From a candidate division WWE3 bacterium GW2011_GWC2_41_23 (GTDB taxonomy: Bacteria; Patescibacteriota; WWE3; UBA101185; UBA10185): 64,000 nt of DNA. A program made the translations under genes and the position numbers. Shown piece after piece: positions 1 to 64,000 of the stretch (its first letter is position 1; each line of letters opens with the position of its first letter). The DNA lies in the NCBI GenBank assembly GCA_000996895.1, contig LCBB01000005.1, positions 11,421 through 75,420 on the forward strand. The letters are read 5' to 3'. The notes beneath the pieces were generated by a model. It was given only the letters and a program-made list of their open reading frames with translations, was not told the DNA's origin and ran no database searches.

Positions 1-834
1 TGCAGAGATTGCCGCTAAGCCGCTCTCGATTATCCTTAAAATACCGTTGATTCTCTCAAGAAGGTCTTCTTGGGTTGAAACAGAAAAGTCCTCATCTTTT
101 AGTTCTTTCAGAAGCGAATGTCTTATTTCATCTTTTATTGTATTCACATCTTGCCCGTCCCCTGCTTTTATTACTATGGAGCCAATGTTTTTCATATTAA
201 ACTCTGTTTCTACGGTTGTGTACGGAATGTAAGTAAAATTATCGTAATTCGGACTTTTCTCTTCGAGAACTCCGAGGACTAAATACGAAGATCCGTCAAT
301 TTGTATTTTTTCTCCTACGGGATTCCGGGAGTTGAATAGTTCTTCCTGAACTTTTGATCCTATAATCGCAACCCGCGCTTTTGCATCCATCTCCGCCCTT
401 GTGTAGAATCGGCCTTTTGCTATCTTCAGGTTAAAAATATTAAGCACGTTGTCATTAATACCTCCAACTGCCCCATAAAATGTTTTTGTTTTGTACACAA
501 CTTTTTTTGAAAGTTCGTACCAGGGTGTTATGGACTCGATTTTATTTCCCAGATCCGTTTGAATTCTTTCCACATGGTGATATTTGAGTTTATTGCCTGT
601 AAAATTTCTGGAAGGGTCGCCCGTGAAATCTATTTTCCCCGGCATTACAAAAAGAAGATTAGACCCCAGAGCATCGAACTCATTTTTAACGTAATTTTGA
701 AACCCCCTGACTATAGAAATTAGCGTAGCTACAGCAAAAACTCCTATTATTACCCCGAGCATCGTGAGAAAGCTTCTCACCTTGTTTTTTTGGAGGGACA
801 AAAATGCTGTTTTGGCTGTTTGAGTTATTGTCAC
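1..834 (-). CDS. ABC transporter permease, MacB/FtsX family (3' end outside window)
   Basis: Manual translation from GTG at 834 gives MTITQTAKTAFLSLQKNKVRSFLTMLGVIIGVFAV...LGSNLLFVMPG...GRFYT...VAIIGS, a typical MacB-like N-terminus and periplasmic core. The frame stays open to the window edge. Missing from the ORF track. Confidence 0.9.
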   Translation of the reverse strand, partial: MTITQTAKTAFLSLQKNKVRSFLTMLGVIIGVFAVATLISIVRGFQNYVKNEFDALGSNLLFVMPGKIDFTGDPSRNFTGNKLKYHHVERIQTDLGNKIESITPWYELSKKVVYKTKTFYGAVGGINDNVLNIFNLKIAKGRFYTRAEMDAKARVAIIGSKVQEELFNSRNPVGEKIQIDGSSYLVLGVLEEKSPNYDNFTYIPYTTVETEFNMKNIGSIVIKAGDGQDVNTIKDEIRHSLLKELKDEDFSVSTQEDLLERINGILRIIESGLAAISA

Positions 835-923
835 GGTATATAGTTTATCATTTTTGAGGTACTGATTTCGGGCGAAAGTGTACTTTAGGGATATATTTCA
901 GTTACTTATAATATAATAATCGT

Positions 924-2306
924 ATGAAACCATTTTGGGCTCTGGGCAGAGATGTGATTTTAGGTAGGATTAGAGATAGCCCGTTTTACGGGCTAGTAAA
1001 ATCTGTGCCATCATTATTTTTAATTATCTTTTTCCTTGCTCTTTTTTTCTATCTTGTTAATGTCCCCCGTGATTATCAGAAAAACCTGGAAACGAAAACT
1101 TATAGGCGCTTATTAACCTCATACGACATTACTTCGAATACTTTCTTACCCTACGAAATAATACGAAACCACAAGCTTTCTTTTGGAAAAGAGACTATGG
1201 CAGCCATGAGAGCTATAGAAGAAAGCAAGTTACCGCACTCGGTAATTTTTGCTGAGAGTAAGTATGTTCCGTCCTATCCGATTGTGTCCGGTCTGATGGC
1301 AGTTCCTGTATACTTTGTCCCTCTTGTGTTAGGAAAAATTCCGAATTTAGATACCGTGCAGCGAATTTTAGGTGTTCTTTTGCTGGGTCGCATAGCGGCC
1401 TCGTTCTATACAGCAATTTCAGTAGGAATCTTTTATTTAATCATCAGAAAATTTTCTACCACCAGAAAAATTAAAACAGGAGCTTGGATGTATGTGTTTA
1501 TATTTTTCTTTGCCTTTTGTACTAATGTGTACTCGATATCGAGCCGTGGTTTATGGCAACACGTTTCGGCATTACTTTTGAACTCACTGATTATTTTGTT
1601 TCTACTTTACTCTAACGAGCGGAAGTATTTGGTGAAGTGGCTAGGGTTACTCTGTGGGTTGGCTTTTCTAGCCCGACCGACAAATGTTTTTTTCATTTTA
1701 CCTGTCGCTCTTATTGTCTTTTTAAGATTTAGGAGTGAGTTTGTGAAGTTCGTGGCTATGGGTGCCCCTATAGCAATATTTTATCTTTCTTACAACTACC
1801 TTGTATTTGGATCTCCCATTACAAATGAATACATAGCTAGAAATGACACCACCTTTTCTACTCCTGTGTGGGTTGGTTTATTTGGTTATATGTTTAGTCC
1901 TGCCAGAAGCTTTTTATTTATCACTCCCCCACTAGTTTTAAGCTATCTTGGTATGTGGAAGTTATTTAAGTCCAGATCAAGAGATTATGTAGATACAATT
2001 CTTTTATATTTAAGCGTCGCTTTTCTTGCTACTCTTGTGATGTATTCGACATGGTGGTGTTGGTACGGAGCGGACAGATTTGGGTACGGCTTTTTTACAG
2101 AGTGGATCCCTGTTCTTACTTTGCTAACTTATCCTTTAGCTATAAAGATAAAAGGAATAGGCCGGTTTATCCTTGTATTACTAATTGCGTATTCGTTTTA
2201 CACGCAATTTAATGCAGTAATTTACCGAAAAAGTAGATGTAATATGAATCATAATTGGGATTTTTATTGCTTAAAACCCGGTATGTTTTCAGAGCAAGAG
2301 TACTGA
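924..2306 (+). CDS. multi-pass membrane glycosyltransferase, GT-C/ArnT-like
   Basis: 460 aa with many TM segments and SRGLWQH, GLAFLARPTN and WWCWYG motifs. TATAAT lies 6 nt before the ATG. Confidence 0.65.
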   Translation: MKPFWALGRDVILGRIRDSPFYGLVKSVPSLFLIIFFLALFFYLVNVPRDYQKNLETKTYRRLLTSYDITSNTFLPYEIIRNHKLSFGKETMAAMRAIEESKLPHSVIFAESKYVPSYPIVSGLMAVPVYFVPLVLGKIPNLDTVQRILGVLLLGRIAASFYTAISVGIFYLIIRKFSTTRKIKTGAWMYVFIFFFAFCTNVYSISSRGLWQHVSALLLNSLIILFLLYSNERKYLVKWLGLLCGLAFLARPTNVFFILPVALIVFLRFRSEFVKFVAMGAPIAIFYLSYNYLVFGSPITNEYIARNDTTFSTPVWVGLFGYMFSPARSFLFITPPLVLSYLGMWKLFKSRSRDYVDTILLYLSVAFLATLVMYSTWWCWYGADRFGYGFFTEWIPVLTLLTYPLAIKIKGIGRFILVLLIAYSFYTQFNAVIYRKSRCNMNHNWDFYCLKPGMFSEQEY

Positions 2307-2314
2307 CAAGATAA

Positions 2315-3328
2315 TTACAGAAACTCAAAAGTTCTCAGCATTTCCTCGTACGCACCCATGTAAGCACTTTTGCTGTTCTCACCCACAAACCTATATCTTA
2401 AAGAATACTTCGTACCGTCCTTAATAAATTCCGTCATTACGGCGTTTACTCCTTCGTAGCCATACTCATATCTGATGGCATTTTGTTCTGCAACAATTGT
2501 GTCTACTTTATTGGGTATTTTTGATGTTATTGGGTTATTTGAAAGGTCTTCGTTAATAGTTGCGACGGTAGTTTTCTTTGTATACACTGCAAGTTCAGCT
2601 CCCTCTTCCAGCACCGGGAAGCCCTCGGATATTTGATAATCAGGACTGGTAACTACCACACCGTTAATTTCTTTAGATAATTTCCATCCATTTGGATATG
2701 TAAAATTAAACACCCCTCCCATTTCCGGAACTTCAGCTCCTTCCCCGACTTGAACTGTTTGTAAAACTTTTAAGGTTTTTAAAATTTTCTCCGCCGCTAT
2801 TTTGTTTTCTGCTGTTCCCTGTGAAACGGCGATTCTTAAAATACGCCCGTTAAGCAAAAGGGAGTAGATGTAGTTTGGTCTCTCGCCTTTTTGCTGGGCT
2901 TCATAACCTTGTAATGGTCCTGCAGAAAATTCCTTAACATTCATATAGTTTTCAGTGTCGATTTTCATTTCGGCAATATCGTCCAGTATAATTTCCGGAA
3001 GATCGGGCTGGTACAAACCATATATTTGAAAGTCACCAGTGGATGGTCCGCCTTCGTATCCGTAATTCTGAATGTAAAAATTGTAGGATTCTAACTTTCC
3101 CGTTTCTGCATTAAAATTCGGAGATTTTATAACGTGAAGTTCCTGCGGGACCGTTAAAGAAATTCCCAACTCTTCGAAAATGTATTCCTTTTCGTTATTT
3201 AAGGTTTCGCTGGTATCGTTTTTAGTTGTAGGTACGGTCTCTTCTTTTGTAGAAAGTTTTATGTAAAGAAAGACAGACCCAAGTACAAGTAATAAAACAC
3301 CCATTACCGTAAAGAGAATTTTTTTCAT
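2315..3328 (-). CDS. membrane-anchored surface protein, possible PsbP-like domains
   Basis: N-terminal TM anchor plus ISLTVP and FNFTYPNGW motifs with C-terminal ILKTLKV / MLRTFEF, as in CPR PsbP-like proteins. Confidence 0.45.
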   Translation of the reverse strand: MKKILFTVMGVLLLVLGSVFLYIKLSTKEETVPTTKNDTSETLNNEKEYIFEELGISLTVPQELHVIKSPNFNAETGKLESYNFYIQNYGYEGGPSTGDFQIYGLYQPDLPEIILDDIAEMKIDTENYMNVKEFSAGPLQGYEAQQKGERPNYIYSLLLNGRILRIAVSQGTAENKIAAEKILKTLKVLQTVQVGEGAEVPEMGGVFNFTYPNGWKLSKEINGVVVTSPDYQISEGFPVLEEGAELAVYTKKTTVATINEDLSNNPITSKIPNKVDTIVAEQNAIRYEYGYEGVNAVMTEFIKDGTKYSLRYRFVGENSKSAYMGAYEEMLRTFEFL

Positions 3329-3382
3329 GAGATGAGTATATAAAATGAATGGCGATTTGGCTAATCTAAAATTTCCGCAGAT

Positions 3383-4078
3383 TTATTCGGATTTGAGAAG
3401 CGCAACTTCTTCTCCGGTCAGAAGTCTATGAGAACCTATTCTTAAACTACCCAATTTTACAGGACCGATTTCAGTTCTGTGTAGTGCGCTCACGGTGAGT
3501 CCTACACTTTTGCACATTTCTCTTAGTTGTCTTTTCATTCCCTGAAAAATAGTAATCATAAACGAGTTGTACCCGATTCGTTCGGTATTAGCGGGAAGCG
3601 TTTTTTTACTGTAGATGGAAACACCGGTTGAAAGTTTTTCAAGCTGTTCGTCGGTAACAGGTTCTTCGGTAGTTACTTCATATACTTTGGGCAAATGGTA
3701 CTTAGGATGGGTAAGCTTAAGAGCCAGGTCTCCGTCGTTGGTTAATATAATGAGACCGGTGCTGTTTCGATCGAGCCTTCCTATGGGAAATAATCGTTGT
3801 TCTGACTTAACCATATCCACTACGTTTCTGCGTCCGAACTCATCTTTTGCGGTAGATATTACGCCGAGCGGTTTATTTAATGCGAAGTATTCGTATCTAT
3901 CGCTGGGGTACAGTTCTTCATCTTTATAAGTAACGGTGTCTTTATCAGGGTCTACCATATCTCCGAGTTTTGCAGGGCGTCCGTTTATACGTACTCCCCC
4001 ACTAAGAAGTATTTCGTCGCTTCTTCTTCTGGAGCCTATACCGCAAAGTGCCAAGTATTTGTTGATTCTGATTTGCAT
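3383..4078 (-). CDS. rRNA pseudouridine synthase, RsuA/RluB family
   Basis: S4 domain (RINKYLA..G..SRR), NKPLG, catalytic GRLD and LHRTEIGP. Confidence 0.95.
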   Translation of the reverse strand: MQIRINKYLALCGIGSRRRSDEILLSGGVRINGRPAKLGDMVDPDKDTVTYKDEELYPSDRYEYFALNKPLGVISTAKDEFGRRNVVDMVKSEQRLFPIGRLDRNSTGLIILTNDGDLALKLTHPKYHLPKVYEVTTEEPVTDEQLEKLSTGVSIYSKKTLPANTERIGYNSFMITIFQGMKRQLREMCKSVGLTVSALHRTEIGPVKLGSLRIGSHRLLTGEEVALLKSE

Positions 4079-4198
4079 GGTTGTATTGTACCAGTTGTTC
4101 TATTGGATTGGTCCCGGATAAACGGCCATGGGGGATAAGTGTGGTTTACTGTTGTTGAAGATAATTGTTACTTTTATTTAGATATGTGAGAAAATGTA

Positions 4199-4948
4199 AT
4201 GGTGACTTCTAAGGAAATCGAAAAAATGGCAAGTATGGAAGATGAGTATTGGTGGCATATAGGTAAAAGGTATTTAGTTAACTCACTAATTGAGCGGCAT
4301 TTCGGGAACAAAAAAAATCTTAATATTCTCGATGTCGGCTGCGGAACCGGCGCTCTCGCTCACTTTTTAACTAAATTTGGAGACGTTACGGGTTTTGATA
4401 TGTCGCCGGACGCAATTGAGTTTTGTAAACACAAAGGACTAAGCAATGTTTTTGTACAGGATGTTTCTAAACTTGAGGGAGAGAAACACGCCCGAAAATT
4501 TAATCTAATCGTCGCGTTGGATGTGCTGGAACATGTGCAAGACGATATATTGGTTATGCAGAAAATTCGCGAAATGCTCTCCGACGACGGTTTGTTTTTT
4601 GTGAACGTGCCTGCTCATAAATTTTTGTGGAGTGAGCACGACGAGGCTCTTGAACATAAACGTCGCTATCACCGTCTGGAGCTAACCAAAAAGCTTAATG
4701 ACGCGGGTTTTAAAATTGTTTCAAACTCTTACTTTGTTACCGTTATCTCACCCTTAATAATTTTGTATAGAGCGTGGGGTAACATTTTTGGTAAATCCGC
4801 GTATCCTAAGACGTCTTATGTGTTATTGCCTAAGATGTTAAATGATTTTTTGGTTACTTTACTAAAAATTGAAACCTGGATTTTACTAAAAACATTTATA
4901 CCGTTCGGGGTTACCTTAAACGTGGTAGCGCGGAAGAACAAAGTCTAG
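4199..4948 (+). CDS. class I SAM-dependent methyltransferase
   Basis: ILDVGCGTG, LDVLEH and VPA..LWSEHD...H.RRY motifs. Confidence 0.9.
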   Translation: MVTSKEIEKMASMEDEYWWHIGKRYLVNSLIERHFGNKKNLNILDVGCGTGALAHFLTKFGDVTGFDMSPDAIEFCKHKGLSNVFVQDVSKLEGEKHARKFNLIVALDVLEHVQDDILVMQKIREMLSDDGLFFVNVPAHKFLWSEHDEALEHKRRYHRLELTKKLNDAGFKIVSNSYFVTVISPLIILYRAWGNIFGKSAYPKTSYVLLPKMLNDFLVTLLKIETWILLKTFIPFGVTLNVVARKNKV

Positions 4949-4979
4949 ACCACAAAGGCACATATTGTTTTATACAATA

Positions 4980-6980
4980 TTACTGTAACTCTATTTCTCT
5001 GATAATAAATGTAGGGTATCCAATATTTACCGGCCATACAGGAATACTTCTTGGTATAGGAAAAACATTTTTACCGCTATCTTTAATTAACGGGTAATTA
5101 GATTTGCCCGGAGGAATTTGTATCGTTTTGTTAATTTCCTCGATCTTTCCGTCAGGAAACTCAAATGTCAAAATTAATGTTTTAGTTTGAGTTACGGTAG
5201 ATAAATTTTCGAATTCAACACGCCCACTGCGTACACAATAAAAAAACGATACTTGATCGTAAAGACAATTTCCGGATATGTGAAAAAAAACATCCGTAGG
5301 ATCATAAAATATTTTGTTGGAAGTAGCGTAGGTTTTTAGATTATAGTAGTTGTATTCTTTTTTTGAATCCTGTAATGGGTTTAGGACAAGTTCCTTCTCA
5401 ATAGACGCAACTTCCGATGAGTCTAATTCTTTTGTCGCAATCAAAAGACCGGTGAACCCCTCACTAACTATCTTCTTAAGAAAATCTTTTGTTTCCAGCT
5501 GATCGATGCCGTGTTGCCAAAAGTTTGCCGCCCGCCATTTTTCCGCTCCGGCACTCCACGTCACGGTATCGGTAAGAAGTGCGACGCGCATCAGTTTTTT
5601 ATCTACACCCTCCGGGTATTGACCGAGGGGAAGCGTGTATATTTTAGCGTTTTCGCCGGCAACGTTTTCGATTTCAGCCGCATATTTTATTAATTGCCTG
5701 TATTCTTCCGCCCCGCGCATAAAATTTTGCATCACGCCAAGAGAAACCTGGTCAAAAAGCGCGATAGGAAGAATTGCCCAGGCTGCTAACGAGGCAAATT
5801 TCTGTGAATTAATCCGTTCAATTATTAGACCTAAGGCGACGAGTGAGATAAAAGCAATAAAGACACTTATCCTGTTCATGGATCTAAACGTTGGGTTTAC
5901 GTAAGTAGAAATAATTACGGCGAATCCCCCCACAGTTGCGAACAACACAGCTGCCAGATTAAAAAGTCCCAGTATATCTAGTTTCGTCTCTGATGTTTTT
6001 TCTATTTTAAGTAACCCGTGTTTGAAAATTGCCCAAAGTATAAGAAAAATAAACCCAAAAGTAGCTGTTAATCCCAAAGCGGCGTACTGATTTTCATTTG
6101 TCACTGCTGATCCGTAGTTCATATAACGTTTTTGTATTTTGTTGAAAATACTTAAGTTGTGATCTTCGAATGGAAGAACAAGCTGAGTAATTTTTAGACC
6201 ATATGTTTCAGTATCGCTTGCCAACCTGACTGTAGTGTTTAAGTTCATGCCATATTTTTGTGTGTATGCCAATGTAGGGAGGTAGTTTATGAAAAAGAAA
6301 AAGGAGGAGAGGGCAAGAAATCCGACTAAACTTATAAGAAGTTTTTTATTCCATTTTTTAAATAAAGCCAGTAGACCACCCAATGTTACAAAAAAGAAAG
6401 AAATAAATGTGTAGTAAGCACCGCTCGACGCAATCAGCAGCGCAATCACAACAGTTTCCGGCCATTTTGACGGGTTATTAGATGCAAAACGGTACGCTAC
6501 ATACATTGCTAACGGTACGACAAAATAACCTGCAAGGAACAAGTGGTTCACTCCTCTTAGAAAGTGATAGGGTAAAAACGCGTACACAATAGATAATGGC
6601 AGTGCGGTGTGTGTTTTTAACCCCAACCGTTTCATTACAAATAAAGAAACTAGGCTAATCATTGGAAAAGATAGGATGAAAAATGCGTTTACGCTCTCGT
6701 ACCAATTAAGCCCCAGCATTATGAACAGCTTTATAAGTAAAAGATGCACGGTTTCAGTAAGTGGGAAATCATAGAGCGTTTGCCCTGTCGGAGCACCGAA
6801 CCTGGGGTTTGTTGCCCACCGGCCTGTTTCTTCAATATTTTTCGCAAAGTTGTAGTGAACAATAGCATCGCCGGTGTAATTTAGCGGTAACGTTGGGTTA
6901 ATGTTAAATATGCGAAAAACGGCCAACACCAGGATTATGCTAAGTGACGCTGCGAGAAGATATGGCGTAGCTTTACTCAT
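4980..6980 (-). CDS. large integral membrane protein, putative GT-C/YfhO-like glycan transferase
   Basis: 666 aa with about 13 TM segments, GD..HY, YAFLPYH and FRSMNR motifs, and a soluble C-terminal domain. Confidence 0.55.
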   Translation of the reverse strand: MSKATPYLLAASLSIILVLAVFRIFNINPTLPLNYTGDAIVHYNFAKNIEETGRWATNPRFGAPTGQTLYDFPLTETVHLLLIKLFIMLGLNWYESVNAFFILSFPMISLVSLFVMKRLGLKTHTALPLSIVYAFLPYHFLRGVNHLFLAGYFVVPLAMYVAYRFASNNPSKWPETVVIALLIASSGAYYTFISFFFVTLGGLLALFKKWNKKLLISLVGFLALSSFFFFINYLPTLAYTQKYGMNLNTTVRLASDTETYGLKITQLVLPFEDHNLSIFNKIQKRYMNYGSAVTNENQYAALGLTATFGFIFLILWAIFKHGLLKIEKTSETKLDILGLFNLAAVLFATVGGFAVIISTYVNPTFRSMNRISVFIAFISLVALGLIIERINSQKFASLAAWAILPIALFDQVSLGVMQNFMRGAEEYRQLIKYAAEIENVAGENAKIYTLPLGQYPEGVDKKLMRVALLTDTVTWSAGAEKWRAANFWQHGIDQLETKDFLKKIVSEGFTGLLIATKELDSSEVASIEKELVLNPLQDSKKEYNYYNLKTYATSNKIFYDPTDVFFHISGNCLYDQVSFFYCVRSGRVEFENLSTVTQTKTLILTFEFPDGKIEEINKTIQIPPGKSNYPLIKDSGKNVFPIPRSIPVWPVNIGYPTFIIREIELQ

Positions 6981-7056
6981 ATACTTTTAACTATAATTTA
7001 TTTTAGGCAAAAAGGAAGTTTGGTGACGGGTGTGGTGGATTGTTTGTCTATTTATT

Positions 7057-7391
7057 TGGTGGGCGAGAAGGGAGTCGGTAACATGTCTTTCATCTGTAAG
7101 TCACTACGTTCCTAACATACGAAAGCACGCTACCCCGCCTCAGTCGCTAACGCTCCTTCCGGCATTCGCCTCCCTACTAGTCAAAAACAAAATCTGCTGG
7201 CATTAAGCCAGCATATTTTCTTTGGTGGGCGAGAAGGGAGTCGGTCACCGGTTCGCAACTGCTGTTGCGTCCGTCGACCCCGGCTCGGCACCGCCGTGCC
7301 TGCGCCATTCGACTCTTCTACCCTATCAAAAAAAATGTCCGCAAATCCTGCGGACTTTCGGCCATTTTTCTGGTGGGCGAGAAGGGAGTCG
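7057..7391 (-). repeat. three copies of the 21-bp tRNA-Leu 3' end with structured spacers
   Basis: TGGTGGGCGAGAAGGGAGTCG occurs at 7057-7077, 7223-7243 and 7371-7391. The last copy is the tRNA itself. Confidence 0.9.
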
Positions 7392-7456
7392 AACCCTTAT
7401 ATCCTTGCGGACAAAAGATTTTAAGTCTTTCGTGTATACCATTCCACCACTCGCCC
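7371..7456 (-). tRNA. tRNA-Leu(TAA)
   Basis: Reverse complement GGGCGAGTGGTGGAATGGTATACACGAAAGACTTAAAATCTTTTGTCCGCAAGGATATAAGGGTTCGACTCCCTTCTCGCCCACCA has a long variable arm, GGTTCGA T-loop and encoded CCA. Confidence 0.95.
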
Positions 7457-7561
7457 AAATCACCTAACATTTTATCTTGATATTACGTTCCCGTGAAGCG
7501 TCTTTTTTTGAAAAAGAAGGCGACACAGACAGATGTCGCCTTTTCGGCAATACGGTTTCAG

Positions 7562-8017
7562 TTACAGAGTGGGAGAAAGAACTGCCGTTGCAATTCTAAT
7601 CGCCTCATCCAGGTCCGCGACGACAAATCCTGAGACTTCATCAATCATTGAGTGGTAATGAATATTATCCTTTTCCATGACTACTATAATAGGTTTTCGC
7701 CAGGCATCAGCCCATGCAATTTCCATTACGGACCCGATAGATACTTTAGTAGCTCCGAGGAAGTTTACTAAGATCATATCGCATCTCATAACATCGGCAC
7801 GGTCCCGGCAGACAATTCCTTTTGGGGTGCTCAGGGGATGTTCCTGATAGGAGTCTTTTATAGTTGTTTCATTTGCAAGGTACTTTTTTCCACGTATTGG
7901 GGAGACTGCTTTAATGTATTGAGGAAGCTTACTCGATACATATTCTCTCCAGTCGGTACATTCTGCATAAGAAACACCTGTGATTGGACCGGCACAATAG
8001 AGCAAGAATTCTTTCAT
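7562..8017 (-). CDS. nucleoside 2-deoxyribosyltransferase-like protein
   Basis: YCAGPITG, RDRADVMRCD and SIGSVMEIAWA motifs. It has an AGGAGAG SD and a downstream hairpin GGCGACA..TGTCGCC (about 7518-7541). Confidence 0.75.
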   Translation of the reverse strand: MKEFLLYCAGPITGVSYAECTDWREYVSSKLPQYIKAVSPIRGKKYLANETTIKDSYQEHPLSTPKGIVCRDRADVMRCDMILVNFLGATKVSIGSVMEIAWADAWRKPIIVVMEKDNIHYHSMIDEVSGFVVADLDEAIRIATAVLSPTL

Positions 8018-8122
8018 TTTATCTCTCCTTTTTATTAGTAGCTTTGAGCAGTGGGTGTCGGGACAGTTTGTTTAAGACAGATTATTGCCTAAAGTAATCC
8101 ACAGATTCATAAAACGGATCTA

Positions 8123-8198
8123 TGGTGCCCCCGGAGGGAGTCGAACCCCCAACCTCTTCCTTAGAAGGGAATTGCTCTATCCTTTGAGCTACGAGGGC
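8123..8198 (-). tRNA. tRNA-Arg(TCT)
   Basis: Reverse complement GCCCTCGTAGCTCAAAGGATAGAGCAATTCCCTTCTAAGGAAGAGGTTGGGGGTTCGACTCCCTCCGGGGGCACCA. Confidence 0.95.
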
Positions 8199-8291
8199 GT
8201 AGCAACATTGTATTTATACTATCAAGGAAGTTACCCGGAGCCTACGGTTTACAACTCGCCCGCCGGGCGCTCAAGTGATATCATCATTAGT

Positions 8292-8615
8292 ATGATTCAA
8301 AAAATAATAAGCCTTCTCAATCCGTGGGTAATATTTGGTTTTGCCGCGCAGTTTGTGTTTTTCCTGAGGTTTGCTTACCAATGGTATGTGTCCGAAAAAA
8401 AGAAGGAAAGCGTTATTCCAATCGGATTTTGGTATCTCAGCCTGGTCGGGACAATTATGATACTCGCCTACTCTATTTATAGAAAAGACATTGTATTTTC
8501 AACAGCATCCGTGCTTAACGCAATGATTTATATACGTAATCTTGCTTTAATTTCTGCAAAGAAAAAGAAAGCTAACGATTCCGCAGCAAACACGAGTACT
8601 CCTGAAACAGTGTAA
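8292..8615 (+). CDS. lipid A biosynthesis N-terminal (LAB_N)-domain membrane protein
   Basis: GFAAQFVFFLRF..QWY.SEKKKESVIP..FWYLSL.G. Start moved to ATG 8292 because the track extension overlaps tRNA-Arg. Confidence 0.85.
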   Translation: MIQKIISLLNPWVIFGFAAQFVFFLRFAYQWYVSEKKKESVIPIGFWYLSLVGTIMILAYSIYRKDIVFSTASVLNAMIYIRNLALISAKKKKANDSAANTSTPETV

Positions 8616-8630
8616 TTTGGGGATATTTAA

Positions 8631-8705
8631 TGGAGCGGCGGACCGGGTTCGAACCGGCGACCTTCTCCTTGGAAGGGAGACATTCTACCACTGAACTACC
8701 GCCGC
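8631..8705 (-). tRNA. tRNA-Gly(TCC)
   Basis: Reverse complement GCGGCGGTAGTTCAGTGGTAGAATGTCTCCCTTCCAAGGAGAAGGTCGCCGGTTCGAACCCGGTCCGCCGCTCCA. Confidence 0.95.
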
Positions 8706-8743
8706 ATAATTACCTGACTATTCTACATTTTCCCGGCTTCCGG

Positions 8744-9193
8744 CTACTCCACCCTCTTCAACAAATCTTTTTTCTTCTTTTCGTATTCCTTTTTACTTAT
8801 TTTTCCGCGGTTTAGCAATTCTCTATATCTGTTTAATCCCTTTTCGTAAATGTTCATCTTCGATTTGTCGAATTCCCCTTCAGGATGCAGTTTGGAGTGG
8901 GCATGGTAAAGTTTTTGATCTAATATTTTTTTGGCTTTAACGCCCGTCTTCTTGCCTAAAAATTTCACAATCAGGTCGTCAGTGCCCGTAGTTACAATTT
9001 CCAGGTGTGCAAACAGGAGAGAATGATGGAGCGTGGACTGCGCTATTTGATTGTAGGAAATGGTGACTTCTCTTACGATAAACCACTTTCTTTTGCGGTA
9101 AGTCAAAAGGTCGTCGTAAATATAAAGCTCGGGCGGCCAAATGGTACGGTTCAACGTCGGGTTACCCCTGAGCTTCAATAGTAGTATTGACAT
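8744..9193 (-). CDS. bacterial PH-like domain protein with C-terminal SHOCT motif
   Basis: C-terminal LLNRGKISKKEYEKKKKDLL matches the SHOCT pattern. The N-terminal part is beta-rich and PH-like. Confidence 0.6.
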   Translation of the reverse strand: MSILLLKLRGNPTLNRTIWPPELYIYDDLLTYRKRKWFIVREVTISYNQIAQSTLHHSLLFAHLEIVTTGTDDLIVKFLGKKTGVKAKKILDQKLYHAHSKLHPEGEFDKSKMNIYEKGLNRYRELLNRGKISKKEYEKKKKDLLKRVE

Positions 9194-9206
9194 TACTTAC
9201 ATAATC

Positions 9207-9422
9207 CTAGAAAGTGTCGGAAAAATCAACGTCTCTTTCAAGTTCGGGTATGTAGTCGACATCTGCGGGAGCGGGTATTTTCTTTTTCTTTTTATTTTCG
9301 AGAACGGAGAGTACTTCGGGGTCAAGCTCTGCAGCCGGCGCAGTCTCGGGAGATTCGGCGTCCCCCTCTAAAATTATTGGTTCCCCGTCTTTTTTTAATG
9401 GATTTTTTTTATTTTTGGGCAT
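9207..9422 (-). CDS. small charged hypothetical protein
   Basis: 71-aa ORF, co-oriented with and closely spaced to its neighbour. Confidence 0.55.
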   Translation of the reverse strand: MPKNKKNPLKKDGEPIILEGDAESPETAPAAELDPEVLSVLENKKKKKIPAPADVDYIPELERDVDFSDTF

Positions 9423-9488
9423 ACTCTGTTAGGTTTATAAAATATATACTACCTCGGACGAAATATATATACGATGTATAATAAAATA

Positions 9489-10454
9489 ATGCAAGAGTCA
9501 ACTTACGATTTAATAATAATAGGTGGCGGACCTTCGGGGCTAACCGCAGCGATATATTCTTCACGTGCAATGTTAAAAACACTTGTTGTTGCGGGAAATC
9601 CTGCAGGCGGTCAACTTGTGATTACTTCCGATGTCGAAAATTTTCCGGGCTTCCCCGGAGGCATCATGGGGCCCGAACTCATTGAGAATATGCGAAAACA
9701 GGCAGAGAGATTCGGAACTTCCTTTAAGGACGCCAATGTTCACTCTATTCAAGGTACTGCCGAAGAGGGCTTTGAACTTAATCTTGATTCAGGTGAGAAA
9801 GTAAACGCCAAAACAATAGTTATAGCAACAGGCGCATCCGCAAGATGGATTGGGCTTGAAAGCGAGACCAGGTTAAGGGGAAAAGGTGTTTCTGCGTGCG
9901 CGACCTGCGACGGCTTTTTCTTTAAAGACAAAGTTGTTGCTGTTGTCGGTGCCGGAGACGCCGCGATGGAAGAAAGCACGTTCTTAACAAAGTTCGCTTC
10001 TAAAGTTTACATATTAGTAAGAAGAAGCGAAGATAAAGTAAAGGCCAGTAAGATAATGTTTCAGCGCGCCAAAGATAATCCCAAAATAGAATTTGTATTT
10101 AACACCGAAGTAAAAGAAGTTTTAGGAGAACACAGTGTGGAAGGTCTTAGTGTCATCAATAATGTAACCGGCGAGGAGAGAAAGATGGAAGATGTTAAGG
10201 GGCTTTTTGTTGCAATCGGGCACGAACCCAACACATCGTTTTTACAGGGATTTATCGACCTTGATGCAAAGGGATATATTGTCGTGAACTCTAATACTAA
10301 GACTTCCAAAGAGGGTGTTTTCGCTGCGGGAGATGTAGCCGATCACCACTACCGACAGGCAATAACCGCATCCGGAGTAGGTTGTATGGCCGCCCTTGAC
10401 GCCGTTAGATTCCTCGCTGACCGCGGTGTCTCGGTTAAATCAGATGCTTACTAA
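9489..10454 (+). CDS. trxB: thioredoxin-disulfide reductase
   Basis: GGGPSG, VSACATCDG, GAGDAA and AAGDV motifs. Start set at ATG 9489, 6 nt after TATAAT. Confidence 0.97.
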   Translation: MQESTYDLIIIGGGPSGLTAAIYSSRAMLKTLVVAGNPAGGQLVITSDVENFPGFPGGIMGPELIENMRKQAERFGTSFKDANVHSIQGTAEEGFELNLDSGEKVNAKTIVIATGASARWIGLESETRLRGKGVSACATCDGFFFKDKVVAVVGAGDAAMEESTFLTKFASKVYILVRRSEDKVKASKIMFQRAKDNPKIEFVFNTEVKEVLGEHSVEGLSVINNVTGEERKMEDVKGLFVAIGHEPNTSFLQGFIDLDAKGYIVVNSNTKTSKEGVFAAGDVADHHYRQAITASGVGCMAALDAVRFLADRGVSVKSDAY

Positions 10455-11880
10455 GTTGGGGGTTTTACTCAAAAAGCTCGGGTTTGAAAAGATTTTTCTT
10501 ATCATATTGTTACTTCTTAGTTTTTTGGTCCGCGTTTCGGGTTTAGGTTATTCCCATTATTACGGCGACGAAATAAAAACTCTTTATTTGGACAAGACGG
10601 TTACGGCATCTAAATTTTTACTGGACCAGCGAAAAGGTCCGGTTCAGTTTATCGCGACCTGGGTAATGGAAAAAATTTTCGGTGGTTACGACGAAGGTTG
10701 GTTACGATTGCCTTTTGCATTGGCATCGGTCATCTCCGTTTTTGTTTTATATTTTGTCGTCAAAAAGCTTTTCGGAAAAAATCCTGCATACTATGCGACG
10801 GTTATTTATGCTTTTTCGGGATTTAGTGTGGCGTTCGGGCGTACGGCTCAATATCAATCGTTCTTAATGTTGTTCGGATTTTTATCTCTCCTGTTTATTT
10901 TATTATCTAAAGAGACAAAAAGAAAAACTTATATTCTCGTGGCGGCTTTGTTTTGGGTTTTTTCAGTTTACAGTCACTACGACGGTGTATTTTTTCTGAT
11001 TCCTGCAGTTCTTTTTTTTATCCAAAATAAGAAGGATTTTTTGGATTTTCTAAAATATTTTTTATTTCCCGCAATGCTACTTTTATTGCCGTTTTATCTT
11101 CCGTATGTAATTAACGGCTATTTGGCTTCCAACACAATAAATTACGTGTCCAGGAGAATGTCGGGAAGCGGATATTTACCGAATAGTTCGGCTTATACAG
11201 TTAGTGTTTACAACCCATTTAATATTTTCTTGCTCTTGGTTTTGCCCGGTCTAATGTCATTTTTCACTAAGGGAAACCGTAAAGTTTACATGGTGCAAAT
11301 TTGGTTTGTAGCAACGCTGGGATTTTACGAGTTAGTAATTAAAAATCCCGGGACTCATATTCAAAATTACCTTCTGCCGTTAATAATATTGAGCGGATAT
11401 GTAATTTCTAGTTCCGGAAGATATATGCGGCTTGCGGTTTCCGTATTATTACCTTTTTACATCGGAATTTCTTTTTATACTTTTGTTCCGTCTTTAAATA
11501 CAGGTTACCCGTGGAAGCCGTCAAACATTTTAGGATTGCACTTGGGGAAGATAGAAAAAAAGTTTCAGCTATTTTTGTATGGTTTTCCCTACAACAGAGG
11601 CTGGGATCAGATTAAGGCGTATTTTGAAGAGAAAAAGGATGTTAACGGTGTTTACACAAACGACAACGATTCCTACGCCGACTATTACTTAAGAGGTTTC
11701 GCGTACACCCGTCCCGGACCTAATTTTTTACCACAATACTACGTTCACATCATAGATAGTCAGGAGATTGATAATCCGAAAGAAGATTTTCTCAGCACAA
11801 ATGCTGCTTTTTACAATCTCGAAGCAGAGTTTTTCGGTGACGCGGGGTCTGTATCCCAGATCTATAAACTTATAAAGTGA
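10444..11880 (+). CDS. ArnT/PMT-like GT-C glycosyltransferase
   Basis: YYGDE, QRKGPVQF, LRLPFA and many TM segments. ATG 10444 overlaps the trxB end. Confidence 0.75.
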   Translation: MLTKLGVLLKKLGFEKIFLIILLLLSFLVRVSGLGYSHYYGDEIKTLYLDKTVTASKFLLDQRKGPVQFIATWVMEKIFGGYDEGWLRLPFALASVISVFVLYFVVKKLFGKNPAYYATVIYAFSGFSVAFGRTAQYQSFLMLFGFLSLLFILLSKETKRKTYILVAALFWVFSVYSHYDGVFFLIPAVLFFIQNKKDFLDFLKYFLFPAMLLLLPFYLPYVINGYLASNTINYVSRRMSGSGYLPNSSAYTVSVYNPFNIFLLLVLPGLMSFFTKGNRKVYMVQIWFVATLGFYELVIKNPGTHIQNYLLPLIILSGYVISSSGRYMRLAVSVLLPFYIGISFYTFVPSLNTGYPWKPSNILGLHLGKIEKKFQLFLYGFPYNRGWDQIKAYFEEKKDVNGVYTNDNDSYADYYLRGFAYTRPGPNFLPQYYVHIIDSQEIDNPKEDFLSTNAAFYNLEAEFFGDAGSVSQIYKLIK

Positions 11881-12460
11881 TGTTAGCCCAGTCTACGATG
11901 TTCCACCAGTTTGTGATGTAATCAGCGCGTCTGTTCTGGTATTTAAGGTAATAGGCGTGTTCCCAGACGTCCAGCGCCAGGAGAGGTTTGTAACCTTCTG
12001 AGATGGGAGAAGCCTGATTTTGCGTATTCATGATTTTTACATTGCCTTCTTTGTCTTGTACCAGCCATGTCCAACCGCTACCGAAAAGCCCGAGAGCGCT
12101 TTTGGTAAATTCTTCCTTAAACATGTCGAACGAACCGAATGTACCGTTGATTTTTTCTAAAAGCATTCCGTCGGGTCCTGTGCTTTTAGCAGGTCCTATA
12201 ACACTCCAGAAAAAGTTATGATTAAACACTCCTCCGCCGTTGTTTATTACGGCCGTTCTAATGTTTTCGTCGATAGCCTCGGGTGACATTAAAATATCCT
12301 CCAACTCCATATTTTCCAGCGGTGTTCCGGTAATTGCCATTGTAAGTTTATCCAGGTAAGTTTTGTGATGTTTTGTATAGTGAACTTCCATTGTCTGGGT
12401 ATCAATATAGGGTTCTAAAGCGTCGAACGCGTAATTTAATTTCGGAAGCTCTTTTATCAT
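11870..12460 (-). CDS. sodA: Mn/Fe superoxide dismutase (Mn-type residues)
   Basis: HYTKHHKTY, NNGGG..NH, FGSGW and DVWEHAYY motifs. Confidence 0.95.
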   Translation of the reverse strand: MIKELPKLNYAFDALEPYIDTQTMEVHYTKHHKTYLDKLTMAITGTPLENMELEDILMSPEAIDENIRTAVINNGGGVFNHNFFWSVIGPAKSTGPDGMLLEKINGTFGSFDMFKEEFTKSALGLFGSGWTWLVQDKEGNVKIMNTQNQASPISEGYKPLLALDVWEHAYYLKYQNRRADYITNWWNIVDWANITL

Positions 12461-12537
12461 AAACCGTCCCTTTCAATATATTTACGGATATCTATATAAT
12501 ATCATAAGTTTACTTTTTTGCTAGAATTTAGGTGTAA

Positions 12538-14037
12538 ATGTTTGAGAAGAATATAGCTGTAATAATCAAATACGCAAATTTTATAATGCTGGGAACGATA
12601 TTTCTTTCGTTTGTTCTGTTACGTTTAATTAATCTTGGATACTCGGAGTACATACCTGATGAAACTACTGTAATGACGCCGGTAAAGAACTCTCAGATAG
12701 ATACGGGATTTTTACTCGCGCAAAGAAAAGGTCCGATGCAATTTTTAACTGTTCGGGTTGTAAACATATTCGGTATCAACGTGTTCGACGAATTTTCATA
12801 CCGCTTCCCTTTTTTCCTTGCCTCTGTTTTGGGGTTGTTCTTTTTTTATAAATTTATTAGAAACTTGGAAGGACAGTTTGTGGCTGTCGTAGCAACGTTA
12901 TTTTTGGGTTTGAACGGGCTTTTTATAGCTTTCGGGAGGGTCGTTCAGTACCAGAGCCTTAACTTACTTTTTTCATTTGCGGGTCTGTATTTTCTTTCTT
13001 TGTTGAAAGAAGAACAGCACAAGATAAGAAATTCTTTACTGGGATCTTTATTTTTGTGTCTCTCTTTTATGTCTCACTGGGATATGGTCTTCATTTTGCC
13101 CCCGGCGTTATTTTTAATTTTTAAGTACGTACTGTTCTCCGGCTTGAGGGGTAGACAAAAAAGATCTGTTGTCGGGGCATTACTATTGCCCGTGCTGGTA
13201 ATTTTTCTTCCCTTTTTTGTTAACTACTCAAGTGTTGCTTTGGCAGATGCAGGTAATATTAGTTATTTTAAAACCAGAGTCGGCTACACAGGCATATCCC
13301 TTGAAAGCATAATGTATGACCTTAAAGAGTACGTCGTAAAGGTGGAGTTATATAACCCGTTTGTTTATACGTATGTTTTGGGAGTTCTTGCTTTCGCAGG
13401 ATTAATAGGATCCAAACGGTCATACCCTTACTTTTATTGGTTTTTACTGTCGCTGGCGGTATTTATTTTTCTTGTTATAAAACCGGGCACCCATGTATAC
13501 AACATGTTTTATCCATCGGCAGTACTTGCCGCGCTGGGAGCGCACTATTTTTATCAGCTTTTTAAGGGGTTGCTATCCAAGGCTATCATTGTTGCTCTCG
13601 CAGTTCTTTTTTCGTTTTTTGCTTATCAGGGGTACCTCTTATTCGCGGATACAAAAGCGGATTATCCGTGGTCTCAGGAGGACATTTTAGGTCATAAAAC
13701 CAAGCCATACTCGCATCAAAGCCTTCCCAACAACATTATCGGTTTCCCGATTTACCGGGGTTGGAAGGAAGCGGCAGAATTTCTCGAAGGAGAAAACGCC
13801 AGAAACGGAGCTGATATTCCTTATATTACGAACGAAGAATCCAGCATAGGATGTTTTTACCTTCCATTAAGGTATGGAAAAGAATCGGAATATTACGCAA
13901 TAGGAGTAAAACGCCCGTTGTCTTTTGTAAATGATTACACGTTTCCATCGATAAAAAATAAGAAGACAATCAAGAGGATAGAAGTTTACGGCGAAAATAC
14001 GATGCGTATATATAAGGTGAATGTAAATGAAGAATAA
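12538..14037 (+). CDS. ArnT/PMT-like GT-C glycosyltransferase, paralog of 10444..11880
   Basis: YIPDE, QRKGPMQF, AFGR..QYQS, KPGTH, YPW and GFP..RGW are shared with the upstream paralog. Confidence 0.75.
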   Translation: MFEKNIAVIIKYANFIMLGTIFLSFVLLRLINLGYSEYIPDETTVMTPVKNSQIDTGFLLAQRKGPMQFLTVRVVNIFGINVFDEFSYRFPFFLASVLGLFFFYKFIRNLEGQFVAVVATLFLGLNGLFIAFGRVVQYQSLNLLFSFAGLYFLSLLKEEQHKIRNSLLGSLFLCLSFMSHWDMVFILPPALFLIFKYVLFSGLRGRQKRSVVGALLLPVLVIFLPFFVNYSSVALADAGNISYFKTRVGYTGISLESIMYDLKEYVVKVELYNPFVYTYVLGVLAFAGLIGSKRSYPYFYWFLLSLAVFIFLVIKPGTHVYNMFYPSAVLAALGAHYFYQLFKGLLSKAIIVALAVLFSFFAYQGYLLFADTKADYPWSQEDILGHKTKPYSHQSLPNNIIGFPIYRGWKEAAEFLEGENARNGADIPYITNEESSIGCFYLPLRYGKESEYYAIGVKRPLSFVNDYTFPSIKNKKTIKRIEVYGENTMRIYKVNVNEE

Positions 14038-15112
14038 ATTTGTAAATATCACCAAAATAACGGTCATTGCGGCTATATTTTTAGTGGCTTGTATGTTGCG
14101 TCTTGATTTTTTCGGGGGCGCCGGAAAAGATATTTATGCTTACGAAAGATCTGTAGAAGATCTTTTGTCCGGGACTAACCCATATAAATGGACGGTTGCG
14201 ACCTACTCTACGCCGGATGACCCCGGCAATCACGGCTACGCATATCTTCCGCTTCTTCTATATCTAAACTCTTTTTTCTATATTATTTCCAAGTTAAGTG
14301 GTGTATCGTTTTATATTTTAAGTAAGATACCCATACTATTAGCGGATGTGGGTGTGGGCATACTACTGGTCAAGTTCTTGTACCGAAAAAATTATTGGGC
14401 TCTTTTAGGAGCTCTCTTGTTCTGGTTTTGGAATCCTTACTTTTTTATGAAAAATAATTATGTCTATACGGACCCATTGCCGGTATTTTTATCACTTTTA
14501 GCTTTTTATTATTTAGAGAAAGACGACGTTCTGGCAGGGGCATTTCTCGCTTTAGCAATAGCGGCCAAGCCATATTCGTTAATCTTTCTTCCACTTTTTT
14601 TATTCAAAGCCCAAAGACCTCTGAGATTGATGCTGTCTACCGTAATTGTAGGGGTATTTCTTAGTATACCTTTTCTCGGATCGTGGAACGATTTTATGAC
14701 TTACCTTAATGGAGCTGTGTTAGTACACGGAGATCGCATTGTTCAGGGGCGCCCTTTCCTGTGGTTTATAAGTTATTACGGAAAAATAGAGCTCATAAGG
14801 ATAATACCCGTAAAGTTTTACGCTTACGCTTCCATATTGTTGGGTTGGGTTTTTATAGTCATTGCCTTTTTGATTTTTAAGATTAAGGAAAAATATTTGC
14901 TGGGTGCAGGCTGTCTGGCGTTGTTTTATTTTTTCACACCCGTCTTAAACCGCACCTACCTGCTTTGGTTAATGCCCTTATTTGTAATTGCCTTGTATAA
15001 CATATTTAGTAAGAAGCAGGTTCTTTATTATTTTTCACTTTTATTCTATTGGGGTTTTTATTATGTGTATTTGTTTTACTGGAAGGATGGGTTTCACATT
15101 TGGCATCCTTAG
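14027..15112 (+). CDS. GT87/PIG-M-like membrane glycosyltransferase
   Basis: G.NPY, YAYLPL, KIPILLAD, WNP and AIAAKPY motifs. Confidence 0.7.
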   Translation: MKNKFVNITKITVIAAIFLVACMLRLDFFGGAGKDIYAYERSVEDLLSGTNPYKWTVATYSTPDDPGNHGYAYLPLLLYLNSFFYIISKLSGVSFYILSKIPILLADVGVGILLVKFLYRKNYWALLGALLFWFWNPYFFMKNNYVYTDPLPVFLSLLAFYYLEKDDVLAGAFLALAIAAKPYSLIFLPLFLFKAQRPLRLMLSTVIVGVFLSIPFLGSWNDFMTYLNGAVLVHGDRIVQGRPFLWFISYYGKIELIRIIPVKFYAYASILLGWVFIVIAFLIFKIKEKYLLGAGCLALFYFFTPVLNRTYLLWLMPLFVIALYNIFSKKQVLYYFSLLFYWGFYYVYLFYWKDGFHIWHP

Positions 15113-15222
15113 TTTTATATACAAATTTACATGCGTTTTTTGTTATTTTGATATTAAGTTTTCCGGCGGTATCTTTTAGGTTTCTAACTACCGATTACAA
15201 ACGGTGTGTTGGTAGGTAAAAA

Positions 15223-16797
15223 ATGTTTTTACCGGAGCAGTTAAAGATGAAATCAAAAAAAGAGTTGTTGAGTAAAATTGTAAACGGCAGATATTTCACG
15301 GGTATCGCTGTGTCGTTATTCCTTTTTCTACTACTTCTCCCCCTTTCCCTAAAAATAGATTTTATGCAAAACGACGATTGGGTCTACTACGGGATGGTCG
15401 AGAATTTTATGAAACTGGATTTCAGACTGGATCCCTTGTCCGCACCTACTTTTTATACCCAAGGCATACTCGGAACTTTATTCGCCGGTATTTTCGGATT
15501 ACAGAGTTTGCCAATTCTTACGCTAATTATTTCCGTACTGTGTTTCTTCGTTTTTTACATTATTTTGTTAAGACATTTTAATTTGGGGCGGTTTGAGTCA
15601 GTATTGGTGTCCTTGTTATTGTTTTTTAATCCGCTTTTTATCTACTCTGTGTGGGGATTTATGACGGAAAACTATTTTTTGTTGTTTATGCTTCTTTCAA
15701 TCTTGTTTTATTTGGAAAGTGTAAATGTTCCGAGCAGGAAGAACCTTTTTTTGTACGTTGTTTTTATCTTTTTGGCTCTTAATATAAGGCAGGTTGCCTT
15801 GGTTTTGCCTTTGTCCGGTTTCGTATACTCGTTGTTCAAAAGGAATGTAAGGCCGCTTTTGTTGAATTTGGGGGTTTTGGTGGGGCTGGGTGTCTACTAT
15901 GTTTTTATTTTTCCGTTAACCGCCGAAATGTCGGAAAAAAGCCTCCAATTTCACCACCTTCAAAGCTCGCCTTACGTGTATTCGTTGATTTACGGGTCTT
16001 TTATATTGGCAACTGCCCTACTCCTTCCTTTACTACTGCCGATTTTTAAAGAAAAGAAAAAACTTAAATGGGCGCTGTTTTTGGGTTTAGCGGTAGTCGC
16101 CTATATTTTATTGAACCGATATTTTCAACCGTCAAAAGTTTCGTGGGGAGAATTTCCCTATTTCGAAAACACGCTGGAACGAAAGGGCTTTTACCCGAGA
16201 GGGGTGCTGGGTACAAAATATTATTTTAAGTACATGTTCGATCTTTACCGTCACTGGGATTCGGCTGCAAAGATTGTTTTAAGTCTTTTTGTTGCCTATG
16301 CGGTACTAAAAATAAAGAAAATAAACGGACTCTGGGCAGTATTCACAATTATTTATATGGGGGTAATGACTGTCACCGAAACTTATTACGACAGGTACTT
16401 GTTAATTTTAATCCCGGTTTTAATCTTTATTATTCTGGGAGTAAACGGTTTTGGAAAAGTGAATAAATTTTTGTCGGTGTCTTTTTTAGCTTTTTTGATT
16501 TTTTACAATTACCAGTTTTCAATGGATTTCATTTTGGTTAACAAATACATCTGGAATAAATCCGAGGAGCTGGTTGTGAAGTACGATAAAGAACCCAGAA
16601 GAGTACAGGGTACGAATGCTTGGAAGCTGAAGTATTTAAATGAGAGAAGAAACTATGTGTTCGATTTTACCTACGATAGCTCGGAAATAAACAAGTCCTA
16701 CCGCGATTTGTACACTACCGAAGAGGGTAAAAAGATAGAATTTCCGGGAAGTTTGTGGGTCAAACCGTACATTTATTTGTATCAGAAGATAGACTAG
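15223..16797 (+). CDS. ArnT-like GT-C glycosyltransferase
   Basis: NDDWVY, FNPLF..FMTE, IRQ and YDRYLL motifs with multiple TM segments. Confidence 0.75.
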   Translation: MFLPEQLKMKSKKELLSKIVNGRYFTGIAVSLFLFLLLLPLSLKIDFMQNDDWVYYGMVENFMKLDFRLDPLSAPTFYTQGILGTLFAGIFGLQSLPILTLIISVLCFFVFYIILLRHFNLGRFESVLVSLLLFFNPLFIYSVWGFMTENYFLLFMLLSILFYLESVNVPSRKNLFLYVVFIFLALNIRQVALVLPLSGFVYSLFKRNVRPLLLNLGVLVGLGVYYVFIFPLTAEMSEKSLQFHHLQSSPYVYSLIYGSFILATALLLPLLLPIFKEKKKLKWALFLGLAVVAYILLNRYFQPSKVSWGEFPYFENTLERKGFYPRGVLGTKYYFKYMFDLYRHWDSAAKIVLSLFVAYAVLKIKKINGLWAVFTIIYMGVMTVTETYYDRYLLILIPVLIFIILGVNGFGKVNKFLSVSFLAFLIFYNYQFSMDFILVNKYIWNKSEELVVKYDKEPRRVQGTNAWKLKYLNERRNYVFDFTYDSSEINKSYRDLYTTEEGKKIEFPGSLWVKPYIYLYQKID

Positions 16798-16890
16798 ATA
16801 GATTTATTGTTATATTTGCTGCGTTGGTGCCATGTTTGTTATTCTTAACTCATATATAAAGGCAGCGAAACACACCCTTTAAAGTATAAG

Positions 16891-18390
16891 ATGACAAAAA
16901 TGAGGAACAGACCCGGAGCCGTAATGTTGTTAATAATCTTGCTGTTCTTACTTCCCCGGGTGTTCTTATTAGGCACCGATATATCAAACTCAGACGCGTT
17001 GAGGTGGCACAGAAGATCGGATAATTTTCTTCAAGCACTTAAAAACCAAAACTTTGAAAAAACTTACCAAAGATACCACCCCGGTGTTACTGCGATGTGG
17101 GCGGGGGCAGTGTCCGAACAAATACTTAACGAATATCAAAAACTTAAAGGGGACGAAATTGCTACCTTAGAAAATGCCGAGTTTTACCCGGTACTGCACG
17201 CGTTATCAAAATTAGTTTTGATTGCAATATTAGCTTTTTGTTTTGCGTTGCAAATCTACCTAGTAAGCAAATTATTCGGAAGTAAAACTGCTCTGTTATT
17301 TGGAATTATAATTTCCACGGAGCCATATTTTATAGGTATAAACAGATGGTTTCATCTATCGTCTATGGAAGCAATGTTTTCGTTAAATGTCCTTTTACTT
17401 TTGATGTATTTTATTCAAACCAACAAGTTGCGTTTCATTGTATTATCGGGTTTTTTTGCGGGGTTGGGGTTATTAACTAAAATGACGGTATCTATTACCA
17501 TAGCTTTTTCTTTTTCCTACATCTTATACAGAGTTTTTAGAAATAAGACTAAATTTAACGCAGCGGTATTTTACGTAATTTCTATATGTGTCACTGTATT
17601 AGTTTTGTTTCCTGCCTTGTGGGTAAAACCGATGTTTGTTTTTTGGTCGATGTACTCGGCTATTGTAAACGCCGTTTTTGAGGACATAAGGGGGGAGTTG
17701 CTTACGCTTCCGCAAAAGCTTTTTTATTACCCGATAATTTTATTATTTAAAATGTCGCCCGTGGTGTTGATAATAGGTGTTTACTCCATCATAAACACTT
17801 TTAAAAGGGTAACTAGTAAAGAATTTGTCTTAGGTGTATATCTCGTTTTCTTAGTAACATTTCTAACCATCACAGATCAAAAAATAGACAGATACTCCAT
17901 CGCGTTATTTCCTTTTTGGATACTATTGGTAGCAAACACCCTTTCAAAATTAAAACCTCGTATTTTGACTGTTTTGTTATCTATCCATGTCGCAACATTT
18001 ATATGGGCAACCTCAGTGTACTACCCTGTTTATTCTGCATTTATAAATCCTTTGTTCGGGCATAAATTTGTGTTAAACGCAGGATTTTATGAAAATTCCG
18101 GAGAGTATTTTTCAGAAGCGGCGTTTTATCTAAACATAAAAGGACGCAATATACGTACCCACGTCCCTAATAACATAGAGTCTTTTAAACCTTATTACAA
18201 AGGCAAGTTAACGGGGTTACTAGATGATGCTGACTACGTGGTCTATAGTTTGGATTTTGACCGCAAATCCTTTCCCGCTATTAAAGATTGTAAAATAGAT
18301 AAATATTTTGGAAACCGTTTATATAAACCCGTTGCTGTTTATGCATGTAACAACGTGAGTTTAAAAACAAAAAGCTATTTAGTCAGGTAA
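16891..18390 (+). CDS. ArnT-like GT-C glycosyltransferase
   Basis: D..RW, HPGVT, EPYF, GLGLLTK and KIDRY motifs with multiple TM segments. Confidence 0.75.
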   Translation: MTKMRNRPGAVMLLIILLFLLPRVFLLGTDISNSDALRWHRRSDNFLQALKNQNFEKTYQRYHPGVTAMWAGAVSEQILNEYQKLKGDEIATLENAEFYPVLHALSKLVLIAILAFCFALQIYLVSKLFGSKTALLFGIIISTEPYFIGINRWFHLSSMEAMFSLNVLLLLMYFIQTNKLRFIVLSGFFAGLGLLTKMTVSITIAFSFSYILYRVFRNKTKFNAAVFYVISICVTVLVLFPALWVKPMFVFWSMYSAIVNAVFEDIRGELLTLPQKLFYYPIILLFKMSPVVLIIGVYSIINTFKRVTSKEFVLGVYLVFLVTFLTITDQKIDRYSIALFPFWILLVANTLSKLKPRILTVLLSIHVATFIWATSVYYPVYSAFINPLFGHKFVLNAGFYENSGEYFSEAAFYLNIKGRNIRTHVPNNIESFKPYYKGKLTGLLDDADYVVYSLDFDRKSFPAIKDCKIDKYFGNRLYKPVAVYACNNVSLKTKSYLVR

Positions 18391-18435
18391 ATCTCTTGAC
18401 ACCCGCAATTAAAACTAATAGTCTTTAAACCAAGC

Positions 18436-18966
18436 ATGCATATTAACCCCGCATTAAAAGGAACCCTGCTTACCACAATCTTAGCTGTTGTTTTTTCTGC
18501 ATCTCATGTTTTTTCTGCTTCCCTATCCTTGACTAAAATAGGCGCTTTAGATACAACAGGTAAAACTTATTCTGAATGGTGGTACTCACAGACAAGCGCT
18601 ACATTGGCAGGTACGGCTGCTGACGGAACTCAGGTGTCGGTAAAAGTTGGTGAGGCGGTAAACAACGTGAATGTCACATCAGGAACTTGGTCTTACGCGC
18701 TATCCGGTGAGAGTAAAGATTATCCGATTGAAATTTCCCAAGGTGCTGAAAAAATCTCGTTCACATTGCATCTAGGTCAGGTGCTTCCAAATACAGTAGT
18801 GGCAGGTTCTTCTCCTCAGACAGGCGGAGTGCCGGAAACAGGCTACAACCAAGTTATCGCAATAAGTCTGGGTGTGGGAATAGTACTTTTAGCTTCATAC
18901 TTTTACTTTTGGGGTGATTTAAAAAAGAAAACAGTTTTTGAAGCAAGAATGATCCGCGAAGATTAA
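18436..18966 (+). CDS. secreted Ig-like protein with LPXTG-like sorting signal
   Basis: Signal peptide, then VPETG followed by a hydrophobic segment and KKK. Confidence 0.55.
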   Translation: MHINPALKGTLLTTILAVVFSASHVFSASLSLTKIGALDTTGKTYSEWWYSQTSATLAGTAADGTQVSVKVGEAVNNVNVTSGTWSYALSGESKDYPIEISQGAEKISFTLHLGQVLPNTVVAGSSPQTGGVPETGYNQVIAISLGVGIVLLASYFYFWGDLKKKTVFEARMIRED

Positions 18967-19595
18967 TCTTCCACAAAAGGCACGAACGCAAATCCGGGAA
19001 AAAATAAAGTGTCGAAATCCGTTTCTGTGTTTCTCACCATTTTGTAAATTCCACTGTCTTTAGGAAAAACCATAACTCCCCCGACCTTCAGTTGCTCTTT
19101 CCACGCTTCAGGTAATTCTCTGACTTCCGCAGCCGCGATTATTCTGTCAAATCCGCCGATTTCTTTAGAAACATTAGGCAGGCCTGTTTTTGCATTTCCC
19201 TCGTGAAGTGAAAGATTATCCGAAATCAAAGGATACTTGCCCACATTTTCTCCGGCATACTCGGAGAGTTTCGGAATAATCTCAACCGTGTAAACGTGGC
19301 CGTCTTCCCCCGACATAAAAGCTAATAAAGACGCCTGCCATCCCGAACCGGTACCGATATCAAGTATTTTATGCCCTTGCTTAATGTCCAGCAGTTCCAG
19401 CATGAACGCTACTGTGAATGGTTGGGAAATAGTCTGGCCGTAACCGATGGAAAGTGCGGCGTCGGTGTAGGAATTTCCCTTGTCTTCGGGTAGAACAAAA
19501 TCCGATCTGTCGATTTCCAGTAAAGCCTGTTCAACGGAAAAAGATTTCAGCACACCGGACGATTTAAGTTTATCTATAAGCTCGTGTTTGGTCAT
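18963..19595 (-). CDS. pcm: protein-L-isoaspartate O-methyltransferase
   Basis: IGYGQTISQP, LDIGTGSGW and F.FVP motifs. Start at ATG 19595 gives an ATGA overlap with the HIT gene stop. Confidence 0.93.
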   Translation of the reverse strand: MTKHELIDKLKSSGVLKSFSVEQALLEIDRSDFVLPEDKGNSYTDAALSIGYGQTISQPFTVAFMLELLDIKQGHKILDIGTGSGWQASLLAFMSGEDGHVYTVEIIPKLSEYAGENVGKYPLISDNLSLHEGNAKTGLPNVSKEIGGFDRIIAAAEVRELPEAWKEQLKVGGVMVFPKDSGIYKMVRNTETDFDTLFFPGFAFVPFVED

Positions 19596-19960
19596 GACCT
19601 GATTTGTTCCGCTAAAATACTCAACTCTTCTTTTGAAGGTATGCGCGGGTTCGTGTAAAAAGGGTAAAGCTTTATATGAAGGTGGTCTATTTCTAAACCT
19701 TCGATACGGGTAAGTACTCTTTCGCACCCGAGCTTCTTTTTTAATAACTCCGCGGTATTTTTTGCAGTGTTTATCGCTGCATCTATTATTTCTTTGTCAT
19801 TGTTGTAAAAATCGCTATCATAGTGTTCTTTTGTTACTACAACCGTCATTCCTACTGTTGTCGGGTTTATATCTAAAAACGAAATATGGGCGTCGTCTTC
19901 GTAAATAATTTCGGAAGGTATCTCGCGTCTCGCTATCTTACAAAATATGCAGTCTTTCAT
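19592..19960 (-). CDS. HIT family nucleotide-binding protein
   Basis: DCIFCKI, FLDINP and a degenerate triad HLHIK. Confidence 0.9.
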   Translation of the reverse strand: MKDCIFCKIARREIPSEIIYEDDAHISFLDINPTTVGMTVVVTKEHYDSDFYNNDKEIIDAAINTAKNTAELLKKKLGCERVLTRIEGLEIDHLHIKLYPFYTNPRIPSKEELSILAEQIRS

Positions 19961-20658
19961 ACCGCTATTGTATCAATTTTACGAAAAATGAAGTAATCGT
20001 TAGAGGAGGAATTTTTACCGTCATCTTCAAAGCTGTCTATCAAAGCAAGTCCGTTTTTCTTCATTAAATCAACAACCGCACTTTTTTCCGTCTGACTGTA
20101 CAGGTGGCAATAGCGTTGAAGACCGGGGTCTTTATCCCACCCGAGTAAAAAATCACCATCTTCCCCAAGTTTTTTTACAGCTTTAGAAATATCGAAATCC
20201 CAGAACGTGATTATAAGGAAGCCCCCATCCGTTACAGTTTTAGCTGCCCCGGTAAAAAACTTTGATTGCAACTCTAAGCCCGGGATATGGTGTGTAACGC
20301 CAAAACTTACCACTAAATCAAATTGAGCCGCAGGGAGTTCTTTAAGCGCATCCATTTTCGTAAAATCGCCGTCAGTGTAATTATGTCGTGCTTCCGCCAA
20401 TAACCCGTCGTTTAAATCAACTCCTGTGTATTTTATTTCAGCCGAAGGGAGACGTTCTTTCAAAAATCCCAGAAATCTTCCGTTGCCACAGCCGGCATCT
20501 AGCACGGTAATGGTAGAATGACCGTTGAAGGATAAAACATCAACCGCCCTACCCCATCCTTTCCAGTAATTCTGGCGGGTTTTTGAGAATGGAACCGAAG
20601 CCTTTTTATAGAACGCTTCGTTAAGTTTTAAAATCTCGTCAATTTGGGCCTGATTCAT
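19957..20658 (-). CDS. class I SAM-dependent methyltransferase
   Basis: FSKTR, VLDAGCGNGRF, HHIP and RYCHLY motifs. Confidence 0.85.
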   Translation of the reverse strand: MNQAQIDEILKLNEAFYKKASVPFSKTRQNYWKGWGRAVDVLSFNGHSTITVLDAGCGNGRFLGFLKERLPSAEIKYTGVDLNDGLLAEARHNYTDGDFTKMDALKELPAAQFDLVVSFGVTHHIPGLELQSKFFTGAAKTVTDGGFLIITFWDFDISKAVKKLGEDGDFLLGWDKDPGLQRYCHLYSQTEKSAVVDLMKKNGLALIDSFEDDGKNSSSNDYFIFRKIDTIAV

Positions 20659-20660
20659 AA

Positions 20661-22382
20661 ATGAAAAAACAAATTGTTGATAGTTCTAAGATAATACCAA
20701 TGATACGCGATATTTCCAACGCCGCGGACGAAAAAGAAGTGTTGAAGGTTTTGTTCAGGAATTCCAAGGGATTGGATGATACGTATTCTAAAGCGACGCT
20801 GTTGGAGGAATACCAGACTTTGAAACAAGCCGGAAAGCTGACTTTAACAGATAAGGACGAAAAGCGGTTTTTAGAAAACATCAAAACAAAAAAAATCAGA
20901 ACAATGTCCGGTGTTACCCCTATAACAGTTCTTACCAAGCCGTACCCATGTCCGGGCAAATGTATCTTTTGTCCGAGCGACATACGTATGCCCAAGAGTT
21001 ATTTATCGAGCGAACCCGGAGCACAACGCGCGCACGACAACAAATTTGATCCGTACTACCAAACCTACAACAGACTTGTTGCTTATGAGAAAACAGGACA
21101 CCCCGTGAGCAAAATAGAACTTATTGTTCTGGGCGGGACATGGACATCTTACCCTGAGGCATATCAGCTTTGGTTTATTAAAAGATGTTTTGATGCTTTA
21201 AACGATTTTAAACCCGAAACCAACTCGCCTTATTTGGTTGTAAAAACCCAGTTGCCGTATGACGAAAAAAAACTGGTAAACCTTACCGGCACGTATAATT
21301 CTATCGTCGGATTATCCAGAAACGACAAAATGTTGGCAGGAGAAGATTCTACTTGGGAAGAACTTTTTGCTTCTCATGCCAAAAACGTTAACGCTTTATG
21401 CAAGTGCACGGGATTGGTTATAGAAACACGCCCGGACGAAATAACCAAAGACGAGGTTGTGAGAATTAGACGCCTCGGTGCCACGAAAGTGCAGATAGGT
21501 ATTCAAAGCCTTAATGACAAGGTATTGAAGATAAACAAAAGAGGACACACTGTCGCAAAAACCGCCGAAGCTTTCACTTTATTAAGAGAGACGGGGTTCA
21601 AGATACATGCTCATTGGATGCCGAATCTATACGGTGCCACCCCCGCATCCGATATAAAAGATTTTTCAAAATTATTTGCAGATAAAAAGTTCAGACCGGA
21701 TGAGCTTAAAATCTATCCTTGTTCTTTAGTAGAAGGCACGGAACTTATGGGACTTCATAACTCAGGGGACTGGAAACCTTATACCGAAAAAGAGCTTTTA
21801 CATGTTTTTAAAAATATTCTTCCTACAGTCCCCCGCTACTGCCGCGTAACCCGTGTTGTGCGCGACATTTCAGGTTTGGACATCGTGGCCGGTAACAGAA
21901 AAACCAATTTTAGACAAATAGCCGAAGCAGAGCTGGAAAAAGACAAAACTAAACTTTCGGAAATAAGATCCAGAGAAATTAAGGACAAGAGAGTAAACAG
22001 GGAAGATTTGGTTTATAAAGAAACTACTTATCTTACAGCAGGCACGAAAGAATATTTTTTAGAGTTTGTGACAGACGAAGATAAAATCGCCGCTTTTCTT
22101 AGACTTTCTTTGCCGACAAGGCAGGCAAAAATTTCCGAAATAGAAGATTCAGCGGTGCTTCGGGAAATTCATGTCTATGGGGGAAGTGTTGTTGTAGGCA
22201 AGGGAGAAGTAGGCAGGGCCCAGCACGTTGGTTTGGGCAAAGAACTAATAAAGAAAGCCTCAGATATATCCCGCGCGGCGGGTTTTGAGAGGCTTTCAGT
22301 AATCTCCTCGGTAGGAACCAGGGGTTACTACTCCGGAATTGGTTTCACACAGGGCGCTTTGTACCAACACTTAAAACTTTAA
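20661..22382 (+). CDS. elp3: Elp3-family radical SAM/acetyltransferase (tRNA U34 modification)
   Basis: RTMSGV, CPGKCIFC, PKSY, ETRPD, LKIYP, REIHVYG, QH.GLG and VIS..GTRGYY motifs. Confidence 0.93.
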   Translation: MKKQIVDSSKIIPMIRDISNAADEKEVLKVLFRNSKGLDDTYSKATLLEEYQTLKQAGKLTLTDKDEKRFLENIKTKKIRTMSGVTPITVLTKPYPCPGKCIFCPSDIRMPKSYLSSEPGAQRAHDNKFDPYYQTYNRLVAYEKTGHPVSKIELIVLGGTWTSYPEAYQLWFIKRCFDALNDFKPETNSPYLVVKTQLPYDEKKLVNLTGTYNSIVGLSRNDKMLAGEDSTWEELFASHAKNVNALCKCTGLVIETRPDEITKDEVVRIRRLGATKVQIGIQSLNDKVLKINKRGHTVAKTAEAFTLLRETGFKIHAHWMPNLYGATPASDIKDFSKLFADKKFRPDELKIYPCSLVEGTELMGLHNSGDWKPYTEKELLHVFKNILPTVPRYCRVTRVVRDISGLDIVAGNRKTNFRQIAEAELEKDKTKLSEIRSREIKDKRVNREDLVYKETTYLTAGTKEYFLEFVTDEDKIAAFLRLSLPTRQAKISEIEDSAVLREIHVYGGSVVVGKGEVGRAQHVGLGKELIKKASDISRAAGFERLSVISSVGTRGYYSGIGFTQGALYQHLKL

Positions 22383-22754
22383 GTATTGTTCAGCATATTT
22401 ACCGATTATCGGTAAAGGTTCTTTCTTTTCGGAAGCTGCGTTAAGAATTCCCAGGACCCAAAGGACCACGAGAGCTATCGAACCCAGCATTCCGATTATC
22501 CCAATAACGGGGATGTATGAGATCAATGATATTCCTACTCCTAGTATCAAAATCAGAATTGATTGTTTGACGTGAAACTTAACAAAGTCATTATCTTTGT
22601 ACTCGGTAAGGAGGGGAAGGAAGAATATGAAATAAGCTACTATAGCCATAACCCTTGAATTGTCAGTCGGGCTGGTTTGAGGAGCTGTGGCTTCAGGTTG
22701 CGCGCCAGGAGTCACATCGTTAGTTGTTGGTTCTACTACTTGATTTTCGTCCAC
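22371..22754 (-). CDS. DUF4870-like membrane protein
   Basis: FVKFHVKQS and LPIIG motifs. A GAGGAGGTGA SD precedes GTG 22754. Confidence 0.75.
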   Translation of the reverse strand: MDENQVVEPTTNDVTPGAQPEATAPQTSPTDNSRVMAIVAYFIFFLPLLTEYKDNDFVKFHVKQSILILILGVGISLISYIPVIGIIGMLGSIALVVLWVLGILNAASEKKEPLPIIGKYAEQYLKF

Positions 22755-22785
22755 AAAAATCACCTCCTCAATTATATAAATACTG

Positions 22786-23502
22786 TTACAGGTTCGATTC
22801 TACTATCTCTACACTTAATATCTTAACAGGTTTTACAGGTTTTGAAGCCTCCCCGCTCGGACTTACCGTGATTTCCGCTTCGGCAATTTTATCGACTACT
22901 TCTATGCCTTCGCTGACTTTACCGAATATCACATAATCTTTCGGCAACATGGGGTAATTCTGGTGCATAATAAAAAACTGGCTTCCGTTAGTGTTTGGGC
23001 CTGCGTTTGCCATTGCAATAGTGCCTCTTGTGTATTCCCCCTCGAAAGGTTCGTCGTCAAATTGATATCCCGGTCCGCCTGCCCCGGTACCGTCAGGGTC
23101 TCCGCCTTGTATCATAAAACCCTTTACTACCCTGTGGAAAATTACATTGTTATAGAAATCAGCCTTTGAAAGGCTTACAAAATTATTCACCGTTATTGGG
23201 GTTTTATCCGCGTACAGGTCAATTTTTATAACACCTTCTGTCGTAGTCATCACTGCCGTATATTTTTTGGTTAAGTCTAGGCTCATTTTAAAAGGCTCCT
23301 TATTAATGTTTCCCGTAGGATTAATTTGATAATTATCTTTCTCCGACGGACTTGACTCCGCCGTATCCAGTTTTCGTAAAACGTTAGTTTTCTTTTCCTC
23401 TTGTTTTACACGACCTTCAGGTATTTTGGAACCGAAAACCGCCAGTCCGAATAAAATAAGTGCGGGTAAAAGTATGGCTATGTACACTGCTTTATTTTTC
23501 AT
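22786..23502 (-). CDS. cyclophilin-type peptidyl-prolyl isomerase, membrane anchored
   Basis: FHRVVKGFMIQGGDP and AMANAGPNTNGSQFFI motifs. Confidence 0.96.
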   Translation of the reverse strand: MKNKAVYIAILLPALILFGLAVFGSKIPEGRVKQEEKKTNVLRKLDTAESSPSEKDNYQINPTGNINKEPFKMSLDLTKKYTAVMTTTEGVIKIDLYADKTPITVNNFVSLSKADFYNNVIFHRVVKGFMIQGGDPDGTGAGGPGYQFDDEPFEGEYTRGTIAMANAGPNTNGSQFFIMHQNYPMLPKDYVIFGKVSEGIEVVDKIAEAEITVSPSGEASKPVKPVKILSVEIVESNL

Positions 23503-23532
23503 AATTTTAATTGGGCAGCAGTAGTATAAAAC

Positions 23533-23787
23533 TTATTTCCAAAATCGCCACCTCAAACTTCCTTCAACTTTGTCTTTATATAGAGCAGTAAAAAGGCACG
23601 CCAAAATTATTACGTCTAACAAAAATCTTATTCCGTCTTTCGTTGAGATAATTTTTTCCCAGATTCCATTCGTGCATGCCGACAATATTAGCAGAATAAT
23701 TAAAACAAGTGTAGAAAGCCACCCCTCCCATGAAATAGGTGTAAAACCGTAGCCAAGCCTTTTAGGTCTAAACCAAAACTTACTCAT
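23533..23787 (-). CDS. small membrane protein
   Basis: WF.PK..GYG..P.SWEGW motif and two TM segments. TATACT lies 6 nt before ATG 23787. Confidence 0.6.
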   Translation of the reverse strand: MSKFWFRPKRLGYGFTPISWEGWLSTLVLIILLILSACTNGIWEKIISTKDGIRFLLDVIILACLFTALYKDKVEGSLRWRFWK

Positions 23788-23832
23788 AAAATAAGTATAC
23801 AAAATATGTTGAAAATCTAATAAACTTTAAAT

Positions 23833-25173
23833 GTGAGTCCAAAACACATTTTAACCGATCCCTGTACTTTGGTTGTTTTTACCTACGCTCCAGCAGGGCT
23901 GGGGCACCTGCGTGTCACTAATTCCTTATCAGCAGGGCTCCCGAAAGGGGTAAAAACGGTATTACTGGGTTCTTCCGACAAAGGCATTGAGGCAATCCAC
24001 AAATTCATTAGCATACACGTTGTTACCCGTCGGCTGATGGAGTGGTTTCAACGTGGGCGTCCCCAAAAAATATTTACATTTTTCTACAGAAAGTATTTAA
24101 GATCCTACTCCGACGAAATGAAGAGGAAGATTGAAGAAATATTTGAGCAGCAAGTGGATATTCCGAAAAAAGTTGTAATTGTTGCGACTCATTTTGGGTT
24201 GGCTCATAAAATCGCAAAAGTAAAAAAAGAAATAGAAAAAAAGACAGGCGCAAAAATAATACTGGTAGTCCAGGTGACTGATGATACCCCGCAGTATATT
24301 TGGTACGTCCCCGGAGCCGACGTAATATTTGTGCCCAGCAGAAGAACAATGCTGGAATTAAAAGAGTACGCGTTAAAAAGCAATTTAGAAAAAGTGAAAA
24401 TTGAAGTGCTTCCCTACCCCGTGAATCCGCTGCTAAGTAAGAAATTGAGTAGCAAAGATTACGACAAACGTATAAGACAGGTGTCTGAGGGCACCGGCGA
24501 AGTAATAGATTTCTGCATGCCGGTCCCGGGAGCCGCGGTAGGAATGGATTTTTTGCACCACCTTATACCCCAGCTTCAGTCAAAGTATTCAAGATTTAGG
24601 TTCCACATCGTATGCAAAGAGGTACCATTTACACGCCGGTTTTTGGAGGAAGTGAGAACTTTTCCTAATGTACAACTTCATACTTCTAAACATGATCGGG
24701 AGATTGTGGATGTTTACGATAAAATTTACGAAGAAAACGTTATTTCGTTCGAGGTTACAAAACCCAGCGAACAGGCATTTAAAGCTCTTTACGATTTTGA
24801 CATGAGAGGAGGTTCCGTTCTCCTATTCTCTAATCCCGTCGGAAGGCAGGAAAGGGACAATCTGGATTTTCTAAGAAGGCACGGTTTAATTTTTGACCAA
24901 AAAATCACTCAGCGTTTGTGGAGTTACGCGGACGACGGAAAATCTATGAGCGGCGTAATGAAAAAAAGTTTGATGACGGAATGTAACGCACTCAGATGTT
25001 TCCAACTACCGTTTGGTTCCCAGCGTGCCGCCAATTTTATATGGTGGTGCCTGAAAAACAGAGTTTTCGAGTGCATGATAAGTAACTATTCTAACGCCGC
25101 CGCTAATAGTGATTTTGAAACCCGTTCCAACGGAGTCGAACAATTTTGGTCTAAAGTATCTTTGCTAGTATAA
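23833..25173 (+). CDS. GT-B-like protein (MGDG-synthase/DUF6938-like)
   Basis: AGLGHLR, ATHF, VTDD, TKPSE and PVGRQE..N motifs. Confidence 0.6.
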   Translation: MSPKHILTDPCTLVVFTYAPAGLGHLRVTNSLSAGLPKGVKTVLLGSSDKGIEAIHKFISIHVVTRRLMEWFQRGRPQKIFTFFYRKYLRSYSDEMKRKIEEIFEQQVDIPKKVVIVATHFGLAHKIAKVKKEIEKKTGAKIILVVQVTDDTPQYIWYVPGADVIFVPSRRTMLELKEYALKSNLEKVKIEVLPYPVNPLLSKKLSSKDYDKRIRQVSEGTGEVIDFCMPVPGAAVGMDFLHHLIPQLQSKYSRFRFHIVCKEVPFTRRFLEEVRTFPNVQLHTSKHDREIVDVYDKIYEENVISFEVTKPSEQAFKALYDFDMRGGSVLLFSNPVGRQERDNLDFLRRHGLIFDQKITQRLWSYADDGKSMSGVMKKSLMTECNALRCFQLPFGSQRAANFIWWCLKNRVFECMISNYSNAAANSDFETRSNGVEQFWSKVSLLV

Positions 25174-25180
25174 TAAGTAT

Positions 25181-25723
25181 ATGGAGAAAGCGCCTTCAAA
25201 AAAACTCCCGCTGTTTGGAATCTTAGTAGTTTTTATCATAATAGCGGCGTTTTTAAGCTCTATAATATTCGTTCTAAAAGATGTGGAACTCAAGCCTCTT
25301 CCGGATACTCAGGTTCAACCCGATGTCACCGAGAGAGAAATAGGAACAGATGCAGTAGTGGAAAGACAGACGGGTGTAATAACAGGATCTTTAGGATACC
25401 CTAGTGAGATGATTCCCGTCACAATGGAAATATGTGCAATAGATATTTTGTTCCCCGGTATTTACTGCACCGACGAACATTTGCAGGACAGCTCATTCAC
25501 ATACGGAGTAGGATATCGTCTCGAGGTACCGGCAAGCGATTATTACGTATTCGCTCAAGTACCTAATCAACCCGACGCAACAGGCGAGACTTATAAAGCT
25601 TATTACTCCGAATTTGTAACCTGCGGAATGGATGTAGCATGTTCAAGTCATGAGCCGATAAAAGTTACGATAAAGCAAGGTGAGACTGTAGACAAAGTCG
25701 ACCCTCAGGACTGGTATAAATAA
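25181..25723 (+). CDS. membrane-anchored hypothetical protein
   Basis: N-terminal TM segment, GSLGYPSE..P and a C-terminal P.DWY. Confidence 0.6.
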   Translation: MEKAPSKKLPLFGILVVFIIIAAFLSSIIFVLKDVELKPLPDTQVQPDVTEREIGTDAVVERQTGVITGSLGYPSEMIPVTMEICAIDILFPGIYCTDEHLQDSSFTYGVGYRLEVPASDYYVFAQVPNQPDATGETYKAYYSEFVTCGMDVACSSHEPIKVTIKQGETVDKVDPQDWYK

Positions 25724-26539
25724 ATGTATATTGCTGTAGACATGGGTGCTACAAAAACCCGAATAGCCTCCTCCGAAGATTTAAGTTCCCTGTTGAAAGT
25801 AAAGAGGTTTTACACAAATAAGAATCCCGTAACTCAAAAGCAGATAATTTCTTCGGGTATTAACGAACTTACCGCAGGAAAAGAACCTGCTTTCGTTTGT
25901 TTCGGAGTTCCGGGTGCTGTTGATAGACAAATCGGGAATTTTGTCAAAGTTCCCAATTATAAAGAAATAAACGGAAAGCCATTTACGGCACTTTTGGACG
26001 AAAAATACCTGGGCAACGCTTTTGTTGAGAATGACGCGGCATTGGGAGCCGTCGGAGAGGCCATTTTGGGCGCGGGTAAAGACTTTCAACGGGTCGGATA
26101 CCTAACGTTCGGTACGGGCACGGGTGGGGCGCTTGTCGTCAAAAAAGGACATGGGGAATTCGGGTATGAGAGCGGTGAACCAGGGCACACCATAATAGTA
26201 CCGGGAGGGCGTGTCGCTTCTTCGTGCAACCACGCAGGTTGTATGGAAGCATATACGTCCGGTCACTCTTTCGAAGCGTTATTTAATATAAAACCGCAAA
26301 ATTGTTCGGATAAAGGGGTGTGGGCAAAATACGCGGAATACGTAAATCTTGGATTAAGCAGCATTTATATGACATGGAAATGCGATATCTTTATAATTGG
26401 AGGAAGTATGGCTCTTGAGTATGATTTATTTTCCGAGTTTTTGAAAGCTCCCGTACCCGTAGTCAGATCTCTAACTTTGGATGATGCCGGCGTGTACGGA
26501 GGGTTCGTTCTCACTAAGCAGATATTGTCTTCACGGTAG
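25724..26539 (+). CDS. ROK family sugar kinase (glucokinase-like)
   Basis: VDMGATK, ENDA, GTGTGG, GEPGH and C.H.GC.EAY motifs. Confidence 0.9.
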   Translation: MYIAVDMGATKTRIASSEDLSSLLKVKRFYTNKNPVTQKQIISSGINELTAGKEPAFVCFGVPGAVDRQIGNFVKVPNYKEINGKPFTALLDEKYLGNAFVENDAALGAVGEAILGAGKDFQRVGYLTFGTGTGGALVVKKGHGEFGYESGEPGHTIIVPGGRVASSCNHAGCMEAYTSGHSFEALFNIKPQNCSDKGVWAKYAEYVNLGLSSIYMTWKCDIFIIGGSMALEYDLFSEFLKAPVPVVRSLTLDDAGVYGGFVLTKQILSSR

Positions 26540-26541
26540 AA

Positions 26542-27624
26542 CTAATTGTGGTTAAATAGGGCTTTTGCCATATCCCAATAAGTGGGTGTGTTATTGTTTT
26601 CCTTTTCCCACAACCACCACTCTGCCCCCCAAAAATATAAATCGCGGAAACCGCTTTTTTGAGCGTATGTAATAGTCGATAAAAAGTCGGTGACTGACAT
26701 CGTTTGATTCTTTTCCTCATTTGTAAGCTTGGAATTTATTCTGGGACCCCAGGGCTCGGCTTGTAATTCCGTAACAATTATTCTTTCAATGGGGACGCCC
26801 ATCATATGAGCACGTACCGCGTATGACCAGTGAGATAAAGGGTATTGGAAATAAAAGGCGCTTTTTGTAAGAGTTCCCCAAAAATCATACCAAATCTTTC
26901 TATACATTGATATACCGAGGTAATCGGCCATCTGGTAGCTGGGAAACCAAAAACCGCCTTCTCCGCTATCCTGGATAAGAATGGGTCTTTCGTCTAACGC
27001 GCGGACCAACTGTATTTCATGTTCTACGGTAGATTTTTTTACTGAAATGCATTCACCGAATGGGAAAAAAGGTTCGTTTTCTACCTGCCACATCTTTACG
27101 GAGTTGTAACTCTGTAATTCCATTACAGTTCTTATAATGTATTCATATAGTTCCTTATCTCTTTCATCTTCACTGCTCATTGCTTTCCACCAGCTCGGCT
27201 CAAAACATTCCGGATATCTGGGAACTTTTCTTCCGATTGCCAAAATTACGTTAACGTTCCTTTTGTCCGCTTCTTCGAGCTGCCATTTTATATCTTTGTA
27301 GTTGTAAATTTCAGGAGTAACCTCTATCTCATCCCAATAAGCTATTAATCTTAGATTTCGCGCTCCCAGATCATCGAGTATTTTTATGTAAGCATCTTTC
27401 CAGTTAAGTCCTATCTGGTGTGCATACTTACTGGAAAAGGTAACACCGTATTTATTGTCAGTTCTTGTTTCGGGTTTGAGAAAATAGAAAATTAAAAAGG
27501 GAAATGCGGTCAACATTACGAGTGTTATCAAAACAATGCGGGTTAACGGTAATCCGAAAAGTTTTCCAATGTATTCCCAAGCTTTTGAGGCCTGTTTTTT
27601 AAGGGCAGTTTGTCGGCGGAACAT
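26542..27624 (-). CDS. membrane-anchored clan GH-A glycoside hydrolase
   Basis: YWDEIE, PRYPEC, VENEP (acid/base), TELQAEPW (nucleophile) and WGAEWW. Confidence 0.75.
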   Translation of the reverse strand: MFRRQTALKKQASKAWEYIGKLFGLPLTRIVLITLVMLTAFPFLIFYFLKPETRTDNKYGVTFSSKYAHQIGLNWKDAYIKILDDLGARNLRLIAYWDEIEVTPEIYNYKDIKWQLEEADKRNVNVILAIGRKVPRYPECFEPSWWKAMSSEDERDKELYEYIIRTVMELQSYNSVKMWQVENEPFFPFGECISVKKSTVEHEIQLVRALDERPILIQDSGEGGFWFPSYQMADYLGISMYRKIWYDFWGTLTKSAFYFQYPLSHWSYAVRAHMMGVPIERIIVTELQAEPWGPRINSKLTNEEKNQTMSVTDFLSTITYAQKSGFRDLYFWGAEWWLWEKENNNTPTYWDMAKALFNHN

Positions 27625-27628
27625 AGTT

Positions 27629-28804
27629 TTACTTCACAGTTCCATTCTTACATATTTCAGCGTAATCATAAAAGGATTTTCTTGGTGTGCGCTTTAAGCC
27701 GTCATTACGGTCTACCTCTATTAGCCCGAATCTTGGCCAAAAACCATGATGCCACTCGTAGTTATCCAGCAGAGACCAGTAAAAATATCCTTTAACTTTT
27801 ACCCCGCGTGAAAGGGCCGCGTGTACTTGAGTCAGCATTTTTTTAATAAAATCAGTTCTTTGGGTGTCACGGCTGTCTGCCAATCCGTTTTCAGTAATAT
27901 AAATGGGCAGGTTGTACTTTTTCAAACTCATCAGAACTTTGTATAACCCGTCGTAGTTTATCCACCAGCCAAGATCATTAACAGGATTATCAGGGTTGCG
28001 GATTTTAAGTTTTACAACACGGTTAGTAAAGTAATAGTTTAGACCTATGAAATCCAGATTTTTAGAAATAGGTTTCAAAAAGAAATCGCTGTTGAAAAAA
28101 TATAATATTTTTGCGATAAACTTGTCGAGGAACGTGTAGGTCGAGTATTCATACCATGAAATATTTTTAACAATTCCGACGGGCTTTTTATACATCTCTT
28201 TAATTTTTTTATAGGCCAGGTTGTGTCCGCGCATCAGATTTATTTGGGCGATTAAAGACAGAAGCAGGGATTTTTTATTCGGCGGCCACGTCCCCGCTAT
28301 ATAAGACATAGCGGCGTAGACTTGCGGTTCGTTTATGGTTGCGATCGTATCACAGTGTTCTCCTAGAAATTCAGCACTTTTTTTTGCAAAAGAGGCAAAT
28401 AGCGAAGGCGTTTTAAAATTGAGCCATCCTCCCATTTCGGCTAACCAGACAGGGTTTGTAAAGTGATGCAAAGTAACAAAGGTTTTAAGTCCTTTTTCCT
28501 GGGCAGACTTAAGTACCTTTCTATAGTGATCCAGAGCTTTAGTGTCGAATGTGCCTTGTCTGGGTTCAATTCTAGCCCACTCGATACTTAATCGGACAGC
28601 GTTGTTATTCATCTGCCGGCACAATTCAAAATCTTCCGCGTACCTGTTGTACGAATCACAAGCCTCTCCTGAGGACTCTAAAGGCAAATCTCTTTTTCCG
28701 TCTTTCTCCACTTCCCATTTCCACCAGTCACAATTCGTATTATTACCTTCGGTTTGATGAGCTGAAGTGGCGGTGCCCCATATAAAATCTTTCGGAAAGT
28801 CCAT
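27629..28804 (-). CDS. glycoside hydrolase family 1 (beta-glucosidase)
   Basis: FPKDFIWGTATSAHQTEG, TINEP, YITENG and WSLLDNYEW. Start at ATG 28804. Confidence 0.95.
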   Translation of the reverse strand: MDFPKDFIWGTATSAHQTEGNNTNCDWWKWEVEKDGKRDLPLESSGEACDSYNRYAEDFELCRQMNNNAVRLSIEWARIEPRQGTFDTKALDHYRKVLKSAQEKGLKTFVTLHHFTNPVWLAEMGGWLNFKTPSLFASFAKKSAEFLGEHCDTIATINEPQVYAAMSYIAGTWPPNKKSLLLSLIAQINLMRGHNLAYKKIKEMYKKPVGIVKNISWYEYSTYTFLDKFIAKILYFFNSDFFLKPISKNLDFIGLNYYFTNRVVKLKIRNPDNPVNDLGWWINYDGLYKVLMSLKKYNLPIYITENGLADSRDTQRTDFIKKMLTQVHAALSRGVKVKGYFYWSLLDNYEWHHGFWPRFGLIEVDRNDGLKRTPRKSFYDYAEICKNGTVK

Positions 28805-28878
28805 GTTTATAGTATACATTCGCCGTGCAGGTGAAGGAAGAATATGTACTTAAGCGGTTAAGTTTGTATAATAAGCGT

Positions 28879-29214
28879 ATGAAACTACTGCTTAAACTTG
28901 TGATAGCCACGTTGGCGATTTTCGTAGCTTCCCGTCTTATTCCCGGCGTCGTGGTGGAAGATTTGGTTACTGCCTTAATTGTTGCCATAGTTTTGGGCAC
29001 TCTGAACCTGTTTGTGAAACCAATCCTCATACTTTTAACCCTTCCTATTACTCTAATAACCTTCGGTTTATTTACCTTTGTAATAAGCGCTTTTATCGTT
29101 CTATTTACGTCTTCGCTTGTACCGGGATTTCAGGTAGCAAGTATCTGGACAGCCCTTTTATTCAGCGTTGTCGTTTCGATAATAAACTCGTTTCTTAACA
29201 AAGTTGTCGATTAA
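28879..29214 (+). CDS. YvlD/phage-holin-4 family membrane protein
   Basis: LN..VKPIL..LTLP....TFGLF motif. TATAAT lies 6 nt before ATG 28879. Confidence 0.85.
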   Translation: MKLLLKLVIATLAIFVASRLIPGVVVEDLVTALIVAIVLGTLNLFVKPILILLTLPITLITFGLFTFVISAFIVLFTSSLVPGFQVASIWTALLFSVVVSIINSFLNKVVD

Positions 29215-29223
29215 ACTGCCCGG

Positions 29224-30615
29224 ATGCATTCAGGAAAATTTACAAAAATCATTGCCACTCTCGGTCCTTCTAGTAGTTCCGAGAAGGTTATAAAAGAACT
29301 AATCACATCAGGTGTAAATTTATTTCGTTTTAATACTAAGCACGCGGACACGCAGTGGCATCTGGAACATATTAAAAAAGTCCGCGAAGTAAGCGGAAAG
29401 CTGGGAATCAATACCGGTGTAATTGTCGATCTACAGGGACCCGAATGTGTTTTGATTACTTCTTCAGGAGAGGAAATTACTCTTAAAAAAGACGACTTAC
29501 TAAAAATTAAAACCGATGTTTTACTAAATCCTCCCGAAGTGTACGACCAGCTAAATTCGGGGGATACTGTGGTTGTCGATGACGGGAAAATTGAATTTGA
29601 GGTTTCCGGAACAAAAGGAGAACTTTCTTTAAAAGTTGTGAACGCAGGGTTATTAAAATCAGGTAAGGGCGTCTCTTTTAAAAATAAAAAAATATCAACC
29701 CCGACAATAGGGGAAGATGAGAAAAAGAATATAAAAGAATTTTTGAAAAGCGCCCCCGATTTTTTTGCGTTGTCTTTTGTTAGAAATCACGAAGACGTTA
29801 TTAATCTCTCTAAATTTTTATCTGATAACGGGTCAAACGCCGGTATTATTTCCAAAATTGAAACGCAGGGCGGCATAGACGATTTTGATCTTATTGTCGA
29901 AAAAAGCGACGGAATTATGGTGGCGCGCGGTGACTTAGGAGTTGAAGTGTCACTTGAAAAAATCACTTATTACCAAAAAATGATTATCGAAAAATGTCGG
30001 GCTGCAGCCAAACCCGTGATTGTTGCCACTCAAATGCTGGAGTCCATGACCACAAACCCCTCCCCTACCCGTGCCGAAGTTTCGGACATTTCGAATGCAG
30101 TGCGTGACGGTGCGGACGCTGTGATGTTGTCGGGAGAGACTGCAATAGGGAAATATCCCATCGAATCGGTGAAATTTATGCATAAAATAGTGAGTTTTAA
30201 CGAAAAAGCTTTTCACGTTCCCGACGCCCTGGAATTTTCTAAAGACCGCACTTTTAGCATAGTTAAAGCCGCTGTAGAAATTATTAGATCGGACAACGGG
30301 CGTTCAATTTCAAAAATACTTGTAGCTACCGAAACAGGAAAATCGGCGCGCATATTTTCTTCCTTCCGTCCGGAGATACCTATAATTGCGTTAACTCAAA
30401 ATGAGGACACGTTGAAGAAATTAGGATTATCGTACGGTGTCCTACCCAATAAAATCGAATTTCCCGAACACGGTTTAGTGGACGTTACCGAGATAGCACA
30501 CGAGCTGGAAAAAAGAGGAATTCTATCTAAAGGTGAAAATATAATTGTTGTGCACGGAAAGAGATGGCAGGATCCCGGGAATACTAATTCTTTGTATGTT
30601 TTTAATGTTAGTTAA
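29224..30615 (+). CDS. pyk: pyruvate kinase
   Basis: TKIIATLGP, DLQGP, MVARGDLGVE, ATQMLESM and PTRAEVSD motifs. Confidence 0.97.
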   Translation: MHSGKFTKIIATLGPSSSSEKVIKELITSGVNLFRFNTKHADTQWHLEHIKKVREVSGKLGINTGVIVDLQGPECVLITSSGEEITLKKDDLLKIKTDVLLNPPEVYDQLNSGDTVVVDDGKIEFEVSGTKGELSLKVVNAGLLKSGKGVSFKNKKISTPTIGEDEKKNIKEFLKSAPDFFALSFVRNHEDVINLSKFLSDNGSNAGIISKIETQGGIDDFDLIVEKSDGIMVARGDLGVEVSLEKITYYQKMIIEKCRAAAKPVIVATQMLESMTTNPSPTRAEVSDISNAVRDGADAVMLSGETAIGKYPIESVKFMHKIVSFNEKAFHVPDALEFSKDRTFSIVKAAVEIIRSDNGRSISKILVATETGKSARIFSSFRPEIPIIALTQNEDTLKKLGLSYGVLPNKIEFPEHGLVDVTEIAHELEKRGILSKGENIIVVHGKRWQDPGNTNSLYVFNVS

Positions 30616-30619
30616 GACG

Positions 30620-31165
30620 CTACTCGCAAGGCACTCCCCACACACCAAGATTATTTTGTTTAGCAATATTCTGTGCAGAAACGTACAGGTCTTTATATTT
30701 GTAATTTTTATCGTAGGTGTATTCTTTCGCTGCTCCCAGTTCCACCATCTTGCCGTTAACGTTTAATCCGGTTCCGGTGTGAATGTACCGCAAAAGTCTA
30801 TCGTATTTATCTTTATCCCCTTGGGTGGAATCATCTTCCAATAGCACGGTTTGATTTTCCAGAAGTTTTTCAAGCTCCGTCCTGCTCCAGTCTCCCCTGC
30901 AATCGGCCGATTCCGGTGCGTTTATGCCTATTAGGCGGACACTTTGCTCGGTGCCCCCTATAAGTACTTTGATAGTGTCCCCGTCGACAACCTTAGTCAG
31001 AGTAACTTGATTTTGGATGGCTTCGGGCGCTCGAGTAGCTTTAGAGAGGACTCCCGGCAGTTTATTAAGGTTCCTGTATATTCCGTACCCTATCAGCGAT
31101 ACCAGCAGGACGTACGCTAGCAAATACAGAAGCTTTTTTACTTCAAATCTTCTTACTTCTTTCAC
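30620..31165 (-). CDS. thermonuclease (SNase) family protein
   Basis: VVDGDT, VRLIGINAPE and DKYDRLLRY motifs. GTG 31165 lies 6 nt after TACACT. Confidence 0.9.
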   Translation of the reverse strand: MKEVRRFEVKKLLYLLAYVLLVSLIGYGIYRNLNKLPGVLSKATRAPEAIQNQVTLTKVVDGDTIKVLIGGTEQSVRLIGINAPESADCRGDWSRTELEKLLENQTVLLEDDSTQGDKDKYDRLLRYIHTGTGLNVNGKMVELGAAKEYTYDKNYKYKDLYVSAQNIAKQNNLGVWGVPCE

Positions 31166-31210
31166 ACTGTTAGTGTAAGCTATATTTTCACGCGAGCACA
31201 ATTTTATTTC

Positions 31211-31681
31211 TTACTCTACAGTAAGTGTGCCGACCATTCCCATTTTTCTGTGTTCGCCGACCGAGCAGTAGAATTCAAACGTTCCTGCTTTGTCTGCTAT
31301 GAACTCAACCGTATCGGTTTCGCCCGTCTTAATTACTTTTGTAGCTGCGTTGAATTCGTCGATTTGGAAGTCGTGAAATCCGTCTATATTCTTAAATTCG
31401 ACAATGACCTTATCCCCAACTTTAACAGTTATTACGTTAGGTACAAATTTAAAACTGCTTCCTTCGATTGTTACTTTTACTTCGTTAGGCACTGTTTCCT
31501 CCTCTGTAGCGGTAGGTTCGGCTTCTTCCTCTACGTTAATTACATTGTTAGCTACGGTGTTTGTTACCGGAGGAGTTTTTGGCGCCGGTTTATTAAAAAG
31601 AAAATATATACCCACAACCACTAAAATTAATACTAAAGCTAAATAAGGGAAGTTTTGTTTTTTTGTTGCTTCTGGTTCCAT
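31211..31681 (-). CDS. cupredoxin/plastocyanin-like blue copper protein, membrane anchored
   Basis: FHDF ... FYCSVGEHRKMGM supplies type-1 Cu ligands (H, C, H, M). Confidence 0.88.
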   Translation of the reverse strand: MEPEATKKQNFPYLALVLILVVVGIYFLFNKPAPKTPPVTNTVANNVINVEEEAEPTATEEETVPNEVKVTIEGSSFKFVPNVITVKVGDKVIVEFKNIDGFHDFQIDEFNAATKVIKTGETDTVEFIADKAGTFEFYCSVGEHRKMGMVGTLTVE

Positions 31682-31908
31682 AAACGTCTTTAATAAATAT
31701 TAAACAAATAGATACTTGTCAATATATTACACTAAATCAAGCCGGCTGCAAGACCCCTCCCACTGTTTGACTATCAAGGACTCATAGTGTAATATCTAGT
31801 GTTTCGACGATTCCTGCCGGAAAGGGCTTAGATAAAGCCTTCCCTACCTTACCAACTACTTGCTGCGAGATGTAGCAACTTAAAAAGTGTAAGAAGGGGG
31901 TGAGTAAC

Positions 31909-32532
31909 ATGAAGAAAGCCATAATATACATGGCTGTAGTATTAGTAGCTGTTGGATTACTGTTCACAGTAAAAACCAAAGCTGCTGCATTTACAGGTAA
32001 TGGGGCTCCCAGCGGTGCTCACTATAACCTAAACATTATAGGAGTATTTAAAGACAAAACCGCACTTATGGATTCCAACAGCGGACACAGGATTTTCGTT
32101 CCGTTGACAGGAAAAATTAAGATCAACCTTTTACCCGGAACCGGTTTCGCAGTTTTAGATGCGAATGGTACCGACGGTAATGGAGCTACATTCAGTTTGC
32201 CTAATCCGGATCCCGATAATGACGGTGTAACTACTTACACTGTTTGGGCAAGAGCTTTAGGTAAACCGGGTGGTACATCCACCACAACTCCGTGTGCATA
32301 CCTGGATGGCGTTGAGTACTGCTCAACATCAAACGTTGTGTTAGTCAGAGAAAAGGGCAAGAGCTCTTTTACTAACGTAACTTCACAACTCCTGTATGTA
32401 TATGTTGACCTTGATGGCGATGGGGTTGAAGAAAGATATCCGTTATTTGATCCCGCACTTCAGGATTATTTCTGGAGCTACGACAACAACGGATTGAAGT
32501 TAGCTCAGTTTAGGTTCTACATGAGTGAATAA
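31909..32532 (+). CDS. secreted hypothetical protein
   Basis: Signal peptide, GAPSGAHYNLNIIG and a DLDGDG Ca-binding-like loop. SD GGGGGTGA, with a TTGACT-17-TAATAT promoter upstream. Confidence 0.7.
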   Translation: MKKAIIYMAVVLVAVGLLFTVKTKAAAFTGNGAPSGAHYNLNIIGVFKDKTALMDSNSGHRIFVPLTGKIKINLLPGTGFAVLDANGTDGNGATFSLPNPDPDNDGVTTYTVWARALGKPGGTSTTTPCAYLDGVEYCSTSNVVLVREKGKSSFTNVTSQLLYVYVDLDGDGVEERYPLFDPALQDYFWSYDNNGLKLAQFRFYMSE

Positions 32533-32611
32533 CAGTGCAGAACTAAAGCGGTTTGTTGTAAGTTTGGAAGGAGGCCTCAGGTAAAACGTTTGTCCAATTT
32601 ACCTGTTCACA

Positions 32612-32643
32612 AAAGCAGCCCGTTTTCTCTACGGGCTGCTTTC
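32612..32643 (+). terminator. intrinsic terminator
   Basis: AAAAGCAGCCCGT-tttctct-ACGGGCTGCTTT followed by a T-rich tail. Confidence 0.7.
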
Positions 32644-32716
32644 CCTTTTTTTATCCCCTATTAGTGCGACTTTTTGCCCCTTGAGTTAGTCCGTCCTTTC
32701 AATATACAATTTATGT

Positions 32717-33583
32717 ATGCCTAATAATTTTAAAAAGAAATCTTACGTCCTTTATTCTCTCCATTTACCAATTTTAATAGCAATTTTTGCCGTTGTAGCC
32801 GGTGGCTCGTATTTGGTGACCAACAAGGTTGCGAATACGCGTAATTTGCCTCAGGTACAGGGTAAGAAGACAGAAAAGACTACCGGAAGCACCAAATCCT
32901 TGAAAAATACCGACATAGAGGCGGGTACGACTGCAGAAGAGCACAAAAGGGTCGTAGAAAAGGTTGCAAAAGAGCTCAAGAACGTTGCCGAGGTGGAAGA
33001 AGCCGAAGGTAACGAAGTAGTCAGCGAGGAGCTTACCTTTATAGCTGAAGAGCAGGAAGAAACTGCCGAAGATACCGCAGAAACCCTCGAAGATATTGAT
33101 AGCGCTCCAAAGTGGAAGACTTTCCTTCTAGGTACCGACTATAAAAATCTCGGTCAGCTGAGAAGTACGGTTGCACATAACACTAATGCGATTAGACAGC
33201 TGACACGGACCGCTGAAAGAGTGACTACTGAGGGTGGGGACACGGCTATACAGGAGAACATAGCACTACTAACGCAGGAAAGGGATAGACTGGTTGCCGT
33301 AATACAGGCAGGGGAAAGTCAGTTTAGCTTATTAGGTTGGATTTCAAGGCTTATTACAGGATATGTACCTACTCCTATAGAAGATGAAACTTCTGATGAG
33401 TTAGAAGGTGTTGGGGATACACCCCCGGCCGGTGAATTAGAGGGAGTTGGTGAAACGCCTCCTGCGTCAGCAGATGATACGGAAGGTACGGGAACTACAG
33501 AGCCGGGCTTGGATGCCGGAGATACGGAGCCGGTTGAGTCCAGTCCCGATACTCAAACAGAGAATCCTGTGACGACTGAATAG
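32717..33583 (+). CDS. membrane-anchored coiled-coil protein with acidic tail
   Basis: N-terminal TM segment, G.DYKNLGQLRS and a tandem ELEGVG(D/E)TPPA repeat at 33398-33466. Confidence 0.65.
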   Translation: MPNNFKKKSYVLYSLHLPILIAIFAVVAGGSYLVTNKVANTRNLPQVQGKKTEKTTGSTKSLKNTDIEAGTTAEEHKRVVEKVAKELKNVAEVEEAEGNEVVSEELTFIAEEQEETAEDTAETLEDIDSAPKWKTFLLGTDYKNLGQLRSTVAHNTNAIRQLTRTAERVTTEGGDTAIQENIALLTQERDRLVAVIQAGESQFSLLGWISRLITGYVPTPIEDETSDELEGVGDTPPAGELEGVGETPPASADDTEGTGTTEPGLDAGDTEPVESSPDTQTENPVTTE

Positions 33584-33594
33584 ATAGACGGGAA

Positions 33595-35214
33595 TTAATA
33601 GTTAAATTGTCCGTATAATCTCTGTGATACACGTATTACGTGTATAGGTGTGTTTTCGCGCTTTATTTCATAGACTATTGGGAAAGTATTTTGGTAGGCA
33701 GCATCATCTGTTTGTTTCCTCAATTGTTCATTGAATGTATCACAGATTATCACGTCGGCATCGCGCGATCTTCCGACAAGTTCATACTGGAACTGAGAGT
33801 AATAAACTACAGAGAACTGATTATCGCAAGCGTAGACCTTGAGGTTGTTAATTCCCGTTCCTTGAACGTTTTTTAGCACTCTCTGTGCTGATTCTTTATA
33901 AGCAGCCCCCCAATAATCTAACTCAAAATTTTTGTTTGCTCCCCTAAGTCCTCCTATGAGTTCGTTGTAGTAAATGTACTCATAAGGATGCAGGAAAATC
34001 ATTCTTACTAACGTAAATAGTAAATATATCGATACGGAGCTTAGCAAAACAAATTTCTGTTTTGTTTTTGCTTTATTGTATAGATCAACCAGAAAAAACG
34101 AAGCAAGCAAAACCAGACAGACCGCGAGATACAGAAAATGTCTAATTCCGTTATAGACAACGGGGTGCAGAACTATGTATATAATAAAGTTGATAAGGAT
34201 GGTCACCGAGATGATAGAAACCGGGTGAGAAACGTTATAGCGAAGTTTTTTTCTAATTATTAAAAATAATCCTGAACCCAAAGATAGCAAAACCGATAGT
34301 GGTAGTTGTAATGACAATAATACGGGTAAGTAGTGCCATGGGCGTCTCTCTTTTGAAAGAAACTCACCCATGTAAAGAATTTTATGATTCCATGTTTGAA
34401 ATTCGGTCGATTCGGTAACTATATATATAAGATTGGCAAAAAAGTTTGTTCCTAAAAAAGGTACGCTTAACACCCAAATAAATAGTGAAATCATTAGGAT
34501 AAGTGTCGAGTTTAGCAGGGTTTTTGCCCAGCTTTCTTTACCGGTTACTAATCGAAAAATACTAAATAGAACATATACTACAAAAAGTGTTGCTCCTACA
34601 ATCCGCATGCTTTGGGCAATTCCGAAAACCACACCTAACGCGAGAATTTCCACAGATTTGTTTTTTGGGTATTTCATAAAATATGTAATAAGTAGGATTC
34701 CTAGAAGAAAAATTGTCGCGAAAGGTATATCTTTCGGATTTGCCGGTATGTGGCCGCTCACAGCTGGCGTGAGTAACAAAAGTGCGGGTCCGACAATTGC
34801 CCTCGAGCCGTCGTCATACACTAAATAAAGTATCGCGTAAGAAAAAAGAAATAAAAAAAGTCCCAAAATAAGGTTTTGAAGATGAAACCACTCGAAGTAA
34901 TAAGAGGGGTTTAAGATGTTTAATAAGGCGGGGTAAACTCTTGAGTAGGTGCTAAATAAGGGCAGTTGGTGAGAATATTTGATGTTGTCAGACTTATCGT
35001 TCACAAGCTTAGTTGTGTACTCTAAAGTTGTGGGAGTTACTAGATAGGCTGAAAGGTATTTCCCAGCATCGTACTCGACTTTTTCGTCGTATGTAACCCC
35101 GAAGTCTTTATAAAGTAGTAATGACGCTGCAAGGTAGATTGCCGAAAAAGCAACAATATAAACGTGCTTATTTATGAGCCGTTTTAGTGCGTGTACAAAT
35201 CTTTTGCTATTCAC
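33595..35214 (-). CDS. ArnT-like GT-C glycosyltransferase
   Basis: GVTYDE, NPKDIP, PWHY, YNGIRHF, HPYEY.YYN and DYWG motifs. Confidence 0.78.
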   Translation of the reverse strand: MNSKRFVHALKRLINKHVYIVAFSAIYLAASLLLYKDFGVTYDEKVEYDAGKYLSAYLVTPTTLEYTTKLVNDKSDNIKYSHQLPLFSTYSRVYPALLNILNPSYYFEWFHLQNLILGLFLFLFSYAILYLVYDDGSRAIVGPALLLLTPAVSGHIPANPKDIPFATIFLLGILLITYFMKYPKNKSVEILALGVVFGIAQSMRIVGATLFVVYVLFSIFRLVTGKESWAKTLLNSTLILMISLFIWVLSVPFLGTNFFANLIYIVTESTEFQTWNHKILYMGEFLSKERRPWHYLPVLLSLQLPLSVLLSLGSGLFLIIRKKLRYNVSHPVSIISVTILINFIIYIVLHPVVYNGIRHFLYLAVCLVLLASFFLVDLYNKAKTKQKFVLLSSVSIYLLFTLVRMIFLHPYEYIYYNELIGGLRGANKNFELDYWGAAYKESAQRVLKNVQGTGINNLKVYACDNQFSVVYYSQFQYELVGRSRDADVIICDTFNEQLRKQTDDAAYQNTFPIVYEIKRENTPIHVIRVSQRLYGQFNY

Positions 35215-35218
35215 AGGA

Positions 35219-35887
35219 CTATTCGCAATTCATACTTTTCAAACACTGCGCTTTCTGCTCCTCTGTTTCCATCAGGTCACAAAGTGCGCAGGTGTTGCCT
35301 GTTTCTCCGGGTGTTTCAACTGTCTTTGTGAGTTCAGATAAATCAACAAACTCAACGTCCGTTGGTAGCTCGAATAACGACTGGTCGGGAATCCAGGGAA
35401 GACACTTATAATCAAAACTTTCCTGCAAAGCTTTTGCCTGTTCCGGAATGTTACCGGGTTCTTCAGTATCCAAGGATTCTTCATCCACTACAATTTTATA
35501 TCCTTGAGGCATTAAAGGACTCCATGTATACATTGCATTGTCCATTGAAATAAAATGGCTTTCTACGCTCGTGTTATTGGACATTGTAATGGTGCTGTCC
35601 CCCCTCATTTTGGTTCCTGAGACATATATGGTTCCCGTTCCTGTAGTTCCCTCTTGCTCCGGCGTAGCGTAGGTACATTTAACTGATTTTCCTAAAGTTA
35701 TTAAATCTGTGATTTTTCCTGAGAAAGAGCTTTCACTTTCTTGTCCCTCTCCTTTAATTTGGTTCGTTAGGCTGTCCGAATTGTCTATACCTGTAGATGT
35801 TTTTTTCAGAGTTTTGTAGCCGAAATAACCGCCTGTCAAAAGTAAAATTAATAAAAGAACTATGCCTATAATTTTTACGTTTTTCAT
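35219..35887 (-). CDS. membrane-anchored hypothetical protein
   Basis: N-terminal TM segment, GKSVKCTY and C..W.PD.S.FELP.DV.F. Confidence 0.65.
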   Translation of the reverse strand: MKNVKIIGIVLLLILLLTGGYFGYKTLKKTSTGIDNSDSLTNQIKGEGQESESSFSGKITDLITLGKSVKCTYATPEQEGTTGTGTIYVSGTKMRGDSTITMSNNTSVESHFISMDNAMYTWSPLMPQGYKIVVDEESLDTEEPGNIPEQAKALQESFDYKCLPWIPDQSLFELPTDVEFVDLSELTKTVETPGETGNTCALCDLMETEEQKAQCLKSMNCE

Positions 35888-36036
35888 AACCTAATTATAC
35901 ATCACACACCCAGCGTTTCCCGTATATATCCTATAGTACGAAATAGGAAAAAGTATTGCCCAAAAACCTTTATTGATATACTATAAGCCAAATTAGAATT
36001 CTCAAATAAGAGAAATTACCGAACGGGGAGGGAGAT

Positions 36037-36744
36037 ATGAAGAGAATGTTTTTAGTGGCATTACTGGTATTTGTTATGTTCGGGTTGTTAAACAACAGCG
36101 CAGCAGCGCAATTCGACAACGGCGAACAGGCACAAATTTACCCGGTTGTCCGTACTCCGTATCCTGAGCTTATTTACACACCGGAGGCTTGTCAGGAGGG
36201 GTCGGACAAGATTTGTTTCGGCGATTACTACAAGGTTTTGCCAAAGACTTCGTACGTGAACAAGGTAATTGTCCCCGACACAATCGTTATTCACACTGAC
36301 GACCAGTCCGGAAAGACGCCTGAAAAGTGGTTCTCTACTACAACGTGGAATGGTCTGGCAGGAAGAGACAGCGGAGGGCGCAGCGTGCATTTTGGTGTCG
36401 GCCTTGATGGAATCGGACAATTTCTCACGATGTACGAGGGTGGTGTAATACAATGCCGTGGCGCGGGCCGTAATCTTGACAGCCATTCTGTACAAATTGA
36501 GATGGGCGGCCGTTCGTATAACACTATGTTGAACGGTAAAGCCTCTCCAGCCATGGTGCGCTCTATTGAAATTATTACAGCGCAGACTGTCGACCTGGTA
36601 CTCGTTCTTATGGAAACTTATGATATTCCCATCGAGAACGTTATCGGCCACTACGAAGTGGAAGGTTCAGGTAAAACTGACCCGGGCGATATCTACCTTG
36701 AGCAGTATTTTTTGCCTTTGTTGAAAAAGAAATTAGGTAATTAA
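36037..36744 (+). CDS. secreted N-acetylmuramoyl-L-alanine amidase (Amidase_2)
   Basis: IVIHT, SVHF, S.QIE, VIGH and KTDPG zinc-amidase motifs, with a signal peptide and strong SD. Confidence 0.82.
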   Translation: MKRMFLVALLVFVMFGLLNNSAAAQFDNGEQAQIYPVVRTPYPELIYTPEACQEGSDKICFGDYYKVLPKTSYVNKVIVPDTIVIHTDDQSGKTPEKWFSTTTWNGLAGRDSGGRSVHFGVGLDGIGQFLTMYEGGVIQCRGAGRNLDSHSVQIEMGGRSYNTMLNGKASPAMVRSIEIITAQTVDLVLVLMETYDIPIENVIGHYEVEGSGKTDPGDIYLEQYFLPLLKKKLGN

Positions 36745-36839
36745 CTCTGCAAAGGCGCACTTTAAGCTCCGGTATTTTTTGTCAACTACCGGAGCTTTTT
36801 CTTTTATAATAAATTATGCTAGTATGTTTGTTCTGAGAT

Positions 36840-37901
36840 ATGAAAAAGTTTATTGCCCTTATCTTTTTAATTTCCGTTTCAATCGTAGCTCTGTACTTAA
36901 TGCGTACGGATAGAACCTCGGCAGTCACTACAAATATAACTTCACCATTTACAAAAGCGGAGCAAGAAGTTTACGTTTCCCCTATAAGCATTGATTACTT
37001 AAGGTCTCAGCAAATTGACTCCCCCGCCCCCATTATTGAGGAAGAGCTTTCTGATGGCTCAAATTATAAAAAGTACGTAGCCAGTTATATTAGCGAGTGG
37101 AATAAGATTTACGGATATTTGACTGTTCCTAAGGAAGCACCCCCCGAAGGCGGTTATCCCGCAATTATATTCAACCACGGCTATATTCCCCCGGCTCAAT
37201 ATGTAACTACCCAAAGTTATGTTTCTTACATAGACAGCCTGGCCAGAAACGGCTTTGTAGTCTTTAAAATCGACCTTAGAGGGCACGGCAACTCAGAGGG
37301 TTCTTCAACAGGCTCTTATTTTTCGTCAGCATACACGATCGATGCTATCAGCGCGGTCAAGAGTCTTCAAAAGTATGAAAATGTAAATCCGGGAAAAATA
37401 GGAATGTGGGGCCATAGTATGGGTGGTAACCTGGTGCTTAGAGCAATGTTGGTGTCGGGTGAAATAAAGGCGGGAGTAATTTGGGCGGGAGCAGTTTATA
37501 GTTATGAAGATTTTGCTAAGTACAGAATAAGTGACAATAGTTATGTGCACAGGCCGGATCTGACGTCAGAGCAAAGTGAAGACGTACATCGCGAAAATTC
37601 TATGGAGATCCAGAAATTACGCGATGGTTCCGAATACATAGATTACAATAATGATTTCTGGTCCTCCATATCTCTTACGAAGAATATCAATTATTTAACG
37701 GGGGCATTACAACTTCACCACTCGGTAAATGATGACGTTGTTAATATTGGGTACACGAGAGATCTTGTTGAGGTATTAGACAGTGCGGGAAAAGATTACT
37801 CCGTGTATGAGTACGAAGCAGGGGGACACAATATTGTATCTCCCTACTACGAAACGGCGATGCAAAGAACCGTGGAGTTTTTCAAAGAAAAATTACTTTA
37901 A
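36840..37901 (+). CDS. secreted alpha/beta hydrolase (S9 peptidase-like)
   Basis: HGY, D.RGHG.S, GHSMGG nucleophile elbow, D..V and GHN. Confidence 0.88.
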   Translation: MKKFIALIFLISVSIVALYLMRTDRTSAVTTNITSPFTKAEQEVYVSPISIDYLRSQQIDSPAPIIEEELSDGSNYKKYVASYISEWNKIYGYLTVPKEAPPEGGYPAIIFNHGYIPPAQYVTTQSYVSYIDSLARNGFVVFKIDLRGHGNSEGSSTGSYFSSAYTIDAISAVKSLQKYENVNPGKIGMWGHSMGGNLVLRAMLVSGEIKAGVIWAGAVYSYEDFAKYRISDNSYVHRPDLTSEQSEDVHRENSMEIQKLRDGSEYIDYNNDFWSSISLTKNINYLTGALQLHHSVNDDVVNIGYTRDLVEVLDSAGKDYSVYEYEAGGHNIVSPYYETAMQRTVEFFKEKLL

Positions 37902-38324
37902 GCCGGTTGAACCAATCCCTCCCCTATCCGTATTTCCGAGCGTTTCTACTTCTTCCAGCTCCATTTTTTCATAGTTTATTACGGAAATTTGGGCTACTCT
38001 TGTGCCCTTTTCTACCGTAACGGCGGCGTTTGTAACGTTGTAAACAATTAGCTTATATTCGTCGTTGTCCCCACTAAAATCCGAATCCCCTATACCGATT
38101 CCGTTGGCAGGAATAAGCCCGAGTTTGTGTGTCGAACTACGCGCGGCTAAAAGAACCCAACAACCTTGTGGAATTTCAAGAGCCACGTTCAGAGGAATGT
38201 ATCCTAATCCTTGAGGTTGAATTGTTGTGGTTTCGCGGGCAGACAAATCCATGCAGGCGGCGCCTTTAGTTTTATATTCAGGTAAAGGAATACTTTTATC
38301 AAATCTTTTTATTTTTATTTTCAT
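37893..38324 (-). CDS. dut: dUTP pyrophosphatase
   Basis: AACMDL, RSS, G..DSDF.G, RVAQ and RGG.GSTG motifs. Confidence 0.93.
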   Translation of the reverse strand: MKIKIKRFDKSIPLPEYKTKGAACMDLSARETTTIQPQGLGYIPLNVALEIPQGCWVLLAARSSTHKLGLIPANGIGIGDSDFSGDNDEYKLIVYNVTNAAVTVEKGTRVAQISVINYEKMELEEVETLGNTDRGGIGSTGLK

Positions 38325-38441
38325 TCCAGAAGTTTAGCACATAGCTAAATCGCACTGCTTAGTCCGTAATTATTTTATCCTCACTTTTTAAACAGTCTTA
38401 AGTTTCTAAGAAAGGATATTTAATGTAATATCCGATAACAA

Positions 38442-39563
38442 GTGAGAAGTGTACTTGCATTTGTAAAATTATTATTTCTTCCGATTTTAGCCGCAGTTGT
38501 GCTGTTGGTTGTATATCCTATTAACAAACCACAGGAAGAAATAAAGAATCCTATTGCTGAAACGGTCCCTGAGGAACCCGAAACATCTGCGTTTGAAGAA
38601 GAAATTGAGCCCATACCCGACCGGTTACCAACGTCAAAGACTTTGGTAAACGACTACCACATCTACCAAACCTTTAATAACTGCGGTCCTGCGTCTTTAT
38701 CAATGGCTCTTTCGTACTACGGTATCAATGTTTCCCAAAAGACACTCGGTGACCAGCTAAGACCTTTCCAAAACCCGCAGGGGGACAACGATGATAAAGC
38801 TGTAAATCCCGAAGAGCTGGGGAAAAAAGCAGAAGAATACGGGCTTCTCTACTATCTCCGCCCGATGGGAACCCCCGAGCTTATAAAAGAATTTATTTAC
38901 AACGACATTCCCGTGATTGCCATAACCTGGCTTAAAGATGAAGAGTATATCGGGCATTTCCGCATTATAAAGGGATACGACGACAGCAAGGGCGTCTTCA
39001 TACAAGATGACTCTTATCAAGGAAAAAATCTGGAGTATACGTATAAGGATCTCAATAAACTGTGGAGTGCTTTTAACTACCAATACATAGTTTTGGTGAG
39101 ACCTGCACAAAAAGAGACAGCAGAAAAAATATTAGGTGAGAATGTTGACGAAAAAAATGCCTGGCAAAGCGCGAAAAAAGAATCGGAAAAAATGTTGGAA
39201 TCTAACCCGGAAAGTATTTATGACCGGTTTAATCTTTCGGTAGCCGATTATTATTTAGAAGATTATGAGGGGGCGGTTGAATCTTATGAAATGGTTACCG
39301 GCCGTTTACCTTTTAGAATGCTTTGGTATCAGATTGAACCGATTTTGGCGTACGAAAAGCTGGGCGACGACGAAAAGGTTATGGAAATGACGGCTGAAGT
39401 TTTGGATAACGAGAACAGGGCTTTTTCCGAACTATACCAGATTAGGGGGCGTATTTTAATGAAACAGGGGTATTTAAGTTCCGCGAAAGAAGAGTTTAAG
39501 AAAGCCCTCTATTACAACGAAAACTACCAGCTGACAGATGAGGAACTCGCGTTGTTGGACTGA
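38442..39563 (+). CDS. C39-like cysteine peptidase with TPR repeats
   Basis: QTFNNCGPASL, GHFRII.GYD and a TPR-like helical C-terminus. Confidence 0.82.
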   Translation: MRSVLAFVKLLFLPILAAVVLLVVYPINKPQEEIKNPIAETVPEEPETSAFEEEIEPIPDRLPTSKTLVNDYHIYQTFNNCGPASLSMALSYYGINVSQKTLGDQLRPFQNPQGDNDDKAVNPEELGKKAEEYGLLYYLRPMGTPELIKEFIYNDIPVIAITWLKDEEYIGHFRIIKGYDDSKGVFIQDDSYQGKNLEYTYKDLNKLWSAFNYQYIVLVRPAQKETAEKILGENVDEKNAWQSAKKESEKMLESNPESIYDRFNLSVADYYLEDYEGAVESYEMVTGRLPFRMLWYQIEPILAYEKLGDDEKVMEMTAEVLDNENRAFSELYQIRGRILMKQGYLSSAKEEFKKALYYNENYQLTDEELALLD

Positions 39564-40150
39564 GGATAGTCTATTTTTTTAGAGAACAAAAACTGTGTGT
39601 GTGCTCCGAGTTTTTCTTCAAATTTATTTTGCAGTTCTTTGTCTATTTTTCCGGTGTCGAAAACTACCTTGCTGTACCCATCGCCTGTGGATTTCCACAT
39701 AACCAATGCTGAAGATAAAGCCGCTATCTCTTCCAACCTATCATTTCCTTTTACTTGGACAAAAAGTTTAGGTAAATATCCGTGTCTTATGTAAAAATTC
39801 TCAGCGTCTCCGAGCGCTCCCAGTAAAACTTCTTTTTTACCGTGTTTCCGGGCAACTTCTTCCATCGCTAAAAGTAGCTTTGACCCAATTCCCTTTCCTC
39901 TCGCCGTTTCTGAAACCGCAAGCTCTCCTATTAAAAGTGTTTCGGTGTCTTGATCCGAAGAAAATATCACCCCTTCGAGTATTCCAGCAGGTTTAAACAC
40001 CAAAACATATTCAGGATTTTTTGCGTAAACGTTTTTATAGAATTGTAGGTTTCTGGGATGTGTGGCGTCGAAGTTAAGTATGTTATCGGCGAAGGTATAA
40101 GCGGTTTCGAGTTCAGTAGTGTCTTTTGGTGGTATAAGTGCGGGTTCCAT
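39524..40150 (-). CDS. GNAT acetyltransferase
   Basis: LAVSETARGKGIGSKLL and A..FY...GY motifs. Confidence 0.88.
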   Translation of the reverse strand: MEPALIPPKDTTELETAYTFADNILNFDATHPRNLQFYKNVYAKNPEYVLVFKPAGILEGVIFSSDQDTETLLIGELAVSETARGKGIGSKLLLAMEEVARKHGKKEVLLGALGDAENFYIRHGYLPKLFVQVKGNDRLEEIAALSSALVMWKSTGDGYSKVVFDTGKIDKELQNKFEEKLGAHTQFLFSKKIDYPQSNNASSSSVSW

Positions 40151-40230
40151 AATTTAATTATACTTCACTATCGCATAGGAAGTTAGACCATAAGAGACCA
40201 CGCCTTTAAGCTAGTTGGTATAATACACAC

Positions 40231-40734
40231 ATGGAAAAAAATAAAAATGTAGAAATTTTGACCGTAACCCCCGAGCATTGGGAGCTATATAAAGACATTA
40301 GACTGGACGCCTTGCAATGTGAACCACAGGCGTTCGGAAGCAGCTATTCCGGAGAAAAAACATTTACAAAAGAACAGTGGTTGGAAAGAATCGCAAACCG
40401 TTACAACGCAATTGCAGTTGAAGACGGGAAAGCCGTCGGTACTATGGGTGCTTACATAAGTAATGATGAGGTAGGAGAGATAGCAAACATTGTTGGTGTT
40501 TTCGTTACAAGTAAGGCACGCGGCCAAGGTTTAGGCTCAAAATTATTTGACTTTGTTTTAGCTAAAGTAAAAGAAGACCATAAATTATCAAAAATAACGT
40601 TAACTGTGAATAATGAGCAATTATACGCTGTGGGATTATACGAAAAGCTGGGTTTTAAGACCGTAGGCGAAGAAACTACATTAATGGGAGACGGAAAAGA
40701 ACATATAGAGCTTTTAATGGAACGCCGCGTATAA
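40231..40734 (+). CDS. GNAT acetyltransferase
   Basis: VFV...ARGQGLG and A..LYEKLGF motifs. Confidence 0.9.
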   Translation: MEKNKNVEILTVTPEHWELYKDIRLDALQCEPQAFGSSYSGEKTFTKEQWLERIANRYNAIAVEDGKAVGTMGAYISNDEVGEIANIVGVFVTSKARGQGLGSKLFDFVLAKVKEDHKLSKITLTVNNEQLYAVGLYEKLGFKTVGEETTLMGDGKEHIELLMERRV

Positions 40735-40794
40735 AATTCTTCCGGCTGTTACCGCAAAGTAATAAGAAATTTATAAATTTTCTCACACGTACCC

Positions 40795-40822
40795 TTGACA
40801 AATATTTTAAAAAAGGTAATAT
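40795..40822 (+). promoter_or_regulatory. sigma70-type promoter driving the non-coding unit
   Basis: TTGACA (40795-40800), 16-nt spacer, TAATAT (40817-40822). No substantial + strand CDS follows for more than 1 kb. Confidence 0.65.
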
Positions 40823-40825
40823 CAC

Positions 40826-41570
40826 TTCCACGTCTTTCAAGGAACTTTAAAAACAGAAAAGTAGCGAGGTAATGCAAATTACACTCCCGGAAAACTAACG
40901 ACGACGCGAGTCATCATTAGCAAACCCCGGAACAGGACACCAAGGTAAAGGAAAAATGGAACCGCAAATCACTACCATCCCCTTAAAAGGAAAAATAGAG
41001 ATACAAGGTCCCGTCATCCCTACTAGTAGCGAAAGCCACTACCCCCTTAAGACCGGTTGTTACACCCGAAGGATAGTTTGGAAGTCATGGAGCAGATTGG
41101 TGAAAACTAATTACTTCACGTAAACTTGCTAAAGATAACCGGAAGGGAATCGATAGAAGTATAACGTACCCGGACAAAGCGCAAGCCCAAATCCCCGTGT
41201 GACGCCCTGTATAAGGATATCAAACAAATTTCGTAAAGAGCCCAGAGGTAACACTCAAAGCTATTTCCAGCACCACACCCTGGAACTAAGACTCAAGGCA
41301 AAGGAAAAACCGAGCTTCTGACAAATACTACCATCCCCTTAAAAGGAAGATAGAACTCCAAAGCTTAGTAATTCCCCACTAGTCGCGAAAGCAACTAAAC
41401 CCTTGCACTTAGTTACGAAGACCCGAAGGATAAAAAATAAAGAACCGAGAAAGTCACACGAGCCAGGATCAGTGAATGTATGGAATATAGGGAACCCAGT
41501 CTGAAAGCGAAAGCTATCATACTCCCCTAAATACCAATACAAACATGAAGTCCTGGCTCTACCCTTTTTT
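40826..41570 (+). ncRNA. candidate large structured non-coding RNA with internal domain duplication (unassigned family)
   Basis: Upstream promoter, GNRA-capped stems, long-range helices (41053-41061/41134-41142; 41196-41203/41453-41460; 41461-41468/41551-41558), an exact 22-bp repeat (40971-40992 = 41327-41348) and a 3' T-tract at 41565-41570. Confidence 0.7.
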
Positions 41571-41700
41571 AATAAGTATTTTCGAGTACTCAAATAGTGG
41601 AGACAATTTCAAAAAAAACGGAGGAATCTGATTTGTGTTTTTAGCACCTGAGGATGTCAAAGAAATAATTTTCCTTTAACCTGAACGCCTTTTTGGGAGA

Positions 41701-41725
41701 AACAAAAAACCGCTTGGTAGCGGTT
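41701..41725 (-). terminator. intrinsic terminator (minus strand)
   Basis: Reverse complement AACCGC-TACCAA-GCGGTT-TTTTGTT. Confidence 0.6.
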
Positions 41726-41854
41726 AGATTAATTAGTTTCGTCCGGTCTATTAATTTTAAGACATTTGCAAAAGGGCATTTACTTCCTTAAGTATTTACT
41801 TTTGTAAAATGCGAGTCAATGATTTTCGGATTTAAAAAACTTTTTACGCACAAA

Positions 41855-41888
41855 CAAAAAATAACGGGCAGTGAATTCACCGCCCGCT
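41855..41888 (-). terminator. intrinsic terminator of the 41909..42502 gene
   Basis: Reverse complement GCGGGCGGTGAATTCACTGCCCGTTATTTTTTG. Confidence 0.7.
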
Positions 41889-41908
41889 AATTTTATTTTC
41901 AGCTCAAG

Positions 41909-42502
41909 TTAGTTGCTGAGTGTGTTTTGAGAAGGCATTCCTCTAAAACCTTGACCATCTCCGAAGCCACCACGTCCTCCGGGACCTCCGCGTCCTCCAA
42001 AGACGTCATATCCTAGTATTCCGTCCAAATCTACTCCCAGTGAGTCTACCCAAGCCTCTAAATCGGCTCTGCGTTGTTCCATAGAGTTTCTCATCTCATC
42101 CATTTTGGTCTGGCGCTCTTCTGCACTTAGATCAAACCAGCCGGCTGTGTCCCCTGCTCTATTTTGTACAGGTTCCATCTCAGCAAGTTTGGCTAAGATC
42201 TGAGTTTTCTGATCTTCTGTTAATTTACCGTCTTGAACTGCCTGGGTAAGTTTTGCCTCAATTTCTGCGTGACGGGTTGCCTGCATTTCCTGCATGCGCG
42301 TACCTCGCTCGGCCTGAACTTCTTCCATGACTTTGTCCACTTCGGTTGTGTTTAGACCAAATTTATCTACAAGTTTCTGAACTATTGGGGGATACTTACC
42401 CTGATATTGAGCAAGCACCTTGCTGTTGGTGAGGAAGATGGCACCTCCTAAGGCTATTGCCACAGCAACACCACCTAAAATTAATGTATTTCTTTTTTTC
42501 AT
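41909..42502 (-). CDS. secreted helical hypothetical protein with Gly-rich tail
   Basis: Start at ATG 42502 (GGAG SD). Signal peptide, LTQAVQDGKLTEDQ motif and RGG tail. Confidence 0.7.
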   Translation of the reverse strand: MKKRNTLILGGVAVAIALGGAIFLTNSKVLAQYQGKYPPIVQKLVDKFGLNTTEVDKVMEEVQAERGTRMQEMQATRHAEIEAKLTQAVQDGKLTEDQKTQILAKLAEMEPVQNRAGDTAGWFDLSAEERQTKMDEMRNSMEQRRADLEAWVDSLGVDLDGILGYDVFGGRGGPGGRGGFGDGQGFRGMPSQNTLSN

Positions 42503-42587
42503 TCTTTTTTCTCCGAAATTAATTACTAAATGGAAATTTAACAGTTGTTGCTGAGGGTTTGCTGAGACTTGCGCGTATAATAAAAGT

Positions 42588-42914
42588 ATGGAACCCGCTA
42601 CACCCCAAAAAACAATATCAGAATCAGCCTCCAAAGTAACAGTATTCCTCCTTCTAATGTTCTACCCGGTAGGGCTTATCGTTATGTGGTTTTGGCCGAA
42701 GTGGAAATTATGGATAAAGATAGGTTTAACTTTAATACCTGTAATTTTTATCGGAGCGGGGTTAATCGTACTTGCTTCCCTGGATTCCACACTTGATGAT
42801 AAGTTAAGACCTCTAAGAAATTGTATTGATGCCTGCAAGTCAGATACAGAAAATAAACTGTGTGTCCGCACTTGTGAAGAAAAGTTTATTGAAGATAACA
42901 CTTTAGGCTACTAA
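42588..42914 (+). CDS. small membrane protein
   Basis: FYPVGLIVMW...KW with a Cys-rich C-terminus. Leaderless TATAAT upstream. Confidence 0.65.
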   Translation: MEPATPQKTISESASKVTVFLLLMFYPVGLIVMWFWPKWKLWIKIGLTLIPVIFIGAGLIVLASLDSTLDDKLRPLRNCIDACKSDTENKLCVRTCEEKFIEDNTLGY

Positions 42915-42931
42915 ATTAATTGTAAGGGGCG

Positions 42932-43312
42932 TCAAACTGTTTCCGCAATCCCCAGCGTTTCTTTTACAATATCAACGATTTGTTTCGGAGTAGATTCGCT
43001 TTTGATTAGATATTTCACTGCTCCCATATATAAACAGGACTGAGCATCTTTTACATCGGCAAGACTGGTAAGGACAACTACGGGAATGTATGAAGTTTTA
43101 GCGTCTGCCTTTAAGCGTAGAAGAACCTGGAAGCCGTCCAGTACCGGCATCATGATGTCCAAAAGGATAAGAGAAGGTCTTTCTTCATGCACTTTCTTCA
43201 AGCCCTCTTCTCCGTCCAGCGCTGAAATTACTTCAAATTTTTCAATTTCAAATGCCGTTCTATAAAGATTCTGAATTTCATGATCGTCTTCAATAATTAA
43301 TATTTTGGTCAT
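42932..43312 (-). CDS. single-domain response regulator (CheY-like receiver)
   Basis: ILIIEDD, LLDIMMPVLDG, VVLT and YLIK motifs. Confidence 0.93.
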   Translation of the reverse strand: MTKILIIEDDHEIQNLYRTAFEIEKFEVISALDGEEGLKKVHEERPSLILLDIMMPVLDGFQVLLRLKADAKTSYIPVVVLTSLADVKDAQSCLYMGAVKYLIKSESTPKQIVDIVKETLGIAETV

Positions 43313-43408
43313 GTATTTATTATTACACGGGAATCTTTACGATGTATATATGTGGTTAAGTATAAAAAATAAACCACCTTTTTTGTTTATAAAAGGTGGT
43401 TTTTCGTG

Positions 43409-43624
43409 CTATGTGCTGTAAACCGGCTCATTAGCAACAGTACCCTCACTTTCTACTGGTCCCAAAAAATCGCTGACGAGGACTGATTTGGCGGACAGTT
43501 CTTTCAACTTTTGCGAATACGCAGAGAAAACTGTGCTGAAATCACGACCCGTCACTTCTAAACACTCCTCGCCCCTATCCCCGCACCCTTTTACGTAAAC
43601 AACGCGCCATTGCAACGTAATCAT
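43409..43624 (-). CDS. small hypothetical protein
   Basis: AAAGGAGAGG SD before ATG 43624, with a palindrome just after the stop. Confidence 0.5.
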   Translation of the reverse strand: MITLQWRVVYVKGCGDRGEECLEVTGRDFSTVFSAYSQKLKELSAKSVLVSDFLGPVESEGTVANEPVYST

Positions 43625-43791
43625 ATCCTCTCCTTTCACCATTAGTTTAATTGTAGGCTTGTTGCGGGTTGTTGTCTCGGGGTTTATGTCTACTATTCTA
43701 GCGTTACCCAACTCAACGATATTGTGGTATATTTATCCCCTGCTTGGTCGTATAAATCTGATACACCAGAATCGAGAAAGGGAGAAAATAA

Positions 43792-44424
43792 ATGAAAGCG
43801 AAGAGTCTGTTTTCACTAATGCTTGCAGTCGTTTTGATTGGTATGGTAGTGTCGCCAGTTTTGGCGGACAAGCCTGTCGGATTTGATCCTGTCACCGGTG
43901 AAGAAACCGCCTGGTCGAACAGCACTTGCGCCAAAATACAGAGTGGCACCATTCTTGACTCAGCAGGTAATCCTATCGAGGTAGGTTTTGATGAATTCGG
44001 TTATAACTATCAGGCTCACCTTTTTGAAGGGACCTACGATTCCGTGGACCGCAAAATTGATGGTTTGTACGGTAGTCAGAGCGGGGATTTTGTCGACGAC
44101 GCTTTATCTATGAAATGGTCCGATGATTGGCTATCAAACGTTGATTGTAATAACGACCAAAAACTGGATCGCGGCCTGGTAAATGGAGTCCCCTCGAGTA
44201 TTAGTAGTGGTTGGTTAACAAACCACGTGAATGGGGATTATATTGACGCGAACGGTGTCGAACAGCACTATACCTCTTTCGTTAAGATAGGCTATTTCGG
44301 ACCCGGCAATCCTCTTTGGGGATCTTACGCCATACTGGAAGAAGTTTACAACGATCCTGCGGGAGACTATCACGGGGTAACTATTTACTCGGATCCAGGT
44401 CTGGGGCATTTTATCACCAACTAG
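43792..44424 (+). CDS. secreted hypothetical protein
   Basis: Signal peptide ending PVLA, GFDEFGYNYQA and MKWSDDWL. GGGAG SD. Confidence 0.7.
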   Translation: MKAKSLFSLMLAVVLIGMVVSPVLADKPVGFDPVTGEETAWSNSTCAKIQSGTILDSAGNPIEVGFDEFGYNYQAHLFEGTYDSVDRKIDGLYGSQSGDFVDDALSMKWSDDWLSNVDCNNDQKLDRGLVNGVPSSISSGWLTNHVNGDYIDANGVEQHYTSFVKIGYFGPGNPLWGSYAILEEVYNDPAGDYHGVTIYSDPGLGHFITN

Positions 44425-44497
44425 ACACAACAATCTAGACGGTTGACCAAGCTTTAAACTCTGAGGAGACGCGGCCAAAAACCAACTCTCCTCATTT

Positions 44498-45316
44498 TTT
44501 TCATTTTATTTTCACTTTCGTGTGATAAAATGCCGCACCTAAGCCGATAGTGATAGAATATAAGTATGAAAAACAAATTAATAATGCTCCCGATCTTAGT
44601 ACTCCTTATTTTATTAGGAGTTTATTTTTATCAGTCGACAAATAAACCGGTGACGGAAAACCAAGCTCCCGCTCCCATCGTTAACGAACAACCAATAGCC
44701 GATGATACAAATAAAGCCGGCATGAGTAACCCGGCCTCAGATAACTGCATTACGAAAGGCGGCACTCTTGAGATAATTACGGAATCTGACGGGAGTCAGT
44801 TCGGGTTGTGCAAATTTAAAGATTATGCTTGTGAGGAATGGACACTTTTTAGAAATGAGTGTGATATAGAGGGAGATGCCTTAAAAATTAGGGAAGCACT
44901 GATTGCCAAAGGATTGGATTTAAGTAAAAGCGAAATAGTAATAAAAAATCACCTGGGCAAGTACATATCGGGATCGGTTAATCCTATTGATGAGATGGTG
45001 GGAGGCGGATACTTCTTCGCTGTTAAAGAAGGAGACATAGTTAAAGTTCTGGCTGACGGGAATGGCTCAATTTTGTGTAGTTCCTTTAAAGATTACCCGG
45101 ACTACTCAAGTTACCTAATACCGGAGTGCTATGACGAGGTAGCGGGTAAGAATATTACCAGGTAGTAAACGTCCGAGCATCTCCAACACGCTTCTGCCGT
45201 TTTAAAACGAGCTTTCCAAGTTCGGTGGAGGTTTTTCACTTTATTTTCATTTTCGTATGTTAAAATATCAGGCTTTATAAATATTTCATTTAATCTTCAT
45301 TTTCGAGTGGTAAAAT
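44498..45316 (+). repeat. three degenerate 34-bp repeats ending in TGnTAAAAT
   Basis: Copies at 44498-44531, 45233-45266 and 45283-45316. Confidence 0.7.
44566..45165 (+). CDS. DUF333-domain membrane-anchored protein
   Basis: GMSNPASDNC...GG ... G.C ... CEEW.LFR..C motif. Confidence 0.8.
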   Translation: MKNKLIMLPILVLLILLGVYFYQSTNKPVTENQAPAPIVNEQPIADDTNKAGMSNPASDNCITKGGTLEIITESDGSQFGLCKFKDYACEEWTLFRNECDIEGDALKIREALIAKGLDLSKSEIVIKNHLGKYISGSVNPIDEMVGGGYFFAVKEGDIVKVLADGNGSILCSSFKDYPDYSSYLIPECYDEVAGKNITR

Positions 45317-45356
45317 CCCAAATTTTGAAAAAAGATTTGTTGAATGGAAGTGCCTA

Positions 45357-45390
45357 AAAACAAACAACCCACCTGTTCCTGGTGGGTTGT
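45357..45390 (-). terminator. intrinsic terminator (copy 1)
   Basis: ACAACCCACC-tgttcct-GGTGGGTTGT with a minus-strand U-rich tail. Near-identical to 46419-46453. Confidence 0.75.
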
Positions 45391-45415
45391 TATCTAACGT
45401 AAGTCGAATTTTATA

Positions 45416-46123
45416 CTATCTATCCTTCTTTTTGCTTTGTTCAGGCATACCAGCTCTGGACTGAGCCACGTCATGTCTGACTTCTTTTTCTGCTGTGCTT
45501 ACATACCACCCGTGATTATCTTCAGGTCTTCCTATTTCATCTTCTGAATCTTCATCCTCATCTTCATCTTCATCCGGAATTGTGGTTTCTTCAATCTTCA
45601 CATTATCTAGTGCCGGTCCGAAGGAGCCAGCTGTTGTGCTAGTGAAGGTTAGTATCGTGTCCGTCGCAGTGGCCGTGAACGTGTATTTTTTTGGTAACCA
45701 CCCCATAGCAGCAAGTGTGCTATCTGTTGAATCAAATGTGTAATCTTCTTCTAAACCACCTGTGGCCATGACAGTCATGGTTTTATCTACCGGTCCACCA
45801 TCAGGGTTTCCAGCCATATCGAAAGTTACTTCATAAGTAGTTCCGATTACTGTAGTAAATGTCTGGCTGATCGAACCTGCTGCGGTACCGCTCATGTCGA
45901 TACTTCTACTGCCTTCGAATGCGGGCCAATATGTACCGATGTAGTCAATGGATCCTGAAACAATGGTCCAGTTGTCAATATTGCCAGCACCAGAACTAAG
46001 TTCTGTGTAGGCACCTGGGTCTGTACCCGTTTCGAAGCTTCCGTTTTCACCTAGTGCGAAAACCGGAGTAACAAATAGGGATAGCATCAAAACTGTAACG
46101 AAAAGGGGAATAAATTTTTTCAT
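45416..46123 (-). CDS. secreted choice-of-anchor C / DUF642-like protein
   Basis: NGSFE, W....GSIDYIG.YW, G..SID, FDMAGNPDG and GPALDNV motifs. Confidence 0.8.
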   Translation of the reverse strand: MKKFIPLFVTVLMLSLFVTPVFALGENGSFETGTDPGAYTELSSGAGNIDNWTIVSGSIDYIGTYWPAFEGSRSIDMSGTAAGSISQTFTTVIGTTYEVTFDMAGNPDGGPVDKTMTVMATGGLEEDYTFDSTDSTLAAMGWLPKKYTFTATATDTILTFTSTTAGSFGPALDNVKIEETTIPDEDEDEDEDSEDEIGRPEDNHGWYVSTAEKEVRHDVAQSRAGMPEQSKKKDR

Positions 46124-46418
46124 AATATTTTCACCGCCGTTCTTGAAAAATTGATACGAGTCCTAATATATGATGAGTGCGGAAACAAAATCTAATGTCT
46201 AGCGATGTGTTTATTTAACGAAGCTTCTTAACCTTACCCTATGAGATGTATCTAGTCAAAGTCACCAGACGACGGATTACCCTGTTGTTACGCACAATGC
46301 TACCCGTCGGTTAATTGCTGTAGTGATGGGGATTACAGCCTCTGTATCTTATAGTACGGATTTAAAATTTTTTAATCACTTCGTGAGTTTTAGTTGGGAT
46401 TTATTTAGTGACGTGTAG

Positions 46419-46453
46419 AAAACAAACAACCCACCTGTTCCTCGGTGGGTTGT
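46419..46453 (-). terminator. intrinsic terminator (copy 2)
   Basis: Identical to copy 1 except for one extra loop base. Confidence 0.75.
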
Positions 46454-46475
46454 CCTGTTGTTTAATGTCACTGTT

Positions 46476-47531
46476 TCATTCGATGTTTCCAACACTACCT
46501 TCTTCAGCATTTATCCATGTTCCGTGAGAGCCTCCGTGATATATCCAACCCCACCAGTTATAAGAAAAAATGCTGGTTTCTTCAAAATACTGGTCTACCC
46601 AAGAAACATAAGTACATACTGTGGTAACGATATTACATTCATAATCAATCGTTTCCACGTTTCCTTTTGTTTCCCACAAGGGGGTTTCTAGTAAATTACC
46701 TGTTATCGTTGCTCTATATCCTCCTTGAAAGGTGCCATCTTCATCGCCATCGAGAGTAGATATATCGCCTGCACCTGGGCTATTCATGTCTTTTTGGGCG
46801 TCAAACTGACCTTCGTACCTGGCTATAGCGCAGTATGTATTTTCACCATCGGTTGTTTTCCAAACCTGTATCTGTCTATTGTTATTGTCGTATGCCCAGT
46901 AACCGTGAAACCCAGAATCAATGTCATTCTTTATTTTCATTGTAATATTAATTACTGGTTTCCCGATTTTGTTAGTACACGCCGAGGCATTTACTTCTGA
47001 GCCCCAATCTAATGTGTACTCCCCTATTGCTACAAATGAGTAAGTTCGATCTGTAGCAGAGCTTCCAAAACCATCTTCAGGGTCAATAACATCTCCCACT
47101 TCTGGTAGTCCGAAGTTGTTTGGTGTCCAGTAACTAGCTGAACCGTCATAAACATAGGGGACGGTGCCTGTAGATGCGAAATAGAGGCCTATATTCCAAT
47201 CTTTTTCGACGTGAACTGGAGTTAGGGGCTCGAATGTGTTTACTCCTATATACTCAGGTGTTATTTCGTCGCTTACCCAGATTACAGAGGATACATCATC
47301 CACAACTACGAAACGAAACGCGTTAACATTAGACGCCCAGTAACTAAAGGATACCAAGTCTCCCGAAAAGTCTGCTGGATTATTAGTGTCAATAATGGTG
47401 AAGTTACTATACGTGTCTATGTTAGGTCTTGCGTTGGAGTCATTTCCAACTGTTAAATCTGCCGCAAAAACCGGCATCACAAAAGCAAAAAACAATGCTA
47501 GGGAAAAAATGCTCTTTAATATCTTGTTCAT
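46476..47531 (-). CDS. secreted beta-rich hypothetical protein
   Basis: GGGAGGTGA SD before ATG 47531 and a signal peptide ending PVFA. Confidence 0.7.
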   Translation of the reverse strand: MNKILKSIFSLALFFAFVMPVFAADLTVGNDSNARPNIDTYSNFTIIDTNNPADFSGDLVSFSYWASNVNAFRFVVVDDVSSVIWVSDEITPEYIGVNTFEPLTPVHVEKDWNIGLYFASTGTVPYVYDGSASYWTPNNFGLPEVGDVIDPEDGFGSSATDRTYSFVAIGEYTLDWGSEVNASACTNKIGKPVINITMKIKNDIDSGFHGYWAYDNNNRQIQVWKTTDGENTYCAIARYEGQFDAQKDMNSPGAGDISTLDGDEDGTFQGGYRATITGNLLETPLWETKGNVETIDYECNIVTTVCTYVSWVDQYFEETSIFSYNWWGWIYHGGSHGTWINAEEGSVGNIE

Positions 47532-47714
47532 TCTTTTCACCTCCCAATCCAAGAAATAAATAAAAAAAATCCGCATAAAAGCGGAATTGTCACAACTGAC
47601 TAAACTTCATGATTATTTTTAATCACTAATGTTATAGTATTTTAAAAATTTATTAAAGTAAAGCAACGGGGATTGAACAATTAAAGTAACCCCAATGCAC
47701 TTTGACTAGCCTGA

Positions 47715-48164
47715 TTAATGAAACCTTACTTTAATCTCAATACTGTCATGCAAACCCTCTAAATCCGAAGGATTATCCCTTTGAAGAGACAGCAAACCGT
47801 CATTTGTAGGGGGCACCGAAAAGTTTATAACTGCCTCAAATTCTACGTAATCTTCCGTCATCCACTCACCCTTTGCCGTAGCGTACCCGTCAACAAAATC
47901 CTCCCCGACGCCGTAATATAAAGTAAGCGGGAAAGTCCCCTCAAAGAACCAGGATCCCCTTGCCCTGCCCTTCACTATTAAAGGACTACTGACCACATCA
48001 TTAGGTTTTGGATAATCTACGATCATTTCGGGGGTTTCTACGGGAGTTTGAACGATGCGGTTAGGTATATTTACCGGCGGATTTTTAATTTTAAAAGTCA
48101 CTATCAACCCGGCAGACGTTACTATTGTAAGTATTATTAGGAGGGCAAACGGTCTTTTATTCAT
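47715..48164 (-). CDS. Gmad2 immunoglobulin-like domain protein
   Basis: P...V.SPL.VKG.ARG.WFFEG.FP, WMTEDYV.F and DNPS motifs. Confidence 0.85.
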   Translation of the reverse strand: MNKRPFALLIILTIVTSAGLIVTFKIKNPPVNIPNRIVQTPVETPEMIVDYPKPNDVVSSPLIVKGRARGSWFFEGTFPLTLYYGVGEDFVDGYATAKGEWMTEDYVEFEAVINFSVPPTNDGLLSLQRDNPSDLEGLHDSIEIKVRFH

Positions 48165-48239
48165 AATAAAATTGTAGCACTAGGAAAGAAAGATGGTAGC
48201 CGGTGATTTGCAAATTAACCCCACACTATTGCCTTTTGT

Positions 48240-49190
48240 TTAATATATCCAGGGCGCGTCCTCGGATTTAGGAAAGAAATCGTCGTGCAACTTTTTTGGC
48301 TCGACTGCGAAAAGCATTTTGTAAGTAGCTAATGCAGTTTCAAGCTGTTGCCAGTAGTCTTCGTAGGGTTGTTCCCAAAAAACTGCTCCCTGCTCTTTTT
48401 TCTTTTCCATCCACCTGCACGCCCAAGCCGACGCAACTTTTTCTGATTCGATAATAGCGGGAGCATACTTATCTATCATGTCAGATAAAGGTTTTAAAAA
48501 CCCCATGGAATTTTCACGTATGTTTTTTTCTAAATCGCTTCTTTTGATATGGAGCAGGGAAACTAAATTTGTCGCTACTCTGGCATTGATATCAAAACGT
48601 TCCGGTTCGGTAGCAAGATGTTTGAGGTGTCCTATCTCATGTAAAACGAGAGGCACGTCCAGTCTCTCACGCGAGTACGTTCTATCGGCATACTTTACAA
48701 AGTCAGGGACGTAGATATTTTTTGTTTTTGCCGAAAGCCCAAGAGTAGTAAAACGGGGATGAGCACACAGCAAGATTTTCGACCCCGATTCTAATTCTTC
48801 AGTTAAATCCACGGTAACACCGCCCTCCCCCATCACGTACATGTGTTTAACTTGATAAAAATCGTAAAAACCTAATTCAGTAGTTTCTGTGTCACACTCG
48901 TAAATAATTTTATTTGATGCAAAATCCAGCGAGATAAATAGTGATGTTTCCTCGCGGCCTTTTTCATCGTTGAATGTTCCGATTGAATATTTAGCGTTTG
49001 TAAACCCATTTTTCGATATCTTTTCCTGAAGATCGGGAATACTTTTAAGTCCGTCTCCATACATAAACGCTCTATACTTCTCCATTCCCATAGCTGACAT
49101 TAAATTCGGGTGGTTTTCGGACAATATCTCCATTTTGTCCAGCACGTCGGTTTTATCCAGTCCTTGTTCAAAAGAGCTTTCCATCATCAT
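48240..49190 (-). CDS. hypothetical protein with HEXXH zinc-metallopeptidase motif
   Basis: VLHEIGH with a downstream E..A..WA helix. Confidence 0.55.
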   Translation of the reverse strand: MMMESSFEQGLDKTDVLDKMEILSENHPNLMSAMGMEKYRAFMYGDGLKSIPDLQEKISKNGFTNAKYSIGTFNDEKGREETSLFISLDFASNKIIYECDTETTELGFYDFYQVKHMYVMGEGGVTVDLTEELESGSKILLCAHPRFTTLGLSAKTKNIYVPDFVKYADRTYSRERLDVPLVLHEIGHLKHLATEPERFDINARVATNLVSLLHIKRSDLEKNIRENSMGFLKPLSDMIDKYAPAIIESEKVASAWACRWMEKKKEQGAVFWEQPYEDYWQQLETALATYKMLFAVEPKKLHDDFFPKSEDAPWIY

Positions 49191-49239
49191 ATAAAATTAT
49201 GACAGCGTATTGTTAGATTATCAATATTTGGGATATTAC

Positions 49240-49431
49240 TTATAAGTATGTTGGTTCCATGTTCATTGAACCGATTTCCAAAACTTTACCTGACGGTAAA
49301 AGTACGTAATATTACTTTATTTCGGTTGTCCGGAATGTTGATTCTTCGTAATCGCGGTGAGATTATACCCATTCCTCAGTCTTTGCGTAGTAAAACTCTA
49401 TCGTCTGCTTCTCTTTACCACTGTCAGACAT
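49240..49431 (-). pseudogene. degraded class I SAM methyltransferase 5' fragment
   Basis: In-frame translation MSDSGKEKQTIEFYYAKTEEWV*SHRDYEESTFRTTEIK*YYVLLPSGKVLEIGSMN contains two TAA stops and a truncated SAM motif I. Confidence 0.65.
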
Positions 49432-49434
49432 AAG

Positions 49435-49644
49435 CTAAACTTTTTTTCGGTTCTTAATATTTTCTATTACTAAGTATATTAACGGTAAAATTCCAACGGA
49501 ATTCACCACTAAAAGCGCTACAAACCAGTATTTTTGGCTATTACGGGAGCTTTTCCATAACGCGAGTCCTCTCAGAACCAAGTCCCACAAAATAAGCGGG
49601 TAAAATATGTAAGGATTTTGAGTGATTGCTTCTAATGGTTGCAT
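49435..49644 (-). CDS. DUF5652-like membrane protein
   Basis: W....G.ALWKS....QK.WF..L..VN..GILP.IY motif. Confidence 0.82.
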   Translation of the reverse strand: MQPLEAITQNPYIFYPLILWDLVLRGLALWKSSRNSQKYWFVALLVVNSVGILPLIYLVIENIKNRKKV

Positions 49645-49651
49645 AGTTAAG

Positions 49652-49969
49652 TTAGCTTAAAAATAAAGTAAAAATAAATAATGCGAAATAGATTAATCCC
49701 CACGCCACGGTCCACCCGATAAGAGTAAACGCCTCTTTATATTTTTTATCCCAAAACAAGACACCTGCACGTCCCAATATCATGACCGCAGAAATAACGG
49801 CGGATATTACAAAAAGGAGGAGCATTACGATGGGAGCATAAAATTCCGACACGGGCTTACTAAAAGTGGGAGTTACAAAGTTAAAAAAGAACGAAATTAA
49901 AATTAAATACACTACAAATCCGGAAGCCTGCAAAAAAGCCAAAAATGGAATGGAAAACTTTCTAATCAT
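49652..49969 (-). CDS. small membrane protein
   Basis: Three TM segments and LLLFVISA. Leaderless TATAAT upstream. Confidence 0.65.
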   Translation of the reverse strand: MIRKFSIPFLAFLQASGFVVYLILISFFFNFVTPTFSKPVSEFYAPIVMLLLFVISAVISAVMILGRAGVLFWDKKYKEAFTLIGWTVAWGLIYFALFIFTLFLS

Positions 49970-50067
49970 AAGTTTATTATACTCTTTCCGGCAGTTTTCA
50001 TTGTAAAATCCGTTAATTTATACGTTACGAATGTGTAATTCTTGTCTACAGGCTATAGGTAAAATTT

Positions 50068-50574
50068 TTATCTGCCCGCGGGTAAACTTTCGCACGCTTC
50101 TCCGTCCTTATCACCGTCTAATCTGTTGACGTCATTTCCCAGGCCGCCGACTTTTATATAAAAGTTTTGCGCCTCAGATTTAGTAGTAAAATCGTCGCAG
50201 TTGTAGTCGTTCGAAGCTTTACCTTTTGTAGAGTCGGTTGTTGTGTTACCGAAAACATCGAATAGAACGTTTCCTGATTCATCTCTTGTAACCTCGGACT
50301 GTTCAAAGGATTTTGTTTGGATTAATTTTTGCAAATCCCAATCGTTGTTTGAAACTTCCATACCAAGAGCTGCTAACAGTGCCACAAAAGCGACTGCTAA
50401 TGCAATTCTGGCCTTTTCCCATACTATAAAAAGTACAGCGACCACGGCCAATAAAAATATTATTACACCGAGCCTTACTTTTTTATTCCCGCGGATATTT
50501 TTTTTGGGTTTTTCAATTTTCGCCGCACTGACCGTATCTTCCGTAGCTGTGTTTGAAATATTATTTTCTTCCAT
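50068..50574 (-). CDS. membrane protein with Excalibur Ca-binding domain
   Basis: DYNCDDF....EAQ.F ... [11 protein letters not shown] motif. Confidence 0.85.
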
Positions 50575-50748
50575 GTCTTGAGTATACTATTATTTGTATA
50601 GCGCTCAAGTTATATTCTCGGTGTCCTCACACATATTTGGCTTCCCTAATTTTAGATTTGACACCCCAACCTACGTGGGTATAATGGGTACAATTTCCCA
50701 AATGCATTCAAATCTAAGTGCATACCTAAAGCCAAAAATGGAGGCGAT

Positions 50749-51075
50749 ATGAGCGGTTATTTTCTCTACGTCACGTGGTTAATTTTCACCGGTTTGGTGC
50801 TGGAGTTACTACTTTTGAGCAGTGTTATGTTGCCGAGTGTGGCCGCATCTGCAGCCTTTTTTCTTTCAGAACACCTAAAATCCGCACCTCTTGTTCCGGA
50901 ATTGACTGACGAGGAGTGGGAGTATTTGTTGTGGGAATATGAGAAAGAAAAATTCCCGTCCGGGAAAAAAAGTACCTCTATGGATAAGCCGGAGCGCGGG
51001 AAACCGCCGGAAGAAAAACGTAAAGAAAAAGAGTTCGAACCGATCGATACAGATTCGTTGTCTTTTTTACATTAA
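50749..51075 (+). CDS. hypothetical membrane-anchored protein
   Basis: TTGACA-16-TATAAT promoter, GGAGG SD and a palindrome after the stop. Confidence 0.5.
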   Translation: MSGYFLYVTWLIFTGLVLELLLLSSVMLPSVAASAAFFLSEHLKSAPLVPELTDEEWEYLLWEYEKEKFPSGKKSTSMDKPERGKPPEEKRKEKEFEPIDTDSLSFLH

Positions 51076-51259
51076 AAAGGACGGTTCGGAAATACAAACC
51101 GGAGAATTTTTGCAAAAATTTTCTTCGGTTTACTTTTTGGAGGAATGTGAAAATATTTCATTTTGTTTTCACATTACTGTGCTAAATACCGAGCTTTACT
51201 AATCTTTGTACCTATAGTATTATCCTGGCAATCAGGATAGCCAATAAAAAGGAGACGAA

Positions 51260-51799
51260 ATGGACTTTCGAGATAGACTGATAGCTTTGACGGACGTCGA
51301 GACAACAGGTCTGGACGCAAGCGTTTACGAAATAATCGAAGTCGGACTTGTGGTATTCGACCAGAGAACCTTCGAAATAAAGAATACGCTTGATATTAAA
51401 GTGATGCCACAACATCCGGAGGTTTTTTCTCCGATGGCCATGGAAATAAACGGCTACACCAAGAAAGCCTGGAAAAAATCGTTTCCGCTGGATTACGTGA
51501 TGCGGCTTTACAGCGAAAAGACTGTAGACGCGATGTTCTGCTCCCATAACGTCACATTTGACTGGTCTTTCATTGAAGCAGCCTTTAAAAAGACCGAAGT
51601 GGTAAATTATATGGATTACCACCGTATCGATCTTCTTACGCTAGCCTGGAGCAAACTGCGGAACACAGGACTGGAAAGACTGAAGATGGCTGCAGTAGCC
51701 TTGCATCTGGGAATACCCGAAGAACCCCAACCCCACCGCGCTTTTACCGGGGTCATGACCGAGTACGAGATTTTCAAGAAACTGTTAACAGATTATTAA
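51260..51799 (+). CDS. DEDDh 3'-5' exonuclease (DnaQ-like)
   Basis: DVETTGL, HNVTFD..F and HRA motifs. The final Asp appears to be replaced (HRAFTG). Confidence 0.85.
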   Translation: MDFRDRLIALTDVETTGLDASVYEIIEVGLVVFDQRTFEIKNTLDIKVMPQHPEVFSPMAMEINGYTKKAWKKSFPLDYVMRLYSEKTVDAMFCSHNVTFDWSFIEAAFKKTEVVNYMDYHRIDLLTLAWSKLRNTGLERLKMAAVALHLGIPEEPQPHRAFTGVMTEYEIFKKLLTDY

Positions 51800-51900
51800 C
51801 AGCACTAAAACTCCGATTTTTAACAAAAAGTCGGAGTTTCTCTTTTAAGCTATATCACGCTAACCTTGATATTACTTTCCAAAGATAATATTATTTATTA

Positions 51901-53070
51901 ATGTTTAAGTCCCGCCGTGCCGGCACTTTTTTCTCACTTCTTTTTCTTTTAATAATAATCATTTTAATAACCGTCGATTTAACAAAACCTTTTTTGTGTT
52001 TTAATGAAAAAAAGCAGAACCCACAAGAAACGTTCGAGAAAAACCTGGAAAGATCTCTAATACTATATGGAAATTGGTTTATAAAAAATCAAACCGACGC
52101 CGGAGATTTTAATTATGAGCTAAATGTAGATACCGGAGAAAAGATACCCAATTACAACATCGTAAGACAGGCCGGCAGTTTTTATTCCCTAACCCATGCG
52201 TATAAATACACTAAAAACGACAACTACAAGAAAGGCATTGAAAAAGGAATAATTTTTTTTGAAAATCTTATTGAAGAAGTAGAGGGGAACGTTCCTATGT
52301 CACGAATTAAACACGAAGGAACCATTCAATCTAATACGGTAGCTGTATACCTTTTAGCTCTTATTGAATATATAGAGACGGATAATACTGATAAAGATAA
52401 ATATTTGGAAACATCAACCAAGTTGGCAAACTATCTTTTATACACCCAACGGAATGATGGAAGTTTTTTGCAAAGACTAGATCCCGCGGAAGAGTCTGAC
52501 TACAATAATGGCGAATCTTTTTACGCTCTTATTAGAATGTACAAATTGAGCGGCGATAAAAGATACCTGACGGGTGCTACAAAGGCTGCTGATTACATAA
52601 TATTAAAGTACTCCGCCGAACCTTTTAACTACTCTGTATTCGCGTGGGCGATGCAAGGGATGGCGCATCTTTATAGCGTTGAACATGACAGTAAATATTG
52701 GGATTTTATGAAGTCTTACACAGACTCTTATTTTAAACGCGGTGGAAATACGGCAAATTTGTATTTTAGAGGTTACAAAGTTCCTCCTCCGAAAGGTAAC
52801 TTGGGTGTGTACTTAGAAGGTTTGGCTCATGTTGCTTGGACCGCAAAAGAAACCGACCCCTATTACTATTCAGAAGTGTCACTTTTTATCAAAAAATCCT
52901 TGGAATATTTAATGTCGCTCCAGATTAACGGTCCAGCTTCTGAAAGAAAATCAGCAATACCTTGGATTTCGGGAGGAATCTGCTATGACTATCGGTGCAA
53001 AACGCAGCGTATCGATATTACTCACCATAATTTGTCGGCAATCTATTTTTATTTAACATACGTAAAATGA
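51901..53070 (+). CDS. membrane-anchored (alpha/alpha)-barrel glycosidase/cyclase-like protein
   Basis: Q...G.F repeats, YNIVRQAG, YNNGE and RID...H.LSA motifs. Confidence 0.5.
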   Translation: MFKSRRAGTFFSLLFLLIIIILITVDLTKPFLCFNEKKQNPQETFEKNLERSLILYGNWFIKNQTDAGDFNYELNVDTGEKIPNYNIVRQAGSFYSLTHAYKYTKNDNYKKGIEKGIIFFENLIEEVEGNVPMSRIKHEGTIQSNTVAVYLLALIEYIETDNTDKDKYLETSTKLANYLLYTQRNDGSFLQRLDPAEESDYNNGESFYALIRMYKLSGDKRYLTGATKAADYIILKYSAEPFNYSVFAWAMQGMAHLYSVEHDSKYWDFMKSYTDSYFKRGGNTANLYFRGYKVPPPKGNLGVYLEGLAHVAWTAKETDPYYYSEVSLFIKKSLEYLMSLQINGPASERKSAIPWISGGICYDYRCKTQRIDITHHNLSAIYFYLTYVK

Positions 53071-53185
53071 AAATCTTTTGCCAACGAAACTTAATAAACT
53101 TTCCATGTCATAAAATGTAAAGGTAAGTTCGCGTAAAATATTAGTAAGAGCCAAAAATTAATAAGATAAATAGCCGCGGAACAAC

Positions 53186-53686
53186 TTAAAGGTTAGCCAG
53201 TTTTTCAGTATTCTTTTCCTGGATTTGTATCATATTTTTCATGCTTTGGATTTTTTGTTGGATTTGGTCCAAAAGCGTTTGCTTTATTGCCGCAAACTCT
53301 TCGCGGTTGATTAATCTAACTCTTCTCACCTTACTGTCGTAGTTTATTTCGCTGTGCTCAAAAATAATGTAGTGTTCGGGGTCGAGTTTTAATAAAGAGG
53401 CCTCGGCGGGCAGGTGACGTACAAGTCTGTCGTATTCCGCGTCTCCGCTTAAATTTTCTTCTAGACTAAATATCTTATCGATAAATTTTTTGACACTTGT
53501 CATGGCTCCTTCGTTTTCGCCGGGCGTTAGGTTTTCGTAATAGTACCCCGCTTCCCAAACCCTTTTGTGGGTAATTACCTCCACTGCAAGAAGTCCTTGT
53601 AAGATAAAGTCTTTATTTTCCAGTGTTATGTTTCCTATAGTTTCCAAACTGTAGGTTTTTTCAAACATACTTTCCAGTGATTCCAC
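53186..53686 (-). CDS. hypothetical protein
   Basis: 166-aa ORF with TACTAT 6 nt before the GTG start. Confidence 0.55.
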   Translation of the reverse strand: MESLESMFEKTYSLETIGNITLENKDFILQGLLAVEVITHKRVWEAGYYYENLTPGENEGAMTSVKKFIDKIFSLEENLSGDAEYDRLVRHLPAEASLLKLDPEHYIIFEHSEINYDSKVRRVRLINREEFAAIKQTLLDQIQQKIQSMKNMIQIQEKNTEKLANL

Positions 53687-53775
53687 CTATTTATAGTATG
53701 GGGTTGGATTTTTACTGTCAATGCAAATTCTGCAGATTTTTTAAAAATCCATAAGCACGTTGGGTACGGGTGATA

Positions 53776-56265
53776 TTATTTTGCGGGATTTATATGACTT
53801 GCAGTTTGTCCGTAAGGAATATTAATTGGTTTAGAGCGGTTCACAACTTTTTTAAAAAGCTCGATTGAGAAAAATACCGAAATTGAAAAGCCAAACGCTA
53901 CCAACCAATAATTAACAGTTAACGCACTGAGGACGAAAAACTGTCTTGAAGCGGCTGTAGAAAAGGGTAGAAATTGAAGCGCTAACCCGGCAAAGACAGC
54001 CATTATCAAGTATTTATTATTAAATAAGTGGTTTTTCCAAAAGGGTTTTTTCGGGTCTTTTACCGCAAAGACATAGACTAGGGAGTTTAATCCGATGGTG
54101 ATAAATGTGACCGAACGGGCCAGAATTACATCTCCCGTGGAGTTATAGATATATATGAATGAAGATAAGGCGATAAGTCCTACAAGAAAGCTTACAAAAG
54201 CAATCAAAAATACCATTTTCTTGTTAACAAGAAGTTCCTTGGAAGAACGGGGAGCTTCATACATAATATCTTTTCTTTTAGGATCTACTGTTAGGGCAAG
54301 ATTTGGAAACCCGTCTGATACTAGGTTAATCCAAAGTATTTGAACGGCAGTCAGAGGCAAAGGAAGTCCCAAAATTATCCCGCCCAGAACTACGATAATT
54401 TCTCCGAAAGCGTCGCACAAAAGATAAAGTGTTACCTTTCTAATATTTTCAAACATCACCCTGCCCTCCTCTATCGCACCGATAATCGTGGAAAAATTTG
54501 AGTCGAGTAAAACCAAATCGGCAGATTCCTTCGCAACGTCAGAAGATTCTCCTACTACTACCCCGATGTCAGATTTATGTAAAGCCGGGGCGTCGTTTAC
54601 CCCGTCTCCTATCATGGCTACAACCTCGCCGTTATTTTTCAGCGCTTCTACGATTAAAAGTTTTTGATCGGGGGTTGTTCTGGCAAAAAGACGTATATTT
54701 TTTACATGGCGGGTGAGTTCTTCGGCGGAAAGTACGGCAAGCTGATCCCCGGTCATTATCTCATCTTTAGAAACCGAGATTTCCAGTTCCGAAAGTACAA
54801 ACTCGGAAGTATTGGCATAATCTCCCGTTATAACAACTACCCTGATACCTGCAATTCTGGCTTGCTCCAGGACGTCTTTTACTCCCATTCTCACCGGATC
54901 CGAAAAAACCAAAAGACCTACCCAGGTTAAATCACTTTTGGCATCGTCGTTATCTAAAACCTGTTTATCAATGTTTACTTCTTTTCTAGCAAAACCTACT
55001 ACCCTTTTTCCCTGCTTTGTCAGTTTATCTATGGATGAATGGATTTCTGATTTTTCATCTTTCGTCAAAGTTGTTCCTTGGAGAAGTATTTCAGGGGCGC
55101 CGTTCACAAAAATCATATTTTTGTCGTCAGTCCACTTACTTAGACATATGAAAAAGCGTTCTTTGGATGAAAAAGGAATGCTGTCAATTCTCGGAAGGCC
55201 CGGTGACGGATCCCCCATTATTTGTTTACCCCACTCATAGGCCGAAATAACAATAGGATCGTCCAGGTCGTTTGCAAGTAGTGTCTGAACAGCTAATTCT
55301 TTTTCGTTTCCGATAAAATCGACTACTTCCATTTGTCCCTGTGTTAATGTTCCTGTTTTATCAACGCATATTACGGTTACTCCGCCTAAAGTTTCGGCAG
55401 CCGCCAGTTTTCTCACAAGCCCTTTACGTTTCAAGATCTTTTGCATCCCTACTGCAAGAACAACTGTCAAAGAAACCAAAAGACCTTCGGGAATACTTGA
55501 GACAGCTAAAGCAACCGAAGTGGTAAATATTTCAACTAAACTGAATTTGTGTATAAGACCTACGACAAATACAACTGTAACTAACACTCCTATTACAATC
55601 AGCAGTTGTTTACTGAATGACTTCAATTGTCTTTGAAGAGGGGTTACTTCCTTTTCCTCCTGAATTTCCTGCGCGATCTTTCCCATCTTTGTTGTTGTAC
55701 CTGTAGCCTCAACCTGCATAACTGCCTGTCCTGAAACGACCGTGGTTCCCATATAAAGCTCGTCGTCTTTAACTTTTTCCACCGCGGCACTTTCGCCGGT
55801 TAATATAGATTCATTAAGGTGTAAACGGTTCGAGGATAATATTTTGCCGTCGGCGGGTATTTTGTCTCCCTGGCCAAGTATTACGATGTCGCCCGGTACT
55901 ATCTGACTGGTATCAATTAAAACCCTATTACCGTCTCTTATAACCGTTGCTTCATCCGAAATGAATTTTTTTAAAGCGGCCAAAGCATTGGATGTTCGGT
56001 ACTCCTGTATAAACCCGAGCGTTGTATTGATTGCCACGGCCAGAAGTATTATAAAAGCGTTTGCGTATTCTCCGATAAAAAAAGTTACGACTGCGGATGC
56101 GAGCAAAACGTATACCAGCGGGCTTTTTAATTGTGAAGAGAATAAATAAAATTTGCTGGGCGGCGCTTTTTCAGGAAGTATGTTAAGGCCGTATTGTTCT
56201 TGCCGCTCAACTATTTCGGTGCTTGTTAGTCCTTTTTCTTCTGTTAAAAACGGATATTTGACCAT
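53776..56265 (-). CDS. P-type cation-transporting ATPase (type IIA-like)
   Basis: TGES, PEGL, DKTGTLT, GDGVNDAPAL and QILWINL motifs. Confidence 0.96.
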   Translation of the reverse strand: MVKYPFLTEEKGLTSTEIVERQEQYGLNILPEKAPPSKFYLFSSQLKSPLVYVLLASAVVTFFIGEYANAFIILLAVAINTTLGFIQEYRTSNALAALKKFISDEATVIRDGNRVLIDTSQIVPGDIVILGQGDKIPADGKILSSNRLHLNESILTGESAAVEKVKDDELYMGTTVVSGQAVMQVEATGTTTKMGKIAQEIQEEKEVTPLQRQLKSFSKQLLIVIGVLVTVVFVVGLIHKFSLVEIFTTSVALAVSSIPEGLLVSLTVVLAVGMQKILKRKGLVRKLAAAETLGGVTVICVDKTGTLTQGQMEVVDFIGNEKELAVQTLLANDLDDPIVISAYEWGKQIMGDPSPGLPRIDSIPFSSKERFFICLSKWTDDKNMIFVNGAPEILLQGTTLTKDEKSEIHSSIDKLTKQGKRVVGFARKEVNIDKQVLDNDDAKSDLTWVGLLVFSDPVRMGVKDVLEQARIAGIRVVVITGDYANTSEFVLSELEISVSKDEIMTGDQLAVLSAEELTRHVKNIRLFARTTPDQKLLIVEALKNNGEVVAMIGDGVNDAPALHKSDIGVVVGESSDVAKESADLVLLDSNFSTIIGAIEEGRVMFENIRKVTLYLLCDAFGEIIVVLGGIILGLPLPLTAVQILWINLVSDGFPNLALTVDPKRKDIMYEAPRSSKELLVNKKMVFLIAFVSFLVGLIALSSFIYIYNSTGDVILARSVTFITIGLNSLVYVFAVKDPKKPFWKNHLFNNKYLIMAVFAGLALQFLPFSTAASRQFFVLSALTVNYWLVAFGFSISVFFSIELFKKVVNRSKPINIPYGQTASHINPAK

Positions 56266-56355
56266 AGTTTCGTACTTTTAAAGTATATCAATTATTTAAA
56301 TAGCGGGGAATAAATTCAAGGCTCGCGTAGAGGTGGGTCTAAAATTATGCGGTAT

Positions 56356-56697
56356 CTAGAAAATATTTTTAATAGCGTCCAATTTTTTTTCAAGAAACCC
56401 CCTCGTATCGCCGGTTTTATAGGAATGACCAAAACAAATACTGTTACACCTGAGAAAACACTTCATAGTAGATTTGCACTGAAAGTCTGCTGAAATACCT
56501 AGACAGCCCTCAACGACACCACCCTCCGGTAACGTACAGTTCAAATCCTGAAGACCGCCTTGTAATCCTGAACTTTGTTCGGATTCACAATAATCCTTAC
56601 AGGTTTTGTTAAATTTGGTATTAGTATATTTTTCAGGAAACAATACAACAGCTATCACTACCAATAATGTTATAAGTATTATCTTCTTTGTGCTCAT
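56356..56697 (-). CDS. small secreted Cys-rich protein
   Basis: Signal/anchor sequence and 8 Cys. Its start overlaps the hypC stop. Confidence 0.55.
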   Translation of the reverse strand: MSTKKIILITLLVVIAVVLFPEKYTNTKFNKTCKDYCESEQSSGLQGGLQDLNCTLPEGGVVEGCLGISADFQCKSTMKCFLRCNSICFGHSYKTGDTRGFLEKKLDAIKNIF

Positions 56698-56909
56698 ACG
56701 TTAATACTAGCAGATTTCCACGCTTTCCACGACACCTCAGCCTCTTTTTTAGTTACAACCCTAATGGCAATTCCCATCTGTATCATCACGTAATCTCCGA
56801 CCTTTAACATCATTCCGCCAGCCAGAGCCTGTCTTGTTTCAGTAGGATACTCAACAATTAGTTTTTCACCTTGGATCTTTTTTACTATGCCCGGTATTGC
56901 TAAACACAT
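56694..56909 (-). CDS. hypC: HypC/HupF hydrogenase maturation chaperone
   Basis: MCLAIPG and VGDYV motifs. The usual conserved His is replaced (IQMG). Confidence 0.85.
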   Translation of the reverse strand: MCLAIPGIVKKIQGEKLIVEYPTETRQALAGGMMLKVGDYVMIQMGIAIRVVTKKEAEVSWKAWKSASINV

Positions 56910-56930
56910 CTATCTGATATTATACATAAT

Positions 56931-57455
56931 ATGGATGCTGCCAATACTACTGCTCAATCTCCTGAAAAAAAGAAACTTGTTGTGGGTTGGTTTTCTTTTA
57001 CATGCAGTGAAGACAGTACAATATTATTTACCGAGCTTTTGAACGATCACTTCAACGAATGGAAAACTCTTGTTGAGTTTAGACACTTAAAAGCTTTAAA
57101 AACGAACAATTCCATTAACGATCTCGATGTTGCATTTATCGAGGGGGCGATTTCTTCCGAAAAACAGGCAGCGGAAGTTACCAAAATCCGCAATAACTCA
57201 AAGTATGTGGTGGCAATCGGCGCGTGCGCCTGCAACGGACTCCCTTCCGCAAGTAGAAATATGTTCGTTCCCGAGAATGTAAGTTTTAAAACCAAATGGT
57301 ATTTGGAAAACTTTGATTACGCGGCGAAAGTTAAAAAACTCGAAGATGTGATTAAGGTAGATGATAAAGTAGAAGGCTGCCCGATGAATGCCGAGGCCTT
57401 CAAAACCGCGCTTTGGAAATATTTAAAATTATTTAGGATAGTCGAAAATGCATAG
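56931..57455 (+). CDS. NiFe hydrogenase small subunit (group 3-like, proximal-cluster domain only)
   Basis: WFSFTCSEDS, DVAFIEGAI, VAIGACA and VD..V.GCP motifs. Confidence 0.85.
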   Translation: MDAANTTAQSPEKKKLVVGWFSFTCSEDSTILFTELLNDHFNEWKTLVEFRHLKALKTNNSINDLDVAFIEGAISSEKQAAEVTKIRNNSKYVVAIGACACNGLPSASRNMFVPENVSFKTKWYLENFDYAAKVKKLEDVIKVDDKVEGCPMNAEAFKTALWKYLKLFRIVENA

Positions 57456-58749
57456 TGGAAATATAACAATTGAAAATATAACAAAAGTTGAAGGGACAGC
57501 CGGAATTGACGTTACCATTGAGAACGACAGAGTAACCTCTCTTAAATTTATTATTAAAGACTACCGTAGATTTTATACTGAGGCTGTGCTCGGAAAGCCG
57601 TTTATCGCGTCCCCGTCCTTTTTGTCGAGAATTTGTGGTACCTGTTCGGTCGCCCATCTATTTGCGTCCCTCGAAGCTATTGAAAAGTCGCAGGATATTA
57701 AACTGACCGAGCAAACGCGGTTGTTACGAAGACTGGCTTACGACGGGCTGATGATACGCGACCATGCTTTGCACCTTTACTTTTTTGTTTTGCCCGATGT
57801 TTTGGGCATTGATTCGATTTTGGATATCCCCGACACTCACGATGACCCCGGGCACATACTGCTTCACGACTCGTTTGATATAAAAAAGCTCGGGACCGAC
57901 ATAACCGACGTAATAATAGGAGCTGCAATTCACGCTCCGTATCCGACGGTCGGAGGTTTTCTAAGAACCCCCGATCCGGCTAAATTTCCGGCGTTAATAG
58001 AACGTCTGGAAAAAATTAGGCCTCAGGTTTTAAGAGGAATTAAAACTTTTTATGATTACAAACAGGAACTTTTAAGCGATTCGGACTTTTTATGTCTAAG
58101 AAACGGTGTGAGTTTTGATTTCATTGAAGGAGAAATTACAAACTCCGACGGTAAGGCTATTTCCGAAAACAATTTTCATGACTTCCTTAAATCCGTCGTC
58201 GTTCCCTACTCTCAATCGGAAGGATACGTATTCTCCGACGAACACGACAACTACCTGGTAGGTTCTCTGGCGAGAATTAATTTTAATAAAGACTTGCTTA
58301 ATCCGAGAACCAAACAGGATTGTGCAGAATACTTAAATGTTTTCCCGTCTAAAAATGTTCATCATAATAATTTGGCTCAGGCAATAGAAATTCTTCAATG
58401 TGTGGACGACGCGCTTGATATTTTAAAAAGCATAAAAATAGTTGAGGAAAAGCCCGTCAAGATGCCAAAAAAGGCAGGTGTGGGGGTGGGAGTTGTAGAG
58501 GCTCCGAGAGGAACTTTGTACCACATGGCTAGAGTAAATGAAAAAGGAATGATTGAGGACTACGATGTTATTGTTCCAACTTCCCAGAACCAGATCAATA
58601 TAGAAAAAGATTTGAAAAAATACTTTGCCGCAAATCTGGATAAGCCGGAAGATGTTTTAAGAGTAGAGGCTGAGAAAATAATCCGCGCTTACGATCCCTG
58701 CATGTCCTGCGCAACCAACTTTTTAAAAATTAACTGGATACGCAAGTAG
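57448..58749 (+). CDS. NiFe hydrogenase large subunit (group 3b-like)
   Basis: ITKVEG, L1 SRICGTC..AH, EAPRG.LYH, VPT.QN and L2 RAYDPCMSCATN. Confidence 0.92.
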   Translation: MHSGNITIENITKVEGTAGIDVTIENDRVTSLKFIIKDYRRFYTEAVLGKPFIASPSFLSRICGTCSVAHLFASLEAIEKSQDIKLTEQTRLLRRLAYDGLMIRDHALHLYFFVLPDVLGIDSILDIPDTHDDPGHILLHDSFDIKKLGTDITDVIIGAAIHAPYPTVGGFLRTPDPAKFPALIERLEKIRPQVLRGIKTFYDYKQELLSDSDFLCLRNGVSFDFIEGEITNSDGKAISENNFHDFLKSVVVPYSQSEGYVFSDEHDNYLVGSLARINFNKDLLNPRTKQDCAEYLNVFPSKNVHHNNLAQAIEILQCVDDALDILKSIKIVEEKPVKMPKKAGVGVGVVEAPRGTLYHMARVNEKGMIEDYDVIVPTSQNQINIEKDLKKYFAANLDKPEDVLRVEAEKIIRAYDPCMSCATNFLKINWIRK

Positions 58750-59090
58750 TCTAATTTCTTCTCCATCGGAAGTCCTATTATCGTAACATTCCCGAGCTTT
58801 CCGAGTTTCTTTAGGTATTTTAGTTGAAATCCCAAATCAAAATCGTGAACGGAAACCGAACCGGTATTTATAAGTTTGTCGAGGTCAGTGTCTTCGATTA
58901 GAGTAGGCTCGTCTATCCCTTCGACAGCGTCCATTATGTAAACGTGCTCTTCGGGTTCAAACGGGAGATCGGCGTTAGGAGCAACCTCTGCAAACTCAAT
59001 TTGCGGGAATATAGCACTCAACTTTTTTTGCGCGGTAAAAGCTTTGTTGTCTAACCCCAAATCTTTATTTCCGAATACATAAACTTTCAT
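58689..59090 (-). CDS. hydrogenase maturation protease (HyaD/HycI-like)
   Basis: VFGN....D, IMDAV and SVHD motifs. Confidence 0.75.
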   Translation of the reverse strand: MKVYVFGNKDLGLDNKAFTAQKKLSAIFPQIEFAEVAPNADLPFEPEEHVYIMDAVEGIDEPTLIEDTDLDKLINTGSVSVHDFDLGFQLKYLKKLGKLGNVTIIGLPMEKKLDYLRIQLIFKKLVAQDMQGS

Positions 59091-59111
59091 AGGCAACCTT
59101 TATTTTACAAC

Positions 59112-59816
59112 ACGTTTAAGGCGCTCCAACTAAATTCAAGATTTACACTCCCCCCGAATTCATTAGGTTATTGCGGCAAGGATTCTGCCCCCGAAAAGTT
59201 TAAAGACTGCGTTATTAAAGGCAAGTGTGCCGGGGTTGAAGAGGAGTTTAAGCATTTTATTGTTTTACACCCGTATTTAAGGACTCTGTCTAAAATCACC
59301 GGTCTTCCGAAATTTTCTTATAAGGTTGTCGAGAGTTATTGGCTGGGAAACGACAAACTCCTTAAAGCAAAGAATAAAGACTACCCTACTTTATTGAACT
59401 TTTTTGTAAAACAAGGGGTTCCTGAATGGTTTGTGGCCGAGCTTAAAAAAAGTAAGCCGAATAAATTTATTCCCACCCACCTATTTCAGGTTTTACACGT
59501 AGGCGTCGGAAGGGCAAGCGGCTCGGTCCCGTATAATCTGGAATCTATTAATAACTGCATGATCCGTTGGGGGAAAGTTGAAAAAGTTAATAGGAAAACG
59601 GCTGTAGTAAATTTGAATTCGTTGAAAAAAGTTAGGGGCGGTTACAAGCGCACACTTATTACCGAAACTTTTCCGTTTGTTGAAGGATTTGTTCCCGATC
59701 TAAAAGTAGGGGACACCGTGACGGTTCACTGGAAACAGATTGTAAAAATACTAAGTGAGGAAGAGATTGAAAAAATAACATTTTGGACGGATAAAGTACT
59801 GGAAAGTATCGGTTGA
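59112..59816 (+). CDS. DUF6390-like protein (apparent ACG start)
   Basis: The frame is open upstream of the track start and encodes SRFTLPPNSLGYCG and VVESYWLGN. The C-terminal part has P.H.FQVL, C.I.WG.V and GD.V.VHW. Confidence 0.75.
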   Translation, partial: TFKALQLNSRFTLPPNSLGYCGKDSAPEKFKDCVIKGKCAGVEEEFKHFIVLHPYLRTLSKITGLPKFSYKVVESYWLGNDKLLKAKNKDYPTLLNFFVKQGVPEWFVAELKKSKPNKFIPTHLFQVLHVGVGRASGSVPYNLESINNCMIRWGKVEKVNRKTAVVNLNSLKKVRGGYKRTLITETFPFVEGFVPDLKVGDTVTVHWKQIVKILSEEEIEKITFWTDKVLESIG

Positions 59817-59858
59817 AAAAGAAAAACCGGACTTTTTTGTAAAATCCGGTTTTGGGTA

Positions 59859-60197
59859 CTACCTCACTTTGATAACAACGGGTTTTCCTACAGCACTCTC
59901 GAGTGTAAATAAAATATCAGATTCGAGTTCTTTCCAGGTAAATGCTGAATTCTTCTCAACATATAAGCAAAAAGGTTTCAGCGCTACCTGCTCGATCCCA
60001 TCTATATCGTTAAGCTTCAAAATCAGGTTATGACCGATATAACCTACATTACTATCTTGAAGTAAGAATGGGTTCAGAGGAAATTCAAAAATTTCCATAC
60101 CCGAGTCGGAAATACGTTCGTGGACGTTATACTGTCTGAAATTACGTCCGCCCACCCGTCTGTCGATCTTCACAACCAAAGTTTCGTGGGTACACAT
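59859..60197 (-). CDS. NifU/Nfu N-terminal-like domain protein
   Basis: L..IDGIEQV......L.VEK....W..L...I pattern, with an AAGGAGG SD. Confidence 0.5.
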   Translation of the reverse strand: MCTHETLVVKIDRRVGGRNFRQYNVHERISDSGMEIFEFPLNPFLLQDSNVGYIGHNLILKLNDIDGIEQVALKPFCLYVEKNSAFTWKELESDILFTLESAVGKPVVIKVR

Positions 60198-60286
60198 TTC
60201 TTCCCTCCTTATTTCATGGTATCGACGGTTGATTTATCGCCGTTATTTTTGAATAGTGGTAATTATAAACCGATTGAAAATAGTGT

Positions 60287-61204
60287 CTATAGGATAGTAG
60301 AAGTATCGAGTTTTGCTGTAGGTACGGAGTTTCGTGAGAATAGAGCCAGCCCCGCGACTATCAAAACAGTTTGTGCCGTCAGAGTAACATTCCAGCCATG
60401 GGTGATGAATATGGCGGAAAGTATATTAGTAATAAGAGTCGAAGAAACCAGAACTGAAGTTACTACAACCGCCGGAGCGTGCTTTAAAGCCCGGTACCAG
60501 GTTGTGGTGTAAGCCAGCAAAAAAAGCACGGTTAATCCGATTAAAAAATATTGTTGTCCGTTTAAATTTAAACTTTTTTGCATCACCTGAGGCACTGTAA
60601 TTAATGTTGCGGACATAAGGACAACCGAACCTAATCCCATCCTGAAAGCCGTAACAATGTTTGAAGAAACAGTCGCTAAAACTTTTTTCGCGATAATATT
60701 TTCGACTGCCCATAAAACCGTTGCAACTAAAAGCATTAATTCTCCCTGAGAAAATTTAAAACCTTTAAAACCTCCGACAATAGTATTTCCCGCGAACAAC
60801 ATTAACACTCCCACAAACTGCCATTTAGAAACCTTCTCTTTTAATAACGGGATTGCCATCAGCATAACCCAAAACACTAAAGTTTTGTGAATAAGCGCGG
60901 CATTAATTGCGGGAGTTTGAGAAAGTCCGGTGAAATACAGATAGAAAGGGAGTGAACCTCCGACCAAACCGATTAGCACCAAATATCCTAGTTCTTTTTT
61001 TGTAAGGCGGACAATTTTCCTCCACTCTCCCGTAGCCAAAACTATGGAGATAATCAAAAAGGCAACTGCCAGATTTTTAACGGAGGTAAAATAAAGTGCG
61101 GGTTTAATGGCGTCAACGGCAAATTTGTTTACAAAAATGGAAATACCTGAAATTACAGCCGTAAGTAAGGCCAAATATATTCCTTGCATACTTTTTTTTG
61201 ACAT
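60287..61204 (-). CDS. EamA/DMT family transporter
   Basis: About 10 TM segments in two repeats, with LLKEK and ATVLWA. Confidence 0.88.
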   Translation of the reverse strand: MSKKSMQGIYLALLTAVISGISIFVNKFAVDAIKPALYFTSVKNLAVAFLIISIVLATGEWRKIVRLTKKELGYLVLIGLVGGSLPFYLYFTGLSQTPAINAALIHKTLVFWVMLMAIPLLKEKVSKWQFVGVLMLFAGNTIVGGFKGFKFSQGELMLLVATVLWAVENIIAKKVLATVSSNIVTAFRMGLGSVVLMSATLITVPQVMQKSLNLNGQQYFLIGLTVLFLLAYTTTWYRALKHAPAVVVTSVLVSSTLITNILSAIFITHGWNVTLTAQTVLIVAGLALFSRNSVPTAKLDTSTIL

Positions 61205-61214
61205 AAATCTATAA

Positions 61215-61460
61215 CTAGTCAGGCCAAACCTGCTTACCGGTTTCGGTATCGGTTACGACAATTGCCTTTGTAGGGCATGACTGCGCGGCCATCAGTATGT
61301 TTTCGGCCTCGTCGGTTCCCTCTTCGATTACTACGGCTTTGCTCTTGTCGTCCAATTTAAACACAGAGGGAGATACAGCAACGCAGGATGCCGCACTTAT
61401 GCAGGCTTCTCTCAGGACCTTTATTTTATATTTTCCGATTTGAATTTCTTTATTTTCCAT
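61215..61460 (-). CDS. single-cluster ferredoxin
   Basis: CISAASC ... AAQSCPTKAI. Confidence 0.9.
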   Translation of the reverse strand: MENKEIQIGKYKIKVLREACISAASCVAVSPSVFKLDDKSKAVVIEEGTDEAENILMAAQSCPTKAIVVTDTETGKQVWPD

Positions 61461-61498
61461 TAGGTTATGTTAAAGAATTATTTAAACTTAGGCAACCT

Positions 61499-62356
61499 TC
61501 AGGTGTATTTTTTAAACAGCTCCCCGGCTGTGGCTCTGTCGACCGGTATTTCAATCAACGGTTTTTCTTTAATCTGCGAAATATTTTCTTCGTAAGAAGG
61601 TCTGTCCGACTTGTAAAAAATTCCCAAGGGTATTTTCTTTTCGCCGAACTCCGACGCTCTTTCCAGTGCCTTTTGTTTGTCCGACGGATTGTAACCTTCT
61701 TCAAGATAATAAATATTTTCGCGGTAAAAAGCGTGCGTGCAGACTTTATTAAATGTTACACAGGGTTGAAGAATATCTATCACCGACAAACCTTTGTGCT
61801 TGTTTGCCTCGACAATAATTTCTGTAAGCTTTGCCATATCTCCCGCGTATGCCCTGGCAACAAATGTAGCTCCTGAAATTATGGCTAATGCTAATGGATT
61901 AAACGGTTCATCGGGATTGCCCTGAGGAGTAGATTTAGTTTTGAAACCGTGCGCCGTCAACGGTGACGTCTGTCCCGTGGTTAATGAGTATAAGGAGTTG
62001 TCGTGAATAAGAACCGTCAGATCGTGATTTCTTCTGCAGGTGTGGATGAAGTGATTTCCGCCTTCTCCGAAACAATCTCCGTCTCCCGTGAATACAAAAA
62101 CGTTCAATCTGTTATTTACCATCTTAATGCCGGTAGCAACAGGCAAAGCTCTTCCGTGAAGTCCTTCAAAAGAGTTTATTTTCACAAAGTTGACTATGTG
62201 GCCGTGACAGCCTATTCCGGCAATAATTGCGGTATTTGAACTGTCCCAACCTTCCTGAACGGCAGCATTTTTAAAGGAACTCCAGATATTTAAATCACCG
62301 CAGCCCGGGCACCAGTTTGGAGAGTGCGGTGTTTGTAAATCAGTCATCTTTGTCAT
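61499..62356 (-). CDS. korB: 2-oxoacid:ferredoxin oxidoreductase beta subunit
   Basis: WCPGCG, GIGC, LHGR, GDGD TPP motif, LTTGQ.SP and QPCVTFN. Confidence 0.95.
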   Translation of the reverse strand: MTKMTDLQTPHSPNWCPGCGDLNIWSSFKNAAVQEGWDSSNTAIIAGIGCHGHIVNFVKINSFEGLHGRALPVATGIKMVNNRLNVFVFTGDGDCFGEGGNHFIHTCRRNHDLTVLIHDNSLYSLTTGQTSPLTAHGFKTKSTPQGNPDEPFNPLALAIISGATFVARAYAGDMAKLTEIIVEANKHKGLSVIDILQPCVTFNKVCTHAFYRENIYYLEEGYNPSDKQKALERASEFGEKKIPLGIFYKSDRPSYEENISQIKEKPLIEIPVDRATAGELFKKYT

Positions 62357-63999
62357 TTCTTGCTCCTTATGTTATTAACCTTATCGATTATTTCTTCGGG
62401 GTAAATCTGGCGGCCGTCGTATTTAAGAAAACTTTCATTAATATTTATTTTTGTATTTTCTCTGATTAGTCTTTCCATCTGTCCGGTGTAGTTGCATTCA
62501 ACGTTAAGAATGTATTTTGATTTAGACAACATTTCGGTTAGTGCTTCCGCGGGAAATGGGCTCATCCAGTTTATGTGTACGTAATTTACGTTTTCTAAAC
62601 TTTTTAGAGCCTGAGTTATTGTTCCTTTGTTGCTTCCCCAGGAAACTATAGTTATTTCTGCGCTCTCCGGACCGAATAGTTGTGGTTTTTCCATATCCTG
62701 CTCTTTGCAGGTTTTGAGTTTGGTCATTCTTTTTTCCATCATTCTGTTTCTGTTATCGCTTTCTTCATTTGAGTAACCTTCTTCGTCGTGTTCATCGGAA
62801 TTTGCGATAAAAAAGTTTCCTACCCCCGGTATTGTTCGTTGAGAAATTCCTTCAGGGTCTGACGCGTATCTTTTATAACCTTCTATTTTTTGCATGTTAA
62901 GTTTTCCGCGGTCTATCTTATATTCCGGGTATTCATAGAGAGGAAAACTTTGCGCGTTTTCACAAATATTCTTGTCGATTATTAAAACGACGGGTGTCTG
63001 ATATTTATCGGCCAGGTTAAATGCTTTCATTGTAAGCTCAAAAACCTCTTTTGCGTCTCCTGCAGCTAAAACTATCCGTGGGAAATCACCCTGATGGGCG
63101 TTTAGTATCATTTGAAGGTCGCCCTGGTCGCTCCAGGTCGGTAAGCAGGTTGCAGGACCGGGACGCATTCCCTCTATAATTACCAACGGTGTTTCGGTCA
63201 TCCCCGCGAGCCCGTAGCCCTCGGTCATCAGGCAGAAACCTCCGCCTGAAGTGGATGTCATAGCTCTTGCCCCGGCGTAAGATGCTCCGATTGCCATATT
63301 TATTGCAGAAAGTTCGTCCTCGGGTTGCTTATATATGTATCCGTACTTTTCCTGGTTTTCGGCGAGAACTGCGAGAATATTTGAAATAGGGGACATCGGA
63401 TAAATTGCCGCGTATTGCAGTCCTGCAGAGATAGCTCCGAGGGCTACGCTTTCGTTTCCGTCAATTGCCATGTAGGGAACAAAATTACTTAGTGATTCTA
63501 AAGGACTTAAGGAATTCTTTAAATGCTGTTTGTAATTTTCCGTAACAAATTTAAAACCATTTTCAGCGGCTGTAACATTAACTTTTACTACCTCGTCTCC
63601 TTTGCTTCCGAACTCTTCCGAGATTAGGCCGTTTAGAATTATGAGGTTGCCGCCGAGAACTGCGGTAACGGCACCCAAAGCGACGGTGTTTATTAACAAA
63701 TCAGAGTTTCCGGCTTCTTTAGCAATTTTGGATAACGGCACCCCGATTAAAGCTACAGTAGAAGGAACTTTGGATGTGTCGATTTTGGCTTCAGAGTCAT
63801 ATATTAGACCTGCTTCTCCTGCAAATTCAGTGACATGTTTGTTAATTGTGTCCTGGTTTAATGCGATAAGAATATCGTTAACTTTTCTCGGCGCCGTAAC
63901 TTCTTCTTTGGAAATATTTACCTGTAAAACGTTATGACCGCCTTTAATTAAAGAAGGATATTCAATGTGGTTATATATGTGGTAGCCCGATCTAATAGC
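62353..63999 (-). CDS. korA: 2-oxoacid:ferredoxin oxidoreductase alpha subunit (5' end outside window)
   Basis: The frame is open to the window edge (EYPSLIKGGHN). It contains GNE, YPMSP, EDE, TSGGGF.LM.E and RPGPAT.LPT. Confidence 0.95.
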   Translation of the reverse strand, partial: AIRSGYHIYNHIEYPSLIKGGHNVLQVNISKEEVTAPRKVNDILIALNQDTINKHVTEFAGEAGLIYDSEAKIDTSKVPSTVALIGVPLSKIAKEAGNSDLLINTVALGAVTAVLGGNLIILNGLISEEFGSKGDEVVKVNVTAAENGFKFVTENYKQHLKNSLSPLESLSNFVPYMAIDGNESVALGAISAGLQYAAIYPMSPISNILAVLAENQEKYGYIYKQPEDELSAINMAIGASYAGARAMTSTSGGGFCLMTEGYGLAGMTETPLVIIEGMRPGPATCLPTWSDQGDLQMILNAHQGDFPRIVLAAGDAKEVFELTMKAFNLADKYQTPVVLIIDKNICENAQSFPLYEYPEYKIDRGKLNMQKIEGYKRYASDPEGISQRTIPGVGNFFIANSDEHDEEGYSNEESDNRNRMMEKRMTKLKTCKEQDMEKPQLFGPESAEITIVSWGSNKGTITQALKSLENVNYVHINWMSPFPAEALTEMLSKSKYILNVECNYTGQMERLIRENTKININESFLKYDGRQIYPEEIIDKVNNIRSKK

Positions 64000-64000
64000 G

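Follow-up and report, generated by a model that had tools for sequence, protein, structure and literature searches.

A large structured non-coding RNA, virtually certain to be real, lies in an intergenic gap of the window analysed here, the whole stretch of 64,000 nt taken from LCBB01000005.1 (GCA_000996895.1; positions 11,421–75,420, forward strand), and apparently represents an undescribed family. It has an elaborate fold and is accompanied at most homologous loci by a convergent partner unit, overlooked in the original prediction, which carries a matching motif that changes together with that of the large RNA and which keeps a short ORF open. The minus-strand unit is very probably tied to the large RNA in function, and the two RNAs probably pair. 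As a whole model, put forward with somewhat less than even confidence, we propose a scaffold RNA of the ornate kind that is under the control of an antisense partner gated by translation.

Locus and fold of the large RNA

The gap (40735–41908) measures 1,174 nt and is flanked by convergent genes, in line with the ~1.17 kb originally described, in a host genome of 837 kb and 96.65% completeness; the genomes of relatives range from 0.4 to 1.4 Mb. The TTGACA-16-TAATAT promoter, terminal helix and T-run read from it in the original prediction were found in place, as were the hairpin at 40869–40882 and the repeats (22-mer 40971/41327, 16-mer 40941/41294, 32-mer 41017/41373, 12-mer 41064/41421). This promoter on the 5' side and the terminal hairpin with its U-run on the 3' side bound the large RNA. 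Among homologs the promoter is conserved as TTGACA-16-TANNNT, and its spacing combined with CCACGY 5 nt downstream occurs in 10 of 134 class genomes, every one of them a carrier of the large RNA. The part of the gap at ~41619–41819 is a conserved convergent unit and no mere spacer. The features on the plus strand are the following.

40795..40822, plus strand: sigma-70-type promoter of the large RNA, TTGACA-16 nt-TAATAT (sequence)
40828..41570, plus strand: large structured non-coding RNA, ~743 nt, with inferred ends (fold, homologs, near-identical contigs)
40832..40838, plus strand: 5' strand of closing helix P1, pairing with 41449–41455
41449..41455, plus strand: 3' strand of P1 (duplex prediction)
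40861..41075, plus strand: module 1, a four-way junction closed by GUAGC/GUUAC (alignment, fold)
41084..41219, plus strand: middle module, its arm shortened, with closing helix GUCAU/GUGAC and a CC-loop-GGAUA end (alignment)
41230..41432, plus strand: module 2, closed by UUCGUA/UACGAA (alignment)
41460..41570, plus strand: 3' terminal domain, a long hairpin (41460–41469 with 41550–41559) plus U-run (covariation)
41490..41501, plus strand: motif GGGAACCCAGUC, predicted docking site of the partner, its core unpaired in an internal loop of the 3' hairpin

The plus strand of 40828–41570 has a predicted folding energy of -183.3 kcal/mol and z = -5.19, a stability that none of 20 shuffles reached; z is -4.20 for the minus strand and lies between -2.5 and -14 in eight further homologs. 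In the predicted plan, the 5' end pairs with a purine run ahead of the 3' domain as closing helix P1, which encloses up to three four-way-junction modules. The P1 duplex is predicted in 10/10 close homologs, being the best site of the RNA in 6/10, and recurs with altered sequence in 6/6 distant homologs, where changes fall on both strands; the single-sequence fold of L150 (z = -14) displays the three-module plan directly. Modules 1 and 2 carry a long arm, which in module 1 ends in a three-way junction and a GNRA hairpin. The closing helix of the middle module keeps 4–5 of 5 pairs in 8/10 sequences (replaced in L050, absent in L066) and that of module 2 all 6 pairs in 9/10, with changes on both sides. 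The closing helices are related to one another (GUARC/GYUAC, GUCAY/GUGAC, UCGUA/UACGA), and each module is followed by a small CC-loop-GGAUA hairpin.

Of the duplicated covarying domain originally described, the repeat and its covariation thus stand, but the copy number does not, as a third, shortened module lies between the two. Two helices of that description proved particular to the window: the 8-bp helix CGTGTGAC/GTCACACG around copy 2 has 8/8 pairs there and 0–6/8 in the nine other aligned sequences, its strands belonging elsewhere (41084–41088 with 41199–41203, and 40832–40838 with 41449–41455), and the CCGG/CCGG part of the helix CCGGTTGTT/GATAACCGG forms 4/4 pairs only in the window.

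Covariation was scored over ten short-form module arms, where 96.5% of cells are paired and 9 of 23 pairs show two-sided change, and over ten sequences of the 3' domain (85% of cells; 13 of 33 pairs). In the controls, which ignore kinship and concern structures derived from the same sequences, 0–2 of 500 shuffles scored as high and slid registers dropped to 27–48%. RNAalifold on the full alignment gave two-sided change in 25 of 81 pairs. The two copies of the inner arm are closer within a genome than between genomes, for either copy, in 4/10 sequences (L067, L081, L016, L050), and a 40-nt arm extension is found in both copies wherever it is present, so that the arms appear to have been homogenised repeatedly between modules; the outer helices group by position. 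Nested within the long arm, at 40956–41014 and 41309–41369, is a second copy of the internal-loop motif AAAGGAAAA / AUCCC; five sequences have this extension, and each of them has it in both modules.

With z = -5.2, 16 homologs and covarying helices, the promoter-driven, stand-alone ornate RNA of the original prediction is upheld; no ORF in it is common to the homologs. At gathering threshold, Rfam 15 finds three tRNAs in the window and nothing else, the nearest of them more than 30 kb from the large RNA. At relaxed thresholds (E up to 10 for the window, 5 or 1 for seven close and six distant homolog loci), the only matches of the large RNA were two weak ones in the window, one of 14 nt (E 5.6) and one at the 3' end (E 6.2), so the check proposed at the outset bears out that it is neither OLE, ROOL, GOLLD nor another Rfam family. 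The literature searchable as full text describes no such RNA in CPR bacteria; motif lists in supplements (e.g., PMC8040213) could hold a fragment.

ROOL, GOLLD and OLE have been studied by cryo-EM and their functions are poorly understood (PMC12286853). The large RNA resembles them in size range, elaborate covarying fold, stand-alone gene and orphan status, and GOLLD in particular in combining a conserved 3' region with a variable body. Unlike ROOL and GOLLD, it was not found on phages and has no tRNA nearby in the window; unlike all three, it holds repeated modules inside a single closing helix and faces a convergent partner, none being mentioned for them in the available portion of PMC12286853. 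Its natural variants span 366–908 nt, possess either two or three modules and occur both with the partner and without it, so that they can serve as a ready-made deletion series in structural work.

Homologs and presence in RNA libraries

Sixteen distinct full-length large RNAs are known, within that size range, and 12 of the 134 class genomes carry one, every carrier belonging to family f1 (86 genomes; seven genera with a carrier). BLAST over 101 genomes yielded four relatives. A two-part pattern gave 30 loci across all species genomes and 45 in metagenomes, of which 2 and 11 scored with domain profiles; the profile search marked the other 28 and 34 as chance matches. After removal of duplicates, the close set comprises ten distinct full-length sequences, 44–90% identical, plus a single partial sequence. 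Carriers G042, G113, G003 and G053 came from a covariance model of the 3' domain, G115 from the partner pattern and G121 from a pattern of promoter and 5' end; in G123, a partner unit stands at the contig end. Outside family f1, two models found no large RNA in phylum samples of 150 genomes, and neither did the promoter pattern over 400 phylum genomes. Four viral-contig scans and searches of 50,697 phage records and of plasmids gave no true match, the viral-contig matches L049, L256 and L257 being due to chance. The partial homolog (L060:1–145) ends abruptly after the module 1 arm, with unrelated DNA beyond, and may be a truncated copy or a misassembly. The family shows that genomes below 1 Mb can retain a large non-housekeeping RNA.

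Among 23 listed sequencing runs, 20 contain part of the stretch, 16 of these being on record as RNA; seven were examined, chosen because they contain the stretch and including four of the 16 RNA runs, whose shares are small, and their contigs are without strand, end or level information. A 674-nt contig in X1 covers 40882–41555 with two differences, and a 595-nt contig in X3 and X4 (one sample) covers 40897–41491 with none; runs X1–X4 are labelled metatranscriptomic but flagged as probably DNA. In X1, X3 and X4, the flanking DNA is without near-identical cover over 3 kb and 20 kb. Four RNA-seq runs from four studies (X5, X8, X9 and X10) hold contigs of relatives inside 40828–41451, with single-contig depths of up to 399, 93, <5 and 771, respectively. 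These data support the presence of the large RNA in RNA libraries, contigs being no measure of its abundance, and in environmental libraries such contigs reach high depth. None of the contigs shown from the examined runs lies over the partner unit, uncovered parts being counted neither way. In X8, the match of a 575-nt contig (aligned at 40828–41308) starts exactly at 40828 after 81 unmatched letters, the last 30 of which are unlike a promoter and resemble the 3' arm of the terminal domain. This single contig may stem from an RNA that is circular or permuted, or from an artefact of reverse transcription.

The convergent partner unit and the shared motif

Downstream of 11 of the 16 large RNAs, on the opposite strand, stands the convergent unit; at a twelfth locus (L126), its terminal hairpin is visible before the contig ends. 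A partner-only pattern has nine matches in the class, seven of them by a large RNA, one at a contig edge and one inside a gene; the match in G021 (L141), inside a gene, was set aside as chance. The adjacency in G002 runs across a contig break, which L067 spans. The features on the minus strand are the following.

41791..41819, minus strand: partner promoter, TTGACT-17 nt-AATACT (conserved in 11/11 partners)
41729..41779, minus strand: small ORF of 16 codons, MPFCKCLKINRPDETN, its stop 5 nt ahead of the terminator stem (sequence)
41700..41725, minus strand: intrinsic-terminator-like hairpin AACCGC-loop-GCGGUU plus U-run (11/11 partners, ~-9 to -11 kcal/mol)
41684..41694, minus strand: segment predicted to fold back on the small-ORF start codon in a read-through transcript (model)
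41619..41647, minus strand: remaining arm of the partner terminal hairpin (alignment with close homolog L067)

The promoter consensus is TTGAC-N18/19-ATACT, and the start codon, ATG in 8 and GTG in 3 of 11 partners, follows 2–7 nt beyond. In most partners the peptide reads M/V-P-x4-L-K-I-N-R; it is 14–18 aa long, basic and without a hydrophobic stretch. Its frame is open for 14–18 codons in 11/11 partners, frames +1 and +2 in 5/11 and 0/11, and a shuffled leader keeps the frame open about one time in three. Synonymous differences amount to 24% in this frame, vs 16% and 9% out of frame, and occur within L-K-I-N-R; substitutions are spread nearly evenly over the codon positions (191, 179, 209), with no third-position excess. 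The stop codon lies 0–13 nt before the terminator-like hairpin in 11/11 partners. Beyond the terminator come, in order, the fold-back segment, CUGGGU(U)CCC and a long distal hairpin. The fold-back is predicted with 9–18 bp in 10/11 loci (the segment is deleted in L050), its helix being more stable on the minus strand in only 8/11. In the window, 38 nt present in L067 are missing at 41647/41648, which removes the antisense site and the other arm of the hairpin; the deletion may be biological or an effect of assembly.

The CUGGGU(U)CCC of the partner, ~110–165 nt from its 5' end, is the complement of the motif at 41490–41501, the two forming a direct repeat on the DNA. Both copies agree in form, with GGGAACCCAG at six loci, GG(G)ACCCAG at three and GGGAGUCCGG at one, and change together in 10/10 intact loci, many of them kin, so that independent motif changes number about two or three. 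The predicted duplex spans 11–15 bp at -22.5 to -28.5 kcal/mol in 10/10 intact loci, with at most 1 of 200 shuffles as good, and within each large RNA the best duplex windows coincide with the motif. The window itself scores at chance (-10.1; 164 of 200 shuffles as good). Four loci keep the large RNA and have no partner: L150 has lost the motif altogether, L029 and L128 carry a broken version, and in L064 a single position has changed.

A simpler reading, which we consider unlikely while giving it real weight, takes the large RNA alone, with the minus-strand unit as a small-protein gene ending in an ordinary terminator and the repeated 10–14-mer as the site of one protein on DNA or plus-strand RNA. 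The near-palindromic motif, the partnerless loci and the loss of the second copy in the window would all fit it. So would the closeness of stop and terminator, a spacing possibly ordinary because 16 of 54 terminators in G000 lie similarly close, within 12 nt of a stop by a rough detector. Folding is also in its favour: nested co-folding places no intermolecular pair in the motif in 11/11 loci and gives no support for the duplex, while forcing the full duplex costs +6.6 to +19.7 kcal/mol in 9/10 loci, a cost overstated by nested models, in which a kissing contact cannot coexist with the outer helix that surrounds it. Against it stands L136, a locus found through its partner (site GGGAGTCCGGT, plus sense), upstream of which a large RNA with the same 11 letters then came to light, in agreement with the prediction; both copies have changed together at three positions. 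Where copies differ at motif position 11, moreover, the difference amounts to a U-G pair joining the large RNA to the minus strand, and in the distal hairpin 10 of 13 pairs show two-sided change, with G-U pairs on the minus strand. Nor did a shared protein emerge. The screen for one retained 16 of 841 ORFs of G000, each with a counterpart in carrier G113 (874 kb) and a weak one or none in non-carrier G001; the class-wide comparison covered one of the 16, a zincin-like peptidase, which was rejected as a partner because, within the family, 6 of 13 carriers and also 20 of 73 non-carriers have it.

Several smaller observations concern the same region. Positions 41669–41684 are 81–87% complementary to the module motif CAAGGYAAAGGAAAA, a match kept in close homologs only. 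In L081, 16 of the first 17 nt of the partner are complementary to module 1 of the large RNA at the same locus; L127 and L129 have weaker 10-nt matches of this kind, and no consistent one occurs at other loci. Two partners match Trp_leader in Rfam weakly and without significance (E 0.81 and 2.9). In L028 (3402–3974), and at this locus only, genes for a RelE/YafQ-type toxin and a probable antitoxin adjoin the partner promoter.

Proposed mechanism and competing explanations

In the translation-gated model, the large RNA would be an abundant, multivalent scaffold whose modules act as repeated binding or self-assembly units, an idea taken by analogy from ornate RNAs that assemble into RNA-only oligomers. 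With a ribosome on the small ORF, transcription would pass the terminator at the stop codon, and the read-through RNA would hide its own start codon and display a small CUGG-type loop. This loop would kiss the unpaired (A)ACCCA bulge, after which the duplex would extend and open the protective 3' hairpin of the large RNA. Running translation would thus keep the large RNA bound or subject to turnover, and a halt in translation would set it free; in the window genome the large RNA would be unregulated, because the antisense site is deleted. Such translation-linked release would suit dormancy or stress, a role that we regard as doubtful. A protein-free version of the switch, in which a multi-module RNA, probably self-assembling, is captured by its 3' handle through a leader-gated RNA in host-dependent CPR bacteria, would amount to a new class of RNA machine in bacteria, one linking a scaffold RNA to translation; it is conceivable but rather unlikely.

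The nearest parallel for the gating step is the leader-peptide transcription attenuator of the pyrBI type. As in such attenuators, a short promoter-proximal ORF ends 0–13 nt before a terminator, with conserved sequence beyond; unlike in them, a non-coding antisense segment and no protein gene lies downstream, neither a regulatory codon run nor an antiterminator helix is seen, and the start is nearly leaderless. Translation of the small ORF may set read-through in the modelled way, at a little under an even chance. Coupled ribosomes can antiterminate intrinsic terminators (PMC7858274). According to the same source (PMC7858274), a terminator that lies less than 100 nt into an ORF loses almost none of its efficiency, and a short gap between stop codon and stem indicates that transcription is uncoupled. 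The linked partner with its co-changing site and apparent translation sensor offers a handle on the control of ornate RNAs. Leader-gated antisense control, if true, would tie the large RNA to the protein synthesis of the cell.

It is improbable that the cassette is instead a selfish or mobile RNA element, with guide-like pairing to the DNA motif or RNA I/RNA II-like control and its enzymes in trans. Patchy presence (12 of 86 family genomes) agrees with such an element, as do neighbour genes that vary between genera, with unrelated functions, and the finding that G001 (one contig) and G004 have the same-neighbourhood genes and no cassette. However, the cassette is present as one copy per genome and at the same chromosomal place in close homologs of genus g1, the 21 neighbour genes scanned include no transposase, recombinase or reverse transcriptase, reverse transcriptase occurs in only 3/5 carriers, unlinked to the large RNA, and the viral, phage and plasmid searches point the same way. 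In G004, the C39 peptidase-TPR gene that is a cassette flank in this genus (L142:5229–6355) reads as two overlapping frames.

A still less probable explanation is a type I toxin-antitoxin system resembling par (pAD1)/Fst, with the small ORF as toxin and the large RNA as an oversized antitoxin pairing through the direct repeat. The layout is that of par: convergent promoters, and transcripts complementary through an oppositely read direct repeat, here in 10/10 intact loci, with a small ORF on one transcript and an intramolecular helix over its initiation region, as far as par/Fst is described in the available part of PMC7472228. The start codon is likewise predicted to be hidden in the long transcript, and no partner occurs without a large RNA where the contig permits a look. 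The differences from par/Fst, drawn from the same material (PMC7472228), are these: the non-coding RNA measures 366–908 nt vs ~40 nt, there is one repeat vs two, separate terminators take the place of a shared bidirectional one, the pairing site lies past the terminator and far from the start codon, and the basic peptide is without the membrane-type hydrophobic core of the ~30-aa par/Fst peptide. The window, moreover, retains the promoter and ORF and has lost the pairing site.

Disfavoured, and very improbable, is a CsrB-like protein sponge or multi-aptamer riboswitch, for although the ~20 GGA triplets of the original prediction are indeed present (21 vs 12.6 expected in the window copy) and folD lies 45 nt downstream on the same strand in L029, CsrA (PF02599) is found in 0/5 carriers that are 85–97% complete, only 2 of 21 GGA are in hairpin loops, four distant homologs have 5–8 GGA, near expectation, and, in line with the original doubt about a riboswitch, no same-strand downstream gene is consistent (those in L064 and L128 are on the opposite strand, and the genes differ in kind) and no Rfam riboswitch matches. 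The many GGA triplets recall CsrB/RsmY, sponges of CsrA/RsmA that display GGA in hairpin loops; unlike theirs, the triplets here are neither displayed in loops nor conserved in number.

Two candidate relationships to housekeeping RNAs were rejected. Replacement of RNase P RNA was considered on three close carriers without an RF00010 match, but rnpB is present in G000, cut by the contig start (C12:1–110), and complete in carriers G031, G048, G111, G042, G113, G115 and G003; G002 and G006 are likewise without an RF00010 match, and the large RNA matches neither RF00010 nor RF00011. Derivation from 23S rRNA, whose domain I the large RNA was presumed to resemble, fell because comparison with the 23S of G001 did not reach significance (best E 0.35). 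The whole genome G000 has no Rfam match for 6S RNA or small SRP RNA, and 23S rRNA is absent from its assembly; its tmRNA is at C7:35277–35666. It also encodes a reverse transcriptase domain in a 715-aa frame (C4:30114–30737), unlinked to the large RNA. A large ORF at C4:5111–7560, which we take to be akin to large serine recombinases, is 72% identical in G113 and, together with the adjoining ORF, weak or absent in G001, which suggests that this pair is a mobile element.
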